In this document: positions 1 through 64,000 of the stretch, one piece after another
Numbering within the stretch: the stretch's first letter is position 1
Layout: every line of letters starts with the position of its first letter
Source: Candidatus Latescibacterota bacterium
Lineage (GTDB): Bacteria; Latescibacterota; UBA2968
Direction of reading: 5' to 3'
Assembly: GCA_965198115.1 (NCBI GenBank)
Contig: OZ240241.1
Location: 3,296,001 to 3,360,000, forward strand
DNA length: 64,000 bases
Program-made: the position numbers and the translations under genes
Notes under the pieces: model-generated
Seen by the model: the letters and a program-made list of their open reading frames with translations, nothing else
Told to the model about the DNA's origin: nothing
The model's database searches: none

Positions 1-223
1 CTGTATGCCCTTCTGGCTGCACGTTCCCGTCAAAAGGACTGACACGCCCGTGATGGCTCGGGTGGCAACAGAGGCATGACGAAGCTGAATTTATGTATCG
101 AGCGCCCGGGAATGGCCAACTGCAGGCAGATTCTCCCCGTCCGATATAGAGAATGGGAGTGGAGCCTGATCATTTTCGATGTAAGCCGTAGAACTTTGCA
201 CCGGCATCGGAGGAGTCCCTGAA

Positions 224-1671
224 ATGAAGATTCTCGTCCTCAACCCCGCCAGTACCGCGACAAAGAACGTCATCCGTGACGTGCTCTACGGGTGCTGGTG
301 CAAGGGCAAGCGCATGGCGGAGCGACCGTCCCCCCGTTCGCCCTGCTCGAGATCGCGACCATCCTGCAGAACGACGAGCACGACGTCGAGTTTCTCGATG
401 CGCAGGCCGAGCAGCTCCCGTTCGAGATCGTAGAGCGCAAGGTCACCGACCGCGATGCTGTCATCGTCTCCACATCGACCATGACCTTCACCGAGGATGC
501 GAACACGCTCCTCGCCCTCAAAGCCGTGAACGAGAACCTGACGACCGTGATGTTCGGGTCGCACCCGTCCTTCATGCCGACCTATTCGCTCGCGCACGAC
601 GGCCCCGACATCATCGTCCGTCACGAGCCCGAATTCATCATCCGGGACCTGTTCCGCACCCTCCGCAAGGGCGGCGACGACTGGAAAACGACCAACGGCA
701 TCGGTTTCCGCCAGAATGGCGAGCACATCATCAACCCGGATTATCCGTTTATCGATCTCGATGAGCTTCCCTATCCCGACGTCACACTTCTGCCGCAGGG
801 TATCGACTACTACAATCCGCTAGTCCGCCGCATGCCCTACATCACCACAACGACGTCCAAGGGATGTCCCGCCAAGTGCACGTTTTGCACGACCCCCTAC
901 TTCGACGGGATGAAAGTCCGGTTCCAGAGCGCCGACTACGTGATCGGCGAAATCGAGCACTTCCTCGCGCACGGTTTCCGCGAAGTCTACTTCCGCGACG
1001 ACACATTCTTCGTGTGGAAAAAACGAGATATCAAACTCTGCGAGGAGATCGTCAACCGGGGTCTCGACGTCACGTGGATCGCCAACGCCCGCGTCAGCAT
1101 GATCGACAAGGAGATGATGCAACGGGCGAAGGATGCCGGATGCCACACGATCAAGTTCGGCATCGAGTCTGGCGTTCAGGAGATTTTAGACCGAATGCGT
1201 AAGGGCTACACGATCGACCAGGCCTACGAGGTCTTCGAGTGGGTCCACGACGTCGGCATCCACGCCCACGCGCACGTCATGCTCGGCAATCCGGGCGACT
1301 CGCACGAGACGATCGAGCGCACCATCGCGTTTGTGAAGGAGCTCAACCCCGGCACGGCCACCTTCGGGCTCTGCACACCCTACCCCGGCACGCCCTTGTT
1401 CGATGAGGTAGCAGAGATGCATCCCGAGATCAAGGACGGGACGCAGAGCGACCTGTCAAAGCTGCACACCGAGGGCCTCTTCAACGAGCACTACACCTCA
1501 CTCAAGAAGGACGAGCTCGAAGAATACGTCCAGAAGGCCTACCGGGAATTCTACTTGCGCCCCGGCTACGTCGTCGAAACCGCCGTAAATCAGCTCCGCG
1601 GTATCGATGACATCAAGCGATTGAGCATCGCGGCGTCGAACGTCGTCGACTTTGCGTTGCGAGGAGAATGA
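224..1671 (+). CDS. B12-binding radical SAM protein (class B methylase-like), one frameshift near 312
   Basis: GGAGG RBS before ATG 224 (MKILVLNP...). Frame switches at GKR|GGATVPP. Motifs TSKGCPAKCTFC (CxxxCxxC), FRDDTF, FGIESG, TPYPGT. Confidence 0.85.
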
Positions 1672-2621
1672 GCATGTCTCGCCCCTGGTCTCTGAGCGTC
1701 ATCATTCCCGCACTCAACGAAGCCGATACGATCGGTGGGATCGTGCGTGAGATCCGCAGGCTCGACGAAGCCGACGAGATTCTCGTCATCGACGACGGCT
1801 CTACTGACGGCACTGCCGACATCGCCGAACGGGCTGGCGCGTCTGTCATACGCCATCCCTACAACATCGGAAACGGCGCCGCCGTCAAAACCGGCATCCG
1901 CGAAGCTACGGGCGACGTCCTTCTGTTCATGGACGGCGACGGCCAGCACGACCCCACCGACATTCCTCGCCTGCTCGACAGGATGAACGACTACGACATG
2001 GTCGTGGGCGCTCGCACGAAGGATGCCAAGGTGTCGGCGTTCCGCTCTCTCGGAAACTGGGGTCTCATCAAGGTCGCCGAATACCTGTCGGGTCACAGCA
2101 TCCCTGACTTGACCTCTGGTTTCCGCGCCTTCCATCGCAACAAGATCCTGCGATTCGTGCACCTGCTGCCCAACCGCTACAGCTACCCGACGACCAGCAT
2201 CATGGCCTTCCTGCACGCGGGCCACACGATTCACTTCGAGCCGCTCAGCTCGATCCGCAAGAGACAGGCGGGGCAAAGCAACATCCGGCCGTTCAAAGAC
2301 GGCTTCCGGTTCATCAACATCATCCTGCGCATCATCATGATGTTCGCGCCACAGAAGATCTTCATGCCTGCGAGCTCGGCTCTCTTGATCACGGGTGGCG
2401 GGCTGCTCAGCTACAACCTGTTCTACCAGCACAACATCCACGACGCCTCCATCATCGTCATCACAGTTGGCACATTCACCTTTTTCTTCGGTCTCCTTGC
2501 CGACCAGATCGCCCACATCCGACGTGAGCTTGGACGTTTCACGCTCATGGATCTGGCCGCTCACCACAGCCATACAAGCGAACCATCCAGTCCAGAAGAC
2601 ATTCGGTCGATCGTCTCGTAG
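1668..2621 (+). CDS. Glycosyltransferase family 2 (DPM-synthase-like) with two C-terminal TM helices
   Basis: SVIIPALNE, IDDGSTDGT, FMDGDGQH, DLTSGFRA motifs; ATGA overlap with upstream gene. Confidence 0.9.
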   Translation: MSMSRPWSLSVIIPALNEADTIGGIVREIRRLDEADEILVIDDGSTDGTADIAERAGASVIRHPYNIGNGAAVKTGIREATGDVLLFMDGDGQHDPTDIPRLLDRMNDYDMVVGARTKDAKVSAFRSLGNWGLIKVAEYLSGHSIPDLTSGFRAFHRNKILRFVHLLPNRYSYPTTSIMAFLHAGHTIHFEPLSSIRKRQAGQSNIRPFKDGFRFINIILRIIMMFAPQKIFMPASSALLITGGGLLSYNLFYQHNIHDASIIVITVGTFTFFFGLLADQIAHIRRELGRFTLMDLAAHHSHTSEPSSPEDIRSIVS

Positions 2622-2658
2622 CGCGCGATACGATCGACCCGCTCGACAAGGGCAGCAC

Positions 2659-4432
2659 ATGAACCTCCTCGGTCTCTCCATCTGTCACGACGCTCACGTT
2701 GCGGTCGTTCGCGACGGAAAGCTCGTGGCGGCGATCGGCGAAGAACGGCTCAACCGCGTCAAGATGTACTATGGGTTTCCCTTCCTCGCGATCGAGGAGG
2801 CGCTCAGAATCTCGGGGTTGACCGGCAACGAGGTCGATGCCGTCTGCATCGGGTCCACCTCGACGAAGTATGTCCCAAAGTGGTTGATGGACCTCTACCT
2901 GGACCCGGACCACCTGCACTTCGACGGAAGCAACCATTACACGGTCCCCGAAAGACTTCGCTACCTCCAGGGCTTCCTTGGGGCAAGGTTCGCTCCCGAA
3001 CCCACGACCAACGAGGCCAGGCTCAGAAACGTCCTCGCTGACTACGGTATCGACGCACCGATGTTCTTCTACGATCACCATCACGCCCACTGCGCATCCT
3101 CTTACTTCACGTCCGATGCGGAGAAGGCCCTTTCCCTCTCGATCGACGGCGGTGGTGATGGTCGATACGCTACAGCATGCATACGAAAACGGAATCGGCA
3201 GATGCCTGTCGTCATCTCCGGGTGAAGGTCGACGCCCGGAGTATTCGCCCGCCGACGTCTACTCCTTCGTGACGAAACACCTCGGCTTCAAACGCGTTCA
3301 GCACGAAGGGAAGGTGACTGGATTGGCCGCACACGGCGACCCAGATCGGCTCTACGCACACTTCGAAAAGCTGACCTACCTCGAAACGGAGTCACGAACG
3401 TTCAGGTCCGCGATTCCCTACGACCGTTTTAGAACGAAATTCGCGAGAACCATCGCACTCGGAACGCCCTACGACACGGGCCTGTTGGAATATTTCCGCC
3501 GCGAGTTCGACGGCGAGTCAAGAGAAGACATCGCCGCCGCACTGCAAAAGCGGTGCGAAGACCTCGCAAGGGACTACGTCACCCTTCATCTGGAGGCGTC
3601 GCCATCCAGAAAGATCCTTCTCTCCGGGGGCCTCTTTGCCAACGTCCAGATCAACCAGATTGTCTCCGAGATCGATGGTGTGGACGAGATTTACGTGCAT
3701 CCCTGCATGGGCGACGGAGGCCTCGCAGCTGGCGCCTGTTTCCTCCACTACGAGCGATCGCAACGCAAGCTGGGGCGTGTCTGGGTCGGGGACCGAATCG
3801 ACGACGTCTATCTGGGCCCGGACTACAGTGAGACCCAGGTCGAGCGCGCCCTCGCGGCAAGCGGGCTTCGATATTTCAAGAGTAAGAGTCCGAGCGGTGA
3901 TATGGCGACCCTGTTCTCTAAACGAAGAGTCGTGGGCCATTTCTCGGGCAGAATGGAATACGGGCCGAGGGCCCTCGGGAATCGGTCGCTGCTCTACGCG
4001 CCCGACGACCCGGCCGTGAACGCCCAGCTCAACCACCGTCTCCACCGAACGGAGTTCATGCCTTTCGCCCCAATGTGCCTCGCCGAGTGTGCGCCTGACC
4101 TCTTCGAGGCATTCCACGCGGGTCGAACCGCAGCTCAGTTCATGACGACGACGTTCGAGATTCGACCGGAATGGCGTCATCGGCTAGCCGGTGTCTGTCA
4201 CATCGATCAGACAGCACGTCCTCAAACCATCCGGGCCGATCAGAACCCACGCGTGCACGGTATCCTCGAGGCCTACCGCCGAATCACCGGGACGCCCGCC
4301 CTCATCAACACATCGTTCAACATTCACGGCGAACCCATCGTCTGCACGCCCGAGGATGCGATTCGGTCGTTCAAAGCCGACGCGTGCGACGTGCTCGTGC
4401 TAAATGATTTCATCTGCGAGAAGCCGTCTTGA
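2659..4432 (+). CDS. Carbamoyltransferase (CmcH/NodU family), frameshift near 3180
   Basis: HDAHVA, EERLNRVK, DHHHAH, IDGGGD in frame 1. EGKVTGLAAHG, GGLFANV, GRMEYGPRALGNRS, NTSFNIHGEPIV in frame 2. Confidence 0.9.
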
Positions 4433-5676
4433 GCGAGGCCCTCCCCGCCCGACCACCCGAGACCGTCCCGGGTCAACGGCCTCGACCCCATCTCCTGTGT
4501 CTCCCTGCGGACTCCGTGGACGCGCTCGAAACGCTGGGGGTTGCCTCCTTCATCTGGCGTCACTACGCGCCCAGAGCCTACTTCTCGAAGATTATATTCG
4601 CCCTTCTCGGGGACCACGCATCGGAGCGCGGCCTCGACCCCAGCACGTCGATCCTCGTTTTCCGACGTCGATGGGGAGCGGGTCGGTTCTCACGCGCGTT
4701 CTTCTACGCCATACGTGTTCCGCTCTTCACGGCCTACCTCGTTCAGCTCATCCGTCGCGAACAGATCGACGTGGTTCGCGCGCGATCGGCCGGATACAAC
4801 GCCCTGGCCGGCCTCCTCGCCGCGAAACTGACGGGCACCCGCTGCGCCGTCTCCCTGCACGCACCCTACGCTGTCGATCGCGAATACTGGCCACGCGGTT
4901 TTCGCCGCTGGGAAGAGGCCTGCATCGAGCGGATCGTGCTGACTCTCGCGGATCGTGTCTACTGCGTCGGCAATGCGTTGCGGAACTATGCGATCTCCGC
5001 TGGAGTCCCGCCGGAACGGGCCCAGGTCCTGTTCAATCGCGTCGACATCGCCAAGTTCGCGAACGTCCACCCGAACGATGCATCACGCATCTGGTCGGAA
5101 TTCCGCGTCGCAGAAACAGATCGCATACTCATCACGGTAGGCAGGTTCGTCCCATCCAAAGACCCGTTGACCCTGTTGGAAGGGTTCAGAGACCTCTACG
5201 CCGACGACCCGGGCTACAAACTCGTCATGGTTGGCGACGGGCCACTGCGGGGTCAGGTGGACGCCTACGTGGAGAAACACGGCCTGACCCAGTCGGTGAA
5301 GTGCGTAGGAAACGTTTGCAACGATCTGCTCCCCGCTTACCTGCACGCCGCGGACGTGTTCGTCTTCCCGACTCACTTCGAAGGCTTCGGCATTGTCCTC
5401 GCAGAGGCTCAGGCCGCCGGAATCCCCATCGTGACGACACGGATTCCGGGCACATCCGACATCGTGTCCGACGACAACGCCTGGCTCGTCCCGGTAGGAG
5501 ATCCCCAGGCCCTGGCAGCGGCCGTCCGAACGGTCTTCGTGGACGCCGCAGCGGCCGCTCGCAAGACCGATTCCGGACGCAGAAACGTGGGCCGCTTCGA
5601 CGAGCGGGTGATTCTCTCGCGTGAAGAAGCCCTCTACGACGAATTGCTCGCCTCACCCACGGGGAAACGGGCGTGA
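4429..5676 (+). CDS. Glycosyltransferase family 4
   Basis: VGRFVPSK, VGDGPLR, ADVFVFPTHFEGFGIVLAEAQAAGIPIV (Ex7E). Confidence 0.92.
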   Translation: MSEALPARPPETVPGQRPRPHLLCLPADSVDALETLGVASFIWRHYAPRAYFSKIIFALLGDHASERGLDPSTSILVFRRRWGAGRFSRAFFYAIRVPLFTAYLVQLIRREQIDVVRARSAGYNALAGLLAAKLTGTRCAVSLHAPYAVDREYWPRGFRRWEEACIERIVLTLADRVYCVGNALRNYAISAGVPPERAQVLFNRVDIAKFANVHPNDASRIWSEFRVAETDRILITVGRFVPSKDPLTLLEGFRDLYADDPGYKLVMVGDGPLRGQVDAYVEKHGLTQSVKCVGNVCNDLLPAYLHAADVFVFPTHFEGFGIVLAEAQAAGIPIVTTRIPGTSDIVSDDNAWLVPVGDPQALAAAVRTVFVDAAAAARKTDSGRRNVGRFDERVILSREEALYDELLASPTGKRA

Positions 5677-6551
5677 AAGCACGGATCAAGCGCAAACTGC
5701 GAGCCCTGCTCGATCGAGGATCACGGCGACGAACGCTCGGCTGCCTGGCGACGCTCTATGGCACTCTGACGCAGCGATCGTGGATGCGAATCACCTATCG
5801 CGACAGATTCTGGCATATCCGCCGCCGCGGCGGGACCGTGGTCAGCAGAGACCCGGCCTGGTGGAAACCCGACCCGGCAGAAAGCACGCCCGTTGCGGCC
5901 GACCACTGGTTCGAAGTCTACGAGCCGCGCAAGGGTGACACCATCGTCACAATCGGGGCGGGGCGCGGAGAGGAGATTCTGTGTTTTGCCGATGCGGTAG
6001 GGACGTCGGGACGGGTGATCGCAGTTGAGGCACATCCGGAAAGCTATGCGCATCTCGAACGGTTCTGCGAAGTCAATGGATTGGACCACGTCACACCTGT
6101 CCACGCGGCCGTCCTCGATCGGGAGGCGGTGGTTCGCATCACGGACGACGCCCACGTCGCGAACACGATCCTATCCGAAGCTGGCAGCATAGACGTGCCC
6201 GGAATGACACTCGATACCCTCCTACATCGCCTGGGCGTCGACCACGTCGATTTCGTGAAAATGAACATCGAAGGTGCTGAACGATGGGGCATCCTGGGAA
6301 TGGAGGACGCGCTAGCCAGCCACCCGGTCCTGTGTATCGCCTGTCACGACTTCATCGCCGAACGCGATGGAGCGGCATCCATGCGAACAAAGTCGTTCGT
6401 CATACGATTCGTCGAGGACAGGGGCTACGAAGTGATTTCACGAGACGACGACCCGAGGCTCTACGTCCGAGACCAGGTCAACGCGCGTTACCCGAATCGC
6501 CAACTGGTCGACGCCAATGCCCCCTTAATTGGTGAATCGGTGGCACTGTAG
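5673..6551 (+). CDS. FkbM-family methyltransferase
   Basis: IGAGRG, VIAVEAHP, TLDTL, VDFVKMNIEGAE. Confidence 0.85.
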   Translation: MKARIKRKLRALLDRGSRRRTLGCLATLYGTLTQRSWMRITYRDRFWHIRRRGGTVVSRDPAWWKPDPAESTPVAADHWFEVYEPRKGDTIVTIGAGRGEEILCFADAVGTSGRVIAVEAHPESYAHLERFCEVNGLDHVTPVHAAVLDREAVVRITDDAHVANTILSEAGSIDVPGMTLDTLLHRLGVDHVDFVKMNIEGAERWGILGMEDALASHPVLCIACHDFIAERDGAASMRTKSFVIRFVEDRGYEVISRDDDPRLYVRDQVNARYPNRQLVDANAPLIGESVAL

Positions 6552-6663
6552 TGTCGCGGGCTGGGAAAGCCTTTCCGCAATCCCCGGCGTCAGTGGCCCG
6601 CGCTTCATCTCAATTTCATCGTAACATACTGTTTATAAATTTCTTATACAACATAAAGACCCG

Positions 6664-6678
6664 TGGCATATTCTTTGC
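6664..6678 (+). promoter_or_regulatory. sigma54 (-24/-12) promoter
   Basis: TGGCATATTCTTTGC has exact GG-N10-GC spacing, an AT-rich tract upstream, and lies about 110 bp before ATG 6787. Confidence 0.65.
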
Positions 6679-6786
6679 CAAAGGGTTAATGGGGTCGGGA
6701 TTCCTGCCGATAAATAGAACGATGGTGTCCGGCCCTATGATGATGGCCCATTCTGTACACGAAGCACACTGAAAGAGGAGTTCCCA

Positions 6787-9700
6787 ATGGCTCGGAAAGT
6801 CCTGCTCATCGACCCGGGACAGAAGTTCGCCGAGAACGGTTCTCGGCATTCCGTTCGGCAGACCCCGCACATCGGTCTCTGCTATCTCGCGACGGTCCTG
6901 CGGGACATAGCTGACGTCAAGGTGCTCGACATGCCATTGCTGCGTCTCGGCGAGGAGGATCTCCTCGAGGAATACGCGAAGCTCGATTCTGGCGACATCG
7001 TGGGTATCACAGCAGCTACCTTCAACGTGCCCGAAGCACTGCGCGCTGCGGAGATGGCCAAAGCCCACAATTCTGATTTCCTGGTCGTGATGGGAGGCCC
7101 CCACGTGAACGCCTTCCCGACCGACGTGCTTGAGAGATGCGAACACGTCGATGCGGCAGTGGCTGGCGAAGGGGAGAAGATCCTCACAGAGATCGTGAAC
7201 AATTATGACCAGCCTGGCTTCAGCTGGGACATTCCGGGAGTTGCTTGGCGCAATAGCGGGGAGTTGACCTACAGACCTGTCACAAATGATTGGGTCGTCC
7301 AGGACCTGGACGAGATTCCCCTCCCAGACTGGGAGTTTCTCGAGCTGGATCGCTATTCGAAACGATATTCGTCCCACTTCGATCGCATGGAGCAGGTAGC
7401 TCCGCTCTCCACGAACCGGGGATGCCCCTACCAGTGTTCCTTCTGCGACGGCGCGAACCTGACGAACAAGCTCAAGTGGCGATCCGCTCAGAATACGATT
7501 GACGAAATCCAGAATGGTCTGGAGCGGCACAATCTCCGGCACTACTACATCACAGACTCCGTCATGTGCATCCCCAAGTGGCGGTTCCTCGAGTTCTGCG
7601 ACCTGATGATCGCAACAGGGCTGAACAAAGAGGTTTCGATGATCGGGCAGGCTCAGATCAACTCGATCGACGAAGAAATCGTCACGAAATACAGCGAAGC
7701 AGGTGGGGAGTACATCTTCTTTGGCCTGGAGAGCGGAAACGAAGAGGTGTTGAAAAAGGGCTATATCCGGATCTCTCAACGAGATGAAGTGGGTGAAGGT
7801 GCCGTGGTTCCTGGCATGGGGGCGCGGTTAGAGTGTGCGGAACCTCTTCGGAATCTGCTCAGGGATGTTTATGTCTCCGACGGTAAGGAAGATCATATCG
7901 TTGAATGCGTCGAGTGTGCGGAATCCGCTGGCTCGGTTCTTGACGATTTGGACGATTCGGTTGAGGCCTTCGGCGATGGCGTTGGTAAGACGCGTGTTCA
8001 CGAATGCGAGGACGCCGAAGAAGTGCTGTCGCAGGGTCCTGACGAACTTTCGCAGGGGTTCAAGTCGACTTCTGAGTGCGGACGTCGTCCAGCATTTCAG
8101 GAAGCGTTCGGCAGCCCAGGGCGCTTTGTATTCCCAGAACTGCTCGAACTCGTCCTTGAGTCTCCAGGCTCTATAGATTCGGTAGTTCGCCTTCTCCAGT
8201 GCTTTGAGTGTCCGAGTATCCCCTCTGGAGCGTGTCGCTGAGTGCCGGTAGAGGAGCCATCGGAGGCCCTTCATGGCTTTGCGCTCATCCGGGGCAGCTT
8301 TACGCCACTGGTCCTTACGGACCTCGTCAACGGCGGCATTGAGAGCCTTGACGATGTGAAAGCGATCGAGGACCAGCTTGGCATTCGGACAGTGTTCCTG
8401 GATGGCTCCGATGTAAGCTTCGCTCATGTCGCAGCAGGCCCACTCGATCTTGGATCTCTGGTAGGGACTGAGAGCCTCTGTGAAGAACCGATCGATCGTT
8501 TTACGCGCCCTGCCGCGGCCAACCCACACCACGCAGGAGCGGTCCAGATCGTAAACGAGCGTGGCGTACCTGTGACGCTTGGCGTAGGAGATCTCGTCGA
8601 TCCCGATGGTTTTGAGCCCTCGGATACGATGACCTTCACGAAGCCGCGTGATGGATCGGTGAAGGAGATCCGACAGCGTCGAGGCAGAGATGCGCAGCAA
8701 CTCGGACGCCGCCTTCTGCGTCATGGTCTGGCAGTAGCGCAGCATGGCATACTCGAAGCGATACGTCACCCGAGAGAACCGCTCCGCCCACGGAATCTCC
8801 TCGACCACACGACCGTGGGTAGGACACCGAATCTCCCGAGGATGGTAGAGAAGCCAGACCCTCCACCCGCACACCGGAATGTCACGCCACCGACGCGGAT
8901 GGGGCATTGTGCGGACGATTTTACCTCGACGGCCGCACTCCGGACAACAACAACCATTCTTATGTGGCTTTACGGCGATGACGAAACAGCTTCTCCCCTC
9001 AAACCACCAGCTGACAACACGGAACCCCTTGAATCTCAGCAGTTTCGATAGTAATCTGCTCCCGGTCATAGGTCGCACCCCCTTCGCTTTGATTGTCCTA
9101 CACACACAACCAAGCGTAGGGAACGATCTATGACCTTGTCATTCTATAGTTTCACCGTTGAGAAACCCGGATAGAGCCTGAAAAAAAGAACGGCAAACGC
9201 ATCAGCAAGGACCGGGTACGAAGAATCGTCGACGCTGCACACTTTGGCGGTCTGCATCCCCGTGGTTCGTTCATCTTTGGGCTCCCATTCGACACCCAGG
9301 CAAGCGTCGAGGAAACGATCGAGTTCTCGCACGAACTAAAGTTGCATTCGGCCAATTTCTTCATCCTCGACTTCTATCCTGGAACGAGAGCAAAGGACTA
9401 CCTGCTGAACGGAGAAGGCGGTCTCACCATGCTAGATGGTGGCATAGATTGGTCGGTCTACACGCCTAGTAGGGACAAAGCCGCTGTCCGCGTCAATGAC
9501 CTGACGCCCGACCTCCTTCGGGATTACCTGGCTCAAGCAAAGTCCCTTCCCATGCCCTACGAAGACAAGGATCTCACCTTTCGCCAGAAACTGACCGAGT
9601 TCATCTACTTCGTAGAGAACGGTTTCATGGCGGTTTCGGAATCTGGAGATTGGTACGATTCCATAGAAAGTATGAAGACCCACGTATCCGCGGAAACGCT

Positions 9701-9869
9701 CACAGCGTGCGCACCCCGGCTGGAGCGGGTGAGTGAATTGACGGGAAATCAGCTCCGCGTGGCTTGTGTAAGGGTTCATGACGCCCAGACGTCTTCGGAA
9801 ACCCCATCGCGAGAGCCCAGCCGGCCCTGCCTGGCCTGGGCTCTCAGCTTTTTGTGGGACGACTCATAG
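6787..9869 (+). pseudogene. Second B12-binding radical SAM protein, split by ISL3 (6787-7758 and 9179-9869)
   Basis: PHIGLCYLA, VMGGPH, GEGE, TNRGCPYQCSFC, FGLESG. Removing the IS restores VLKKNGKRIS...GSFIFGLPFDT...FYPGT. Confidence 0.9.
7759..9178 (-). mobile_element. ISL3-family IS, copy 1 (1420 bp; transposase 7828-9105)
   Basis: Ends GGCTATATCCGG / CCGGATAGAGCC. Motifs CPECG, IGIDE, CCDMS, DRFHIV, TNAIAEGLN. TSD TGAAAAAG, with two extra A in the right copy. Confidence 0.95.
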
Positions 9870-10019
9870 TAGCTCCAACCTCATCCAGCAGTTCCGCCTC
9901 CCGAAGACGACCCCCTCGGAAAATTATTCCTCGATGCAGGACTCCCCGATAGGATTTCCATCACTATAACCTTCTATAAGATATTATTTAATAACAGTTT
10001 AGTTCGGAATACCTGAGCA

Positions 10020-10035
10020 GGGCACAATGCTTGCT
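10020..10035 (+). promoter_or_regulatory. sigma54 (-24/-12) promoter upstream of sqdB
   Basis: GGGCACAATGCTTGCT with GG-N10-GC spacing, preceded by an AT-rich tract at about 9975-10000. Confidence 0.7.
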
Positions 10036-10233
10036 AAAGAATTCACTGCGGCAATTTCAGATACGGTCGATAAACGGAAAGAAGGACCACCCCAGAAACA
10101 CCTCCACCCGCCATCCCACCCTGATATCCGGCCTCTGTCCAAAATGCACTCGCGGTCAGCGGCTTGATTCGAGTTTGAGTCATTCACGCGTCACCAAGAC
10201 GCCAAGAGCAGCATTTAAAGGGAGAACGTTCCG

Positions 10234-11470
10234 ATGCGAGTACTGATTACAGGCGTTGACGGCTATCTCGGCTGGAGTCTGGCCGTCCATCTGGCCAACG
10301 CAGGTCATACGATCGGTGGAATCGACACAGGGATGCGCAGGGAGTGGGTCGCGGAAATGGGCTCACAGAGTGCGACACCCATCGGCTCGATGAAGGAACG
10401 CTCTGCGGCCTTCCGTGAGCACTTTGGCGAAGATCTGGTCTACGTAGATGGCGATCTCCGGAACTACGACACGACGTGTGACCTGCTCGCCTCCTTCCGG
10501 CCCGACACGATCGTCCACCTTGGTGAGATGCCATCGGCACCCTACAGCATGGTCGACGTCCATCACGCGGTCTTCACGCAGACGAACAACATCGTCGGCA
10601 CACTCAATCTCCTTTACGCGATGAAGGACCACACACCCGAGGCCCATCTCCTTAAGCTTGGCACGATGGGCGAATACGGCACACCCAAGCTCGATATTCC
10701 CGAGGGCTTCTTCGAGGTCGAGTACCGGGGGAAAAAGGACGTTCTCCCCTTCCCCAGGCAGGCGGGCAGTTGGTATCACCAAAGCAAGGTACACGACACG
10801 AACAACATCATGATGGCTTGTAAGTTCTGGGGCCTCCGGTCCACGGACATTATGCAGGGTGTCGTGTATGGGACACGCATCGCCGCTATGAATGACGACG
10901 AGCAGATGCTGACCGATACGATTTCGATCAGTCTTTCGGCACCGCCATCAACCGATTCTGTGCCCAGTCGGTGGTCGACGCGCCGATGACACTTTACGGC
11001 AAGGGAAAGCAGAAGAGGGGCTTCCTCCCCCTCTGCGACTCGATGCAGTGCCTGACCCTGGCTACTGAGAATCCTCCCGAGCCTGGTGAATACCGGGTCT
11101 TCAATCAGTTCGAGGAAGTCTATGACATCACGGGGCTCGCGACGACGGTACGTGAGGTCGCCAATGAGTTCGGCATCGAAACGAAGATCAACCAGTTCGA
11201 GAACCCGAGAAAAGAGCTCGAAGAGCACGATTACAACCCGGATCATCAGAAGCTGTTCGACCTCGGATACAAACCGACGCGTGACATGAGGTCCGAGCTG
11301 CGTACGGTGTTCCAGGATCTCTTGCGGTATCGGGATCGCATCGAAGAGGTCAGGGACTCGGTCTTCCCGGATATCCGCTGGGATGGCACGAGGCGGCGTT
11401 CGAAGATCATCGGTGAGGTCAACGGCGTGCATCGCCCCCCCACTTCGAACGGAACCGGCCACGGCAAGAG
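10234..11470 (+). CDS. sqdB: UDP-sulfoquinovose synthase, frameshift near 10915; 3' end uncertain
   Basis: GVDGYLGW, HLGEMPSAPYSM, HLLKLGTMGEYGTP, AGSWYHQSKVHD, QGVVYG. Second frame gives YGKGKQKRGFL, YRVFNQF, NPRKELEEHDY. Confidence 0.9.
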
Positions 11471-11529
11471 CACGGACGAGCTGGAAATCGGGATTCCTGC
11501 CAACCGGATCGCGAAGGGTGCGCCCCGGA

Positions 11530-12334
11530 ATGGCTGGGCAGACGAGGCGTCTACGCTGGCATCACGGGCGGCGGCCTCGGGAATCACGTCCCCGGCTACT
11601 CGTCCTACAACGTGCGCATCAGGACGGAGATCCTCGAGGACTTCCTCAAAGAGCTGCCCAAGGATGCGTCGATTCTCGACGTCGGATGCAGCAACGCCCC
11701 CCTCTACCCTTTCATCCGGGAGTGGGGATTCAACGGCAAATACATAGGCGCCGACCTACTCGTCAGGCAGCTAAAGCAGGCCAAAGAAAGAGGGGCCTCA
11801 CCCGTCAACGTGAACGCCATCAATCTGCCGTTCCCGAGCCAGAGCTTCGACCTGGTCATCTGCACGGAGATGTTCGTTCATCTGCTCGACCGGGACGTTC
11901 AGCGCGACGTGCTTCGCGAGATCGACCGGGTCCTCAAGCCGGGTGGGACCATCACCCTCAGCCTCACGAACGCTCATGCTTTGACCGTTCGCCGCCACTT
12001 GGAGAAGGCCGTCGGCCGGATCTACGAGACGCAGCCCTACTGCACTTATTTCTCGTGGGACGACATCGAGAACTTGCTTTCCGACGCGTCTGACGGTCTG
12101 AAGGTCGAGCGATACCGCGCGGTCAAGTACTACGATATGGTCCCCTCGTGGTTCGGAAAACTGCGAGGAATCTTCAAACATCCTGCGGTGATGTACGCTG
12201 CAGATCGACTGTTCGGAATCCTGCCAGTTACGAACCGGTTCGGGGGCATCATCCAGCTCCTAATTCGGAAGAACGAAGCCTCTACCGTCAAACGGGTCGA
12301 GGCGAACGACCGGGAACTGGTCTATGCGAAGTAG
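11530..12334 (+). CDS. Class I SAM-dependent methyltransferase; start unresolved
   Basis: ILDVGCS, LPFPSQSFDLV, EIDRVLKPGG. The frame is open upstream of GTG 11612. Confidence 0.8.
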
Positions 12335-13501
12335 GAGCAGCATCCGGGTTCTCCACATGGGAAACCTGGGTAACAATGCCTATCGTGAAGTGAAGTTCCT
12401 GCGACGCCGGGGCATCGAAGCGGATCTACTGGTCTTTTCCGGTGAGCTGGAAGGCAATACCCACCCCAGGCACGAGGACCTTCAGAACTACCGCGGCTTG
12501 CCCGATTGGGTCAAAGTCGAACACGAGCTCTGGGGCCGGCGTCCTGATCCCAAGACAAGACCAGTCGATTGGTTGGAGTGGAGAGCACAGCTGCCGGAGA
12601 GGGTTCGTCGATTCCTGGGGGGATATGATATCGTCCAGGCCTATTGCACGACGTCGATCTGGGTCAGGCGATTCATGCCAGAGGACGGACCGGCCCTCAT
12701 CACCTTCAGTACGGGCAGCGACCTGCGTGAACTGGCAACTCTGGGGCGTAGGCGACGAGCTCGTCGCCTACGACAGGCTTATCGATACGCCGACCTCAAA
12801 CTCTCAACAACCTCGACCAGATAGACAGCTGGGAACGGTTGGGTTTCGGAGACCCTGTCTTCATACCCAACCCTTACGATCTGGAGAACGTCTCCCCGTC
12901 CGAACGTCAGGACCACGACCGCCACGAGCTTCTCCTGTTCCATCCCACCCGGCTGGACTGGACTTACTCAGGCGAAGACCGAAGCTCCGGAAAGGCCAAC
13001 GACAGGCTGATTCGAGCATTCCGTCGCTTCCTCGACGATGGGCATAAAGCGCGTCTGCTTCTTCTTGAGCGAGGCGCGGACGTGCGGGCGACACACGAAC
13101 TCGTTAAGTCCCTCGGGCTGGCACAGTTCACCCTCTGGGAGTCGGAACTCAAGAAGAAACAGCTGGTCGACTACCTCAATGCGGCAGACATCGTCGCCGA
13201 CCAGTTCACGCTGGGCGCCTTCGGCGGGACGGCTCTGGAAGCCATGGCCTGTGCAAAGCCTCTCCTGACGCACCTCAAGTCGAGTCGCGCCCTGGAGTGC
13301 TATGGCGATCTACCACCCATTATGAATGTGGCCACCGAAGATGAGATCTACACAGCCCTGGTCGCCCTGCGATCACCCGCCGAGCGGAGCAAGCTCGGTC
13401 GCCGGGCCAGAGCCTGGATCGAAAAGCATCACGACTGGCGCGGTGTAACAGACACGCTGATCCGACTTTATGAGTCGACGCTGAACGGTACGGGTAGCTG
13501 A
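12324..13501 (+). CDS. Glycosyltransferase family 4-like, frameshift near 12815
   Basis: RVLHMGNLGNNAY, TGSDLRE. Second frame gives ADIVADQFTLGAFGGTALEAMACAKP. Confidence 0.8.
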
Positions 13502-13513
13502 GTCGCCTCCGCC

Positions 13514-13529
13514 AGGCACGCTGCTTGCC
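13514..13529 (+). promoter_or_regulatory. sigma54 (-24/-12) promoter upstream of GNAT/flippase genes
   Basis: AGGCACGCTGCTTGCC with GG-N10-GC spacing, inside the 125-bp intergenic gap. Confidence 0.6.
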
Positions 13530-13626
13530 ATCCCATCCCGACATCCCACCCCTCAGTCTGAATCACGGAGAAATCCTCCGTCTGATGAACACGTTGGAGC
13601 GATCCTGACACATACGGAACCGCATC

Positions 13627-14673
13627 ATGTTAACTGTTCAGAGAGTCTTCCCCCGGGACGAGTCCGAATGGGATTGTCATTTCGAAGGCCGATACCCCGC
13701 CGGGCTCGGCCAGTCGCATTTCTACGCACGTCTCTTCGGCCAGATCGACGGCTCTGAATCCGTCTTTCTTCAATGCGATCACGGGGGCACCGCTGTCGGA
13801 TGGCTCCTCCTGATGGAAAAACGTCTTTCCGATCGGTCGCAGATGCTCGACTGGATCGACGGCCCTGTGATGATGACGGAGGACGCACCTGAGGAAGTCG
13901 GTCTTGCCTTACTAGACTGGATTTCCCGCTACGCACGCGACCGACGGATCGCCAGGGCCTACTGTCACGGCCTCCCGATAGACCGTCGCTCTGACAGCAC
14001 TCTTGACGGGGCCTTTGCCTCGCGCGGATATGACCGACAGCCCTGGGCAACTTTCATCGTCGACCTGTGTACCGACGAGGAAGCCCTGTGGAAAGGTCTG
14101 AATCGAGCCGTACGGAAAGCCGTCAACAAGTGTTCGAGAGAGGGTCTGTCGGTCGTTCGAGCCGGCAGTCCAGACCAGTTCGCCAACCTCTTCTATCCTG
14201 CCCTGTCTGCGGGCAAAGCTGCCGCCGGGCTGACGACGCGTCCGCGTGAAGTCTACGATGTCGTCTTCGAGGAAGACCGGAAGTCCCGTTACGCATACTA
14301 CGTGGCAGTCGATGCCGATCACGTCCCTCTCGGCACCCTGGGTGTTCACACTTTCGGGGGCACAGCCACGGAAATCGCCTCAAGCGTCGTCCCAACCACC
14401 CGGCTGCCGGTCCAGGATCTGCTCCACTGGCACGCGCTCAAGCTGGCCAAAAAGGACGGATGCCATCAGTTCGACCTCGCCGGCGTGCATCCGAACCCGC
14501 TCCAGAATAGCAAGGAGGCCGGCATTCGTCGCTTCAAGGCAAAATGGGGAGGGACCTGCGTCGACTATGGCAGATACGGTCGTCACTTCGCCTGGTTGCC
14601 CCGAATCAAGCAATGGGCGAGAAAACAGAGCGCCTTGTCGCTCGTCACACGCGCGGTAAGCGTTGGCCGATGA
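13627..14673 (+). CDS. FemAB/FemX-like GNAT acyltransferase
   Basis: TFIVDL..DEEALWK.L....RKAVNK, LLHWHALK, FDLAG, GIRRFKAKWGG. Confidence 0.8.
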   Translation: MLTVQRVFPRDESEWDCHFEGRYPAGLGQSHFYARLFGQIDGSESVFLQCDHGGTAVGWLLLMEKRLSDRSQMLDWIDGPVMMTEDAPEEVGLALLDWISRYARDRRIARAYCHGLPIDRRSDSTLDGAFASRGYDRQPWATFIVDLCTDEEALWKGLNRAVRKAVNKCSREGLSVVRAGSPDQFANLFYPALSAGKAAAGLTTRPREVYDVVFEEDRKSRYAYYVAVDADHVPLGTLGVHTFGGTATEIASSVVPTTRLPVQDLLHWHALKLAKKDGCHQFDLAGVHPNPLQNSKEAGIRRFKAKWGGTCVDYGRYGRHFAWLPRIKQWARKQSALSLVTRAVSVGR

Positions 14674-16123
14674 TCAAGTCCTACTTCAAGAACGCCGGGA
14701 TCCTCGGTCTGATCGAAGTGGCCCTGAGGATGAAGGGTCTGATCATTCTGCCCATCCTTACGCGGCACTTCGGCGCAGTGAACTACGGCGTCTGGGCACA
14801 GGTCGGTGTGCTGACCGGCCTACTGGCGACCTTCGTTACGTTCAAGACAGATGGTGCGCTGGTTCGGTACCTTCCCGGGGGCGACCAACAGACGCGTCGG
14901 GAGGGTCTGTCCACGCTCGTCGTCTGCCTGTTCCTCAGCATCTGCGGATGCTGGGTGGTCATCCATACCGCACGCGAGGAGTTGGCTTCGATCCTGCTCG
15001 GATCACCCGAAGAGGGAAGATTCATCTCGCTTGCGGGTTTCGTGGTCCTCAACAGCGTGCTCTACACGATCGTCGGCAAATGGTATCGGATCATCGACAA
15101 TGCTGGCATGGTCGGTTGGATCAGCGCTATTCAGGCTGTCACCGGGCTGGCTGCAGTTGCAGTCGTTGCTCTCGCCGACGCGGGTGTATTTGAGCTCATC
15201 GCTATAACGACGGCTGTCGAGTTCGTGTTCGCCGTCGCACTGCTCTGGAAGATCCTCTGGGAACTCGGCTTTGTACGGCCTCGATTCGACGTGATGATTC
15301 GGTATCTGAAATTCGGTCTTCCGTTTCTCCCAGCGAGCTATGCCACGTGGATCGTTCACGCTTCGGACCGTCTTCTGATCCAACATTTCGGATCGATCGC
15401 CGATGTCGGCGTCTACAGCGTCGCTTACAGTGTGGGCTGCTTGTTCGTCCCCCTATTCACGAAGCCATTCCGCACGATGTATACGGCGAGGGCGAGTGAA
15501 CTCTACGACACCGGACGACTCGAGGACCTCCATCGCCTGTTCCACCACTCCAGTCGCACGGCGCTGGGGCTGGTCATCCGTCGATCATCGGGTTCTCCGC
15601 ACTCGCCAACCCCTTCTTTCATATCCTGACCACACCGGAATTCGAGACGGGCGCCCCACTCGCCGCGATCGTGGCGACAGGCTATGTCATCCACTTCTAC
15701 GCCGGCTACTTCGCCGTCTCGCTCAGTCTGGTACACCGGACGCATTGGGCAACGATCGGCACGATCGTCGCCGCCGTCGCAAACGTTGGCCTGAATCTGC
15801 TACTCATCCCTCAGTACGGATTGGTTGGCGCGGCCACCTCGACCGTCGTCGCATTCAGCTTGAACACGTTGGTCTGCGGCTACCAGGCACAGAAGTATAT
15901 CCGGCTGCAGCTGGACGGGCTGTTCATCCTCAAGTCGCTCCTCGCCTCGATCGCCATGTTTCCCGTGCTGAGCGTTCTCCCGTCCGAGTCGATTGCTCAC
16001 CTCATCCTGAATGTGATCGCCGGTCTCTGTGTCTATGCGTGTGCGATGCTGGCCCTCCGGGTCTTCAGCGACGATGAGAAGCGTCAACTCGCTCGGTGGT
16101 TCCAGCCCCGAAGGGCAGCCTGA
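14670..16123 (+). CDS. Oligosaccharide flippase (Wzx-like), frameshift near 15580
   Basis: Multi-TM protein with LPILTR.FG...YG, SDRLLI......VGVYSVA, NVGLNLLLIPQYGLVGAA. Confidence 0.88.
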
Positions 16124-16869
16124 TGGAAACCACACTGACCACCTCGACTTCGGCTGCTTTCCGGGCTCGGCCCAGAGAAAGCACGGTAACGGGTCTGGTG
16201 GGCTACGGACCCGGGGCCGAGCCGGAGACCTGGCTGACGCAAGACGCTGACATCCACGTGCTTGAACCCGGACAGGACGAACTCTGCCTTCTAGGCTCTC
16301 ACGATCTGGAGTTCTGTCCAGAGGCCTTGAGCCGCGAGCTCGAGAACGTAACCGCCACGACATTGGCGTTCCCGATCCTCCTCGAAAACGTGTTCGCCGA
16401 TCAGGATCCGACCAGCTATGTCGCCCGAATGGGAGCCGCCTTCCCCGATGCCAGTCAGGTCGTGGTTGTCGCGGCACCGGACACAGCAGCCGAGGTGCTT
16501 TATCGAAACTACGTACGGCTGGGAGGTAGCCTTCACATCAGAGAGCTCTTCTATAGGCCGGGGTCGCCCGGCGTCGATGTGTTCGCATACCCTTTCTTGG
16601 TCGAGGCGATCACGCGTAATCCCGAACCCACTCGGGAGACCTGCGTCATTCGCGTCGATCACCAAAAAGGCCGTCTGGCGGCAGTAGAAGCACTTGGTTT
16701 GCCCACGTCTGCTTTGCTCACGACGCATAGGCCGCGTTACGCTCTCTCCTATGGTGCGACCCACCGATGTCGGTGGATCAACCAGGTGACAGCCACCCCG
16801 CACTCTGATGCACCATCGACGGGACCGATCCAGGCAAGAAGCACCGCAGGTCCGTCGCAATCGGCTTGA
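16123..16869 (+). CDS. Hypothetical protein in glycan operon
   Basis: TGATG overlap with flippase stop; no recognisable motif. Confidence 0.5.
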   Translation: METTLTTSTSAAFRARPRESTVTGLVGYGPGAEPETWLTQDADIHVLEPGQDELCLLGSHDLEFCPEALSRELENVTATTLAFPILLENVFADQDPTSYVARMGAAFPDASQVVVVAAPDTAAEVLYRNYVRLGGSLHIRELFYRPGSPGVDVFAYPFLVEAITRNPEPTRETCVIRVDHQKGRLAAVEALGLPTSALLTTHRPRYALSYGATHRCRWINQVTATPHSDAPSTGPIQARSTAGPSQSA

Positions 16870-16881
16870 GGACGGCGCTTC

Positions 16882-18045
16882 GTGGACCGCCCAAAGAAGT
16901 GGTTCGCCCGAAGACTGGTGAAGCGGACGATCTTGCGCAGTGCAAGAAAGACCGATGACGATCTCACGATTGCCCAGGATCTTGTGCAGCGCAGCCAACA
17001 CCCACGGATGCCGTCGTCAGCGAGCAGTCGCTCATCGGAGCCGCTTCTCGCCGACGCACTCCACATCGGCTACCAGAAAACGGCGACCACTTGGCTGCAG
17101 ACCGACATCATCCCTGCCCTGCCTGACGTCGCCCCCCTCGCCAAACCCGCACTCATCGATCGGGGCTACCGTGACGTGCTCGACCGCATTTGCTCTGACC
17201 GGGATGGCACCTTCGACGCGGGGGCCCTGCGGGACCGAATCGGGCGCATACACGAATCCAACGGGCTGACCGACCACCGGAAGCGTCTGATCTGCTACGA
17301 GCACCTGTGCGGAGAACTCTTCTCAGGATGGGACACGATCAGAGTACTCGACAGGGCGCGGAATGTGTTCGGCCCAACGAAGATCATCGCCACGATTCGC
17401 GAACAGAAAAGCATGGTCGAGTCTCTCTATCGATATTACCTGCAATGCGGGGGAAGCCTCGATCTCGCCGACTTCCTGTTCAGACCCTCCTCACCCGCTG
17501 TCAGTAACAGCGGCGTACCCGGCTGGCAGATCAAGTTCAGTTACGACCGAGTGATGACGTACTGCCAGAGTCTTTTCGGAGAGGAGAATGTGCGTTTCCT
17601 GCCATTCGAGTGGATTCGCAAGGATACTTGCAGGTTCCTCAAAGCCTATTTTGGCTTCTTCGGTGTCGATGTGCCTGCGTCGCTGGCAGACCGCGATCAG
17701 GCACGAAACGAAGCCATGTCGTTCTATGGGTCATCCGCGTTGAGGGTGCTGAATCAGTACCGATCGACGAAATACTCCGACGCTCCTTTTGCGCGGAATC
17801 TTTCGCCCTTCTTCATCAGCCTCCAGACAAATGTGCTGGCCCCCGTGGATCGAGCGTGTTTCGGGAGCCTCGGACGGGCGAAGAGGTTCGTGAATCAGGC
17901 CGTTCCAGACAGACCATGGATTCCCGCGGTCTGGCAAGAATACGCATCCTTCGCAGAAGCATTCGACGCATTTTTCGCCGAATCCAACCGCAATCTGGTA
18001 GGCTACACCGGCCAGCTGCTACACGACTTCGGTTACGCAACCTGA
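16882..18045 (+). CDS. Sulfotransferase-fold protein (start may be ATG 17008)
   Basis: LHIGYQKTATTWLQ (5'-PSB loop), IIATIREQ...SLY (3'-PB motif), LPFE. Confidence 0.8.
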   Translation: MDRPKKWFARRLVKRTILRSARKTDDDLTIAQDLVQRSQHPRMPSSASSRSSEPLLADALHIGYQKTATTWLQTDIIPALPDVAPLAKPALIDRGYRDVLDRICSDRDGTFDAGALRDRIGRIHESNGLTDHRKRLICYEHLCGELFSGWDTIRVLDRARNVFGPTKIIATIREQKSMVESLYRYYLQCGGSLDLADFLFRPSSPAVSNSGVPGWQIKFSYDRVMTYCQSLFGEENVRFLPFEWIRKDTCRFLKAYFGFFGVDVPASLADRDQARNEAMSFYGSSALRVLNQYRSTKYSDAPFARNLSPFFISLQTNVLAPVDRACFGSLGRAKRFVNQAVPDRPWIPAVWQEYASFAEAFDAFFAESNRNLVGYTGQLLHDFGYAT

Positions 18046-18062
18046 GAAAGCGGGAGGAAATC

Positions 18063-19010
18063 GTGTCCATCCGATCAATACTCGTTACGGGCGGATGTGG
18101 GTTCATCGGTTCGAACCTGGCCCCATACCTCATCGATCGAGGCTACGAGGTCTCTGTATTCGACAACTTGTCAATTGGATCGCGCGAGGCGTTGACAGGG
18201 TTGCCCGTTGAGGTCCATACCGGCGACATTCTCGACCGACAGGCAGTGGACTCAGCGATGCGTGAGTGCGACGCCGTGGTCCACCTAGCTGCCCATTCGA
18301 GTGTTGTAGACTCGATCGAGAACCCGATGGTCGACGCGCAGATCAACGTGATGGGCACGTTGAACGTCCTCCAGGCCGCGGTCGCTCATAAAGTACAATC
18401 GTTCGTTCAGGCTTCCTCGAATGCCCCGATCGGAGAACAGCCTCCCCCATCGTCCGAGGACAAAGCGGCGCGCCCTTCAGCTCCCTACGGGGCAAGTAAG
18501 CTTGCCTGCGAAGGCTACTGTTCGGCTTTCCACAAATCCTATGGATTGAAAGCCGTAGCTCTGCGGTTCGCGAATGCTTACGGTCCTCGCTCCACGCACA
18601 AAGCCAGCGCAGTTGCCAAGTTCATTCGACTGATCCTCTCCGGCGAAGGGCTGACGATCTTCGGCGACGGTGGTCAGACCCGCGATTTCGTTCACGTTCA
18701 GGATATCTGTCAGGGCATCCACAAGGCCCTCATCTCCGAACGCGGCGGTGAGCTCTACTGTTTAGGTACGGGCATCGAGACCAGCGTACTTCGGCTGGTC
18801 GATCTGTTCAGAGAAATCAGTGGACTGGACTTCCCAGTGGCTCACGTGCCAGCGCGGGCGGGCGAGATCACACGAAACTACACCGACATCTCGAAGGCGC
18901 GGGCAGAGTTGGGTTTCGAGCCGACGGTCGAGCTCCGAGATGGACTTCGCGCGTGTTTCAACTGGTTCGTCGAGAGCACGGGGCATACTCAGTCCGTGAC
19001 AGCGGGATAG
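18063..19010 (+). CDS. NAD-dependent nucleotide-sugar epimerase/dehydratase
   Basis: GGAGG RBS and GTG start; LVTGGCGFIGS, YGASK, FGDGGQTRDFVHV. Confidence 0.92.
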   Translation: MSIRSILVTGGCGFIGSNLAPYLIDRGYEVSVFDNLSIGSREALTGLPVEVHTGDILDRQAVDSAMRECDAVVHLAAHSSVVDSIENPMVDAQINVMGTLNVLQAAVAHKVQSFVQASSNAPIGEQPPPSSEDKAARPSAPYGASKLACEGYCSAFHKSYGLKAVALRFANAYGPRSTHKASAVAKFIRLILSGEGLTIFGDGGQTRDFVHVQDICQGIHKALISERGGELYCLGTGIETSVLRLVDLFREISGLDFPVAHVPARAGEITRNYTDISKARAELGFEPTVELRDGLRACFNWFVESTGHTQSVTAG

Positions 19011-19014
19011 ACAT

Positions 19015-19097
19015 TTGGGACGCAAGGATACCACTATTAGTCTCCTGCGAGAGGAAGACGGCATCCATCGACTGCTGGACGTCGGCTGCAGTTTCGG
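19015..19097 (+). pseudogene. 5' stub of a class I methyltransferase cut by IS256
   Basis: Reads LGRKDTTISLLREEDGIHRLLDVGCSFG and stops at the IS256 left end. Confidence 0.6.
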
Positions 19098-19684
19098 GAG
19101 CTATAATCAAAAGGTGTGGAAAAAGAGAAAGGGCGACCCTACCCTTCCCGTGAGATAGTTGATTCACACAAAACCGGGTGAGAGGCCCGGTTGGGAAGGA
19201 GGATCGCCGTGAAGGAACATACGCATAGAGCCCCATTGAAGTCCATGCCGACGTGGGAGACGGTTGACGATTGGATCCGTGAAGAGATCCAGGGCCGGTT
19301 CCAGTCCATTCTGGAGGAGGAGGCGACCGCGTTCTTGGGCCGGTCGTGGTATGAGCGCCGAGCCGAGGTCGATAGCTCCACGGGCTACAGGAACGGCTAC
19401 GGCAAGCCCCGGCGTCTCTCGACGAGCTGCGGAACGATCAAGGTCCGGCGTCCCCGGATTCGTGGTCTGGAAGAGCGGTTTGAAAGCCGCATCCTCCCCC
19501 TGTTCGCCCGGAGAACCAGGGCCATTGGAGATCTGCTTCCCGACCTTTATCTCCACGGTCTCTCCCAGGGCGACTTCGAGTTGTCTTTGCGTGCGCTGCT
19601 CGGTGATGGCGCGCCGCTTTCGCCGACCTCGATCGCTCGTCTTCGAGGGAAGTGGGAGGTCGACTTCCAGGACTGGAAAGAAAG
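19098..19684 (+). mobile_element. IS256-family IS, 5' part truncated by ISL3
   Basis: Near-identical to the start of 47966-49339 (GAGCTATAATCAAAAGGTGTGG...); YRNGYGKPR motif. Confidence 0.92.
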
Positions 19685-21104
19685 GGCTCTATCCGGGTTT
19701 CTCAACGGTGAAACTATAGAATGACAAGGTCATAGATCGTTCCCTACGCTTGGTTGTGTGTGTAGGACAATCAAAGCGAAGGGGGTGCGACCTATGACCG
19801 GGAGCAGATTACTATCGAAACTGCTGAGATTCAAGGGGTTCCGTGTTGTCAGCTGGTGGTTTGAGGGGAGAAGCTGCTTCGTCATCGCCGTAAAGCCACA
19901 TAAGAATGGTTGTTGTTGTCCGGAGTTCGGCCGTCGAGGTAAAATCGTCCGCACAATGCCCCATCCGCGTCGGTGGCGTGACATTCCGGTGTGCGGGTGG
20001 AGGGTCTGGCTTCTCTACCATCCTCGGGAGATTCGGTGTCCTACCCACGGTCGTGTGGTCGAGGAGATTCCGTGGGCGGAGCGGTTCTCTCGGGTGACGT
20101 ATCGCTTCGAGTATGCCATGCTGCGCTACTGCCAGACCATGACGCAGAAGGCGGCGTCCGAGTTACTGCGCATCTCTGCCTCGACGCTGTCGGATCTCCT
20201 TCACCGATCCATCACGCGGCTTCGTGAAGGTCATCGTATCCGAGGGCTCAAAACCATCGGGATCGACGAGATCTCCTACGCCAAGCGTCACAGGTACGCC
20301 ACGCTCGTTTACGATCTGGACCGCTCCTGCGTGGTGTGGGTTGGCCGCGGCAGGGCGCGTAAAACGATCGATCGGTTCTTCACAGAGGCTCTCAGTCCCT
20401 ACCGGAGATCCAAGATCGAGTGGGCCTGCTGCGACATGAGCGAAGCTTACATCGGAGCCATCCAGGAACACTGTCCGAATGCCAAGCTGGTCCTCGATCG
20501 CTTTCACATCGTCAAGGCTCTCAATGCCGCCGTTGACGAGGTCCGTAAGGACCAGTGGCGTAAAGCTGCCCCGGATGAGCGCAAAGCCATGAAGGGTCTC
20601 CGATGGCTCCTCTACCGGCACTCAGCGACACGCTCCAGAGGGGATACTCGGACACTCAAAGCACTGGAGAAGGCGAACTACCGAATCTATAGAGCCTGGA
20701 GACTCAAGGACGAGTTCGAGCAGTTCTGGGAATACAAAGCGCCCTGGGCTGCCGAACGCTTCCTGAAATGCTGGACGACGTCCGCACTCAGAAGTCGACT
20801 TGAACCCCTGCGAAAGTTCGTCAGGACCCTGCGACAGCACTTCTTCGGCGTCCTCGCATTCGTGAACACGCGTCTTACCAACGCCATCGCCGAAGGCCTC
20901 AACCGAATCGTCCAAATCGTCAAGAACCGAGCCAGCGGATTCCGCACACTCGACGCATTCAACGATATGATCTTCCTTACCGTCGGAGACATAAACATCC
21001 CTGAGCAGATTCCGAAGAGGTTCCGCACACGCTAACCGCGCCCCCATGCCAGGAACCACGGCACCTTCACCCACTTCATCTCGTTGAGAGATCCGGATAT
21101 AGCC
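19685..21104 (+). mobile_element. ISL3-family IS, copy 2 (transposase 19758-21035)
   Basis: Same 1420-bp element, inverted. Flanks AAAGAAAG / CTAAAAAG do not form a TSD. CPECG is changed to CPEFG. Confidence 0.95.
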
Positions 21105-21432
21105 CTAAAAAGAGACTCACCGAATAGAAGAGTCCGGTGATGATTCCGATGGACTTGAGGCTCTCACCCAATACCATCAAAGAAAGGCATTGAATCCAGC
21201 TTGTCAGCATGCCGTAGATCGTCACCACTTCCTTGTGTGGAATGAGGCCCATTTTCAGATCCAAAGCGGGTAGATACACAAAGCCCCAATGGTGACTGTC
21301 GTGATTGACGGTGGATTCAATCCAGCTGAATGCAAAGCTCACGCAGCACACGGCTATCACCGCAGCATCATAGAAACGGTCGTTCCTGAGAATCGCCCGA
21401 CTTCGCTGAAGAGCAATGGACATTCCTGGCAC
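21105..21432 (-). pseudogene. Membrane protein (GT-C-like N-terminus) truncated by ISL3
   Basis: TM helix, HDSHHWG...GLIPHKEVVTIYG, second TM helix, then runs into the IS end. Confidence 0.6.
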
Positions 21433-21666
21433 GATGATCGTCCTATGGCAGCGGGATCAGGCCGAGCGTAGACGAACTTGGCCGCTGGGGGCGGTAGGTC
21501 GTGGATGGCGTGTTCCCGCCTTCGCGCAGGTGCGCTTCCTCTCGACTTTGCTCGAGACAGGCTCCGGGAACCAGTTGTCAGTCGTCAGGGAAGCTTGCCC
21601 CAGAAAGGGGAAGAGAAACGACGATTGGCGGGAACATGATGACGCGATCGCGAGGCCTGCGCAACC

Positions 21667-21695
21667 TTGACAGAAACCATCGGAAAGTTTAGATT
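21667..21695 (+). promoter_or_regulatory. sigma70 promoter of tRNA-Glu
   Basis: TTGACA-17 nt-TAGATT, ending 15 nt before the tRNA. Confidence 0.8.
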
Positions 21696-21710
21696 CTCAG
21701 CCACTTAGGT

Positions 21711-21786
21711 GACCCCGTCGTTCAGTGGCCTAGGACACCTGACTCTCACTCAGGAAACGGGGGTTCGACTCCCCTCGGGGTCACCA
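21711..21786 (+). tRNA. tRNA-Glu (anticodon CTC)
   Basis: Acceptor stem GACCCCG/CGGGGTC, D arm GTTC/GGAC, anticodon arm CCTGA-CTCTCAC-TCAGG, T loop TTCGACT, encoded CCA; 76 nt. Confidence 0.95.
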
Positions 21787-23306
21787 TGCTAACGCAACCC
21801 AGTGAGTCTAGCAGCCCTTCCGGATTGGCTTCCAGGAGGGCTGCTCCTGTTCTGGGAATCTTGATTTGGCGGATGTGTTCCTGGAGCAGGACCTTCTGCT
21901 CCTCGGGCGTTGCGTAGTTCAGAGTCTCCTTCAGGTCCCGAATCGCGGCCTTGATCTTCCTCCGACCCATATTCCCCACCTGAGCTTTCTCAGCACCCTT
22001 CAGTTCCTTCGTCTCCGCCTTTAGCTCAGTCTTCCGGGCCTCACACGCTTTGTATTCCTTCACGAAATCCTCAATCGGGCCGCCGGCCTTAATAGCCGCC
22101 GTCAGGTTCTTCATCTCCCGATCGACCTGCCGAATCTGGCGATCTACCTCCTTCGCCCGTCCGGAATTCGCCAGTCCCGTCTCTTTAAGCTGAGCCCTCA
22201 ACTCCTCGAGAATGGCCTCGATCGTGTCCACGTTGAGCAGCTTCTCGGACAAGAGGTCCAGAACTGCCCCCTCCAGCTTGTCTTTGTTGACTGTCCGGCC
22301 GTTGCCGCAGACAGCCTTGCCCCGGTTCGAGTGGTAGGAGCAGCGGTAGAATTTCCGGGCTTTCCCGTTCTTCTTTGTCGTGGTGATCGTGAAGTTGGCA
22401 CCACATTCCTCGCACTTGAGGAGTCCTGACAACAGAAACTTCGAGCGAGCACCCTTGTGGTTCGTCTTGCCACTGTCAATATGGAAGCTGATCTGTCCCC
22501 TCTGTGCCTGGACCGCCTCCCACAAGCCGGCCTCGATGATCGCCGGATGTGCGCCTTCGGCAATCACCCACTCTTCGTGCGGCTTTGGAACCTTCGTCCC
22601 TCGCTGCAGCTTCTTGTTTCGCCTGGTCTGATTCCAGACACGATTTCCCAAGTAATTCTCGTTTAGGATGATCGTCCGCACCCCAGAAATGTCCCACGTC
22701 CCATCCCGGGGCGAGATGACGCGATCAGCATTCAGATTGTGAGTGATCTTCTTGTAACCCAAACCTTCGGCGTACTCTCTGAAGATGTGCTGAACGATTT
22801 CTGCTTCTTCGGGCACGACCTCGAATGTCGTGTATTCGACCACCTGGCCGTCTTTGTCTGTCTTCCCCTCAGGATCTGGTACCTTCACACGTCGATAGCC
22901 ATAGGGCGCCTTGCCGCCGCCGTGGAATCCCTTCTTCGTGACCTGCTTCTGGCCCTGGAAGGCGTATTCGCCAATCTGGATTGAGTCGAACTCATCCTTC
23001 CATTCGTAGATCCGCTCTATCAGCGTGCCGATATGGCCTTCCGGGACCGGCTGGGACACGAACCTGACATCTACCCCTTGTCGGCGTAGCCCAATCTTGT
23101 TGAAGATGGCCTCATCCTGGTCGCGACCGAATCGTGATGTTGACCAGGCGATTACGACATCGAACGGGCGTTCCCTGTCCTTGGCGATGCCGACCATCTG
23201 GTTGAAGGCTTCACGCCGGAAGGTTGACGTTCCGGATCGGGCCTCATCGACGAAGATGTTGGCGTCATCCAGAGTCCATCCCTGCTTGGTGATATATTCC
23301 CGACAC
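21746..23306 (-). pseudogene. Large serine recombinase, N-terminally truncated (catalytic Ser motif missing)
   Basis: Frame open from 23306: CREYITKQGW...FVDEARSG, SRFGRD, GGKAPYGY, LLSGLLKCEECG, YRC, coiled coil. No YxRxS motif. C-terminus overlaps the tRNA. Confidence 0.88.
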
Positions 23307-23309
23307 TAT

Positions 23310-24123
23310 CGGGGGCAAGGGCGCGAACCAGGCGGTCGCCGCCGCCAGAGCGGGAGGCAACGTGCGTTTCGCCACCCGAATAGGATCGGATGCTTTCGGC
23401 GATGCCGCGCTCGCCGCACTCACGGACGATGGCATCGACGTGCGGCTCGTCCAACGGTGTTCCGACCGTCCCACGGGGGTCGCCCTGATCACCGTCGATC
23501 GTTCCGGCGAAAATTGTATCGTCGTCGCATCGGGTGCGAACGGCGCGATCTCGCCCGACGATCTCACACAGAGCGACCTCGACGGATGCGCCGTGTTCGT
23601 CACTCAACTCGAGATCCCCCTCGACGCCGTCGTGCGCGGACTCGGTCTCGCCCGCCAGAAGAGGCTCGTGACATTGCTGGACCCCGCGCCGGCGCAACCG
23701 CTCGAACCCGAACTGCTCGCTCTCGCCGACTGCGTGACTCCCAACGCATCCGAACTCACGACCCTCACCGGGCTCCGTCTGAACTCGGTGTCGGACTGCG
23801 AAAAAGCGACGGCCCCATTGCGCGAAGCCGGCGTCGCCACGGTCATCGTCACGCTGGGACCCGAAGGGGCGGTCCTGGTGGACGATCGAGGTTCACTCCA
23901 CCAACCAGCGCCCAAAGTCTCTGCAGTCGACGCAACCGCGGCGGGCGATGCGTTCACCGGAGCCCTGGCCGCTGAATGCGCGGCAGGCCGGACCCTCCGC
24001 GAGGCGCTGGCTTTCGCCGTCTGTGCGGGAGCTCTGGCTACAACCGTCGAGGGTGCTCAGCCTGCGATTCCCCACCGAGCGGACGTGAGGCGACTGGAAG
24101 AGCAAATCTCGGCCGGGCATTGA
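23310..24123 (+). pseudogene. rbsK: Ribokinase (PfkB family) lacking roughly 40 N-terminal residues
   Basis: Begins abruptly at GGKGANQAVAAARAG; PTGVALI, TPNASE, VTLGPEG, DATAAGDAF. Confidence 0.85.
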
Positions 24124-24241
24124 CCCACCATGCCGCCTTTCCTATATTAACAGTCCCCACTCGACAGGCTGTGCTAAGTCTTTATTCTTCACATAGATCG
24201 AAGGAACTCGGCCCTCTCCCCGCCAACAAGAGGGGTGTTCC

Positions 24242-24418
24242 GTGGACAACACGGCTGAATTCGAGGATCTTGTTCAGGAACTCGACACATTCGAACAGGA
24301 GGCCAAGAGTCTCCAGGAAAAAATCGCCCGGCTGATGCACGATGCACGGGAAGTTTCGGGTGTACCTTCCGGACCGGACGGGGCCCCCGAAGGCTTCTCC
24401 GAGGGAGGCGAGTCCTGA
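24242..24418 (+). CDS. Small acidic coiled-coil protein (58 aa; absent from the ORF track)
   Basis: AAGAGGGG RBS, GTG start, MDNTAEFEDLVQELDTFEQEAKSLQEKIARLMHD..., TCGACA/TATTCT promoter-like pair upstream. Confidence 0.55.
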   Translation: MDNTAEFEDLVQELDTFEQEAKSLQEKIARLMHDAREVSGVPSGPDGAPEGFSEGGES

Positions 24419-24439
24419 TCCGAGCGAGATCGCTCCGAC

Positions 24440-24695
24440 GATGGTTCCGGGCAGGTGGACGCGACGCGTTCGCCTGCCTTTCTTCGACGTGCTGACCACG
24501 CTGCTCATCGCGCTGGCCCTCGTCGCCGTGCTCGTTTACCGGTGCGCCGGCCCGCGTGCGGAGCGATGTCCGGAATGTCAACGCAAGCGAGAGGACGATC
24601 ACCCCATCTGCCCCTGCGGGTGGGTTTACGAGTATCCAGAAACCGACCAGCCGCTCGAGTATGGCTCCTCTTCACCAGAGGAGGTCGACCCGTGA
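24440..24695 (+). CDS. Small membrane-anchored zinc-ribbon protein (start uncertain)
   Basis: One TM helix then CPEC...CPCG. Confidence 0.6.
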
Positions 24696-25711
24696 AAATG
24701 ACCCTTCTCCTGTGTGCGTCGTTGCTGGCTTCGCTCCTCGCGGCGGAAACCGATCCCGAGACGGGTCGGTTTTCCTACGCCGTCAACAACCCGTTCGTCG
24801 ACGACACCCTCGCTCGCATCGCACTCTATCTGATCCGCGAAAATCATCGCGAAGGCATCGCCTACCTCTCGCCGGAAGTCGAGTCGGGCATCGTCGGGTT
24901 CCAGCTTCGCCTGTTCGACAACGGTAACGAACTCGTGGATGAGAAGGACAAACTGAGCGTACGTCGATTCACGGTCCCCGCTGTGCCCGACAGCACGATG
25001 CCGGATGGATACTGGCGGAACGAATATGTCGAGTATGTCGACGGAGGTCTCAACGGCCTGGACGAAGAGGACCACTACTTCGTGAACGGCCGACGATTCG
25101 ACCTGTTTGGCGAAAGTCTCACCGCCCTGACCCAACATCAGACCCAGGTCGAAACCGCAATCAACGCCTTCATCCAAAAAGTCGACTACCAGGCATCGCT
25201 TCGCGACCTCGGCTCGCGCACTCAGCTCTCGATCCGGAAGGGCTCGGCATTCGAGGACGGCTCGCTTCCCGCACAAGTCGTGTTCGGTCTCGACCTCAGT
25301 TACGTGTTCAAACCGATCGAACGAAACGGAACGGTGTTGCCTGAGGGAGCCATGCTGGAAGAGATCCGGTCACGCATCGGGTTCGTTTACAGTGCCACGC
25401 TCGGCTACACGAACCTGACCGGGTATCGGTTTCGCGATTTGGCCGACCAGACCGCCCTCCTGCAACGCTCCTACGACCCGGCTGAAAAGCGGTTGATCCA
25501 GCTGATCGTCGACAGCCTGTTCGATCCCGACGGCGACGGCCTCATCGAGGCTCAGAACATTTCCAACGGCTACACGCGCTTCCGGGAACTCCACCAGGAG
25601 CTGTCCGACAACGCGCGATCGGAAAACCGGCGGATCGTTCTTCCAGGAGAGAAAATCGGTCGTCTGCGTCAGGAATACGAGTCCGTCAGAAACGAACCCT
25701 TCCGTCTGTAA
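24692..25711 (+). CDS. Secreted hypothetical protein
   Basis: GTGA overlap, signal peptide MKMTLLLCASLLASLLAA, DPDGDGLI Ca-binding-like loop. Confidence 0.7.
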   Translation: MKMTLLLCASLLASLLAAETDPETGRFSYAVNNPFVDDTLARIALYLIRENHREGIAYLSPEVESGIVGFQLRLFDNGNELVDEKDKLSVRRFTVPAVPDSTMPDGYWRNEYVEYVDGGLNGLDEEDHYFVNGRRFDLFGESLTALTQHQTQVETAINAFIQKVDYQASLRDLGSRTQLSIRKGSAFEDGSLPAQVVFGLDLSYVFKPIERNGTVLPEGAMLEEIRSRIGFVYSATLGYTNLTGYRFRDLADQTALLQRSYDPAEKRLIQLIVDSLFDPDGDGLIEAQNISNGYTRFRELHQELSDNARSENRRIVLPGEKIGRLRQEYESVRNEPFRL

Positions 25712-25729
25712 ACCGGACAGTCCACGAAA

Positions 25730-25766
25730 AAGAGGGGCATCACGCATCACGCGTTTTGCCCCTCTT
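25730..25766. terminator. Probable bidirectional terminator hairpin
   Basis: AAGAGGGGCA...TGCCCCTCTT between convergent genes. Confidence 0.6.
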
Positions 25767-25885
25767 GTAGTTTGTCCTCTGGCGGCAGTCAGACTTCAGG
25801 TCGCCACGCAAACCCCGTCATTCGTCACCAAGCCTTCTTCAACACGCCGATCCGCCCACGCCCCGACCGCAGGGGCGGCAAAGCC

Positions 25886-28800
25886 TCAATCGATGAGATC
25901 GCCGAAGAAGTTGTTGAAAATCAGGAAGTCCGCCAGATTGACGCTTTCGTCGCCGTTGGCGTCCATTCGCCGGTGCGGCCTCTCTCCGACGGACCATCCG
26001 ACGTCGCTCGACGACTTGTTGAACGCAAGTATCAGCCGTGTAAAGTCCGCGAACCCGACCGACCCGTCACCGTCCACGTCCGCCCACCGTCCCAGATCGA
26101 GAGCAAGCGTCGTGAAGGAGATCACCGACACGGCGGTCTCTTGGCCGTCGAGCGTCCGATAACGAAGCTGGGCTGTTTCGATCCGGGTCTCATTATTCCC
26201 CGAGGCCTCGAAGAATCCCCCGATCGTTCGGAACGTCACCGTTCCCAGATAGCCATCTCCCGGACCGAAATTGCTGCCTTGTGAAACGATCCTCAACTCG
26301 AGCAGCCCTGGCGCGACGATCTCGGACGCGAACTCGCCGACGATCCAACCGTTCGACACCAGAACGAGGGCATCCCGATCATACGAAATCTGAATGGCCA
26401 CTTCCGACACTTCTGGCAGGTCTGAGACGTGAAGCTCCATCGACGCCGTCTCGTTCACACCTAAGCGTGTCGACAGAAGGTCCTGCAGACCGACGCGCGT
26501 GTCGAGGTCGAGTCGTACGCGATCCCGATTGGGCAACACGGCGCTTCCCGCCACATAAATGATCCGGACGCCCTCGATGTCATCCGTGATCCGAACCTGC
26601 CCTCCGAGGAACCCCGCATCGCTCGGCGCGTAGGTCAGGACGATCGTCTCGCTCTGACCGGGCGGCAAATCGTGGATCTCGGTCGCGTTCGACGTGACGC
26701 CCTGGGCAATCAGTTCGATGTCGAACGACAGCTCGACACCCCCGTCGTTCCGCAGCTCGATCGTGTGCGTACTCGTTTCTCCCACGAGCACGGCGCCGAA
26801 CTCCAGGCTGTCAGGAAGATCGACGATCGGGAACGACAACGTATTTCCGACCAGGTTGTTGTTGGAGAAGTCCGCCTCCAGAATGCTGCGATCCGGGTTG
26901 ATGGTCACACCCCATCGAATAGCCGTCGGTGGCTGGCTCCCGGGGACGATGACGGGAACGTTGACTTGCTTGACCTCATCGGGTTCGAGAATACTCGACA
27001 CCTCGGTCACGCCGACCAGCACATCCGTCTCGTCACCGACCACGTCGTCCGTCGTCAGATAGATCGCCACTTCGAAATCGGCGATCGTGCTACCTTCTCC
27101 AGCGTTCCGGACATCCACAAGAATGTTGTAGAGACGACCGCGTGAAACTTCGTCGGGTCCCTCGAGCGACCCCAGGACGACCAGGTCCGGCGGAAACGGA
27201 ACGACGGTGAACAGAAGTCCGATCTGCGCGTTGTTCGTCTCATTCGACTCGATCACCGTGCCACCCTCGTCCACCACCAGCCCCCAGTGATAGTTGGACA
27301 GCGGCAGGTCGGCGGGAACCATCAGCGGAACTTCCGCCACAACGATCTCGCCCGCACCCAGCCCCCCGGTCACCGTCAGGTCGCCCACCCGCACATCGTC
27401 TTCGTCCCCCGCAAGGGCGTTGCTGCTTATGACGGCCGCAATCACGAAGTCGTCGAGCAGGGGCCCACCCGAGAAGTTCTGGATTTCGGCCGACACGGTG
27501 TAGGTGCCCTCTCTCAGCACCTTCGTCGGCCCGACAGGATCCGTCAAAATATGAAGATCCGCAGCGTCGGACGAAACAACGACCGTCGCCGTCGAAACGC
27601 CCCCGTTGTTGAGCTCGCTAACTTCTGTCTCGAAACTCGTCGCATCCACCAGGGCCGCGTATCGGTAGGTCCCCACCGGATGCTGAGATGGGATCGTCAC
27701 CTGCACTTCGAGCGGTGCCCGTGCGTCGTTCAGCATTTCTTCGGTGTAGGTCGTGTTACCGATCCGGACACCGTCGTCGTTCCCTGCCGTCGCGTCTTCG
27801 CTCAGGTAGATCGAAACCTGAAACGCGCCCGTCGTCGTCCCCGCCCCCACGTTCTGAATCTCCAGACTCACGGTGTGGAAAGAGTTCCAAACGACGAGCT
27901 CGGGTCCCTCCGGAGCGATCGACACGACCAGATCGGCGGGCTGTGCGACCACCGTAAAGGATTGGCCGAGGCGCAGGTTATCGGTCTCTTCCGATTCTTC
28001 GATGAACCCACCGTCGTCGACCGCGGCCGCCCAATTGTAGACCCCTGTCGGTTGGACAGCTGAAACGATGACGGGGACGCTCACCATCAGTTTGTCACCC
28101 GCCCCGATCGGGTTGAGAATCGCCGTGTCGCCGACACGAATGTCATCCTCGTTTCCGACGATCAGGTCGGTCGTCAGGTAGACGGCCACGTCGAATGCCG
28201 TGTCAGTCGGCCCGTCGCCCTGGTTCTCGATCTCGAGCGTCACCGTCGTCGACACACCCTGGTAGATGGCCGCGTCGCCCTCGGGTTGGATCGAGATGGT
28301 CAGATCGGGTTCGGTCAGGATGATCTGGACATCGCCGCCAACCTGGACGTTGTTGCTTTCGTCGGTCTCCGGCTGAGTGCCGAAAGCATCGACGACGGCG
28401 ATCCATCGATAGGTGCCTTCGGCCAGGTCCTCGGGCACGAAAACATTGATGTTCTGTGTGCGACTCTCACTCGGATTGACGCTATCCTGCAGCACAACAC
28501 TTCCGACCTGCAAATCGCCTGCGTCGAAAAGGGTATCAACACTCAGGTAGATCGTGACGTCATACGGCGCGAACGACGTTCCCGAACCCGCGTTCATGAC
28601 TGTGACCGACACGCTCCCCGACGTCCCCAAAGACATCAGACTCGGGCCGGTCGGGCCGTCGCTCACAACAAAATCAGGCGGCGTCGGTGCGACCTCCACC
28701 CCGTTCCCGACACCGGCGTTGTTGTCCTCATCGCTTTCGGCGACCACGTTGCTGGCGTCGACCTGAACAAGCCATTGGTAGGCCCCAAGGGCCTGAAGCG

Positions 28801-28962
28801 AAGGAACCCTGATCGGAATCGCCAGAGATCGCGTCTCACCCGGGTCGAGCACGACGGCAACCCCCTTGTCCCCGACCTTTTCGATCGTGGAGGGCTGGTC
28901 GTCCTCGCTCAGATAGGCCGTCACGTCGAACGTGCCGGAGGTCGGGGTGTCGCCCTGATTCC
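25886..28962 (-). pseudogene. Large extracellular CARDB-repeat protein with dockerin/EF-hand-like C-terminus, 5'-truncated
   Basis: About six PDL...NxG...F.V..YLS.D...E..E.NN repeats; DVDGDGSVGFADF and DANGDESVNLADF. The frame starts mid-repeat (NQGDTPTSGTFDV) at 28962 with no signal peptide. Confidence 0.85.
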
Positions 28963-29724
28963 TGTTACGGCTTACGATAGATTCCCGCCCAGATTACGCT
29001 ATTCGCATTCTCACGCACCAAGAACTGACGACCCGGAGATAAGGGGGATGAACTCTCTGGGCGTTCCGATGTAGACCGCGCCCTTTTCATTTTCCCACAC
29101 GCCCGAGAAATAGGCTCTCGAACCGCGAAAATAGCGCGTTTCGACCGATTAGGCTCAAGACGTGGCCAGGCCAGGTCCCAGCGGGCATAGGGGGGTGCGG
29201 AAAACCTGTGGCCGTCCGACCGGAGACCGGTCATGTCCCGTTTCTTTTGCTAATCCGTCCTAATTTCAGTCCCGGACTGGCGCATCGCGGCCGTTGTCGA
29301 CGAAAGGGGGTTTTCAGGTGTCGGAAACACTTAAACCAGTTCAAAAACAAGAGCTTGCGTCTGTCGACAAGGCGGCTTTGAAGGTGCTTCCCGAAAATGG
29401 CGAAGCGGGGTAGAAAATCGGCCGTTTCCCTGGCGGTGTTGCCGATGGCGGACCCGTCGGAGGTCGAGAGCGTTTCGCGTCCCGATCCCCCGGAATGTGC
29501 CAAACGCGTTCGCGTAAAGAAAGGGACATCAGGCGTAGGTCCGACAACCGCTTTTGGCCGTTGCGCCTTGTAAGTACTCCTATGGCACTATGTCGCATGG
29601 CCGCCAGATCTTAGGTGACCCTCAACTCATTAGGGAACGGTCTCCACTGTTAACCGTATTGAAACGATTCTGCCTATTTTGCGAATAGCTTAAGCCAGGC
29701 GGAGAATTATCGCAAGGCGTCACA
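28963..29724. mobile_element. 762-bp non-autonomous element with TGT...ACA ends and 45-bp imperfect terminal inverted repeats
   Basis: Left TGTTACGGCTTACGATAGATTCCCGCCCAGATTACGCTATTCGCA vs right reverse complement TGTGACGCCTTGCGATAATTCTCCGCCTGGCTTAAGCTATTCGCA (34/45). No credible ORF. Both flanking genes are cut exactly at the ends. Confidence 0.8.
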
Positions 29725-31470
29725 GCCATCCAGATGCTCTACCTCGGTGTGGCCCTACAGAGCCGAGGTCAGACCCGGGCCCTGGCCGACGGCATCGGCA
29801 AACCTGTTGCGATTGCGCTAGCCGGGCTCGGTCTTGTCCTCGCGACCGACATACCGCCCCAAGTGCTCGCCATCACCACGGCCGTCGCCGCCGTTGCCTG
29901 GATCTTTCTGGCCCGCCTGAACCACGCGGCCTACGTTCGCGCCCTCATCGCGTCGATCGGCTCTCATCGCTTCGACGCATCGGCCGAAACGGGCCCCGTT
30001 CAGGACAAGGCCTTCGAAGATCACCTCCGCAACGCTCTGGCGACCGGCTCGGATGAGGAAATTACCTATCTGCTGGGCGTCGTCTCCACGATCGACGCGG
30101 ACTGGACGCCCGAGTTCCGTCGCGTACTCGACCGGGAGTCGCCCCACATCAAGGTCATGGCACTGATACATCTCACCGCCAACGGGACGACGTCCGACGC
30201 ACTGGCGGCTCAGCGCCATCTGTCCCACGTCGATCCGTCCGTCCGTGCCGCCGCCATTGAAGCCCTGGCAGCCCTGTCGGAAGACGATCCGCTCGAAGAC
30301 ATCGAACGATGCCTGGACGATCCGGACCCGGAACCCCGTGCGGCCGCGATCGCCTGCATGATCGGAAGCGGTGACCTGGACCGCCTGCTCAGCGCCGGCG
30401 CGTCACTCAAGACCTTGCTAGAATCGCAGGCTCCAACAGAACGGATCGGCGCGGCGACCGCCCTTTCCAAGATCGAGCGCGGGGGCATGGTTCGGCCCCT
30501 CGTCCGCCTGTTGCAGGATGACGATCCCGAGGTCGTCATCGCCGCCCTCCGGGCGTGTCGCAACCAGCAAGACCCCCTCCTCCTGCCCGTCATCACGCCC
30601 CTCCTGGCGGAACCGCACGTGGCCCACGAAGCGGCGGACACGTTGAAGGCCTTCGATTCGAGCGTTCTGGACCACCTCATCCCCTACATCGAGCTCGCCC
30701 CGGAAGAAGGTGCCTTCGACGGTGCCGCCGGAATACCCCCAATCCTGGCCGAAATCGGGGACGAGGCCTCCGTCCCGGTTCTGGCAAAAGCGTCTCGCTC
30801 CGCCGACCTCACCCTCAGAGCGCAAGCAATCGAGGCGCTCGCACAGCTCATCATCCGCCTAGGTGCCCAGAATCGCTACGCCGAGGAGACCCAGGAACTT
30901 GCCAGGGGCGAGATCGATGCTTGCCTCCAGTGCCGCGTGCGTCGAGCGGCTGTTCGAACCGCCTCTCGGGCTCAGGTCCTCGTCGATGCACTCGATCACC
31001 AGGCCGGCATCCACCTCACGAATGCGCTAAGGCTCCTCGACCTCACCACGCCCGAAGTCGATTTCCTTCAGCTGCAGGACTCCATTCGGCTGGGTGGGCC
31101 CCAGCGTGCGAGCGCGCTCGAGGTCGTCGACAACGTTGTCAAAGGACCCCTTAAGACGGACCTTCTGGCCTGCCTGGACGGCCGCACGCCGAGCGTGCTC
31201 AGCCAGGAGGATCCTCTGGACGCCATCCTCGCGAGCGACACGTCGGAATGGGTGCGGATCGGGACCCTCTTCGCGGCCTCAGAGGGACCGGACCGAGAGC
31301 TGATTCGGCAATCGACCACTCACTTGGAGCCCGTCGTGCGGGAAACCGCCCTGTTCGCCCTCCACCACGTGGCACCCGCGTCGGCCGTCGAATCCGCACA
31401 GCGTCTCAACTCGGATCCGGCGGTCGTCGTGCGAGACATAGCGAACCAGATTCTGAATGAATCTTCTTAA
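29725..31470 (+). pseudogene. NTT/TLC-type MFS transporter-HEAT repeat protein, 5'-truncated
   Basis: Starts at AIQMLYLGVALQSRGQTRALADGIGKP (last TM helices), followed by many DPSVRAAA/DPEPRAAA HEAT repeats. Confidence 0.75.
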
Positions 31471-31671
31471 TTGACTGCACCGCAGACGATTAAATGCGTT
31501 TCCAAATGCAGAACAACCACAATAGCCCTGTTCGATGACCAACACTTCGACTTCGCTCGCGACTTCGCCGACAACCTCCGTCAAGGCTCCCGCCATCAGG
31601 GTGGCTATGTCGTGCAGCCAGTGTGACGGTGCTTTCCAGAACGATCATCCCCAGCGTCATACGCGGCCGTC

Positions 31672-32115
31672 ATGATAACCGTTGAGAAAATCCTATTTCT
31701 TCGAAACGTGCCTCTCTTCTCCAGCATGCCGCCGGAGGAACTCGGGGCCCTGGCCGGCATCGCGGAGGAGGTCGTCTACTCGACGGGCCAGGCCATCATC
31801 GAAGAAGGCGCGCTAGGGGACACGATGTATCTCATCGTCGAGGGCGAAGTCGACGTCCATCGTGGAGACGATTCGCTTGCTGTTCTGAAGTCGCAGGACT
31901 ACTTTGGAGAAATGACGATTCTCGACGGAGAACCGCGATCGGCCAGCGTCACGGCTCTTCAAGACTGTCTCCTGCTGCGCATCAACCAGACGGACTTCCA
32001 GGCAATCTTGCGGCGTCACTCGAACGTGGCCCTGAGCATCATTCGTACCCTCACGCGTCGTCTTCGAGAAACCGACGCGGGGGCATCCCAACAGGCCGAA
32101 AAGGGATCCGAATGA
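31672..32115 (+). CDS. Stand-alone cyclic nucleotide-binding protein
   Basis: LRNVPLFS, EGALGDTMYLIVEGEV, FGEMTILDGEPRSASV; no HTH. Confidence 0.92.
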   Translation: MITVEKILFLRNVPLFSSMPPEELGALAGIAEEVVYSTGQAIIEEGALGDTMYLIVEGEVDVHRGDDSLAVLKSQDYFGEMTILDGEPRSASVTALQDCLLLRINQTDFQAILRRHSNVALSIIRTLTRRLRETDAGASQQAEKGSE

Positions 32116-34572
32116 AGCTATCCGCGTTCCTGCTCACCTTCCTCATCTCGCTCTTCACGCTCTCCCAGGTCCAGGCCCAGGTCGGACCGTCGTTCAGTCT
32201 GGCAGCGTCCACGCGATCGGAACTGAAGGCCTCGCGTCTTCTGGACGACCTCGCCGTCCATCTCGTCCTGACCCTCGGCTACACCGAATCGTCGGCCGAC
32301 GCCCGAAACTGGCGAATCGAGAGCCTGCCCGGCCTACGCGGGAAACGCTACTTCATCCGTGCGCATCCACAAGTCGGCACGCAGACCGTCGAATTGGCTT
32401 TTCGACGGGCATCTGCCGGTGGTCTTGAGCTTCTCGCCTACGGGCAACAGTTCGACCCCCAGGGCCGTGTCTACACCAATCCCGACCTGACCGGTCTCCA
32501 GACCCGCGCAACCGGCCTCGTGACAGCCGCGACCGCACCCCCGACCGGCCCTCAGACATACGGCTACGAACTCTACCAGCTCAGCTACCTGCAGGCGGAC
32601 CGGGCCATCGCCATGCTCAAGACCCTCGGCTACACCACCGTCGAATACTCCGCCTCCGCCGGCGAGACGCTGAACGATCGGATCTACAACAGCTACATGA
32701 GCGGCCAATGGAAGCTCCCGGCAATCGTCAAAATGATCGACGCGACCAAGACGAGCCTCATGGACCCGCCTCCGGCAGGATCCTATCCACAACAACAGCA
32801 AGCCTACGGAGCCGTGACGACACTCGGCGGAACGTTTCTGCATCAAATGACCTCCGGGGAGCCGCAGCAGCGGATCATGATCGTCTACGACGAGAACGAT
32901 ATAGAGCCGCTGCAGAGCCTCCTCAATCTTCTCCGCCAGAAGCTGGACCAACCCGCGCGTCAAATCGTAATCGAGGCGCTCGTCATCGAAGTCAACACCG
33001 ATAAAGTCAAACAGCTGGGTCTGGATTTCCACTCCGGCGACGGGGATGTCAGCACCGGATTCGGGTTCGATCAGAGCAATCCCTCCTTTGCCACGCGGAC
33101 AGAGCAGCCCTTTTCGTTCCAGATCTGGCGCAATGCCCTGAGCGACGTGATGACCTTCCGACTCAAGCTCACCGGTCTGATCGAGTCGGGTGACGCCGAG
33201 ATTCTGTCAAGCCCGAGCGTGCTCGTCCTGGACGGCCGCCAGGCCCGGATTCAGATCGGCCAGCAAGTCCCGGTTTCGAAATCGGTATCGACCACCGCCG
33301 GATTCGCCTCGGGCGTCGAATACATCCAGACCGGGATCGTCCTCAACCTCCGACCCCGCATCAGCGAAGACGGCAGCGAAATCTCCATGCAGGTCGAGAC
33401 GATCGTCAGCGCCGTCAACGAGGCCCTCAGTATCGAGGAAACGGCCCAGAACGTCCTGCTGGCCCCTCGTATCGACAACCGGCAGGTCCAGACGTTCGTC
33501 CGCGTCGCAGACAACACGCCGTTCATCATTGGCGGTCTGATTTCCACCGATATCCGCGAAAAAACGACCGGCATCCCCCTCCGCTCGCAGATCCCGATCC
33601 TCGGGGTGCCCTTCCGTCGCAAGTCGACTGACGTCATCAAGAAAGAAGTCATCGTGTCCTCACACCCCACGTCGTGCCCGTCGGCGAGAAGAGCTTCAGC
33701 TACGTCATCCCGAAGGATTCCGATATGTTCAACGCCTTCGGAAACCTCCTCTTTCGGAACGCCTACCGGCTGCGGGACGATGATATTTTCGATCTTAAGT
33801 TCCTCTACGAGAGTGAAATATTCCAATCACTTCTCGGAACGTTACAAACCCAGGCTGATGCAGAACCCGGCTTTGATCGCGAGGAGCCCTACGCCTCCCT
33901 ATTGGTCGGGGCAGTCCCTGGAGAGGAAATCATCGTCCGCCGGATGCTCTGGGAGATTGCGCTCAAAACCGGTTTTGGGGATAACATCGAAGCCAATCGT
34001 ATTATCGTGTTCGAAGATGACGCAGCGGCCCCCGACAGCAGCGGATTCCGGACACGTTTCCTTCACCAACTTCTCGCCGGTCGCGAGACCGGCGGTGGAA
34101 ACACCCTGGTCCTTCGCTTCGACGCCAGCAACAAGGGCACGGCCAAGCACCCGTTCGTACCGCCCAAGGCGAGCATCGGCTACGAGTCGCTCGGGTCCCC
34201 CGACGCCTACGTCAATCGTCTGATGCGAGGGAACCTGGGGAACCCGACGGAACCGCCAACGAGTGGACGCTCCTCCTGTCCGACGTCAACCCGACAGGCG
34301 TCCGTGGGGCAACAACCCTCCAGGTCCTGCAGAGCGTCCTCGTCCTCAAACGCCTCCTTGCGCTAAACACGAGCCTCCCCCTGACCATCAGAGAGTTCCG
34401 TGTGGGACGCCAGATCATCTTTCCGACGGAGCAGGACCTGAAGCAGCGCTTCCTCATCATCGACCGAGACGCGGCGATGTTTTTCTACGAAGTCATTCAG
34501 TACTATCCCGAGTTCGAAAGATCGTTCAATCGCGAGACCCAACGCATCACCGCCCTCCTGAACGCCCGTTAG
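32112..34572 (+). CDS. Secretin (GspD/PilQ-like) with long C-terminal extension; frameshifts near 33655 and 34240
   Basis: Signal peptide; LDQPARQIVIEA, LSSPSVLVLDGRQARIQIGQQVP, TGIVLNLRPRI, FIIGGLI, IPILG.PFR. About 300 further residues lie in two shifted frames. Confidence 0.85.
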
Positions 34573-34585
34573 TCACCGCTCCGCT

Positions 34586-35203
34586 GTGACCGCCCCCGAG
34601 CACCCGGTTCGCAGCTACTATCGCCGAACGGCCTCGGTCTACGACGCCACACGCTGGACCTTCCTTTACGACCGCCGCTTCGCGGTCCGTGCGCTCGAAC
34701 TCGCAGCCGGGGACGCCATTCTTGAGATCGGCGCCGGAACCGGTCACAACGTATCTGCATTCTCAGACGCTGTCGGTCCCGGTGGCCAGGTCACCCTCCT
34801 CGATTTCTCTCTGCCGATGCTGCGCCGCGCCCTGACCAGAAAAGCCGGTCCCGGGGCGTGCCGGGTCGACCACATCTGCGCCGACGGCTCACGCTTCGTC
34901 CTCAGACGCACGTATGATGCCATTCTCTTCTCCTACAGTCTCAGCCTGATTCCGGATCGCCAGGCCGCGCTCCAAGCAGCGATCGATCATCTCGAGCCGG
35001 GGGGTCGGCTCTGTGTCCTCGATTTCGGCAGGATGGATCGGTGGGGCCCTCTGCGTTGGGGGCTTCGCTGGTGGTTGGGACGGCACAGCGTCCAGCCGAT
35101 CTGGGAAGACCTGGTCCGTTTCGGTTCCCAACTCGAAAACTTCCGCATCGATGGTCGGAAACTTGGATGGACGCTCATCGCCGTCGGACATCGCGCGTCG
35201 TAG
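34586..35203 (+). CDS. Class I methyltransferase (UbiE/PmtA-like)
   Basis: LEIGAGTG, LDFSLPML, SYSLS, LEPGGRLCVLDF. Confidence 0.85.
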   Translation: MTAPEHPVRSYYRRTASVYDATRWTFLYDRRFAVRALELAAGDAILEIGAGTGHNVSAFSDAVGPGGQVTLLDFSLPMLRRALTRKAGPGACRVDHICADGSRFVLRRTYDAILFSYSLSLIPDRQAALQAAIDHLEPGGRLCVLDFGRMDRWGPLRWGLRWWLGRHSVQPIWEDLVRFGSQLENFRIDGRKLGWTLIAVGHRAS

Positions 35204-35385
35204 CCTCTCTTTGCGTCCCTGTGCTCAGCACGAGGGCGCCGTTACCGACCCATCGGTACGTATCCTGCCTGCAACACGTGTGCGATCGGACCACAACGTC
35301 TTGTCCATTCACACGTCGAAATGCATTCCCCTAACCATTTGCCCCCCACAGGCCATTGCAACGTTGATCCCAAGACCGTGTCTTC

Positions 35386-35401
35386 CGGCACGGGGCTTGC
35401 C
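35386..35401 (+). promoter_or_regulatory. sigma54 (-24/-12) promoter
   Basis: CGGCACGGGGCTTGCC with GG-N10-GC spacing, 50 bp before ATG 35452. Confidence 0.6.
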
Positions 35402-35451
35402 TGGGTATCTTTCGACCACGCCCCGTCCTGCCGATCACCTGGAGGTAACCG

Positions 35452-36366
35452 ATGACGCTTCGTCGTGCCACGCTTTTCGCCACGCTCATCCTCGCCCTTT
35501 CCACGCCCGCCTGGTGCATCTCGATTTCGATCGGAACGGACGCCATCCCGGGCGAGGTCATCCTCGATCTCACCGACCTCGAAGACACGGGCATCATCAT
35601 CGACCCGGGTCGTCGAGGTCGCATCACCATTCCCGTCCGTGGACGTGAAGATCGCCCGATCGAGCATCCCACGATGCAGGGCGATCTCCTCATCAATCCG
35701 ATCGGTAACGGCTACGCCCAGGACGTCAATGTCTACAACCCGATACACGATCTGCCCCTCGGCGCACCGCCCCCGGACTTCAGCTACCTCAACCGCGTAC
35801 GAGCCTTCTTCTCCTCTGCCAGTGGCGGTTTCGGCATGCGGATAGGCTACGATCGCCGTTTGCAGGAGGATCTGCGGCTCACCGCCGCGACTGAACTCCT
35901 GACCTACGGTCTGCGCCGATCAGTAGACATCCTGAACGCTGACCTGCCCCCCAACGTCACTCGAATCACCCTCGTGTCGTTGCCGGTCGGTCTCCAGCAG
36001 CAGTTCGGGACGTCAAGACGTGTCATCCCGCACGTCGGATTCGGCGCGGGTCCCGTCGTGCGCTTCGATCATCGCCCGCAGCCCGGCTACTACCCGACCA
36101 CCTACGGATCGACGGGTTATTATCCGACCGTCTACGGCCCCTCGAATGGCCTCAGCGTCAACGCCTACCTCAGCGATTTCCCCGCGATGTCCCTGACGGT
36201 CGGTGGCTTTGTGGAGAGCGGCGTCGACATCCGGGTTGGCAGTGAGAAGGATCTCGCCGTCACTATCGGGGGTCGCTACAGCTTCACACGATTCACGGAC
36301 AGCCTTGGGAATCCTGGCGATTTCAGCGGATTGAGTCTTGCAGTGGGGTTTGGGAAGTACTTCTAG
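35452..36366 (+). CDS. Outer-membrane beta-barrel protein
   Basis: GGAGG RBS, signal peptide, amphipathic strands (PHVGFGAG), C-terminal ...VGFGKYF. Confidence 0.8.
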   Translation: MTLRRATLFATLILALSTPAWCISISIGTDAIPGEVILDLTDLEDTGIIIDPGRRGRITIPVRGREDRPIEHPTMQGDLLINPIGNGYAQDVNVYNPIHDLPLGAPPPDFSYLNRVRAFFSSASGGFGMRIGYDRRLQEDLRLTAATELLTYGLRRSVDILNADLPPNVTRITLVSLPVGLQQQFGTSRRVIPHVGFGAGPVVRFDHRPQPGYYPTTYGSTGYYPTVYGPSNGLSVNAYLSDFPAMSLTVGGFVESGVDIRVGSEKDLAVTIGGRYSFTRFTDSLGNPGDFSGLSLAVGFGKYF

Positions 36367-36542
36367 GGGAGAAGGCAGGAGGCAGAAGTGAGAAGGGATT
36401 ACGCAATCCCATGACGGTGGGAGCGGCCTCCCGGCCGCGAATGGGGTGCCTTGTGTCCTTTCGTGGCCATTGCCGCAGGGGCGGATGGCGATCCGCCCGC
36501 ATCGTGCACGCGTGACCCTCGCGTTGACCTTCGTCAATAAAC

Positions 36543-36577
36543 AAAGAGGCCGCGATCCAACCGGATCGCGGCCTTTC
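36543..36577. terminator. Bidirectional intrinsic terminator
   Basis: AGGCCGCGATCC-AACC-GGATCGCGGCCT flanked by A and T runs. Confidence 0.8.
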
Positions 36578-36597
36578 CCCTGTCCGTTTCGCGGGGA

Positions 36598-37638
36598 TCA
36601 GGTTCTCGTGACGCGTGGCACACGTCTCAGACGAGTCTGAATGTCTCGTGGGGCGTTTGGCCAGGCGTCGAGGGTCGTCTGCACCGCTTTGTGCGAGTCC
36701 GACACGGCGTGGCCGAGTTGAATCAGGAGTTCTGACAGACGTTGCTGGGCCGCCGCGCCGACGACCTTCATCTTCTCCACCGTCGCCTCGACGATCTGTT
36801 GGGCATCGCACGACGTCAGCGAAGACAGCAGCAGGCGCATCGTTCGAATCCGATCGTTCCAGAAGTCGCGCGTCGAACTCACGGTATCCGCCACGGCCTG
36901 TGCGAAGCTGTCCGTCACACCGGCCTGGGCCACGGCCTCCGTGAACAGCTCGGTCACGACGCGTCGCCGTTCGCGTCGCGCCAGCCCCGGCCAGATCGCC
37001 TTCGCCGTACGCGTCACCTCGTCATCCGCCGTGAGCAAGGCGCGGACGAAAGCGCCCTGGTCGACGCGCGTCAACAAACGAAACGCACGATCCGTCGGGT
37101 CTCCTTTCGATTCCGGGAATTCCGCCGTCATCAGGTAGGACAGAATCCAATCCGCCGCGCCCTCCGGCCGATGCAACACCTCGAGCAAGCGGACCTCGAT
37201 CTCCGGCTCCAAACCAGAGAAGTAAGCGTCGAGCGCGAACCCCCACCCCTCAGGCGACTCCGGCAACCCCATCACCGCCTCGCCGGCGACATCGGGCGAC
37301 ACGTGATCGATCAACCGGGCTGCCCCGGTCGACCCCTGGAGGGAAAAGACCAGCGCGCGTCTGGCTTCGGGATCGCGTTCCCCCGCGGCAGCCGCTGTCA
37401 GCGGATCCACCAGCGCCGCAAACGTTGCCGCCGCACGATGGAAACCGAGCACCTGAGCCGCCGTCGTACGCCACGCTGGATCTTCCGCTTTCCGTGCGAA
37501 CTCTGCGAGCGCGATCGCATCCAGCTGACCGATTGACATCCGCTTCAATCGTCGCACCGCGTCGGTTCGCACGAGACCTTCCGTGTTCTCCGACGCGCTC
37601 TGTATCAGCTCGAGCAGTTCCTGTTGTCCGTTCGTCAT
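36598..37638 (-). CDS. Alpha-helical (HEAT-like) hypothetical protein
   Basis: ATG 37638 overlaps the upstream stop; EDPAWRTTAA and RDPEARRALV repeats. Confidence 0.7.
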   Translation of the reverse strand: MTNGQQELLELIQSASENTEGLVRTDAVRRLKRMSIGQLDAIALAEFARKAEDPAWRTTAAQVLGFHRAAATFAALVDPLTAAAAGERDPEARRALVFSLQGSTGAARLIDHVSPDVAGEAVMGLPESPEGWGFALDAYFSGLEPEIEVRLLEVLHRPEGAADWILSYLMTAEFPESKGDPTDRAFRLLTRVDQGAFVRALLTADDEVTRTAKAIWPGLARRERRRVVTELFTEAVAQAGVTDSFAQAVADTVSSTRDFWNDRIRTMRLLLSSLTSCDAQQIVEATVEKMKVVGAAAQQRLSELLIQLGHAVSDSHKAVQTTLDAWPNAPRDIQTRLRRVPRVTRT

Positions 37639-38322
37639 TCGGTCGCCTGGCCCGCTGTCGCCCGACCCGTGGCCGCGCGCTCCAGATCCAGCATCTCCAC
37701 GCCCTTCGTGTAGGCCTTCGACTCCCACTTGGTGAGACGAGAGATTCGATCCACCATACGCGCGATATCCGTACCCGATTCCACGATCTGTGTCAGCAGG
37801 CTGCGCGCCTCACCTTTCCGCGCCAGGAGGCCCTTCAACCGAAGGATGTCCGCGCTGCCCTGGATCACCATCAACGAATTGTTGATCTCGTGATTCGCGG
37901 CCACCATCGTCGACAACGCGCCCCGTAAACGCTCGTTTTCCTGCCACGTGAAGAAATTGCGGATCCGGTAGACGAGAACCTCGACCCGTTCTGGATGGAG
38001 CACGGACTTGCTGATGTAATCGATCACACCGGCTTTCAGCCCGTTGGCCTCCCTTTCCGGGTTATCTTCGACCGTCAGAAACATGACCGGTATCTGACTC
38101 GTATCATCCACGACACGCAGGGCCTCGAGCTACGTCATAGCCTCCAAGCCCCGGCATCTGCACGTCCAGCAGGATCAGATCGGGCGTGTAGTCTTGAGCG
38201 ACGGCCACCGCCTGCGGCCCACTCGATGCGGAGAGCACTTTGAACCCCTCGGGCTCGAGCGCCGCTCTGACATACGTCGTCACTGTGATATCGTCGTCGA
38301 CGGTGAGTATTGTTCGATCCAT
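37635..38322 (-). CDS. Response regulator with C-terminal HisKA-like helix pair, frameshift near 38125
   Basis: ILTVDDD, PDLILLDVQMPGLGG; then IPVMFLT, DYISK, ANHEINN. Confidence 0.85.
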
Positions 38323-38600
38323 AACCTTGCTCCGGGCTGTTGGAGTTAAAGATGGATGATGGAGTAGACGTTGGTTTTCAGTGGTCCGCTAACCGTTATC
38401 CGTTTGCCGTTGAGAACCAGGCCCCGCACGAACGTCGTTAAGAACCTGCGACGAGCGAATGCGAGGGGTGTCGCCGAGTGAAGTATCGGAACGTATGATT
38501 GTCCGTGGGCCGGTACGTGCTCGATGGGCGGGAGAGGTGCCCACCAGACACGCCCGGCCAACGGACAATGGTCAAAGAAGGGCCCCCCGACCGGCCCCGG

Positions 38601-38621
38601 GGCGGCATAGGCCGCCTTTTT
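38601..38621 (+). terminator. Intrinsic terminator-like hairpin
   Basis: GGCGGC-ATAG-GCCGCC followed by TTTTT. Confidence 0.55.
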
Positions 38622-38634
38622 GTTTCAAGCGATA

Positions 38635-39800
38635 GTGTCACGTCCCGCGTATAAGCTTCAAAAGTTTATGGACTTTCTCGAGGATTGAATCTGCCGTGGC
38701 GGTCCAGACGAAGGGTGTAGAATTCTCGTTGTAGTGATCAGTGAATTTCTTGATGCAGGCGATCAGGTCCTTGACGCTTCTGAAGGTGCCTCGTCGAATG
38801 GCTCTTTGGGTGATGATACCGAACCAGATCTCTACCTGGTTCAGCCAGGAGGCATATGTTGGTGTGTAGTGCACGTGATATCGTTTCCGTGAGGCGAGCC
38901 AACGCTTGACGTTCGGGTGCTTGTGCGTGCCGTAATTATCGACGACCAGATGGATGTCGAGATCCTTTGGGACGTTCTTGTCGATGTGCTTGAGGAACTG
39001 AAGGAACTCTTTGTTGCGGTGTCTGGGCTTGCACTGAGTCAGAACTTTGCCGGATGCGATGTTGAGCGCTGCAAAGAGGGTGGTCGTGCCGTTCCGGATA
39101 TAGCTGTGAGTGACGCCCTCGACGTATCCGAGACCCAAAGGAAGAATCGGTTGTGTCCGTTCGAGTGCTTGAATCTGGCTCTTCTCGTCTACACAGAGCA
39201 CCATCGCGTTGTCCGGTGGGTTCAGGTATAGACCGACGATATCCCTGACTTTCTCGACGAAGAAGGGATCGTTCGACAGTTTGAAGTGCTTCTGTCGATG
39301 CGGTTGCAGTCCAAAAGCTTTCCATACACGTTGAACCGAGGACTTGGAGAGCCCCGTCTCGTCGGCCATCGAACGACAGGTCCAGTGGGTGGCACCCTTC
39401 GGTTGCTTCTTGAGCGTCTTGTAGATGAGGGAGGAGATCTCTTCGTCGCTGACCGACCGTGGCCCTCCAGGACGCAATTCGTCATACAGTCCCATCAAGC
39501 CTTGCTCGCAGAAGCGACGACGCCACTTGCCGACAGACGCTCCGGACAACCCGACTCGTTCCGCGATCTCCTGATTGGTCAGACCGCAATCGCTCATCAA
39601 GACGATCTTCGCGCGACGCACCAAAGCGTGAGACATGCTACGCGAACGAGACAATGACTCGAGTTGATCGTGGACCTCATCACTGATGTTCAGTGGCTGT
39701 AACGGACGACCTCTAGCCATCGGTTCCTCCCAAGAATGAGTGCTTGAGGAACCATACGACAGAATCGAATATTTTTCTAGTTATTCCTGGGACGTGACAC
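38635..39800 (-). mobile_element. IS630-family IS (transposase 38638-39720)
   Basis: TA|GTGTCACGTCCC ... GGGACGTGACAC|TA; CVDEKSQIQAL, VDNYGTH, SWLNQVE. Confidence 0.95.
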
Positions 39801-40081
39801 TATAAGCCCAAACCTTAATCGCTGGTAGATGTCCCGGCCAACGGTTCACGGCTCACGGCCAACGTATTCTTTCTTCTAAACGCTTTCCTCTCGCGATCCG
39901 TTTCGGAGCCGACGAGCGAAAGCCTGGGCCGCACGCGTAATCCACCGCCCGTTCTGCGGTGGTGTCGGTCGCACTTCCGCGGCGGGTTCCTCATGGGTCA
40001 CGAGCGGCTTTCGCACACGAAGTTCCGCCGTGGTGGTTTCTCTCGATTCGATCGGTTTGTGGTTCATTCAAGCAGCTCCAG

Positions 40082-41398
40082 TCACGACGGAATGGATCGT
40101 GGCAGCGTCATCGACACGCGCACGCCGCCCAGTTCGCTGTCATCGATCGTCAGTGCGCCGCCGTGTGCTTCGACCACACGCGCGCAGATGGAGAGACCCA
40201 GTCCCAGTCCGTTGACCCGGCCGTCGCCCTTCTGGACCTGGTAGAATCGTTCCAGTACACGTTGCCGTTCAGCTTTTGGAATCCCTGGACCGGAATCTTC
40301 GACTGCGATCACGACCGTGTCCCTGGAGGACTCGCTGTCGATCGCCACGACCCCTCCTCGCGGCGTGAACTTGATCGCGTTGTCGATCAGGTTGCCCACA
40401 CACTGCACCAGCCGGCGCTCGTCCACGCACATTCGCGTTGCCGCACTCGCACGCGTCTCCAGCCCCACACCTTGCTCCGTCGCGCGATTCCGAAAAGCCA
40501 GCTCGCAGCCGGCCAGCATCGCATCGATCGCGACCTCGTCCGTCGGACGGATGGCGAGCGGATCCCGCTCCAACCGCGCCAGGAACAACAGGTCGTCCAG
40601 CATCGCTCCAAGATGGGTCGAGGCCACACGGGCGTGGGGCAATAAGCCCTCGAGGTCGGGCGACGCCAGGTAACGATCGATCGTCATCAGCGGACGACGC
40701 AATTCGTGGCGAATCATCGAAAAGAAATCGTCTCGCGTCTGTTCCGCCTCCCGCTCGAACTGCTTTCGCTCTGTGACGTCCTTCACGATCACCACGACCC
40801 CTGCTTCGCTGCCCGTCGCCACGAACGGCCCCGCCGTCACCTCGATCGGCCTGTCCAGCGTTCGCTCAACCGTCACCTCTTCCTGCAACACCGTCTCCAA
40901 TCGCAGATCGAGATGGCCACACACATCCCGCGCAACCTCCGATGCATCCAGATCGAGGAGTTGCCGGCAGGCGTCATTGGCCTTCAGAAGGGAACCGTAG
41001 CGATCGAGCAGGAGTACGCCGACGGGTACGAGGTCCAGAATCGCCCGGACCTCTTCGCGCTGAACGGCCAGCGCATCCTGCGTGCGTGAGAGGGATTCGA
41101 GCTGCTTCAGCTCTTGCCGCGCGTCAGCATCCTGACGGCGGTGAATCGAAGCGAGTTGGCGAAGGTCTTCATAGAGATCGCCCGCGGGTTCGAAAACGAC
41201 TACTTCGTCGCGTTCGAGCAGCACGCCGCACCGGACCAAATCGGCCACGGCCGCATCGACCTGGGCAACCGGTCGTGCCTGACGAAGCGCCAGGGCGCCC
41301 CGTGTGCATTCGAGGAAGGGATTGACGAAAAAATCGGCCACGATCCGCGCCTTCAGGTCGATCACCTGCGGATCCAGGACGGCCGTCAAAGCGGACAT
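40082..41398 (-). CDS. Cytoplasmic PAS histidine kinase with N-terminal winged-helix-like region
   Basis: PVGVLLLD PAS, HELRRPL H-box, NLIDNAIKFT, DSGPGI, GLGLGLSI. Confidence 0.9.
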   Translation of the reverse strand: MSALTAVLDPQVIDLKARIVADFFVNPFLECTRGALALRQARPVAQVDAAVADLVRCGVLLERDEVVVFEPAGDLYEDLRQLASIHRRQDADARQELKQLESLSRTQDALAVQREEVRAILDLVPVGVLLLDRYGSLLKANDACRQLLDLDASEVARDVCGHLDLRLETVLQEEVTVERTLDRPIEVTAGPFVATGSEAGVVVIVKDVTERKQFEREAEQTRDDFFSMIRHELRRPLMTIDRYLASPDLEGLLPHARVASTHLGAMLDDLLFLARLERDPLAIRPTDEVAIDAMLAGCELAFRNRATEQGVGLETRASAATRMCVDERRLVQCVGNLIDNAIKFTPRGGVVAIDSESSRDTVVIAVEDSGPGIPKAERQRVLERFYQVQKGDGRVNGLGLGLSICARVVEAHGGALTIDDSELGGVRVSMTLPRSIPS

Positions 41399-41696
41399 AC
41401 GTCTGCCCTTGGGACAACCGGGGAGCCCGCCGGTCCGGGAGGAGTCGGAAGCCGATTCGGGCTGGCTTATCTTAGGCTAACTAATGACGTAAGTCAATAT
41501 GAAATAGGGATTTGCGTTGCAAAACACAACGGGTTGTGGCCCTTGGGAAGTCAACCACATCATGCGTGGGCGAACAGGCGATCCTCCTTCGCGGCCTTGC
41601 CGGTTCGGAGGAGGAGAGCAACCACGGGTTGACGGTGGACGGAGAGACGGCTTCGCCCCATGTAACACGACAATGAGTATGGCAATGGGTAAAATC

Positions 41697-41794
41697 GCAG
41701 GTCTTCAGCCTGCGTGACTTTGCAAGACACCTTCAGCGAATTTACGTGGGGCTGAAGCCCCACGCAATTGTAGCGAAGCCGGCTGAAGCAGGCT
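41697..41794. repeat. REP-like palindrome cluster
   Basis: GCAGGTCTTCAGCCTGC, CGTGGGGCTGAAGCCCCACG, AGCCGGCTGAAGCAGGCT. Confidence 0.6.
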
Positions 41795-41919
41795 AGGAGG
41801 CTACGACTCGCCCGAACTGGCGATTTTCGCTCCCAAAACGTCGGCGCAAGATCCGGCAAACGGCCGACGGTTCACGGCCCACGACGCTTTCGCCTCTACT
41901 GTTAATATTGTCTTTTTCT

Positions 41920-41966
41920 ACCCCATAGATTGTGCTATACTCTCACTTGGGCACAATATAATGGGG
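41920..41966 (+). promoter_or_regulatory. Tandem NrdR boxes
   Basis: ACCCCATAGATTGTGC (41920) and GCACAATATAATGGGG (41951), 31 bp apart, resemble acaCwAtATaTwGtgt. A TGnTATACT extended -10 lies between them. Confidence 0.8.
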
Positions 41967-42027
41967 TATGCGGAGGCGAATCGCCACGCCCGGAGAGGGT
42001 TCCAAGAAGGGATCCGGAGGAAGAGCT

Positions 42028-42486
42028 ATGCGGTGTCCGTATTGTGACGACGTCGAGGACAAGGTCGTCGATTCCCGATCCAGCAAGGAGGGGACGGCGA
42101 TTCGAAGGCGGCGCGAGTGCCTGAATTGCGGGCGTCGATTCACGACCTACGAATACATCGAAGACCAGCCGCTCACGATCATCAAATCCGATGGCCGGCG
42201 CGAGGCGTTCGACAAGAACAAGCTCTTCGCGAAAATCCAGATGGCGTGCAACAAACGCCCCATCGCCACTGCAGAAATCGAAGAACTCGTCGACCGCATC
42301 GAAGCCGAACTGATCGGTCGGGGCGAACGAGAGATTGCCGCAAATCCGACGATTGGCGAACTGGTAATGCAGGAGTTGAAAGCGGTAGACGAGGTCGCGT
42401 ACGTTCGTTTCGCATCCGTGTATCGGCAGTTCAAAGACCTGCGAGACTTTGAGAATCAACTCAGGGAGTTAGAAGCACAGAACTAG
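42028..42486 (+). CDS. nrdR: Transcriptional repressor NrdR
   Basis: [33 protein letters not shown] cone, [11 protein letters not shown]. Confidence 0.97.
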
Positions 42487-42715
42487 CGGTCGGGAACCGG
42501 CGTCCGGGAACCGGGAACCGAATTGGTCATTGGTAACTGGCCATTCGAAATTGGTCAGTTGTTGTCGATTACGAATTTGCAATTTCTAATGACCAATTCT
42601 CAATGGATCGTCCCCCCTTACCCAACCTCCTCTCCCCCGAACCCGCCCGTGTGTGCTCGTAACAGTGTAGCCGGGTCGCATTTCCTGTGATCCGGACCGG
42701 AGGCTTTGCGTTTAC

Positions 42716-45700
42716 ATGAGATTCGAACGACGAACAACCAATCCTTCTTCCGATCCACTCGACGACGTCACCTACGTCCAGCGCAGCACCGTCATCACCG
42801 ATCAAGATGGGTCGGAGATTTTCCGGCTGGACAACTTCGACGTGCCCGAGGACTGGTCACAGCTCGCGACGGATATCGTCGCGTCCAAATACTTCCGCAA
42901 GCGCGGGGTACCGAAGACGGGGCACGAGACGTCCGTGCGTCAGGTCGTGCATCGTCTCGCGCACACGATTCGAACCGCCGGCGAAGAAGGAGGCTACTTC
43001 GACTCGACGGCCGACGCCGATGCGTTCGAAGCCGAGCTCGCACACTACCTCGTGCACCAGGCGGGCGCTTTCAACTCACCGGTCTGGTTCAACTGTGGAC
43101 TCTACCAGGAATACAACATCCGCAAGGGCAACGGCGGCCATTACTATTGGGACAACTTGCGCGAACGTGTGCTGCAGACGAAGGATGCCTACTCGCATCC
43201 ACAGTGCTCAGCCTGCTACATCCAGTCAGTCAACGACGACCTGATGGCCATCTTCGATCTGCTCAAGTCGGAGGCGCGACTGTTCAAATACGGATCGGGA
43301 ACAGGAACGAACTTCTCGAAGATCCGCGGCAATATGGAGAAGCTCTCCGGCGGCGGCACCTCCTCCGGCCTGATGAGCTTCCTCGAGGTCTTCGACAAGG
43401 GTGCCGGCGCGACCAAATCCGGCGGCATCACGCGTCGAGCCGCGAAGATGGTCACGCTCGACTTGGACCATCCCGAGATCGTCGACTTCATCAACTGGAA
43501 GGCCAACGAAGAAAAGAAAGTCGTCGCGCTGATCGAAGGCGGCTACAGCAGTGACTTCAACGGCGAAGCCTACCGCACCGTCTCCGGTCAGAACTCGAAC
43601 AACTCCGTGCGTATTCCCGACAGCTTTATGGAGGCCTACGAAAGCGACGGAGAGTGGCAGACGACGCTTCGAACGAACGGCGACGTCTGGAAGACCTACA
43701 AGGCGCGCGACTTGATGCGCGAGATCGCCGACGCCGCGTGGGCGTGCGCCGACCCGGGCACGCAATACGACACCACGATCAACTCGTGGCACACCTGCCC
43801 GAACACCGACCGCATCAACGGCTCGAACCCGTGCTCCGAGTATATGTTCCTCGATGACAGCGCCTGCAACCTGGCAAGCATCAATCTGTTGAAGTTCCTG
43901 AGCGACGACGGCAACTTCGACGTCGACGGTTTCCGTCACGCTTGCCGCGTCTTCTTCGTCGCGCAGGAAATCCTCATCGACTTCGCGTCCTACCCGACCA
44001 AACGAATCGCGCAGAACAGCCACGACTACCGCCCGCTCGGTCTCGGCTACGCCAACCTCGGCACCCTGCTGATGGTGATGGGTCTCCCCTACGACAGCCC
44101 TGAAAGCATCGCCATCTGCGGCGCCATCACCGCCATCATGTGCGGCGAAGCCTACAAGGCCTCCGCAGCAATGGCGAAGGACAAAGGACCTTTTCCGGGG
44201 TTCGAGAAAAACCGCGAGCCGATGCTCGACGTGATGGGCATGCACCGCGACGCCGCCTACGCCATCGACGATGCCCACGTCCCCGCCTACCTCGCCGAAG
44301 CCGCCCGCGTCACCTGGGATGACGCGGTCAAGCACGGCAAGCGTCACGGTTACCGGAACGCACAAGCCACCGTCCTCGCGCCGACCGGCACGATCGGTCT
44401 GCTGATGGACTGCGACACGACCGGTGTCGAACCCGACTTCGCGCTCGTCAAATTCAAAAAGCTCGCCGGCGGGGGCTACTTCAAGATCGTCAACGCCAGC
44501 GTCCCCAAGGCGCTCGCCCGACTCGGCTACAGCAAGAGGCAGCGTCACGACATCGTCGCCTACATCGTCGGCACCTTCAAGCTCGAAGGCACGCCCAACA
44601 TCAACGCCGACACGCTTCGTGAGAAAGGCTTCAGCGACGACGAGCTCGAGAAGATCGAAGACGCGCTGCCCGGCGCTTTCGACCTCAGCTTCGCCGTCAA
44701 CCCGTGGGTGCTTGGCGACGAGACGATGGAGCGCCTTGGGTTCAGCGCGGACAAATTCAAGTCTCCGGGCTTCAACCTGTTGCAAGAGCTCGGGTTCACA
44801 CCCGTCGAGATCGACACCGCGAACGACGTCATCTGCGGACGGCAGACGATTGAGGGCGCTCCCCATCTGAAGGACGAGCACCTCCCCGTCTTCGACTGCG
44901 CGAACACGTGCGGCAAACACGGAAAACGCTTCATTCGACCCCTCGCCCATCTGCATATGATGTCCGCCGCACAGAAATTCATCAGCGGCGCCATCAGCAA
45001 AACCGTCAACGTCCCGCACGAGACGTCGAGCGAGCAGATCGAGGATCTCTACGTCGAGGGGTGGAAGCTCGGGCTCAAGGCTGTCGCGATGTACCGGGAC
45101 GGGTCCAAACTCTCTCAACCACTGTCTTCGAAGAGCGAAAAGACAGCCACTGAGGACACGGAGAACACAGAGAATGAGGGTTCATCCCCTGCCCCCGGCT
45201 CCTCTGCCCCCCTGCAGAACGAAGTCGTCACCGAAACTGTCGCTGACCCCGCGGAAGTCGAAGCCTCCATCGCCAGGGCGGTCGATGAAGCCTTAGCCGA
45301 GGCGCAGCGGACGCAGGGGCCCGTTCGGAGACGGTTACCTTCGAAGAGAAAAGGCTTCACTCAGGAAGCAAGGGTCGCCGGTCATAAGGTGTTCCTGAGA
45401 ACCGGCGAGTATGAAGATGGCAGCCTCGGCGAGATCTTTATCGATATGCACAAAGAGGGCGCGCCGTTTCGGTCGATGCTGAACTGCTTTGCGATCGCGA
45501 TTTCGAAGGGGTTGCAGTTCGGTGTTCCGCTGGACGAGCTCGTGGAGACGTTCACGTTCACGCGCTTCGAACCGGCGGGGATGGTAGATCATTCGAACAT
45601 TCGGTTCGCCACTAGCGTGATCGATTACGTATTCAGAGTGCTCGGCTACGAGTACCTGGGTAGAACCGATTTCCTCCAAGTGAAGCCGGAGGACATCAGT

Positions 45701-46156
45701 TCCGACATTGCTACGGCAGAAGAAACGGCACGGGAGTCTGTTGCGGCAGACGGTGGTCAGTCAACAGACGAGGAGGCGAGTAGGCGAGCAGGCGTGGCAG
45801 TGGATTCCTCAATCGCTGAATCCGACAAGAAAGGCACCACCGTGTCCCCTTCAGAGCGCCTGTCCGCCGAAGCGACGGAAGCCGCGAAGGCGGATAACGA
45901 GGGGCGCACTGGAGCGCAAACCTCCGAGAAAACAACCGCGCCCACAATCACAGGACCCATCGTACCCGCGAAAGCGAATGGCGGAACCAATGGTCACGGC
46001 CAGGAAGCCGCACACCACCACGTGGACGTCCTCGACCACCAGATGTCCCAGCTTCAAGGCGACGCGCCGTTCTGCGATGTGTGCGGGCACATTTCGATCC
46101 GCAATGGGGCGTGTTATAAGTGTCTGAACTGTGGGAATTCGATGGGGTGTTCGTGA
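42716..46156 (+). CDS. nrdJ: Class II (B12-dependent) ribonucleotide reductase with TSCPD domain
   Basis: FNSPVWFN, PQCSAC, SNPCSE, CNLAS, APTGTIG, ISKTVN, YRDGSK, C-terminal CDVCG...CLNCG. Confidence 0.96.
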   Translation: MRFERRTTNPSSDPLDDVTYVQRSTVITDQDGSEIFRLDNFDVPEDWSQLATDIVASKYFRKRGVPKTGHETSVRQVVHRLAHTIRTAGEEGGYFDSTADADAFEAELAHYLVHQAGAFNSPVWFNCGLYQEYNIRKGNGGHYYWDNLRERVLQTKDAYSHPQCSACYIQSVNDDLMAIFDLLKSEARLFKYGSGTGTNFSKIRGNMEKLSGGGTSSGLMSFLEVFDKGAGATKSGGITRRAAKMVTLDLDHPEIVDFINWKANEEKKVVALIEGGYSSDFNGEAYRTVSGQNSNNSVRIPDSFMEAYESDGEWQTTLRTNGDVWKTYKARDLMREIADAAWACADPGTQYDTTINSWHTCPNTDRINGSNPCSEYMFLDDSACNLASINLLKFLSDDGNFDVDGFRHACRVFFVAQEILIDFASYPTKRIAQNSHDYRPLGLGYANLGTLLMVMGLPYDSPESIAICGAITAIMCGEAYKASAAMAKDKGPFPGFEKNREPMLDVMGMHRDAAYAIDDAHVPAYLAEAARVTWDDAVKHGKRHGYRNAQATVLAPTGTIGLLMDCDTTGVEPDFALVKFKKLAGGGYFKIVNASVPKALARLGYSKRQRHDIVAYIVGTFKLEGTPNINADTLREKGFSDDELEKIEDALPGAFDLSFAVNPWVLGDETMERLGFSADKFKSPGFNLLQELGFTPVEIDTANDVICGRQTIEGAPHLKDEHLPVFDCANTCGKHGKRFIRPLAHLHMMSAAQKFISGAISKTVNVPHETSSEQIEDLYVEGWKLGLKAVAMYRDGSKLSQPLSSKSEKTATEDTENTENEGSSPAPGSSAPLQNEVVTETVADPAEVEASIARAVDEALAEAQRTQGPVRRRLPSKRKGFTQEARVAGHKVFLRTGEYEDGSLGEIFIDMHKEGAPFRSMLNCFAIAISKGLQFGVPLDELVETFTFTRFEPAGMVDHSNIRFATSVIDYVFRVLGYEYLGRTDFLQVKPEDISSDIATAEETARESVAADGGQSTDEEASRRAGVAVDSSIAESDKKGTTVSPSERLSAEATEAAKADNEGRTGAQTSEKTTAPTITGPIVPAKANGGTNGHGQEAAHHHVDVLDHQMSQLQGDAPFCDVCGHISIRNGACYKCLNCGNSMGCS

Positions 46157-46271
46157 TCGTCACTGGCGAAAAGGCGGTCATCAGAAAGTAGCAGGCCTTA
46201 CCTTGTGGAATCACCTCGGGCGAAAGCAGGGGCTTTCCACAGCCTTGTTTGAAGCAACAGCTGACGAAATT

Positions 46272-46650
46272 TCATCCGTTCCCTCCAATCCACCAAGCAA
46301 CCCCATCCAACCCCGGCGAGTACCCTCCCTCCGTCGAAACCTGAATCGTAGGCAGATCGAGTTCCGGCGTCTCGTACACCTCCGGCGCCGCCATCATCCC
46401 CGTCTCTCTGAACTCCCGAACCCGCCTGTCCCCGTGATAGAACTCCCACTTCGGCTCATCCAACCCCCGCTCCAGATGTCGTCTCGCCGCCACCTCATCA
46501 TCGATCGCGCACACGACGATGAACACGTCTCCGATCTCAGCGATCGCGGGCACGTGCGCTGACCACCCCCTGTGCTGAAACGCCGCCTCGATCACAACCG
46601 AGACGTTGTTGGCGAGATACTGGCGCACGACCTCGAAGAAGAAGAAGAAG
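46272..46650 (-). pseudogene. 3' half of a P-loop (AAA_33-like) kinase, paralogous to 53742-54302
   Basis: 46521-46622 is identical to 53991-54092. No Walker A. Homology ends in a (GAA)6 tract. Confidence 0.85.
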
Positions 46651-46853
46651 AACACCACGTATCTGGGCATCTGCTCGTAACTGTCGTCAAGATCAGATAT
46701 TGCGCAAATCGACGCACCACCGAGGTCCATCCAATGACTTGCTTTTGGACCACTGCCCATCCATCATAGGTGCACGTTTGGGAATCGTACAGACAGATAC
46801 GATGTCGATATTCTCCTATCCACACTCCCACTTAGGCTGCTGCGTGAATACGG

Positions 46854-47357
46854 ATGCCTGAAGCAGACTCCAATACCACGAATCAATGGAAGAGCGACGT
46901 CTTGCTCTCTCCGGTCGATGCCTTTGGTGCCTCGCACGATCATCTGGTCTTCGTCTACGGTAGCCTTCTCGTTGGGGGCAGCCTGCAACGGACCATTGGG
47001 CCAAACCCGTCCGGTCTCGAATGCATCCCGAGTAGACTACGCGGGTATCGGTTAGAATGGGCCGCGGCATCAAGGAAGCCGAGTTTCCTTGCTCCCGAAG
47101 GTCAAGCGCTGCCAGAAGATGCGCTCTGGGCATCCCTCACCATCGTCCCGGGGACAACCGACGACGATGTTGCAGGAGCCATAATCGGGGTCAGCCACGA
47201 AGGATTGGCCGCCCTCCGAAACCGCGAAGTGAATTACCACCTGATGGATGTCACTGCTCAGTTAGAGGGTTGTTCAAGCACCGCAAGTACTGGAAAGCGA
47301 GTTTCGACGTTTCTCCCCATCAATCCAGGCAATGAGATCCCTTTGAAAGGCATATAG
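46854..47357 (+). CDS. Gamma-glutamylcyclotransferase (GGCT/AIG2-like); 3' end possibly damaged
   Basis: VFVYGSLL, LRGYR, GAII.V...L.AL..RE.NY. Confidence 0.8.
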   Translation: MPEADSNTTNQWKSDVLLSPVDAFGASHDHLVFVYGSLLVGGSLQRTIGPNPSGLECIPSRLRGYRLEWAAASRKPSFLAPEGQALPEDALWASLTIVPGTTDDDVAGAIIGVSHEGLAALRNREVNYHLMDVTAQLEGCSSTASTGKRVSTFLPINPGNEIPLKGI

Positions 47358-47367
47358 GGAAGAGTAG

Positions 47368-50300
47368 CCTGAATTATGCAAAAAAAAGGTAGTCCCCTTG
47401 TACAAGTGTTTGTTTTTCCCTACATTAGGGCTGACACATCAAAACAACACTTGGAAGGAACTACCGTGATAGAACCTAGTCAGATCCGGTTACCATTCGC
47501 AAGCATTTCGGGCAAGGTAGTTGAGGCTGATTTTGCCGGTGGCGCCGTCAGGAGTGACGGTGGAGTTCTGTTGCTTCGCGCCCTTGAGTCTCAGATGGGA
47601 TTGATCGCCAGAATGGTAGATGCTTTGCGAGATCGTCGTCACCCAAGCTATATCGATCACACGCTTTTGGATCTTGTGAAGCAGCGTGTTTTTCAGATCG
47701 CTTGCGGCTATGAAGATGCCGTCGATTGTGATGATTTGCGCCACGATCCGGGCGTCAAGGCTGCCTGCGATCGGCTTCCTCTTTCCGGTCCTGATCTCGG
47801 GAGCCAATCAACGATGACACGACTTGAGAATGATGTGCGACGCTCGGATTTGTATCGGCTCGCACGGGCTTTTGTAGACGGGTTCATCGCATCGTATGAC
47901 CAGGCACCCCCAAGCATCATTCTCGATATCGACGACACGGATGACCCAACGCACGGTGCGCAACAGAGCTATAATCAAAAGGTGTGGAAAAAGAGAAAGG
48001 GCGACCCTACCCTTCCCGTGAGATAGTTGATTCACACAAAACCGGGTGAGAGGCCCGGTTGGGAAGGAGGATCGCCGTGAAGGAACATACGCATAGAGCC
48101 CCATTGAAGTCCATGCCGACGTGGGAGACGGTTGACGATTGGATCCGTGAAGAGATCCAGGGCCGGTTCCAGTCCATTCTGGAGGAGGAGGCGACCGCGT
48201 TCTTGGGCCGGTCGTGGTATGAGCGCCGAGCCGAGGTCGATAGCTCCAGGGGCTACAGGAACGGCTACGGCAAGCCCCGGCGTCTCTCGACGAGCTGCGG
48301 AACGATCAAGGTCCGGCGTCCCCGGGTTCGTGGTCTGGAAGAGCGGTTTGAAAGCCGCATCCTCCCCCTGTTCGCCCGGAGAACCAGGGCCATTGGAGAT
48401 CTGCTTCCCGACCTTTATCTCCACGGTCTCTCCCAGGGCGACTTCGAGTTGTCTTTGCGTGCGCTGCTCGGTGATGGCGCGCCGCTTTCGCCGACCTCGA
48501 TCGCTCGTCTTCGAGGGAAGTGGGAGGTCGACTTCCAGGACTGGAAAGAAAGGCGTCTGGATAATCGCGAACTGGTCTACGCCTGGGCTGATGGCATCTA
48601 CGTCAAAGCCGGGCTCGAGCGCGAGAAGGCGTGTCTGCTGGTCGTGATCGGCGCGATGAGCGACGGCAGCAAGGAGATCCTGGCGATAGAACCCGGTTAT
48701 CGAGAGTCTACAGAATCCTGGCTCACGGTGCTCCGGGATCTCCGGGATCGCGGGCTCGAACATCCTGTCCTGATCGCCGCGGACGGGAATATGGGCATCT
48801 GGGCGGCCGTTGATCAGGTCTGGCCAGAGAGCCGGCAACAACGGTGCTGGAACCACAAGATCCTCAACGTGCTCGACAAGGTCGCCAAGCGTGCACAGGC
48901 TGAAGCCCGCGCACTGCTCGTCCAGATCCCCTATGCCGGCACGAAAAAGGAGGCCGAGAAGCTCCGGAAACGCTTTGCCGCACGGTATCGCTCACAGTTC
49001 CCTGCCGCCGTGGAGACGCTCGAAAGAGACTGGGATCGGATGGTCACGTTCTACGACTTCCCGAAGGAACACTGGAAACACCTGAGAACCACGAACGTCG
49101 TCGAGAGCCCCTTTGCTTCCGTTCGGCTTCGCACAAACGCCGCCAGGCGATTCAAGAAAGTCAGGAACGCCACGGCTCTCATCTGGCGTACGCTCAAGGT
49201 CGCAGAGAGCCGATTCAGGAAACTCACCGCGCCACACTTGCTACAACAAGTCTACGATCAGAAACACTCAACCGGACCGCAGGTCGAAACCGGGAAGATG
49301 GCCGCCTGATTTCTTTTACACACCTATTGACCTGAGCTCTGCGCAACAATTTTCACTCTTCAACGCGTATTACAATGAACACTGCTATATGCCGCTACAT
49401 ATCTATGAAGGCCAAAGCGGCAAGCTCATTACGACGATCTTGAGACCCGGGCATCCGACGAACGGTAAACAGGTCGTTTCTATTCTCAAGCGCTTGGTGG
49501 AACACCTACGCGGATCTTGGCCAAACGTGGAGATCATCGTTCGCGCAGACTCAAAGTTCAGCTCACCAGAGATGCACGATTTCTGCGAAGACAACGGTAT
49601 CTACTACGTTCTGGGCCAGGGCGCCAACTCCAAGCTCAAAGCGGCTGGACAAAACCTGATGGACCAAGCGCTACGTCTGAGCGAGCATAAGGAGACGATT
49701 CGCTTGTTCTCATCCTTCTCATATCAGGCTGGCACCTACCGGCAGCCTCGCCGGATCATTCACAAGGCTGAAGTCACAAACGGCGAAGCAAATCCAAGAT
49801 ACCGCGTGACCAATTTACAGAGTAATCGAGACGGCTTTATCTATGATCGTATCTACTGCGCAAGGGGACGCACGGAAGGCTTCATCAAGGACCACAAAAC
49901 ATTCCTTCACTCCGATCGAACATCGTGCCACAAGTTTGAAGCCAACCAGTTCCGACTCTTTCTACACAGTGCTGCATACGCCTTGCTTCACGCACTCCGA
50001 TCACAGGGACTCAAGGGCACCGCGTGGACCAAACCTCAGGTCAACACGATACAGAACCGTTTCCTCAAAATCGGCGCGAGAGTCATTGAAAGCGCACGAA
50101 GAATCCGATTCCATTTTCCAACATCGTATCCACTCAAAAACGTCTTGGTGTCAATCATCACCAGGCTCGAAACGAACACGCAGTAACAACGCCGATCTAT
50201 ACCGGGGACAGCTATGTACACGTCGCAAAACAACACCTGTTCCGGACGAAAATCGTGACTCTTGCGACTCGTAGAGACCGCTTACGGGACCTTGGACATC

Positions 50301-50379
50301 CGAAGAAGCCGAGAACAAATCCTGTGCGTGATCACATCACTCCAAAACAACCTAAACTCAAATTCATGCATGATTCAGG
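47368..50379 (+). mobile_element. IS1380-family IS interrupted by IS256
   Basis: IRs CCTGAATTATGCA / TGCATGATTCAGG. SDGGVLL, DIDDTDDPTHGAQQ|FSLFNAYY..CYMPL, RADS, YCARG.TE..IK, FEANQFRL. Confidence 0.92.
47966..49339 (+). mobile_element. IS256-family IS, complete (transposase about 48077-49309)
   Basis: 9-bp TSD TGCGCAACA. IRs GAGCTATAATCAAAAGGTGTG vs GAGCTCAGGTCAATAGGTGTG. WADGIY, ADG, QRCWNHK, RTTNVVES. Confidence 0.96.
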
Positions 50380-51198
50380 CTAGTGGACGCCTGAAGATCG
50401 TCGAGTATGAACCGGAGAAGTGGGCAACTTACCCCGAGATGGAGTACATCCGTGATAGTCTGATAGATAGAGGTTTCGAAACCGAGATCCTGGATCTGTC
50501 CAGAGGCGATCTCAACTACGCTATCGACGCTCTGAGGATAAAAGGGGACCCCAACAGAATCGATCTGATCTACAAACGAATCCTCTGGGGTGATCTGGCG
50601 AGATCGAAACCAGAAACCAAAGACGCGCTGGCCCACGCCTACTTGAACGACAATGTCTCAGTCGTCAACTCACTCGGTTCACGTGTTGCCGGAAACAAGA
50701 TGCTCTTGACACTCTTGGAGACGCCCTCCTTTCAGAACTGGGCTGAGCAGAATGACCCGCTAGTTGTAGATGACTTGGCGTCCTTCCGTGGTTGCTTACC
50801 CGCGTCGATAATTTGGGGCGACGCTCCGGTGATCGACTGGGGGAACCCTGAGCTGAGTAGGGCCGCAGTCCTTGACGAGCCACACAGATTCGTACTGAAA
50901 TCATTCCACGGATTCGGAGGAGGCGAAGTGCTCATCGGTCCAGATCTGAAGGACGCCAGCGCGGTCTTCGAAGATCGTTGGAACAAGGACTACATCGCTC
51001 AGGAGTATGTCCCCCACGGCAGGTCCCCTATGGCCGTCGAACGCGGATCGGAGATCTCCTGGGAACAACATCACTTTATTCTGGGGGCTTACGTAATCGG
51101 TGGGCAGTGCGTTGGGATCGAGGCAAAGACATCTCCCTCTCTCCCGATCAACATGTCCCAAGGCGGTTTCAGAACCGCCGTATTTCCCGTTCGGGTAG
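50380..51198 (+). pseudogene. C-terminal part of a circularly permuted ATP-grasp / glutathionylspermidine-synthase-like ligase
   Basis: IDLIYKR, VVNSLGS..AGNK, FVLKSFHGFGGGEV.IG, YIAQEYV, INMSQGG. N-terminal part absent. Probable stop TAG at 51196, out of frame by one base. Confidence 0.75.
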
Positions 51199-51245
51199 TA
51201 CCTGTTCGGATCGTAGCTTGCGCAACACTGCGGGGAGTCTTACAA

Positions 51246-52273
51246 ATGGATGAAGAACGAAATCGGCTGTCTGTAAAGGCCACGGAAACTGTTCACAGGA
51301 AGTATGCCAAGGGCGACTACATAATCAGTGTAGCGCCAGAGACCAAAAGGAAATTGCGGCTAGGTCGGTTCGCCGTCGTAGCCAGGAAGATCGAGTTCCT
51401 CGGTCGGGATGAAGTCAAACCAGAACTCGCACGCAGGGACATTCCTCTCAAGACAGAGTTCCGTGTGCACGCGAGGGTTGTGACGTTCAGCGAACGTGCT
51501 ATACGACGAGGTAAGAGCAAGAAGGACAGAAAGAACATGAAAGTTTGCCCAGATGAGGTCCGCATCGACCAGAGCATCCGCAATGCGGTGGGCATCCCCT
51601 TTGTGTACGCAGGCACCACAGTCACAGTCTGGCGGGTCAAGATGCCTCTCTGGCAACACGTCGCCTATTTCTTCCGCTACCGGGTCGCCCGACTGCTCGG
51701 CTTCAGATATTTCTTCATCGCGTCTGCTCTGCGCACATTCACGATATGGAGAAAGGGATCTGCCGTGTGCCTATCGATACCTTTCCGATCCTCGGAACCG
51801 ATGCGCAGAACAAGCTCCAGTTCGAGAGCCCGGTCGAAGTGACAGACAGTAATGGTGAGCCAGTTAAACCAAGACATTTTCAGATCGAGAAAAGGAGCAT
51901 AGCGAGCCACGAACTCACTCCGGACATCCTTGATCGAAGAAAGAAGAACGAGTGCGAAAATGAAGGAAGGTGGCTAAGACCAAGCAGCTGGCTGCCTGAA
52001 GCAGATCCAGATATAGACAGGGTATTCATAGATGCCGCCGACCGCGAAAGACTGGGTCTAAGCCAGATGTACCCGGTTAAGGCTCGCAGGGACATCGCCG
52101 ATCTGTTCCTCAGCCAGGTCCTTGGTGTCGGGATCTTCTTCTTCGTATCAGCTCTTTCGATCGGCGGTCTCTTGCCATCGACGATCGAATCCCGGCTGCT
52201 GATCTCACTTGTCGTGAGCGGATTGTTGGGCGCCAGCCTGATGATCCTTCTCATACGCTCGAGGATAAAATAG
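51246..52273 (+). CDS. Hypothetical protein with CDC48-N-like double-psi barrel repeats and two C-terminal TM helices; frameshift near 51720
   Basis: GGGGAG RBS. Repeats VRIDQSIRNAVGI, RVCSAHIHDMEKGICRV...LG, VFIDAADRERLGL. Hydrophobic hairpin at the C-terminus. Confidence 0.6.
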
Positions 52274-52317
52274 GAGCCGTTGGTCTGTATCCATTTGGAC
52301 AACACGCCTATTTTCAT

Positions 52318-53737
52318 GGCTATATCCGGATCTCTCAACGAGATGAAGTGGGTGAAGGTGCCGTGGTTCCTGGCATGGGGGCGCGGTTAGCGTGTGCGGA
52401 ACCTCTTCGGAATCTGCTCAGGGATGTTTATGTCTCCGACGGTAAGGAAGATCATATCGTTGAATGCGTCGAGTGTGCGGAATCCGCTGGCTCGGTTCTT
52501 GACGATTTGGACGATTCGGTTGAGGCCTTCGGCGATGGCGTTGGTAAGACGCGTGTTCACGAATGCGAGGACGCCGAAGAAGTGCTGTCGCAGGGTCCTG
52601 ACGAACTTTCGCAGGGGTTCACGTCGACTTCTGAGTGCGGACGTCGTCCAGCATTTCAGGAAGCGTTCGGCAGCCCAGGGCGCTTTGTATTCCCAGAACT
52701 GCTCGAACTCGTCCTTGAGTCTCCAGGCTCTATAGATTCGGTAGTTCGCCTTCTCCAGTGCTTTGAGTGTCCGAGTATCCCCTCTGGAGCGTGTCGCTGA
52801 GTGCCGGTAGAGGAGCCATCGGAGGCCCTTCATGGCTTTGCGCTCATCCGGGGCAGCTTCACGCCACTGGTCCTTACGGACCTCGTCAACGGCGGCATTG
52901 AGAGCCTTGACGATGTGAAAGCGATCGAGGACCAGCTTGGCATTCGGACAGTGTTCCTGGATGGCTCCGATGTAAGCTTCGCTCATGTCGCAGCAGGCCC
53001 ACTCGATCTTGGATCTCCGGTAGGGACTGAGAGCCTCTGTGAAGAACCGATCGATCGTTTTACGCGCCCTGCCGCGGCCAACCCACACCACGCAGGAGCG
53101 GTCCAGATCGTAAACGAGCGTGGCGTACCTGTGACGCTTGGCGTAGGAGATCTCGTCGATCCCGATGGTTTTGAGCCCTCGGATACGATGACCTTCACGA
53201 AGCCGCGTGATGGATCGGTGAAGGAGATCCGACAGCGTCGAGGCAGAGATGCGCAGCAACTCGGACGCCGCCTTCTGCGTCATGGTCTGGCAGTAGCGCA
53301 GCATGGCATACTCGAAGCGATACGTCACCCGAGAGAACCGCTCCGCCCACGGAATCTCCTCGACCACACGACCGTGGGTAGGACACCGAATCTCCCGAGG
53401 ATGGTAGAGAAGCCAGACCCTCCACCCGCACACCGGAATGTCACGCCACCGACGCGGATGGGGCATTGTGCGGACGATTTTACCTCGACGGCCGCACTCC
53501 GGACAACAACAACCATTCTTATGTGGCTTTACGGCGATGACGAAACAGCTTCTCCCCTCAAACCACCAGCTGACAACACGGAACCCCTTGAATCTCAGCA
53601 GTTTCGATAGTAATCTGCTCCCGGTCATAGGTCGCACCCCCTTCGCTTTGATTGTCCTACACACACAACCAAGCGTAGGGAACGATCTATGACCTTGTCA
53701 TTCTATAGTTTCACCGTTGAGAAACCCGGATAGAGCC
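52318..53737 (-). mobile_element. ISL3-family IS, copy 3 (transposase 52387-53664)
   Basis: Same 1420-bp element; flanks ATTTTCAT / TTTTTCAT (7/8 TSD). Confidence 0.95.
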
Positions 53738-53741
53738 TTTT

Positions 53742-54302
53742 TCATGATGTTGGAGTAATCCACTGAACAACCTCCGCCAACCCCGGCGAGTACTCCCTTA
53801 CCGTCTCCACCCGAATCGTCGGGCAGTCAAGCTCCGGCGCCTCCCACGCCTCCGGCGCCGCCATCTCCCCTATCTCTCGATATTCACGAACCCGCCTGTC
53901 CCCGTGGTAGAACTCCCGCTTCGGCTCCGCCAGCCCCCGCTCCAGATGTCGCCTCGCCGCCACCTCATCATCGATCACGCAAACGACAACGAACACGTCT
54001 CCGATCTCAGCGATCGCGGGCACGTGCGCTGACCACCCCCTGTGCTGAAACGCCGCCTCGATCACAACCGAGACGTTGTTGGCGAGATACTGCTGCACGA
54101 CCTCGAAGAAGAACGTGGACACCACTTTGTTCGTGTCATCCGGCAGCCCATCGTGCCTGACGCCAAACGTGTTGACGTAGCCTTCCTTGATCTCGTCGCG
54201 ACTGATGACCGGCATCCACAGCAGCTCCCCAAGCTTCTTCGAGAGCGTGGTTTTGCCCGACCCAGGTCGCCCCGTGACGATGATGCATTTCGGCTTGCTC
54301 AT
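53742..54302 (-). CDS. P-loop kinase (AAA_33-like)
   Basis: IIVTGRPGSGKTT, ISRDEIKE, SVVIEAAF. Confidence 0.88.
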   Translation of the reverse strand: MSKPKCIIVTGRPGSGKTTLSKKLGELLWMPVISRDEIKEGYVNTFGVRHDGLPDDTNKVVSTFFFEVVQQYLANNVSVVIEAAFQHRGWSAHVPAIAEIGDVFVVVCVIDDEVAARRHLERGLAEPKREFYHGDRRVREYREIGEMAAPEAWEAPELDCPTIRVETVREYSPGLAEVVQWITPTS

Positions 54303-54654
54303 GTCTTACTCTGATTGATGGTGACTTGGCCGTCCTTCGACTCCGCTCAGGATGACCAAGTCACGGTTCCGCTGTATCACGATCGGACCGTCCGCGATGC
54401 GATGGTGGCCGAACTATGATAGAGTGGCTGGACGAACAGACCAACAGCTACTCGTGACCGAAAGACTTAGCCACGAAGGTGCCCTTCGGTACACTTCGAC
54501 CTGCGGTCGAAAGCACTCAGGACAGGCGAAGACACGAAGAAAACACGGGTATCTGTTTCACGCTCTTCCGGCGCCTTGTCCGATAGTCACAGGGTGTCTA
54601 CATTTCCGTGGTAGAGAAAGTCTGCGAGAGGCGCTTACCATCAAGGGACAATAG

Positions 54655-54900
54655 ATGAGCACCGAGTATAAACTCAAGCTTCAGGTCAAGCGGGTTGAGA
54701 ATGGCGAGTATCTGATCACTTCATCAGATTTGCCAGGCCTCGTCGCACAAGGCAGGACTGTCGCGGAAGCAGCTGAAATAGCGCAAGACGTGGCTAGAAA
54801 GCTGATCGAATCATTTAGAGAACACGACGATCCACTTCCTGCCTCCCTTCAGGGCATCGATGCGGACTCCTTCGAACTCGAGATCCCCGTCGTCGCCTGA
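54655..54900 (+). CDS. hicB: HicB-family antitoxin
   Basis: SDLPGLVAQGRTVAEA partial RNase H fold motif. Confidence 0.88.
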   Translation: MSTEYKLKLQVKRVENGEYLITSSDLPGLVAQGRTVAEAAEIAQDVARKLIESFREHDDPLPASLQGIDADSFELEIPVVA

Positions 54901-55124
54901 TGGGCCGCCTTGCAGGCTTCTCATATAGAGAAGTCGCCTCAAAACTCCGATCTCTGGGATTCCGTTTCGACCGCCAGGCTCGAGGAAGCCACGAGATCTG
55001 GCGCCATTCTGAAACGCTGAAGCGCACCACGCTTCCCAATCATCCTCGCGACATTCCGGAAGGTACGCTTTCCGCAATCCTCAGAGAGGCCGGTGTGTCA
55101 ACCGACGAGTTCCTAAACGCATAG
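54900..55124 (+). CDS. hicA: HicA-family mRNase toxin
   Basis: LGF...RQARGSHE, PNHP.DIPEGTLSAILREAG; TGATG coupling to hicB. Confidence 0.9.
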   Translation: MGRLAGFSYREVASKLRSLGFRFDRQARGSHEIWRHSETLKRTTLPNHPRDIPEGTLSAILREAGVSTDEFLNA

Positions 55125-55135
55125 CATCGTCTCCG

Positions 55136-55364
55136 ATGAGCAAGTACGTCATCTGTATCGACAACAAGAGCAATCAAGCAAGTCTGATTCTGGGAAAGTG
55201 TACCGGGTTGTGTCGGACACCGAAGCAGAGTCGCAAGACCTGCTACGCGTCATCGATGAGGACAGTTCCGAACCGGATGGATATCTCTACGCGGGACCAT
55301 GTTCTCGCCAATCGACTTGCCCCAAGAAGCAGAGAGGGCATTAATGGCCGCAGGAGACACCTAA
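55136..55364 (+). pseudogene. Small hypothetical protein, frameshifted
   Basis: MSKYVICIDN..QASLILGK then shifted frame VYRVVSDTEAESQDLLRVIDED...GYLY and FSPIDLPQEAERAL. Confidence 0.55.
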
Positions 55365-55603
55365 AACTGTGATAGACTATTCAAGCCCTGGGAGACGTTC
55401 TCAGAATTGAAAGGACTCACGTGGGAATTTTGGACGTGGGTCCTTTTCTGTGTGTGCCTGTGATGTAGTTCTCCTCTGTCCAGCCCATCGGCCAGGCTCG
55501 GACCGACTTCTCGACTCCCGCTCGAAGTGACGGTATCTTCCATCTTCACGAGTTCTGACTGCTAAGTTTCAAGATCGTTTTGTGTTTTTGGTGAGAGGCC
55601 GAT

Positions 55604-55853
55604 TGTCATCGAGGTAGCGTAACCCACGGACCACGGGGCACCTCCAATTTTCTCCCCGATAGGGCCACACCAGAGCCTGGGACCCAGGCATCCGTGTCCA
55701 TCAGTGTTCATCTGTGGTTCCCGGTTTTGGTGTCATTGATGTAGCGTCACTGCGACCCCGGGGTCTCCGCGAATCTTCTCCCCGGTAGCGCCACAAAGCT
55801 TGGGCCCAAAGCATTCGTGTTCATCTGTGTTCATTTGTGGTTCCGCTGGTTTT
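55604..55853. repeat. Degenerate tandem duplication of a 127-bp non-coding unit
   Basis: Units start TGTCAT at 55604 and 55731 and share GTAGCGT, TTCTCCCCG and CATC.GTGTTCAT.TGTGGTTCC...GGTTTT. Confidence 0.7.
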
Positions 55854-55896
55854 AGGCGCCGAAGGCCAGCGCTACGAACCTGCTTCACTGTGAATC

Positions 55897-56652
55897 ATGC
55901 CGTTCTACGAGAGAGGCGATGTTCGGATCCGCTACGAGGAAGTCGGCTCCGGCTTTCCCCTGCTGGTCATCCCCGGCGGCGGGCTGGACTCCACGGTCGC
56001 GGGACTTGCGAGCCACCCCTTCAACCCAATGGAGGACTTCAAGGACGCGTATCGCGTGATCTCGGCCGACCTGCGCAACGCCAACGACGGCGAATCGTCC
56101 GGCTCCCTCGAGGTCGACCGCCCCTGGGACGCCTACACGGACGACCATCTCGGACTTATGGATCACCTGGGCATCTCCGAGTTCGTTGTACTGGGCTTCT
56201 GCATCGGCGCCCCCTTCATCTGGAACATGCTGCGACGCGCGTCCGACCGTATCATCGCGGCCGTGCTGGCTCAGCCCAGCGGCTTCCGGCCGGAGATGCC
56301 CACGCTCTTCTATGACAGGAACATCGAGGGCTGGGGACAGACGCTCTGCGCCCGCAGACCCGACGTGACCCCGGCCACGGTCGACGCCTTCCTCGATCGG
56401 ATGTATCGCGCGAACGCCGACTTCGTCTTCACGGTCACGCGCGACTTCGTTCGCGAATGCACCACACCCATTCTGGTCCTGCCCGACGACGTCCCCACGC
56501 ACCCCTACGCCGTCGCGATGGAAACAGTGGACCTCGCACCGAACGCCGAAGCCAGCATCTATCCGTGGAAGGACACCCAGGATCACATCGACGAGACGGT
56601 GCGCCACGCGCGCGACTTTCTTCAGACGCACTGCTCCGTGACCGTTCTATAG
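55897..56652 (+). CDS. Alpha/beta hydrolase with Cys at the nucleophile elbow
   Basis: YEEVGSGFPLL, DLRNA, GFCIG (GxCxG), DDVPTHP. Confidence 0.85.
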   Translation: MPFYERGDVRIRYEEVGSGFPLLVIPGGGLDSTVAGLASHPFNPMEDFKDAYRVISADLRNANDGESSGSLEVDRPWDAYTDDHLGLMDHLGISEFVVLGFCIGAPFIWNMLRRASDRIIAAVLAQPSGFRPEMPTLFYDRNIEGWGQTLCARRPDVTPATVDAFLDRMYRANADFVFTVTRDFVRECTTPILVLPDDVPTHPYAVAMETVDLAPNAEASIYPWKDTQDHIDETVRHARDFLQTHCSVTVL

Positions 56653-56691
56653 CCTTATCGCCCATTCCCTCGATCCTCACTGCACATAGAA

Positions 56692-56720
56692 AACGCCCGT
56701 GTCACGACGACACGGGCGTT
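56692..56720. terminator. Hairpin between convergent genes
   Basis: AACGCCCGTGTC-5 nt-GACACGGGCGTT. Confidence 0.65.
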
Positions 56721-56956
56721 ATTGTTTCCGTTCTGCATAGGCCGCTATGGCCTGCTATACGCCGCAAAACGAATGCAGTGCTTCTTCTATAGTTCGAGCA
56801 CCTCGGCTTCGCTCAGTACAGGCTCCGTCGAAAACTCGCCCGCTGTGTAGAGCGCAGAGGGACTTCTCGACTCCGCTCGAAGTGACCCTGTCTTTGGTCA
56901 TTCTACGGCGTGATTTGTGTTACAGATCGCCCATCAGACGCTCACAGTCACGTCAT

Positions 56957-58213
56957 CTACGGCGTCTTCTCAATCACCTCACCGTTCGTCAGATGGACGA
57001 CGGCCTTCCATTCAGAATCATCGCTCCCAACCTCGACACCCCCATACCGCCAGTTGCTCTGGAAGTTGATCGGAAACGACTCGTCGTAGGATGTGTAGTA
57101 AAGCGTGTCGTCGCGGTAGAAATCGACGTAGCTGATCGTCTCGGGATACAGGCTGCCGAGGCGGATCCAGCGCTCTCCACCATAGGACAAGTTTGGCTCG
57201 AGGCCCTGGAGACAATACTGATCCGCTACAGGCAAATCGGGGACCTCGATCCCGAGGCCTTTTGCCATTCGATGCGCAAAGAACGTGTCCTCACCTTTCG
57301 TGACAGACCAATCCGCGGGTGGTTCCTGTTTTGTCATGTTGTTGTAGTAGCCCCACGACGTTCGCGTCTTGAACGCGACCTCCAGCTGGCCAATCGCCTG
57401 AGAATCCTCGTTACACACGATCGGCTTGTTCTGATTCCAGCTCTTGACCTCCTGAATCATGTTGTAGTAGCGCTGACGCGACTGGCTATTCCCGTGGATC
57501 AGGATGATGTCACTCGCCTCTGCGACTTCGCGGTTTCGATACCCGCCGCCTCCGCTGCATCCGACGGCCATTCCCCCCGACGCACTCCTCGCAAGGTCGA
57601 TCAGGGACGCCATCCCTTCGGGTTGCTGGATAATTGGGTGGTCGGAGAAAGAGCCGATGTTCATTTCGTTGGCCACTTCGATCAGAACGTTCCTGTATCC
57701 GCCGTCCTTCAGGAACTCGGAGGCCGTGGTGACCGCGTTCCGAACCGCACGTCCATCTCGGAGTCGGCGGGCCTGAGATCCGTAGAAGTAACTGACGATG
57801 ACGACCATCCCCAGCGCGTCAGCCCCCCGTATGAGTGTGTCCATCCGCTCGGCATACACAGGATCGAGAGACGTCCCGTCTTCGCCGAATGGATTGTTAT
57901 GAATCGTGTGGTTGTCGACCGTGAAGCAAGGCCCCCCACCCTGGAATCCCGTCGTGAAGGCGCGCAGACCATAGCCATACCACTCGGGGAGTGCATCGAT
58001 CAGGGCCTGCGTGTTCGCAGCAGGATCCCATTGGCCGTGGCCCCACCGGGCGAACCGCTCAGGCGCTTCCTTGTCATCGAAGACCCCCTGGATGAAACGG
58101 GCGTTCATCAGGAGACCGTGCACGTCGAGTGTGCTGGATGCGATGGCCGAGTAGGTCAGCTTGCCGTTGATCAGGAAGGATTCATTTTCGATGGAGACGG
58201 TGGTCTTGCTCAT
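56957..58213 (-). CDS. Clan GH-A-like TIM-barrel glycoside hydrolase
   Basis: FLINGK start, LIEVANE (acid/base), IHGN, PIVCNED (nucleophile). Confidence 0.65.
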   Translation of the reverse strand: MSKTTVSIENESFLINGKLTYSAIASSTLDVHGLLMNARFIQGVFDDKEAPERFARWGHGQWDPAANTQALIDALPEWYGYGLRAFTTGFQGGGPCFTVDNHTIHNNPFGEDGTSLDPVYAERMDTLIRGADALGMVVIVSYFYGSQARRLRDGRAVRNAVTTASEFLKDGGYRNVLIEVANEMNIGSFSDHPIIQQPEGMASLIDLARSASGGMAVGCSGGGGYRNREVAEASDIILIHGNSQSRQRYYNMIQEVKSWNQNKPIVCNEDSQAIGQLEVAFKTRTSWGYYNNMTKQEPPADWSVTKGEDTFFAHRMAKGLGIEVPDLPVADQYCLQGLEPNLSYGGERWIRLGSLYPETISYVDFYRDDTLYYTSYDESFPINFQSNWRYGGVEVGSDDSEWKAVVHLTNGEVIEKTP

Positions 58214-58301
58214 GGAGTCCTTTCAACATCTGGCGTGATGGCCCATCATTCGGGTGGCAATATATTCGTCTGAGTCAGACTTTGCACAGCCAGGAAACGC
58301 A

Positions 58302-60573
58302 ATGACCAGAACGACCCTCATCATGTCCATCTGGATTGCTCTCCACGTTGCGGGGGTCTTCCTGATTCCCCACGCCGTGGCCGGAGACTCTCCGGTCGAG
58401 TTCCTCGCCAGAAACTGGGGCTTCCATTTCCTCGCCTACTACCCGGCCCCGGCTGCAGTCATCGCATACACGTTAGCGATCGCCACGCTGCTGCCCCCCG
58501 TTCACAACCGTCTTCTGTCGGGGCTTTCACGCCTCGTGCATCACACCCAACAGTATTCGATCCGAGCCGTTTTTGGCGTCGCGAGTTTCGTTACCCTGCC
58601 CGTGTTCTGGCAGTTTCGCCAGAAGTACGCCATCCTCGGTGACGGCTACGTTCGCGCCAGAGAACTGGAACGGGGCCACGTCCACCATCCCGGGGGGCCC
58701 TTCAACTGGGTGCTCGTTCAAGTCTGCTCGGCTTCCCCTCTGGACGGCGTCGAAACCTACCAGGTCGCCAGCGCCCTGCTCGGGATTCCGTTCGTTCTCC
58801 TGTCATTGCTCGTAGCCAGGGAGATCGGACGAAACGCTGTCAGCAGAGCCTTGTGCGGTCTGGCGATCCTGACATCCGGACTGGTCCAGTTCTACTTCGG
58901 CTACATGGAGACCTACTCGGCGGTTCCGGTTCTGATCCTGCTCTTCGTGTGGCTCGTCCTGAAGTCGGACACCGCCCGTTGGGCCGTCGTCCCATCTGCG
59001 CTCGCCCTCGTGCTAGCCCTGATCATCCACCCGCTGACGGGTGTACTGATCCCGGCCGGTCTCTATCTGGTCTGGTACCACCTCGTGAGAGGCCGATCCC
59101 GAGTCCACGCGGCCGTCCTCCTGGGGATCGTCGGGCTCGGGCTGTGGGCCGCCACCATTGCCGGTCTGGTCAACCAGTCGATCCGAGGACTGCTGCCCAT
59201 CTTCCCGACGGAAGACCAGACTTACGCGCTCCTCACGCTGACCAATGCCTGGGAACGACTGAACGGCCTCATTCTGGCAGCCCCCCTCGTGATCCCTGTA
59301 GTCGCCACGGCGATCCTACTCAGCGCACGTGTGACCAGTTTGCGGCCGAGCACGGTTGTCATTCTCGTTTCGGCGGGAACGGGTGCACTCGGTTGCCTCG
59401 GTGGGAACTTTATCCTGGGCAGCCAGGACTGGGACCTGATGGCCGTCGCAAGTTTCCCCGTGCACCTGGCCGTCGCGCTTTACGTGACGCGTCTGCTCGA
59501 GTCCGTCGGCTCAGTCGCCCTCTCCCCGGTTTTCGCGGCTGGCTTGATCCACACGGCTCCGTGGATCCTGCTCAACCATTCAGATCTTTCGATATCACGC
59601 ATGGAGGGCACGCTCCGGGACGAACCCGCCACCTATTTCGAGACCCACGATCCCGTCGTTCGTGCCGCGATGTTCATCGGGGAACAAGGCGGAAAGGAGC
59701 GACGTCGCAATCCGGATGCTGGAAGAGGGAGCGGTAGAGTCCCCTGGCAACTTCGCCATCTGCTTCAACCTCGCCGTCTTCTACTATGAAGAGGAGCGCT
59801 ACCAGGATGCCACCAGGACGGCGCTCCAAGCGCTCGAGATCGTGCCCCACAGTGTCACGATGTATCGGATGCTGGAGGATGTCTACGAACGGACCCTTCA
59901 GGAAGAGGAAGCGAAGAGCGGTCTTCGCGAGCACACCGACGCGCTGATCGCGAAGGCGCACCAGGCATTCAGTCAGGGAGACACGGCGACGGCCACGATG
60001 ATGTGGGGCGGCGCATCGTTCATGGAGCCGGGGGAGCCCAATTTCCTCACCCGGAACGAACGAACATTGCCCCTCCTGATCGACGCTTACCACCTCGATC
60101 CAAACGCGATCAATCCCGTTCCGTGGACCCGAATGCCGGAACAGCTGCAAAGGCTCGGTGATCGGGTCCTGGGACAGTCGCACGCAAAAGCAGCCGAGCT
60201 GTGGCGTGCCGCACTATCTATGGGACGGCAACACGACGCGCTCTACGGGAATCTGGGCGTCGCGTTGTTCCTCGACGGACAGTACTCCGCAGCGGAGAGC
60301 GTCTGGAGAGACGGTCTCAAGGTTTTTCCCGGCGATGCGAGTCTGCTCTTCAAGCTTGCTCAGGTTCTGGAGAAGCTGAAGAGGTACGACGAGGCAGAGG
60401 CGTGCTACCGTGAGGTCATCGACAGAGGAGACGCGGATTCGGAATTCTATGCGGAGTTTCGCCTGCTCCTCGAGCGCCTTGGCAAAACCGAGGAGGCGCG
60501 GAAGATCCGCCAGGCGGGGTTGGAACGTTGGCCCGACGACGAGAGGCTGAAAAGCGAACAAAGCACGCGGTGA
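58302..60573 (+). CDS. Polytopic membrane protein (GT-C-like) fused to TPR domain; frameshift near 59700
   Basis: Many TM helices with LGDG, YFGYMETY, HPL, DWDL; second frame has TPRs (NLAVFYY, NLGVAL, KLAQVL). Confidence 0.7.
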
Positions 60574-60656
60574 GTGGAGAGACCCGCGCATCGACTCCAA
60601 CGTTGGATCACCTCCGCCTTCCACGCTCCCCGAACGAACATCCCACCAGCACCCCT

Positions 60657-61379
60657 GACCGACATCCAGAACTTCGCGCCTTCGTTCTGAGCCGTCCAAA
60701 GGCCTAAGAGCTCTTTGTTTCCTGATAGATTAACGCCCAACGCAAGGTAGACGGCCTTGTTCGTGACGCTTCCATCGTCTCGAATCTTGACGCGGATCGC
60801 GTCCAGATAGACGATCGGATAGATGGTGTCCAGAGGTCTGGACTGCCAGGCCTTGACCTCCTCGATGACATCATCAGTCACACTGGAGAGCAGCGAGGGA
60901 GAGACATCGACCCCGTAGAGCTCCTTCAGGTGCTCCTGAATCGCTCGAGTCGTCATCCCACGGGAATACAGCGAGATGATCGTGTCATCAAACCTGTCGA
61001 ACCGTCTCTGGCGCTTTCTGACGATCTGGGGCTCGAACTCACCATTGCGGTCCCGAGGCACTTCGATCGGGATCGCACCACGGTCGGTCTTCAGTGTCTT
61101 CGGAGTCTTGCCGTTGCGGGAGTTACCACTGTTCTTACCGTCAGAATCGTGCTTCTCGTAGCCCAGGTGGTCGGTTATCTCGCTTTCGAGCATCCGCTCC
61201 ACCAGCCCGGCAGTCAGTTGCTTCAGCAGACCTTTCTCGCCCAGTAGGTCATCGGGACCGTCACAGTTCTTGATCAGCTCATCGAGGAGACGATCGACTT
61301 CAGCATTCCTGGCCATAGAACCTCCTGTTTCTTCACTATAGGATTCTATCACCAGTTACACGGTTAATCTTACACACTC
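60657..61379 (-). mobile_element. Second IS256-family element, 3'-truncated (transposase from 61316)
   Basis: End GAGTGTGTAAGATTAACCGTGTAACTGG. HLGYEKH, NSRNG, VPRDRNGEFEP, VYLDA, EGAKFWMSV, then homology stops. Confidence 0.9.
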
Positions 61380-61436
61380 AGACCGACCCCCGCTTTCTCT
61401 GTGTTCTCCGTGTCCTCAGTGGCGCTTTCCTTTCCG

Positions 61437-62825
61437 TCAGATCACCTTAGTCTTCCACTCCCCCTTCCCAAACTTCCGCACCGTCAGAACCCCCTGCAAC
61501 GTCGCGTATACAACCAGCGCCGTCCAGATCCCGTTGATCCCGTATCCCAGCGTGAACGCCAGAACGTACGCCACCGGTAGCCGGACGAACCATTGGGAGA
61601 TGAGCGTGTAATACATTGGCGGCATCGTGTCGCCCGCGCCTCTCAGGCCTCCGCCGCTGGTCTCGGCGGCAGTCAGAAAAGGTTCTGCCAGGACCATTGC
61701 GAGCAGGTAGACCACCCCGATGTCGATCACATCGGTTGCGTCCGTAAACAGTCTCATAAAATGACGCGCGAACAGGAGGGAAGGGACGCCCAGGCACACA
61801 TTCGTGAGGACCGCGATCAGAAGGGTGGTCCAGCCGTTCCGTTCGGCGGCATCAGGATTTTTGGCGCCCAGGCTCTGCCCCACGAGCGCGGTCGCCACCG
61901 TGCCGTAGGCCAGACCGTTCCGGCGGAGGATGCGCTCCATCTGCGTGCCGATCGTGTAGGCGGCCACGGCGATTGTCGAAAGCACCGTCATTCCGATGAA
62001 CTTGAGATAGACCAGGCTCGACCCATTGCGGAAAATGCCCTGGATGCCGGAAGGCACACCAATCTTCAGGAGGCGGCGGGCAAGGGCCCAATCGAATCGG
62101 TAGGACGTCGAGGAGAGAAGTGTGAGATTGAATCGCCCGCTGTAAAGCAGACCGAACCCTACAAGCGTCGCGATCGTGCGACCGGTGAAGCTCCCGACAG
62201 CTGCGCCCATAACGCCCCACGCCGGAAACCCGAAGTGACCGAAGATGAGGACGTAGCTCGTCGAGATCTGAACGGTGCTTGCCAGGACGGCCAGATAGAA
62301 GGGTGTGCGTGTATCGCCCGCACCCTGCAAGCAGCTGGCGACCGCCCGGTTGAGGGTCATAAAAGGGATACCCAGAAAGAACACCTGCAGGTAGGGCGTC
62401 CCCTGGGCGATGACCTCGGGGTCGCTGATGATCGCAGGAAGCAGGAAAGGCGAAATGGCCAGGCTGATCAGCCCGAAGAGGACGCTGAACCCGAACAGTA
62501 GCGTGAACGCCTGCTTGGCGGTGGCGCTGGCCTGTTCCATCGATTCGGCCCCGATGGCCTGGGCGACCATCGTCAGCGCCCCTCTCGAAATCGACATCAT
62601 CAGCGTGAACAGCACGCTCGTGAACGCCTGGGCGATCCCCACGGCAGAGAGGGCGGCCGGTCCGAGCATCCCGACGAGGAAAAGCTGGATCATCCCCACA
62701 GCCGTCTCGGCGTGCCCACCGAACGCAACCGGGATCGTCATCGTGACGATCCGGTGTGTCAGCGAGAAGTCGATCCGTTTGGGCGGGTCGTTAGCGGGAT
62801 CAGGTTCTGGAGTGGAATCCGGTAT
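61437..62825 (-). CDS. MATE-family efflux transporter (start uncertain; ATG 62741)
   Basis: LGPAALSAVG, QAIGA, LQGAGDTRTPF, LKIGVP, LRGAGDT, GINGIW. Confidence 0.9.
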   Translation of the reverse strand: MPDSTPEPDPANDPPKRIDFSLTHRIVTMTIPVAFGGHAETAVGMIQLFLVGMLGPAALSAVGIAQAFTSVLFTLMMSISRGALTMVAQAIGAESMEQASATAKQAFTLLFGFSVLFGLISLAISPFLLPAIISDPEVIAQGTPYLQVFFLGIPFMTLNRAVASCLQGAGDTRTPFYLAVLASTVQISTSYVLIFGHFGFPAWGVMGAAVGSFTGRTIATLVGFGLLYSGRFNLTLLSSTSYRFDWALARRLLKIGVPSGIQGIFRNGSSLVYLKFIGMTVLSTIAVAAYTIGTQMERILRRNGLAYGTVATALVGQSLGAKNPDAAERNGWTTLLIAVLTNVCLGVPSLLFARHFMRLFTDATDVIDIGVVYLLAMVLAEPFLTAAETSGGGLRGAGDTMPPMYYTLISQWFVRLPVAYVLAFTLGYGINGIWTALVVYATLQGVLTVRKFGKGEWKTKVI

Positions 62826-62971
62826 GCGTCATCCTGTGCGATGGTGGGTTTGAAGTAACGCTGTTCGAGAGGTGAGGATCCGGACAGGCTCCTATTAGGA
62901 TGCGCCGAAGAGCACTGGATTCGGGATCGTCTTCCACCACTGCGGCGCGTGTGTGTCGATCTCAACTCCCA

Positions 62972-63021
62972 ACCAGGGGCTGACGCCCCTGGCTATGAAC
63001 AGCCCGCCCCTTCGGGGCTGG
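62972..63021. repeat. REP-like composite palindrome
   Basis: CCAGGGGCTGACGCCCCTGGCTA followed by CAGCCC..CCCTTCGGGGCTG. Confidence 0.55.
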
Positions 63022-63067
63022 AACCTGTCGATCCTTTGCTGCTCTCTGCGTTGAAGGCCTTTGACTT

Positions 63068-63928
63068 TCAGGCCAGGCTAAGCGCAGCGCGTTTCGGCAA
63101 CGCCGCCTGAAACGCCGCCACGCTCTCGAAATCATTCAAGGCGTGCCGCAAGTGCAGCGGCTCCGGCTGGCGATACACCGCGTGGATCGCGCGGCGAATC
63201 CGCTTCGTCTTCCGAATCGTCGCGCAGTGGTAGTTGAGCAGATTGAACATCACGGCCGATCCTGCCGGGGCGTGCACATCGACGCCTCCGATCCGTCGCG
63301 GGCGTTCACGCCCGAACGAATCCATCCATCGCGGTTTCTCCGGATGCACATAAGCCGTCTCGCCATCGGCGATCATCAAGGGGTTATCCCCCCAAGTGCT
63401 TTCTCCCCGCTTCTTGGGCCTATGGCGCTTCGTCTCCGCGCTTTCGGGAATGATGCTCGTGCAGTGGGTCGTCTCATCCACGTCGTCCAGGTAGTAGATC
63501 GTCTGGATCCCCGAAGCGAAGTAATCGTTCTGGTCAGCCCCCTCGCAGATGCCGCCGTATTCCCGGTGCCACAGGCGTGACAGCGCCAGCGGATCGTCAT
63601 CGATGTCCTCGGGCGCATCCGCGTCGCACGCTTCCCGTCGCATAAAGCTGAAGCTGCTGAATCGGACGCCCTTCCCCAGAATGGCTTCGATCAAGGGCCA
63701 CGTGTTGGGATGATAGATCACGCGGTCGAACACATCGATCCGGTGCAGGATAGACACTCCGTGCCCGATCGCGTCGTGTCCGGGCCGCTCACCCCATCTC
63801 CCAGTCCTTCGGATGGCAGTCTCGTCAGCATCCATCCCGTCGTTGATCGTCTTCACCTCTTCGGGTGAGAGAGCGCCCTCGATTACGACGTATCCGTTGT
63901 CAGCAAAATGTTTGAGTTGTTCGGTCAT
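63068..63928 (-). CDS. Phytanoyl-CoA dioxygenase (PhyH)-family Fe/2OG enzyme
   Basis: FADNGYVVIEGALS, WHRE, YYLDDV, IPES, AGSAVMFN...HC, RR. Confidence 0.85.
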   Translation of the reverse strand: MTEQLKHFADNGYVVIEGALSPEEVKTINDGMDADETAIRRTGRWGERPGHDAIGHGVSILHRIDVFDRVIYHPNTWPLIEAILGKGVRFSSFSFMRREACDADAPEDIDDDPLALSRLWHREYGGICEGADQNDYFASGIQTIYYLDDVDETTHCTSIIPESAETKRHRPKKRGESTWGDNPLMIADGETAYVHPEKPRWMDSFGRERPRRIGGVDVHAPAGSAVMFNLLNYHCATIRKTKRIRRAIHAVYRQPEPLHLRHALNDFESVAAFQAALPKRAALSLA

Positions 63929-64000
63929 AGGATATCCTTTTGAAACCAGGAACACGAAGGCGCGAAGACGCGAAAAAGATCAGAATACCATCTCCTGACG

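Follow-up and report, generated by a model that had tools for sequence, protein, structure and literature searches.

The usual source of a bacterial MITE is an insertion sequence, and phage satellites tend to be integrative elements with several genes. Phage Mu packages its DNA via pac, and elements of the IS21 type have TG..CA ends with internal repeats and target-site duplications (TSDs) near 7 bp. Among the transposable phages, the TSD is 5 bp in Mu and 6 bp in B3, and ends that start with TA are a described variant (PMC8705779); the MuB protein directs target choice and cis-immunity (PMC2837660). In the cos phage HK97, the cos site has a 10-nt 3' overhang and TerS binds from +15 to +29 (PMC11331095). 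The element EcCICFT073 has two functional cos sites, and a cloned cos makes plasmids phage-transferable (PMC6092414).

The 762-bp element considered here has features of several of these systems. It is probably best explained as a gene-less mini-transposon that was mobilised in trans by a helper of the Mu/B3 type, and that has captured a packaging region with two tandem cos sites of the HK97/D3 type.

The element, its copies and the adjacent deletion

The element lies at 28963..29724 of the window (the whole 64,000-nucleotide stretch of a Candidatus Latescibacterota genome that was analysed), with TGT at 28963 and ACA at 29724. Its left terminal inverted repeat (28963..29007, forward strand) consists of TGT followed by putative transposase-binding motifs at 28972-28979 and 28994-29001, with a 22-bp period; the right repeat (29680..29724, reverse strand) has its motifs at 29715-29708 and 29693-29686. 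The four motif starts (28972, 28994, 29715 and 29693) thus fall at positions 10 and 32 from either end, and each end reads TGT, 6 nt, an 8-nt motif, 14 nt and another 8-nt motif. The two 45-bp repeats agree at 34 of 45 positions and form the longest inverted repeat within 28500-30200. The termini, repeats and motif positions are those given in a preliminary description of this DNA, which also held that the element lacks an ORF and a target duplication. Both points stand: the three short frames inside the window copy (85-90 aa) appear spurious, since none has a match in Pfam or PHROGs at E<=0.01 and copies differ by indels, and the flanks (TGATTCC and GCCATCC) show no duplication. Contigs of sequencing run X1, perhaps the sample behind this genome, cross both element-gene junctions without differing letters; depth is about 10 in the flanking DNA and rises to 160-310 over the element.

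The element belongs to a real, recently amplified multicopy transposon family. The source genome (G000; 8.43 Mb, one contig) has 18 two-ended copies, together with one left-end partial copy and several fragments. The copies are 751-823 bp long except for one of 3598 bp (G000 1815541-1819138), whose insertions include two that are IS256-like. Exact 7-bp TSDs flank 12 of the 18 copies, and at one more 6 of the 7 bp agree; two identical copies bracket an 11.3-kb composite and have an outer 7-bp TSD in common; of the remainder, one copy has a 4-bp overlap and two, the window copy included, have no TSD. The preliminary view of a non-autonomous element with TSD-flanked copies elsewhere is supported, but the TSD is 7 bp rather than the expected 4-6 bp. 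Target sites favour A/T at positions 3-5, and 7 of 13 reconstructed empty sites lie inside frames of at least 275 aa. At G000 1426914-1427051, another copy sits within a fragment of a third; since copies are nested and several are clustered with IS256, target immunity looks weak. Two same-direction copies lie 31 kb apart, which is close to a phage genome length and in line with chance expectation. (Many IS families have expanded in this genome; the window itself has genes for an ISL3 transposase, a large serine recombinase and an IS630 transposase, at 19758-23197 and 38638-39720, no more than 10 kb away.) Run X4, which belongs to a different study, has a contig with a full-length variant about 660 bp in size. 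The element was not found in 60 relatives searched, nor in genomes G108, G092, G079 or G051, many of these assemblies being incomplete; BLASTN against cultured phages and plasmids gave only chance-level matches.

At the window site, both flanking genes end exactly at the element termini. On the left is a CARDB/dockerin surface-protein gene (25886..28962, reverse strand), which is 5'-truncated by about 28 codons and has lost its promoter region; relative to a genome of the same genus, G001, the lost part includes a signal-peptide-like N-terminus. On the right is the HEAT-repeat 3' part of a TLC/NTT-HEAT gene (29725..31470, forward strand), 5'-truncated by about 332 codons. In G001 the two genes are intact, adjacent and divergent, which confirms the earlier claim that two diverging genes were cut at the ends. 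About 1418 bp of the G001 sequence is missing (the left junction is uncertain by about 10 bp), made up of the 28 or so CARDB codons, 338 bp of intergenic DNA with the divergent promoter region, and the roughly 332 TLC/NTT-HEAT codons. The window copy has no TSD because this 1.4 kb beside it is gone. The preliminary description had placed the element at a rearrangement breakpoint and had expected the missing 5' gene halves beside another copy. There is indeed an adjacent rearrangement, but comparison with G001 argues strongly for a simple local deletion of about 1.4 kb and not for anything larger; G001 is collinear to the left and to the right of the site, for which reason an inversion or translocation was rejected, and a search of the rest of G000 for the missing DNA returned paralog-level matches only. 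Such a deletion would arise if one end inserted intramolecularly 1.4 kb away, or if two same-direction copies recombined. In either case both 5' gene ends would be lost and the flanks left unmatched; the two routes yield an identical product.

The interior and its cos-like sites

Two cos-like sites follow the left end. Site A (29040..29111, forward strand) has a G-run, an 18-mer at 29061-29078, AGACCG and a D3-like right arm. Site B (29187..29266, forward strand) has a G-run, ACCGGT (29226-29231), a variable core (29232-29240) and a right arm whose CTAATCCG box (29250-29266) resembles the HK97 TerS site. Both sites have the layout of cos regions of the HNH-terminase kind, and this resemblance was tested. 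The site-A pattern is present in 33 viral contigs, which are essentially one phage clade; it lies directly before a terS-like ORF in 32 of them and directly after an HNH-like ORF in 31. The site-B pattern has five viral matches, four of them upstream of a terminase gene and in unrelated phages, as compared with two for a reversed control. Thus, in 32/33 and 4/5 of the viral matches the position is that of an HK97/D3-type cos, between HNH and terS. (The exact site-B arm pattern had no match among viral contigs, and the site-B arm pattern was not found in the 167 other genomes of the phylum, many of which are incomplete.) The HK97 and D3 termini have the same layout of G-run, about 20 nt, ACCG, core and T-rich arm, and the deposited termini of these phages lie about 8-12 nt past the G-run...ACCG motif. 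The CTAA-Y-CCG box comes 24 nt after ACCG in site B versus 26 nt in HK97; the core of site A is shorter than that of D3.

The source genome itself contains a phage of this kind. Its single terL (phrog_9) is part of a prophage of the HK97 type (about 642.6-683 kb), which also has genes for HNH, TerS, portal, protease, capsid and tail; those for HNH, TerS and TerL lie at about 662.7-666.0 kb. The pre-terS site of this prophage matches site A at 17 of 18 nt, a score reached by 0 of 299 random windows. The presence of a cos-type prophage with HNH, terS and terL in the same genome makes the cos assignment open to tests with purified proteins. (Between HNH and the cos-like site, this prophage also carries a HicB-like antitoxin gene with a probable HicA partner; L189:430-1130, G000 663078-663778.) These comparisons make it very probable that the cargo derives from cos DNA, and the interior is probably a packaging region captured from a phage or a satellite. 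Whether the sites still work is another matter: a cos terminase may still cut them, but we would put this at somewhat below an even chance.

The interior arose by deletion from a longer parent segment. At G000 8403447-8402781 this parent retains an extra 81-aa ORF between 9-bp repeats; in the window copy, a 9-bp direct-repeat scar (29399..29407, forward strand) marks where the ORF was deleted. The ORF has four homologues at 58-66% identity and no family. An Atlas search returned unnamed clusters only, and the ORF was not found in the 167 other phylum genomes, many of which are incomplete. Within 7 kb at G000 8396846-8403447 are three solo site-B-like sequences amid decayed elements, one of them preceding the 81-aa ORF. 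A satellite-like remnant (L041:6094-12106, G000 5976093-5982105) contains an integrase, an AAA protein, terS and, as read by eye, an AlpA-like frame; it terminates in the partial element copy at 5976093.

Copies of the element are mosaics. Two left-arm alleles, three core alleles and two right-arm alleles occur in combination. In an alignment of 16 copies (the 17 under 1 kb minus one identical twin), diversity is highest at element positions 241-280, which is site B. Cutting and re-joining at cos would give such a pattern, and general gene conversion is an alternative source. Four-gamete intervals are found all along the element (Rm 15), so that mosaicism is not a peculiarity of the cos core. 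This suits a rival reading, to which we give nearly an even chance, that accepts the same origin but takes the cos cargo to be a dead relic: a deletion-derived MITE would have trapped satellite DNA, and gene conversion would have produced the mosaics. The location of the parent segment and the solo site-B copies among decayed elements also fits this reading, as do the G-runs, whose length varies freely between copies. So does the outcome with a generic cos profile (built from D3 and 17 phages selected by terL, and anchored on a loose motif that we chose), which scores the copies at 6.6-9.3 bits versus 8.9 for the best reversed-genome control; an unsupervised motif search did not isolate the motif. 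Other observations are harder to reconcile with a dead relic. Core B is flanked by three of the four shortest four-gamete intervals. Identity drops at the core: copy 4612930 and partial copy 5976093 are 98.9% identical to other copies on its left but only 82-85% on its right, and in the X4 variant the sequence is replaced from 29228 on. Finally, ACCGGT and the CTAA box are almost invariant despite the variable core between them.

The ends and Mu-type transposases

The preliminary description had compared the ends with those of Tn7, Mu and IS21 and had proposed mobilisation in trans. The sole Mu-type transposase of G000 (PHROG310, rve) keeps the invariant D154/D240/E276. Together with a DUF3102 gene, it lies within the 11.3-kb composite and directly abuts the right end of a copy, a junction that is also present in a run X1 contig. 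The gene is frameshifted and C-terminally broken, about 78 aa short, with no ATPase partner or virion gene beside it; no other Mu-type phage gene remains, and an intact helper with the element's ends was not found in G000. Its position next to a copy could be a chance insertion. (Among the cargo of the composite is a compact, polymerase-like fusion gene; its 1069-aa product has the RNA polymerase domains Rpb2 (beta) and Rpb1 (beta'), and an ECF sigma factor is encoded beside it; L039:3406-7187, G000 1427405-1431186.) With the ATPase lost, nearby targets would be favoured, if what is described for MuB (PMC2837660) applies to this locus.

Further evidence on the type of enzyme comes from elements elsewhere. 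Relatives of the transposase occur in 5 of 168 phylum genomes, G000 included, and the closest (39% identity) is in G108, in a transposable prophage with genes for a repressor, DUF3102, transposase, ATPase, terminase, portal and protease; a single-protein scan of wider genome contigs found no relative. Both ends of the G108 prophage read T(G/A)T, 6 nt, motif, 14 nt, motif, and a reversed-pattern control had no match there. They are identical to the element's left end at 25-27 of 41 positions and to its right end at 19/41 and 25/41, the latter value being that of the tail-side end, which begins TAT and not TGT. (This B3-like, divergent prophage, at C1:1-33336, C2:1-9859 and C2:4131971-end of G108, is present in more than one copy and breaks the assembly; its flanks do not match, and no TSD can be read.) Across genome contigs the end pattern has 11 matches, three of which are the G108 prophage ends. 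The other eight, and 11 of the 12 viral matches, have no linked Mu-type gene and were treated as chance. The remaining viral match, L124, was thus found via the end pattern alone and was the sole match when 20 end-pattern loci were searched with tblastn. It is a complete, capsid-less Mu-type transposon of 8110 bp (L124:127-8236, IMGVR_UViG_3300021416_000040) with a repressor, a CII-like gene, an HTH gene, a DUF3102-like gene, transposase, ATPase and three small genes. Both of its ends (TGT..ACA) have the element's geometry, and its TSD is 6 bp, although identity between the transposases is only 22%. L124 is a natural autonomous mini-Mu. A motif match at L052/L068 was not counted, since it faces away from the transposase. 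In three further viral records with a transposase, no convincing end was seen.

The G108 and L124 ends are TG..CA-type ends with repeated helper sites, as in Mu and B3, and they make a Mu-type origin of the element's ends quite probable. As far as sequence comparison goes, the element likely originated from, and was likely mobilised by, a transposase of the Mu/B3 transposable-phage type. The earlier assignment thus holds for a TnsB/MuA-type DDE enzyme, and not for Tn7 or IS21; a Cas-linked partner, which had also been suggested, gives way to a transposable-phage transposase; and mobilisation in trans fits the Mu-type ends and transposase, although no intact helper is present in the genome. It is improbable that the mobilising enzyme is instead of the IS21, IS481 or Tn7 type. 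The TG..CA ends, internal repeats and 7-bp TSD would fit IS21, the 8+22-bp spacing is similar to that of Tn7, IS21 ATPase remnants are present in G000, and 7 bp is outside the 5-6 bp range of the phages. Nevertheless, two independent Mu-type elements have the motif at their ends, and the transposase falls far below NCBIfam cut-offs for IS21 and IS481. A G000-wide scan for the end motif outside the family gave two weak isolated matches only, and no such end was seen at the 13 rve/IstB loci inspected in G000, several of them without a resolved boundary. No catalogued or resident IS21, IS481 or Tn7 element with the same ends was found among cultured phages and plasmids or in the G000 scan. (The PF09299 profile had no match in any control genome and is therefore not informative here.)

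A proposed mechanism and its relation to known systems

In the proposed mechanism, a MuA-type enzyme would bind the two motifs at each end and insert the element with a 7-bp stagger. HK97-type TerS, TerL and HNH would cut the core after ACCG, with packaging proceeding onward through the right end. Re-joining after packaging would then swap left and right halves among copies and satellites, leaving mosaic cores. The element would be a jumping cos site, a gene-less double parasite of less than 1 kb that is copied by a Mu-type enzyme and cut and packaged by unrelated HK97-type phages; taken as a whole, this picture is doubtful. If true, a jumping cos site would turn neighbouring DNA or a plasmid into a natural cosmid, and a left/right chimera would re-form at the cos core after transfer. 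Core alleles would be swapped to track helper phages, the transposase clade would be one that makes 7-bp duplications, and cos phages could transduce host DNA from many chromosomal positions. Even with dead cos sites, a natural mini-Mu MITE and a likely 7-bp TSD variant are documented, and a short end signature detects Mu-type elements from the DNA pattern alone.

Two further readings of the interior fare worse. The dispersed cos-like sites could be decoys or suicide targets: they would titrate the terminase of a cos phage or lead it to cut the chromosome in about 20 places, so that phage output is limited and retention of the copies favoured. High copy number and similarity to the resident prophage site agree with this, as does the in vitro stalling of the HK97 motor at internal cos sites with bound TerS (PMC9410871); but the copies disrupt frames as any transposon does (the empty sites given above), in a genome where other IS have expanded as well, and we judge the idea very improbable. 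The functional non-coding cargo of the preliminary description survives as cos-like DNA cis-sites, whereas a structured non-coding RNA is scarcely credible: some 670 bp are gene-less and element positions 500-760 are the most conserved segment, but Rfam gave no match near the gathering score, folding gave a z-score of 0.46, scans for a sigma-70 promoter or a terminator found no match, and the conserved interior motifs correspond to DNA packaging sites.

The element works like a MITE or a mini-Mu, and of the MITE features it has all but an intact resident helper. No published natural non-autonomous derivative of a transposable phage, and no cos-bearing transposon, was found in a search outside which most subscription papers lie. 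Ends from a transposable phage that enclose packaging sites from another class of phage would join two routes, that of the MITEs and that of the phage satellites, in less than 1 kb. Like bacterial MITEs, the element is non-coding and multicopy, with terminal inverted repeats, TSDs and a helper in trans; unlike them it is longer, its inferred helper is of the phage type and not an IS, and its interior is a recognisable packaging region. With cosmids and the cos-type PICIs EcCICFT073 and SaPIbov5 (PMC6092414), it has in common two sites per element, here cos-like. A PICI carries an integrase, an att site, and regulatory and replication genes; the element has no gene at all, for which reason assignment to the PICIs was rejected, and it has transposon ends and many chromosomal sites. 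Its cos-like sites have the HK97/D3 succession of G-run, about 20 nt, ACCG, core and T-rich arm, without HNH or terS alongside and with a core that differs from those of the phages and varies among copies. Mu uses pac, whereas the element carries cos-like sites. The TSD of 7 bp differs from the 5 bp of Mu and 6 bp of B3 (PMC8705779). In common with Mu/B3-type phages and with mini-Mu and mini-D3112, the element has TG..CA ends, repeated transposase sites and adjacent rearrangements, and the MuA-type DDE helper is preceded by DUF3102, as in the Mu/B3-type phages; unlike mini-Mu and mini-D3112, it is natural, 0.75-0.82 kb long, gene-less and present in 18 copies.
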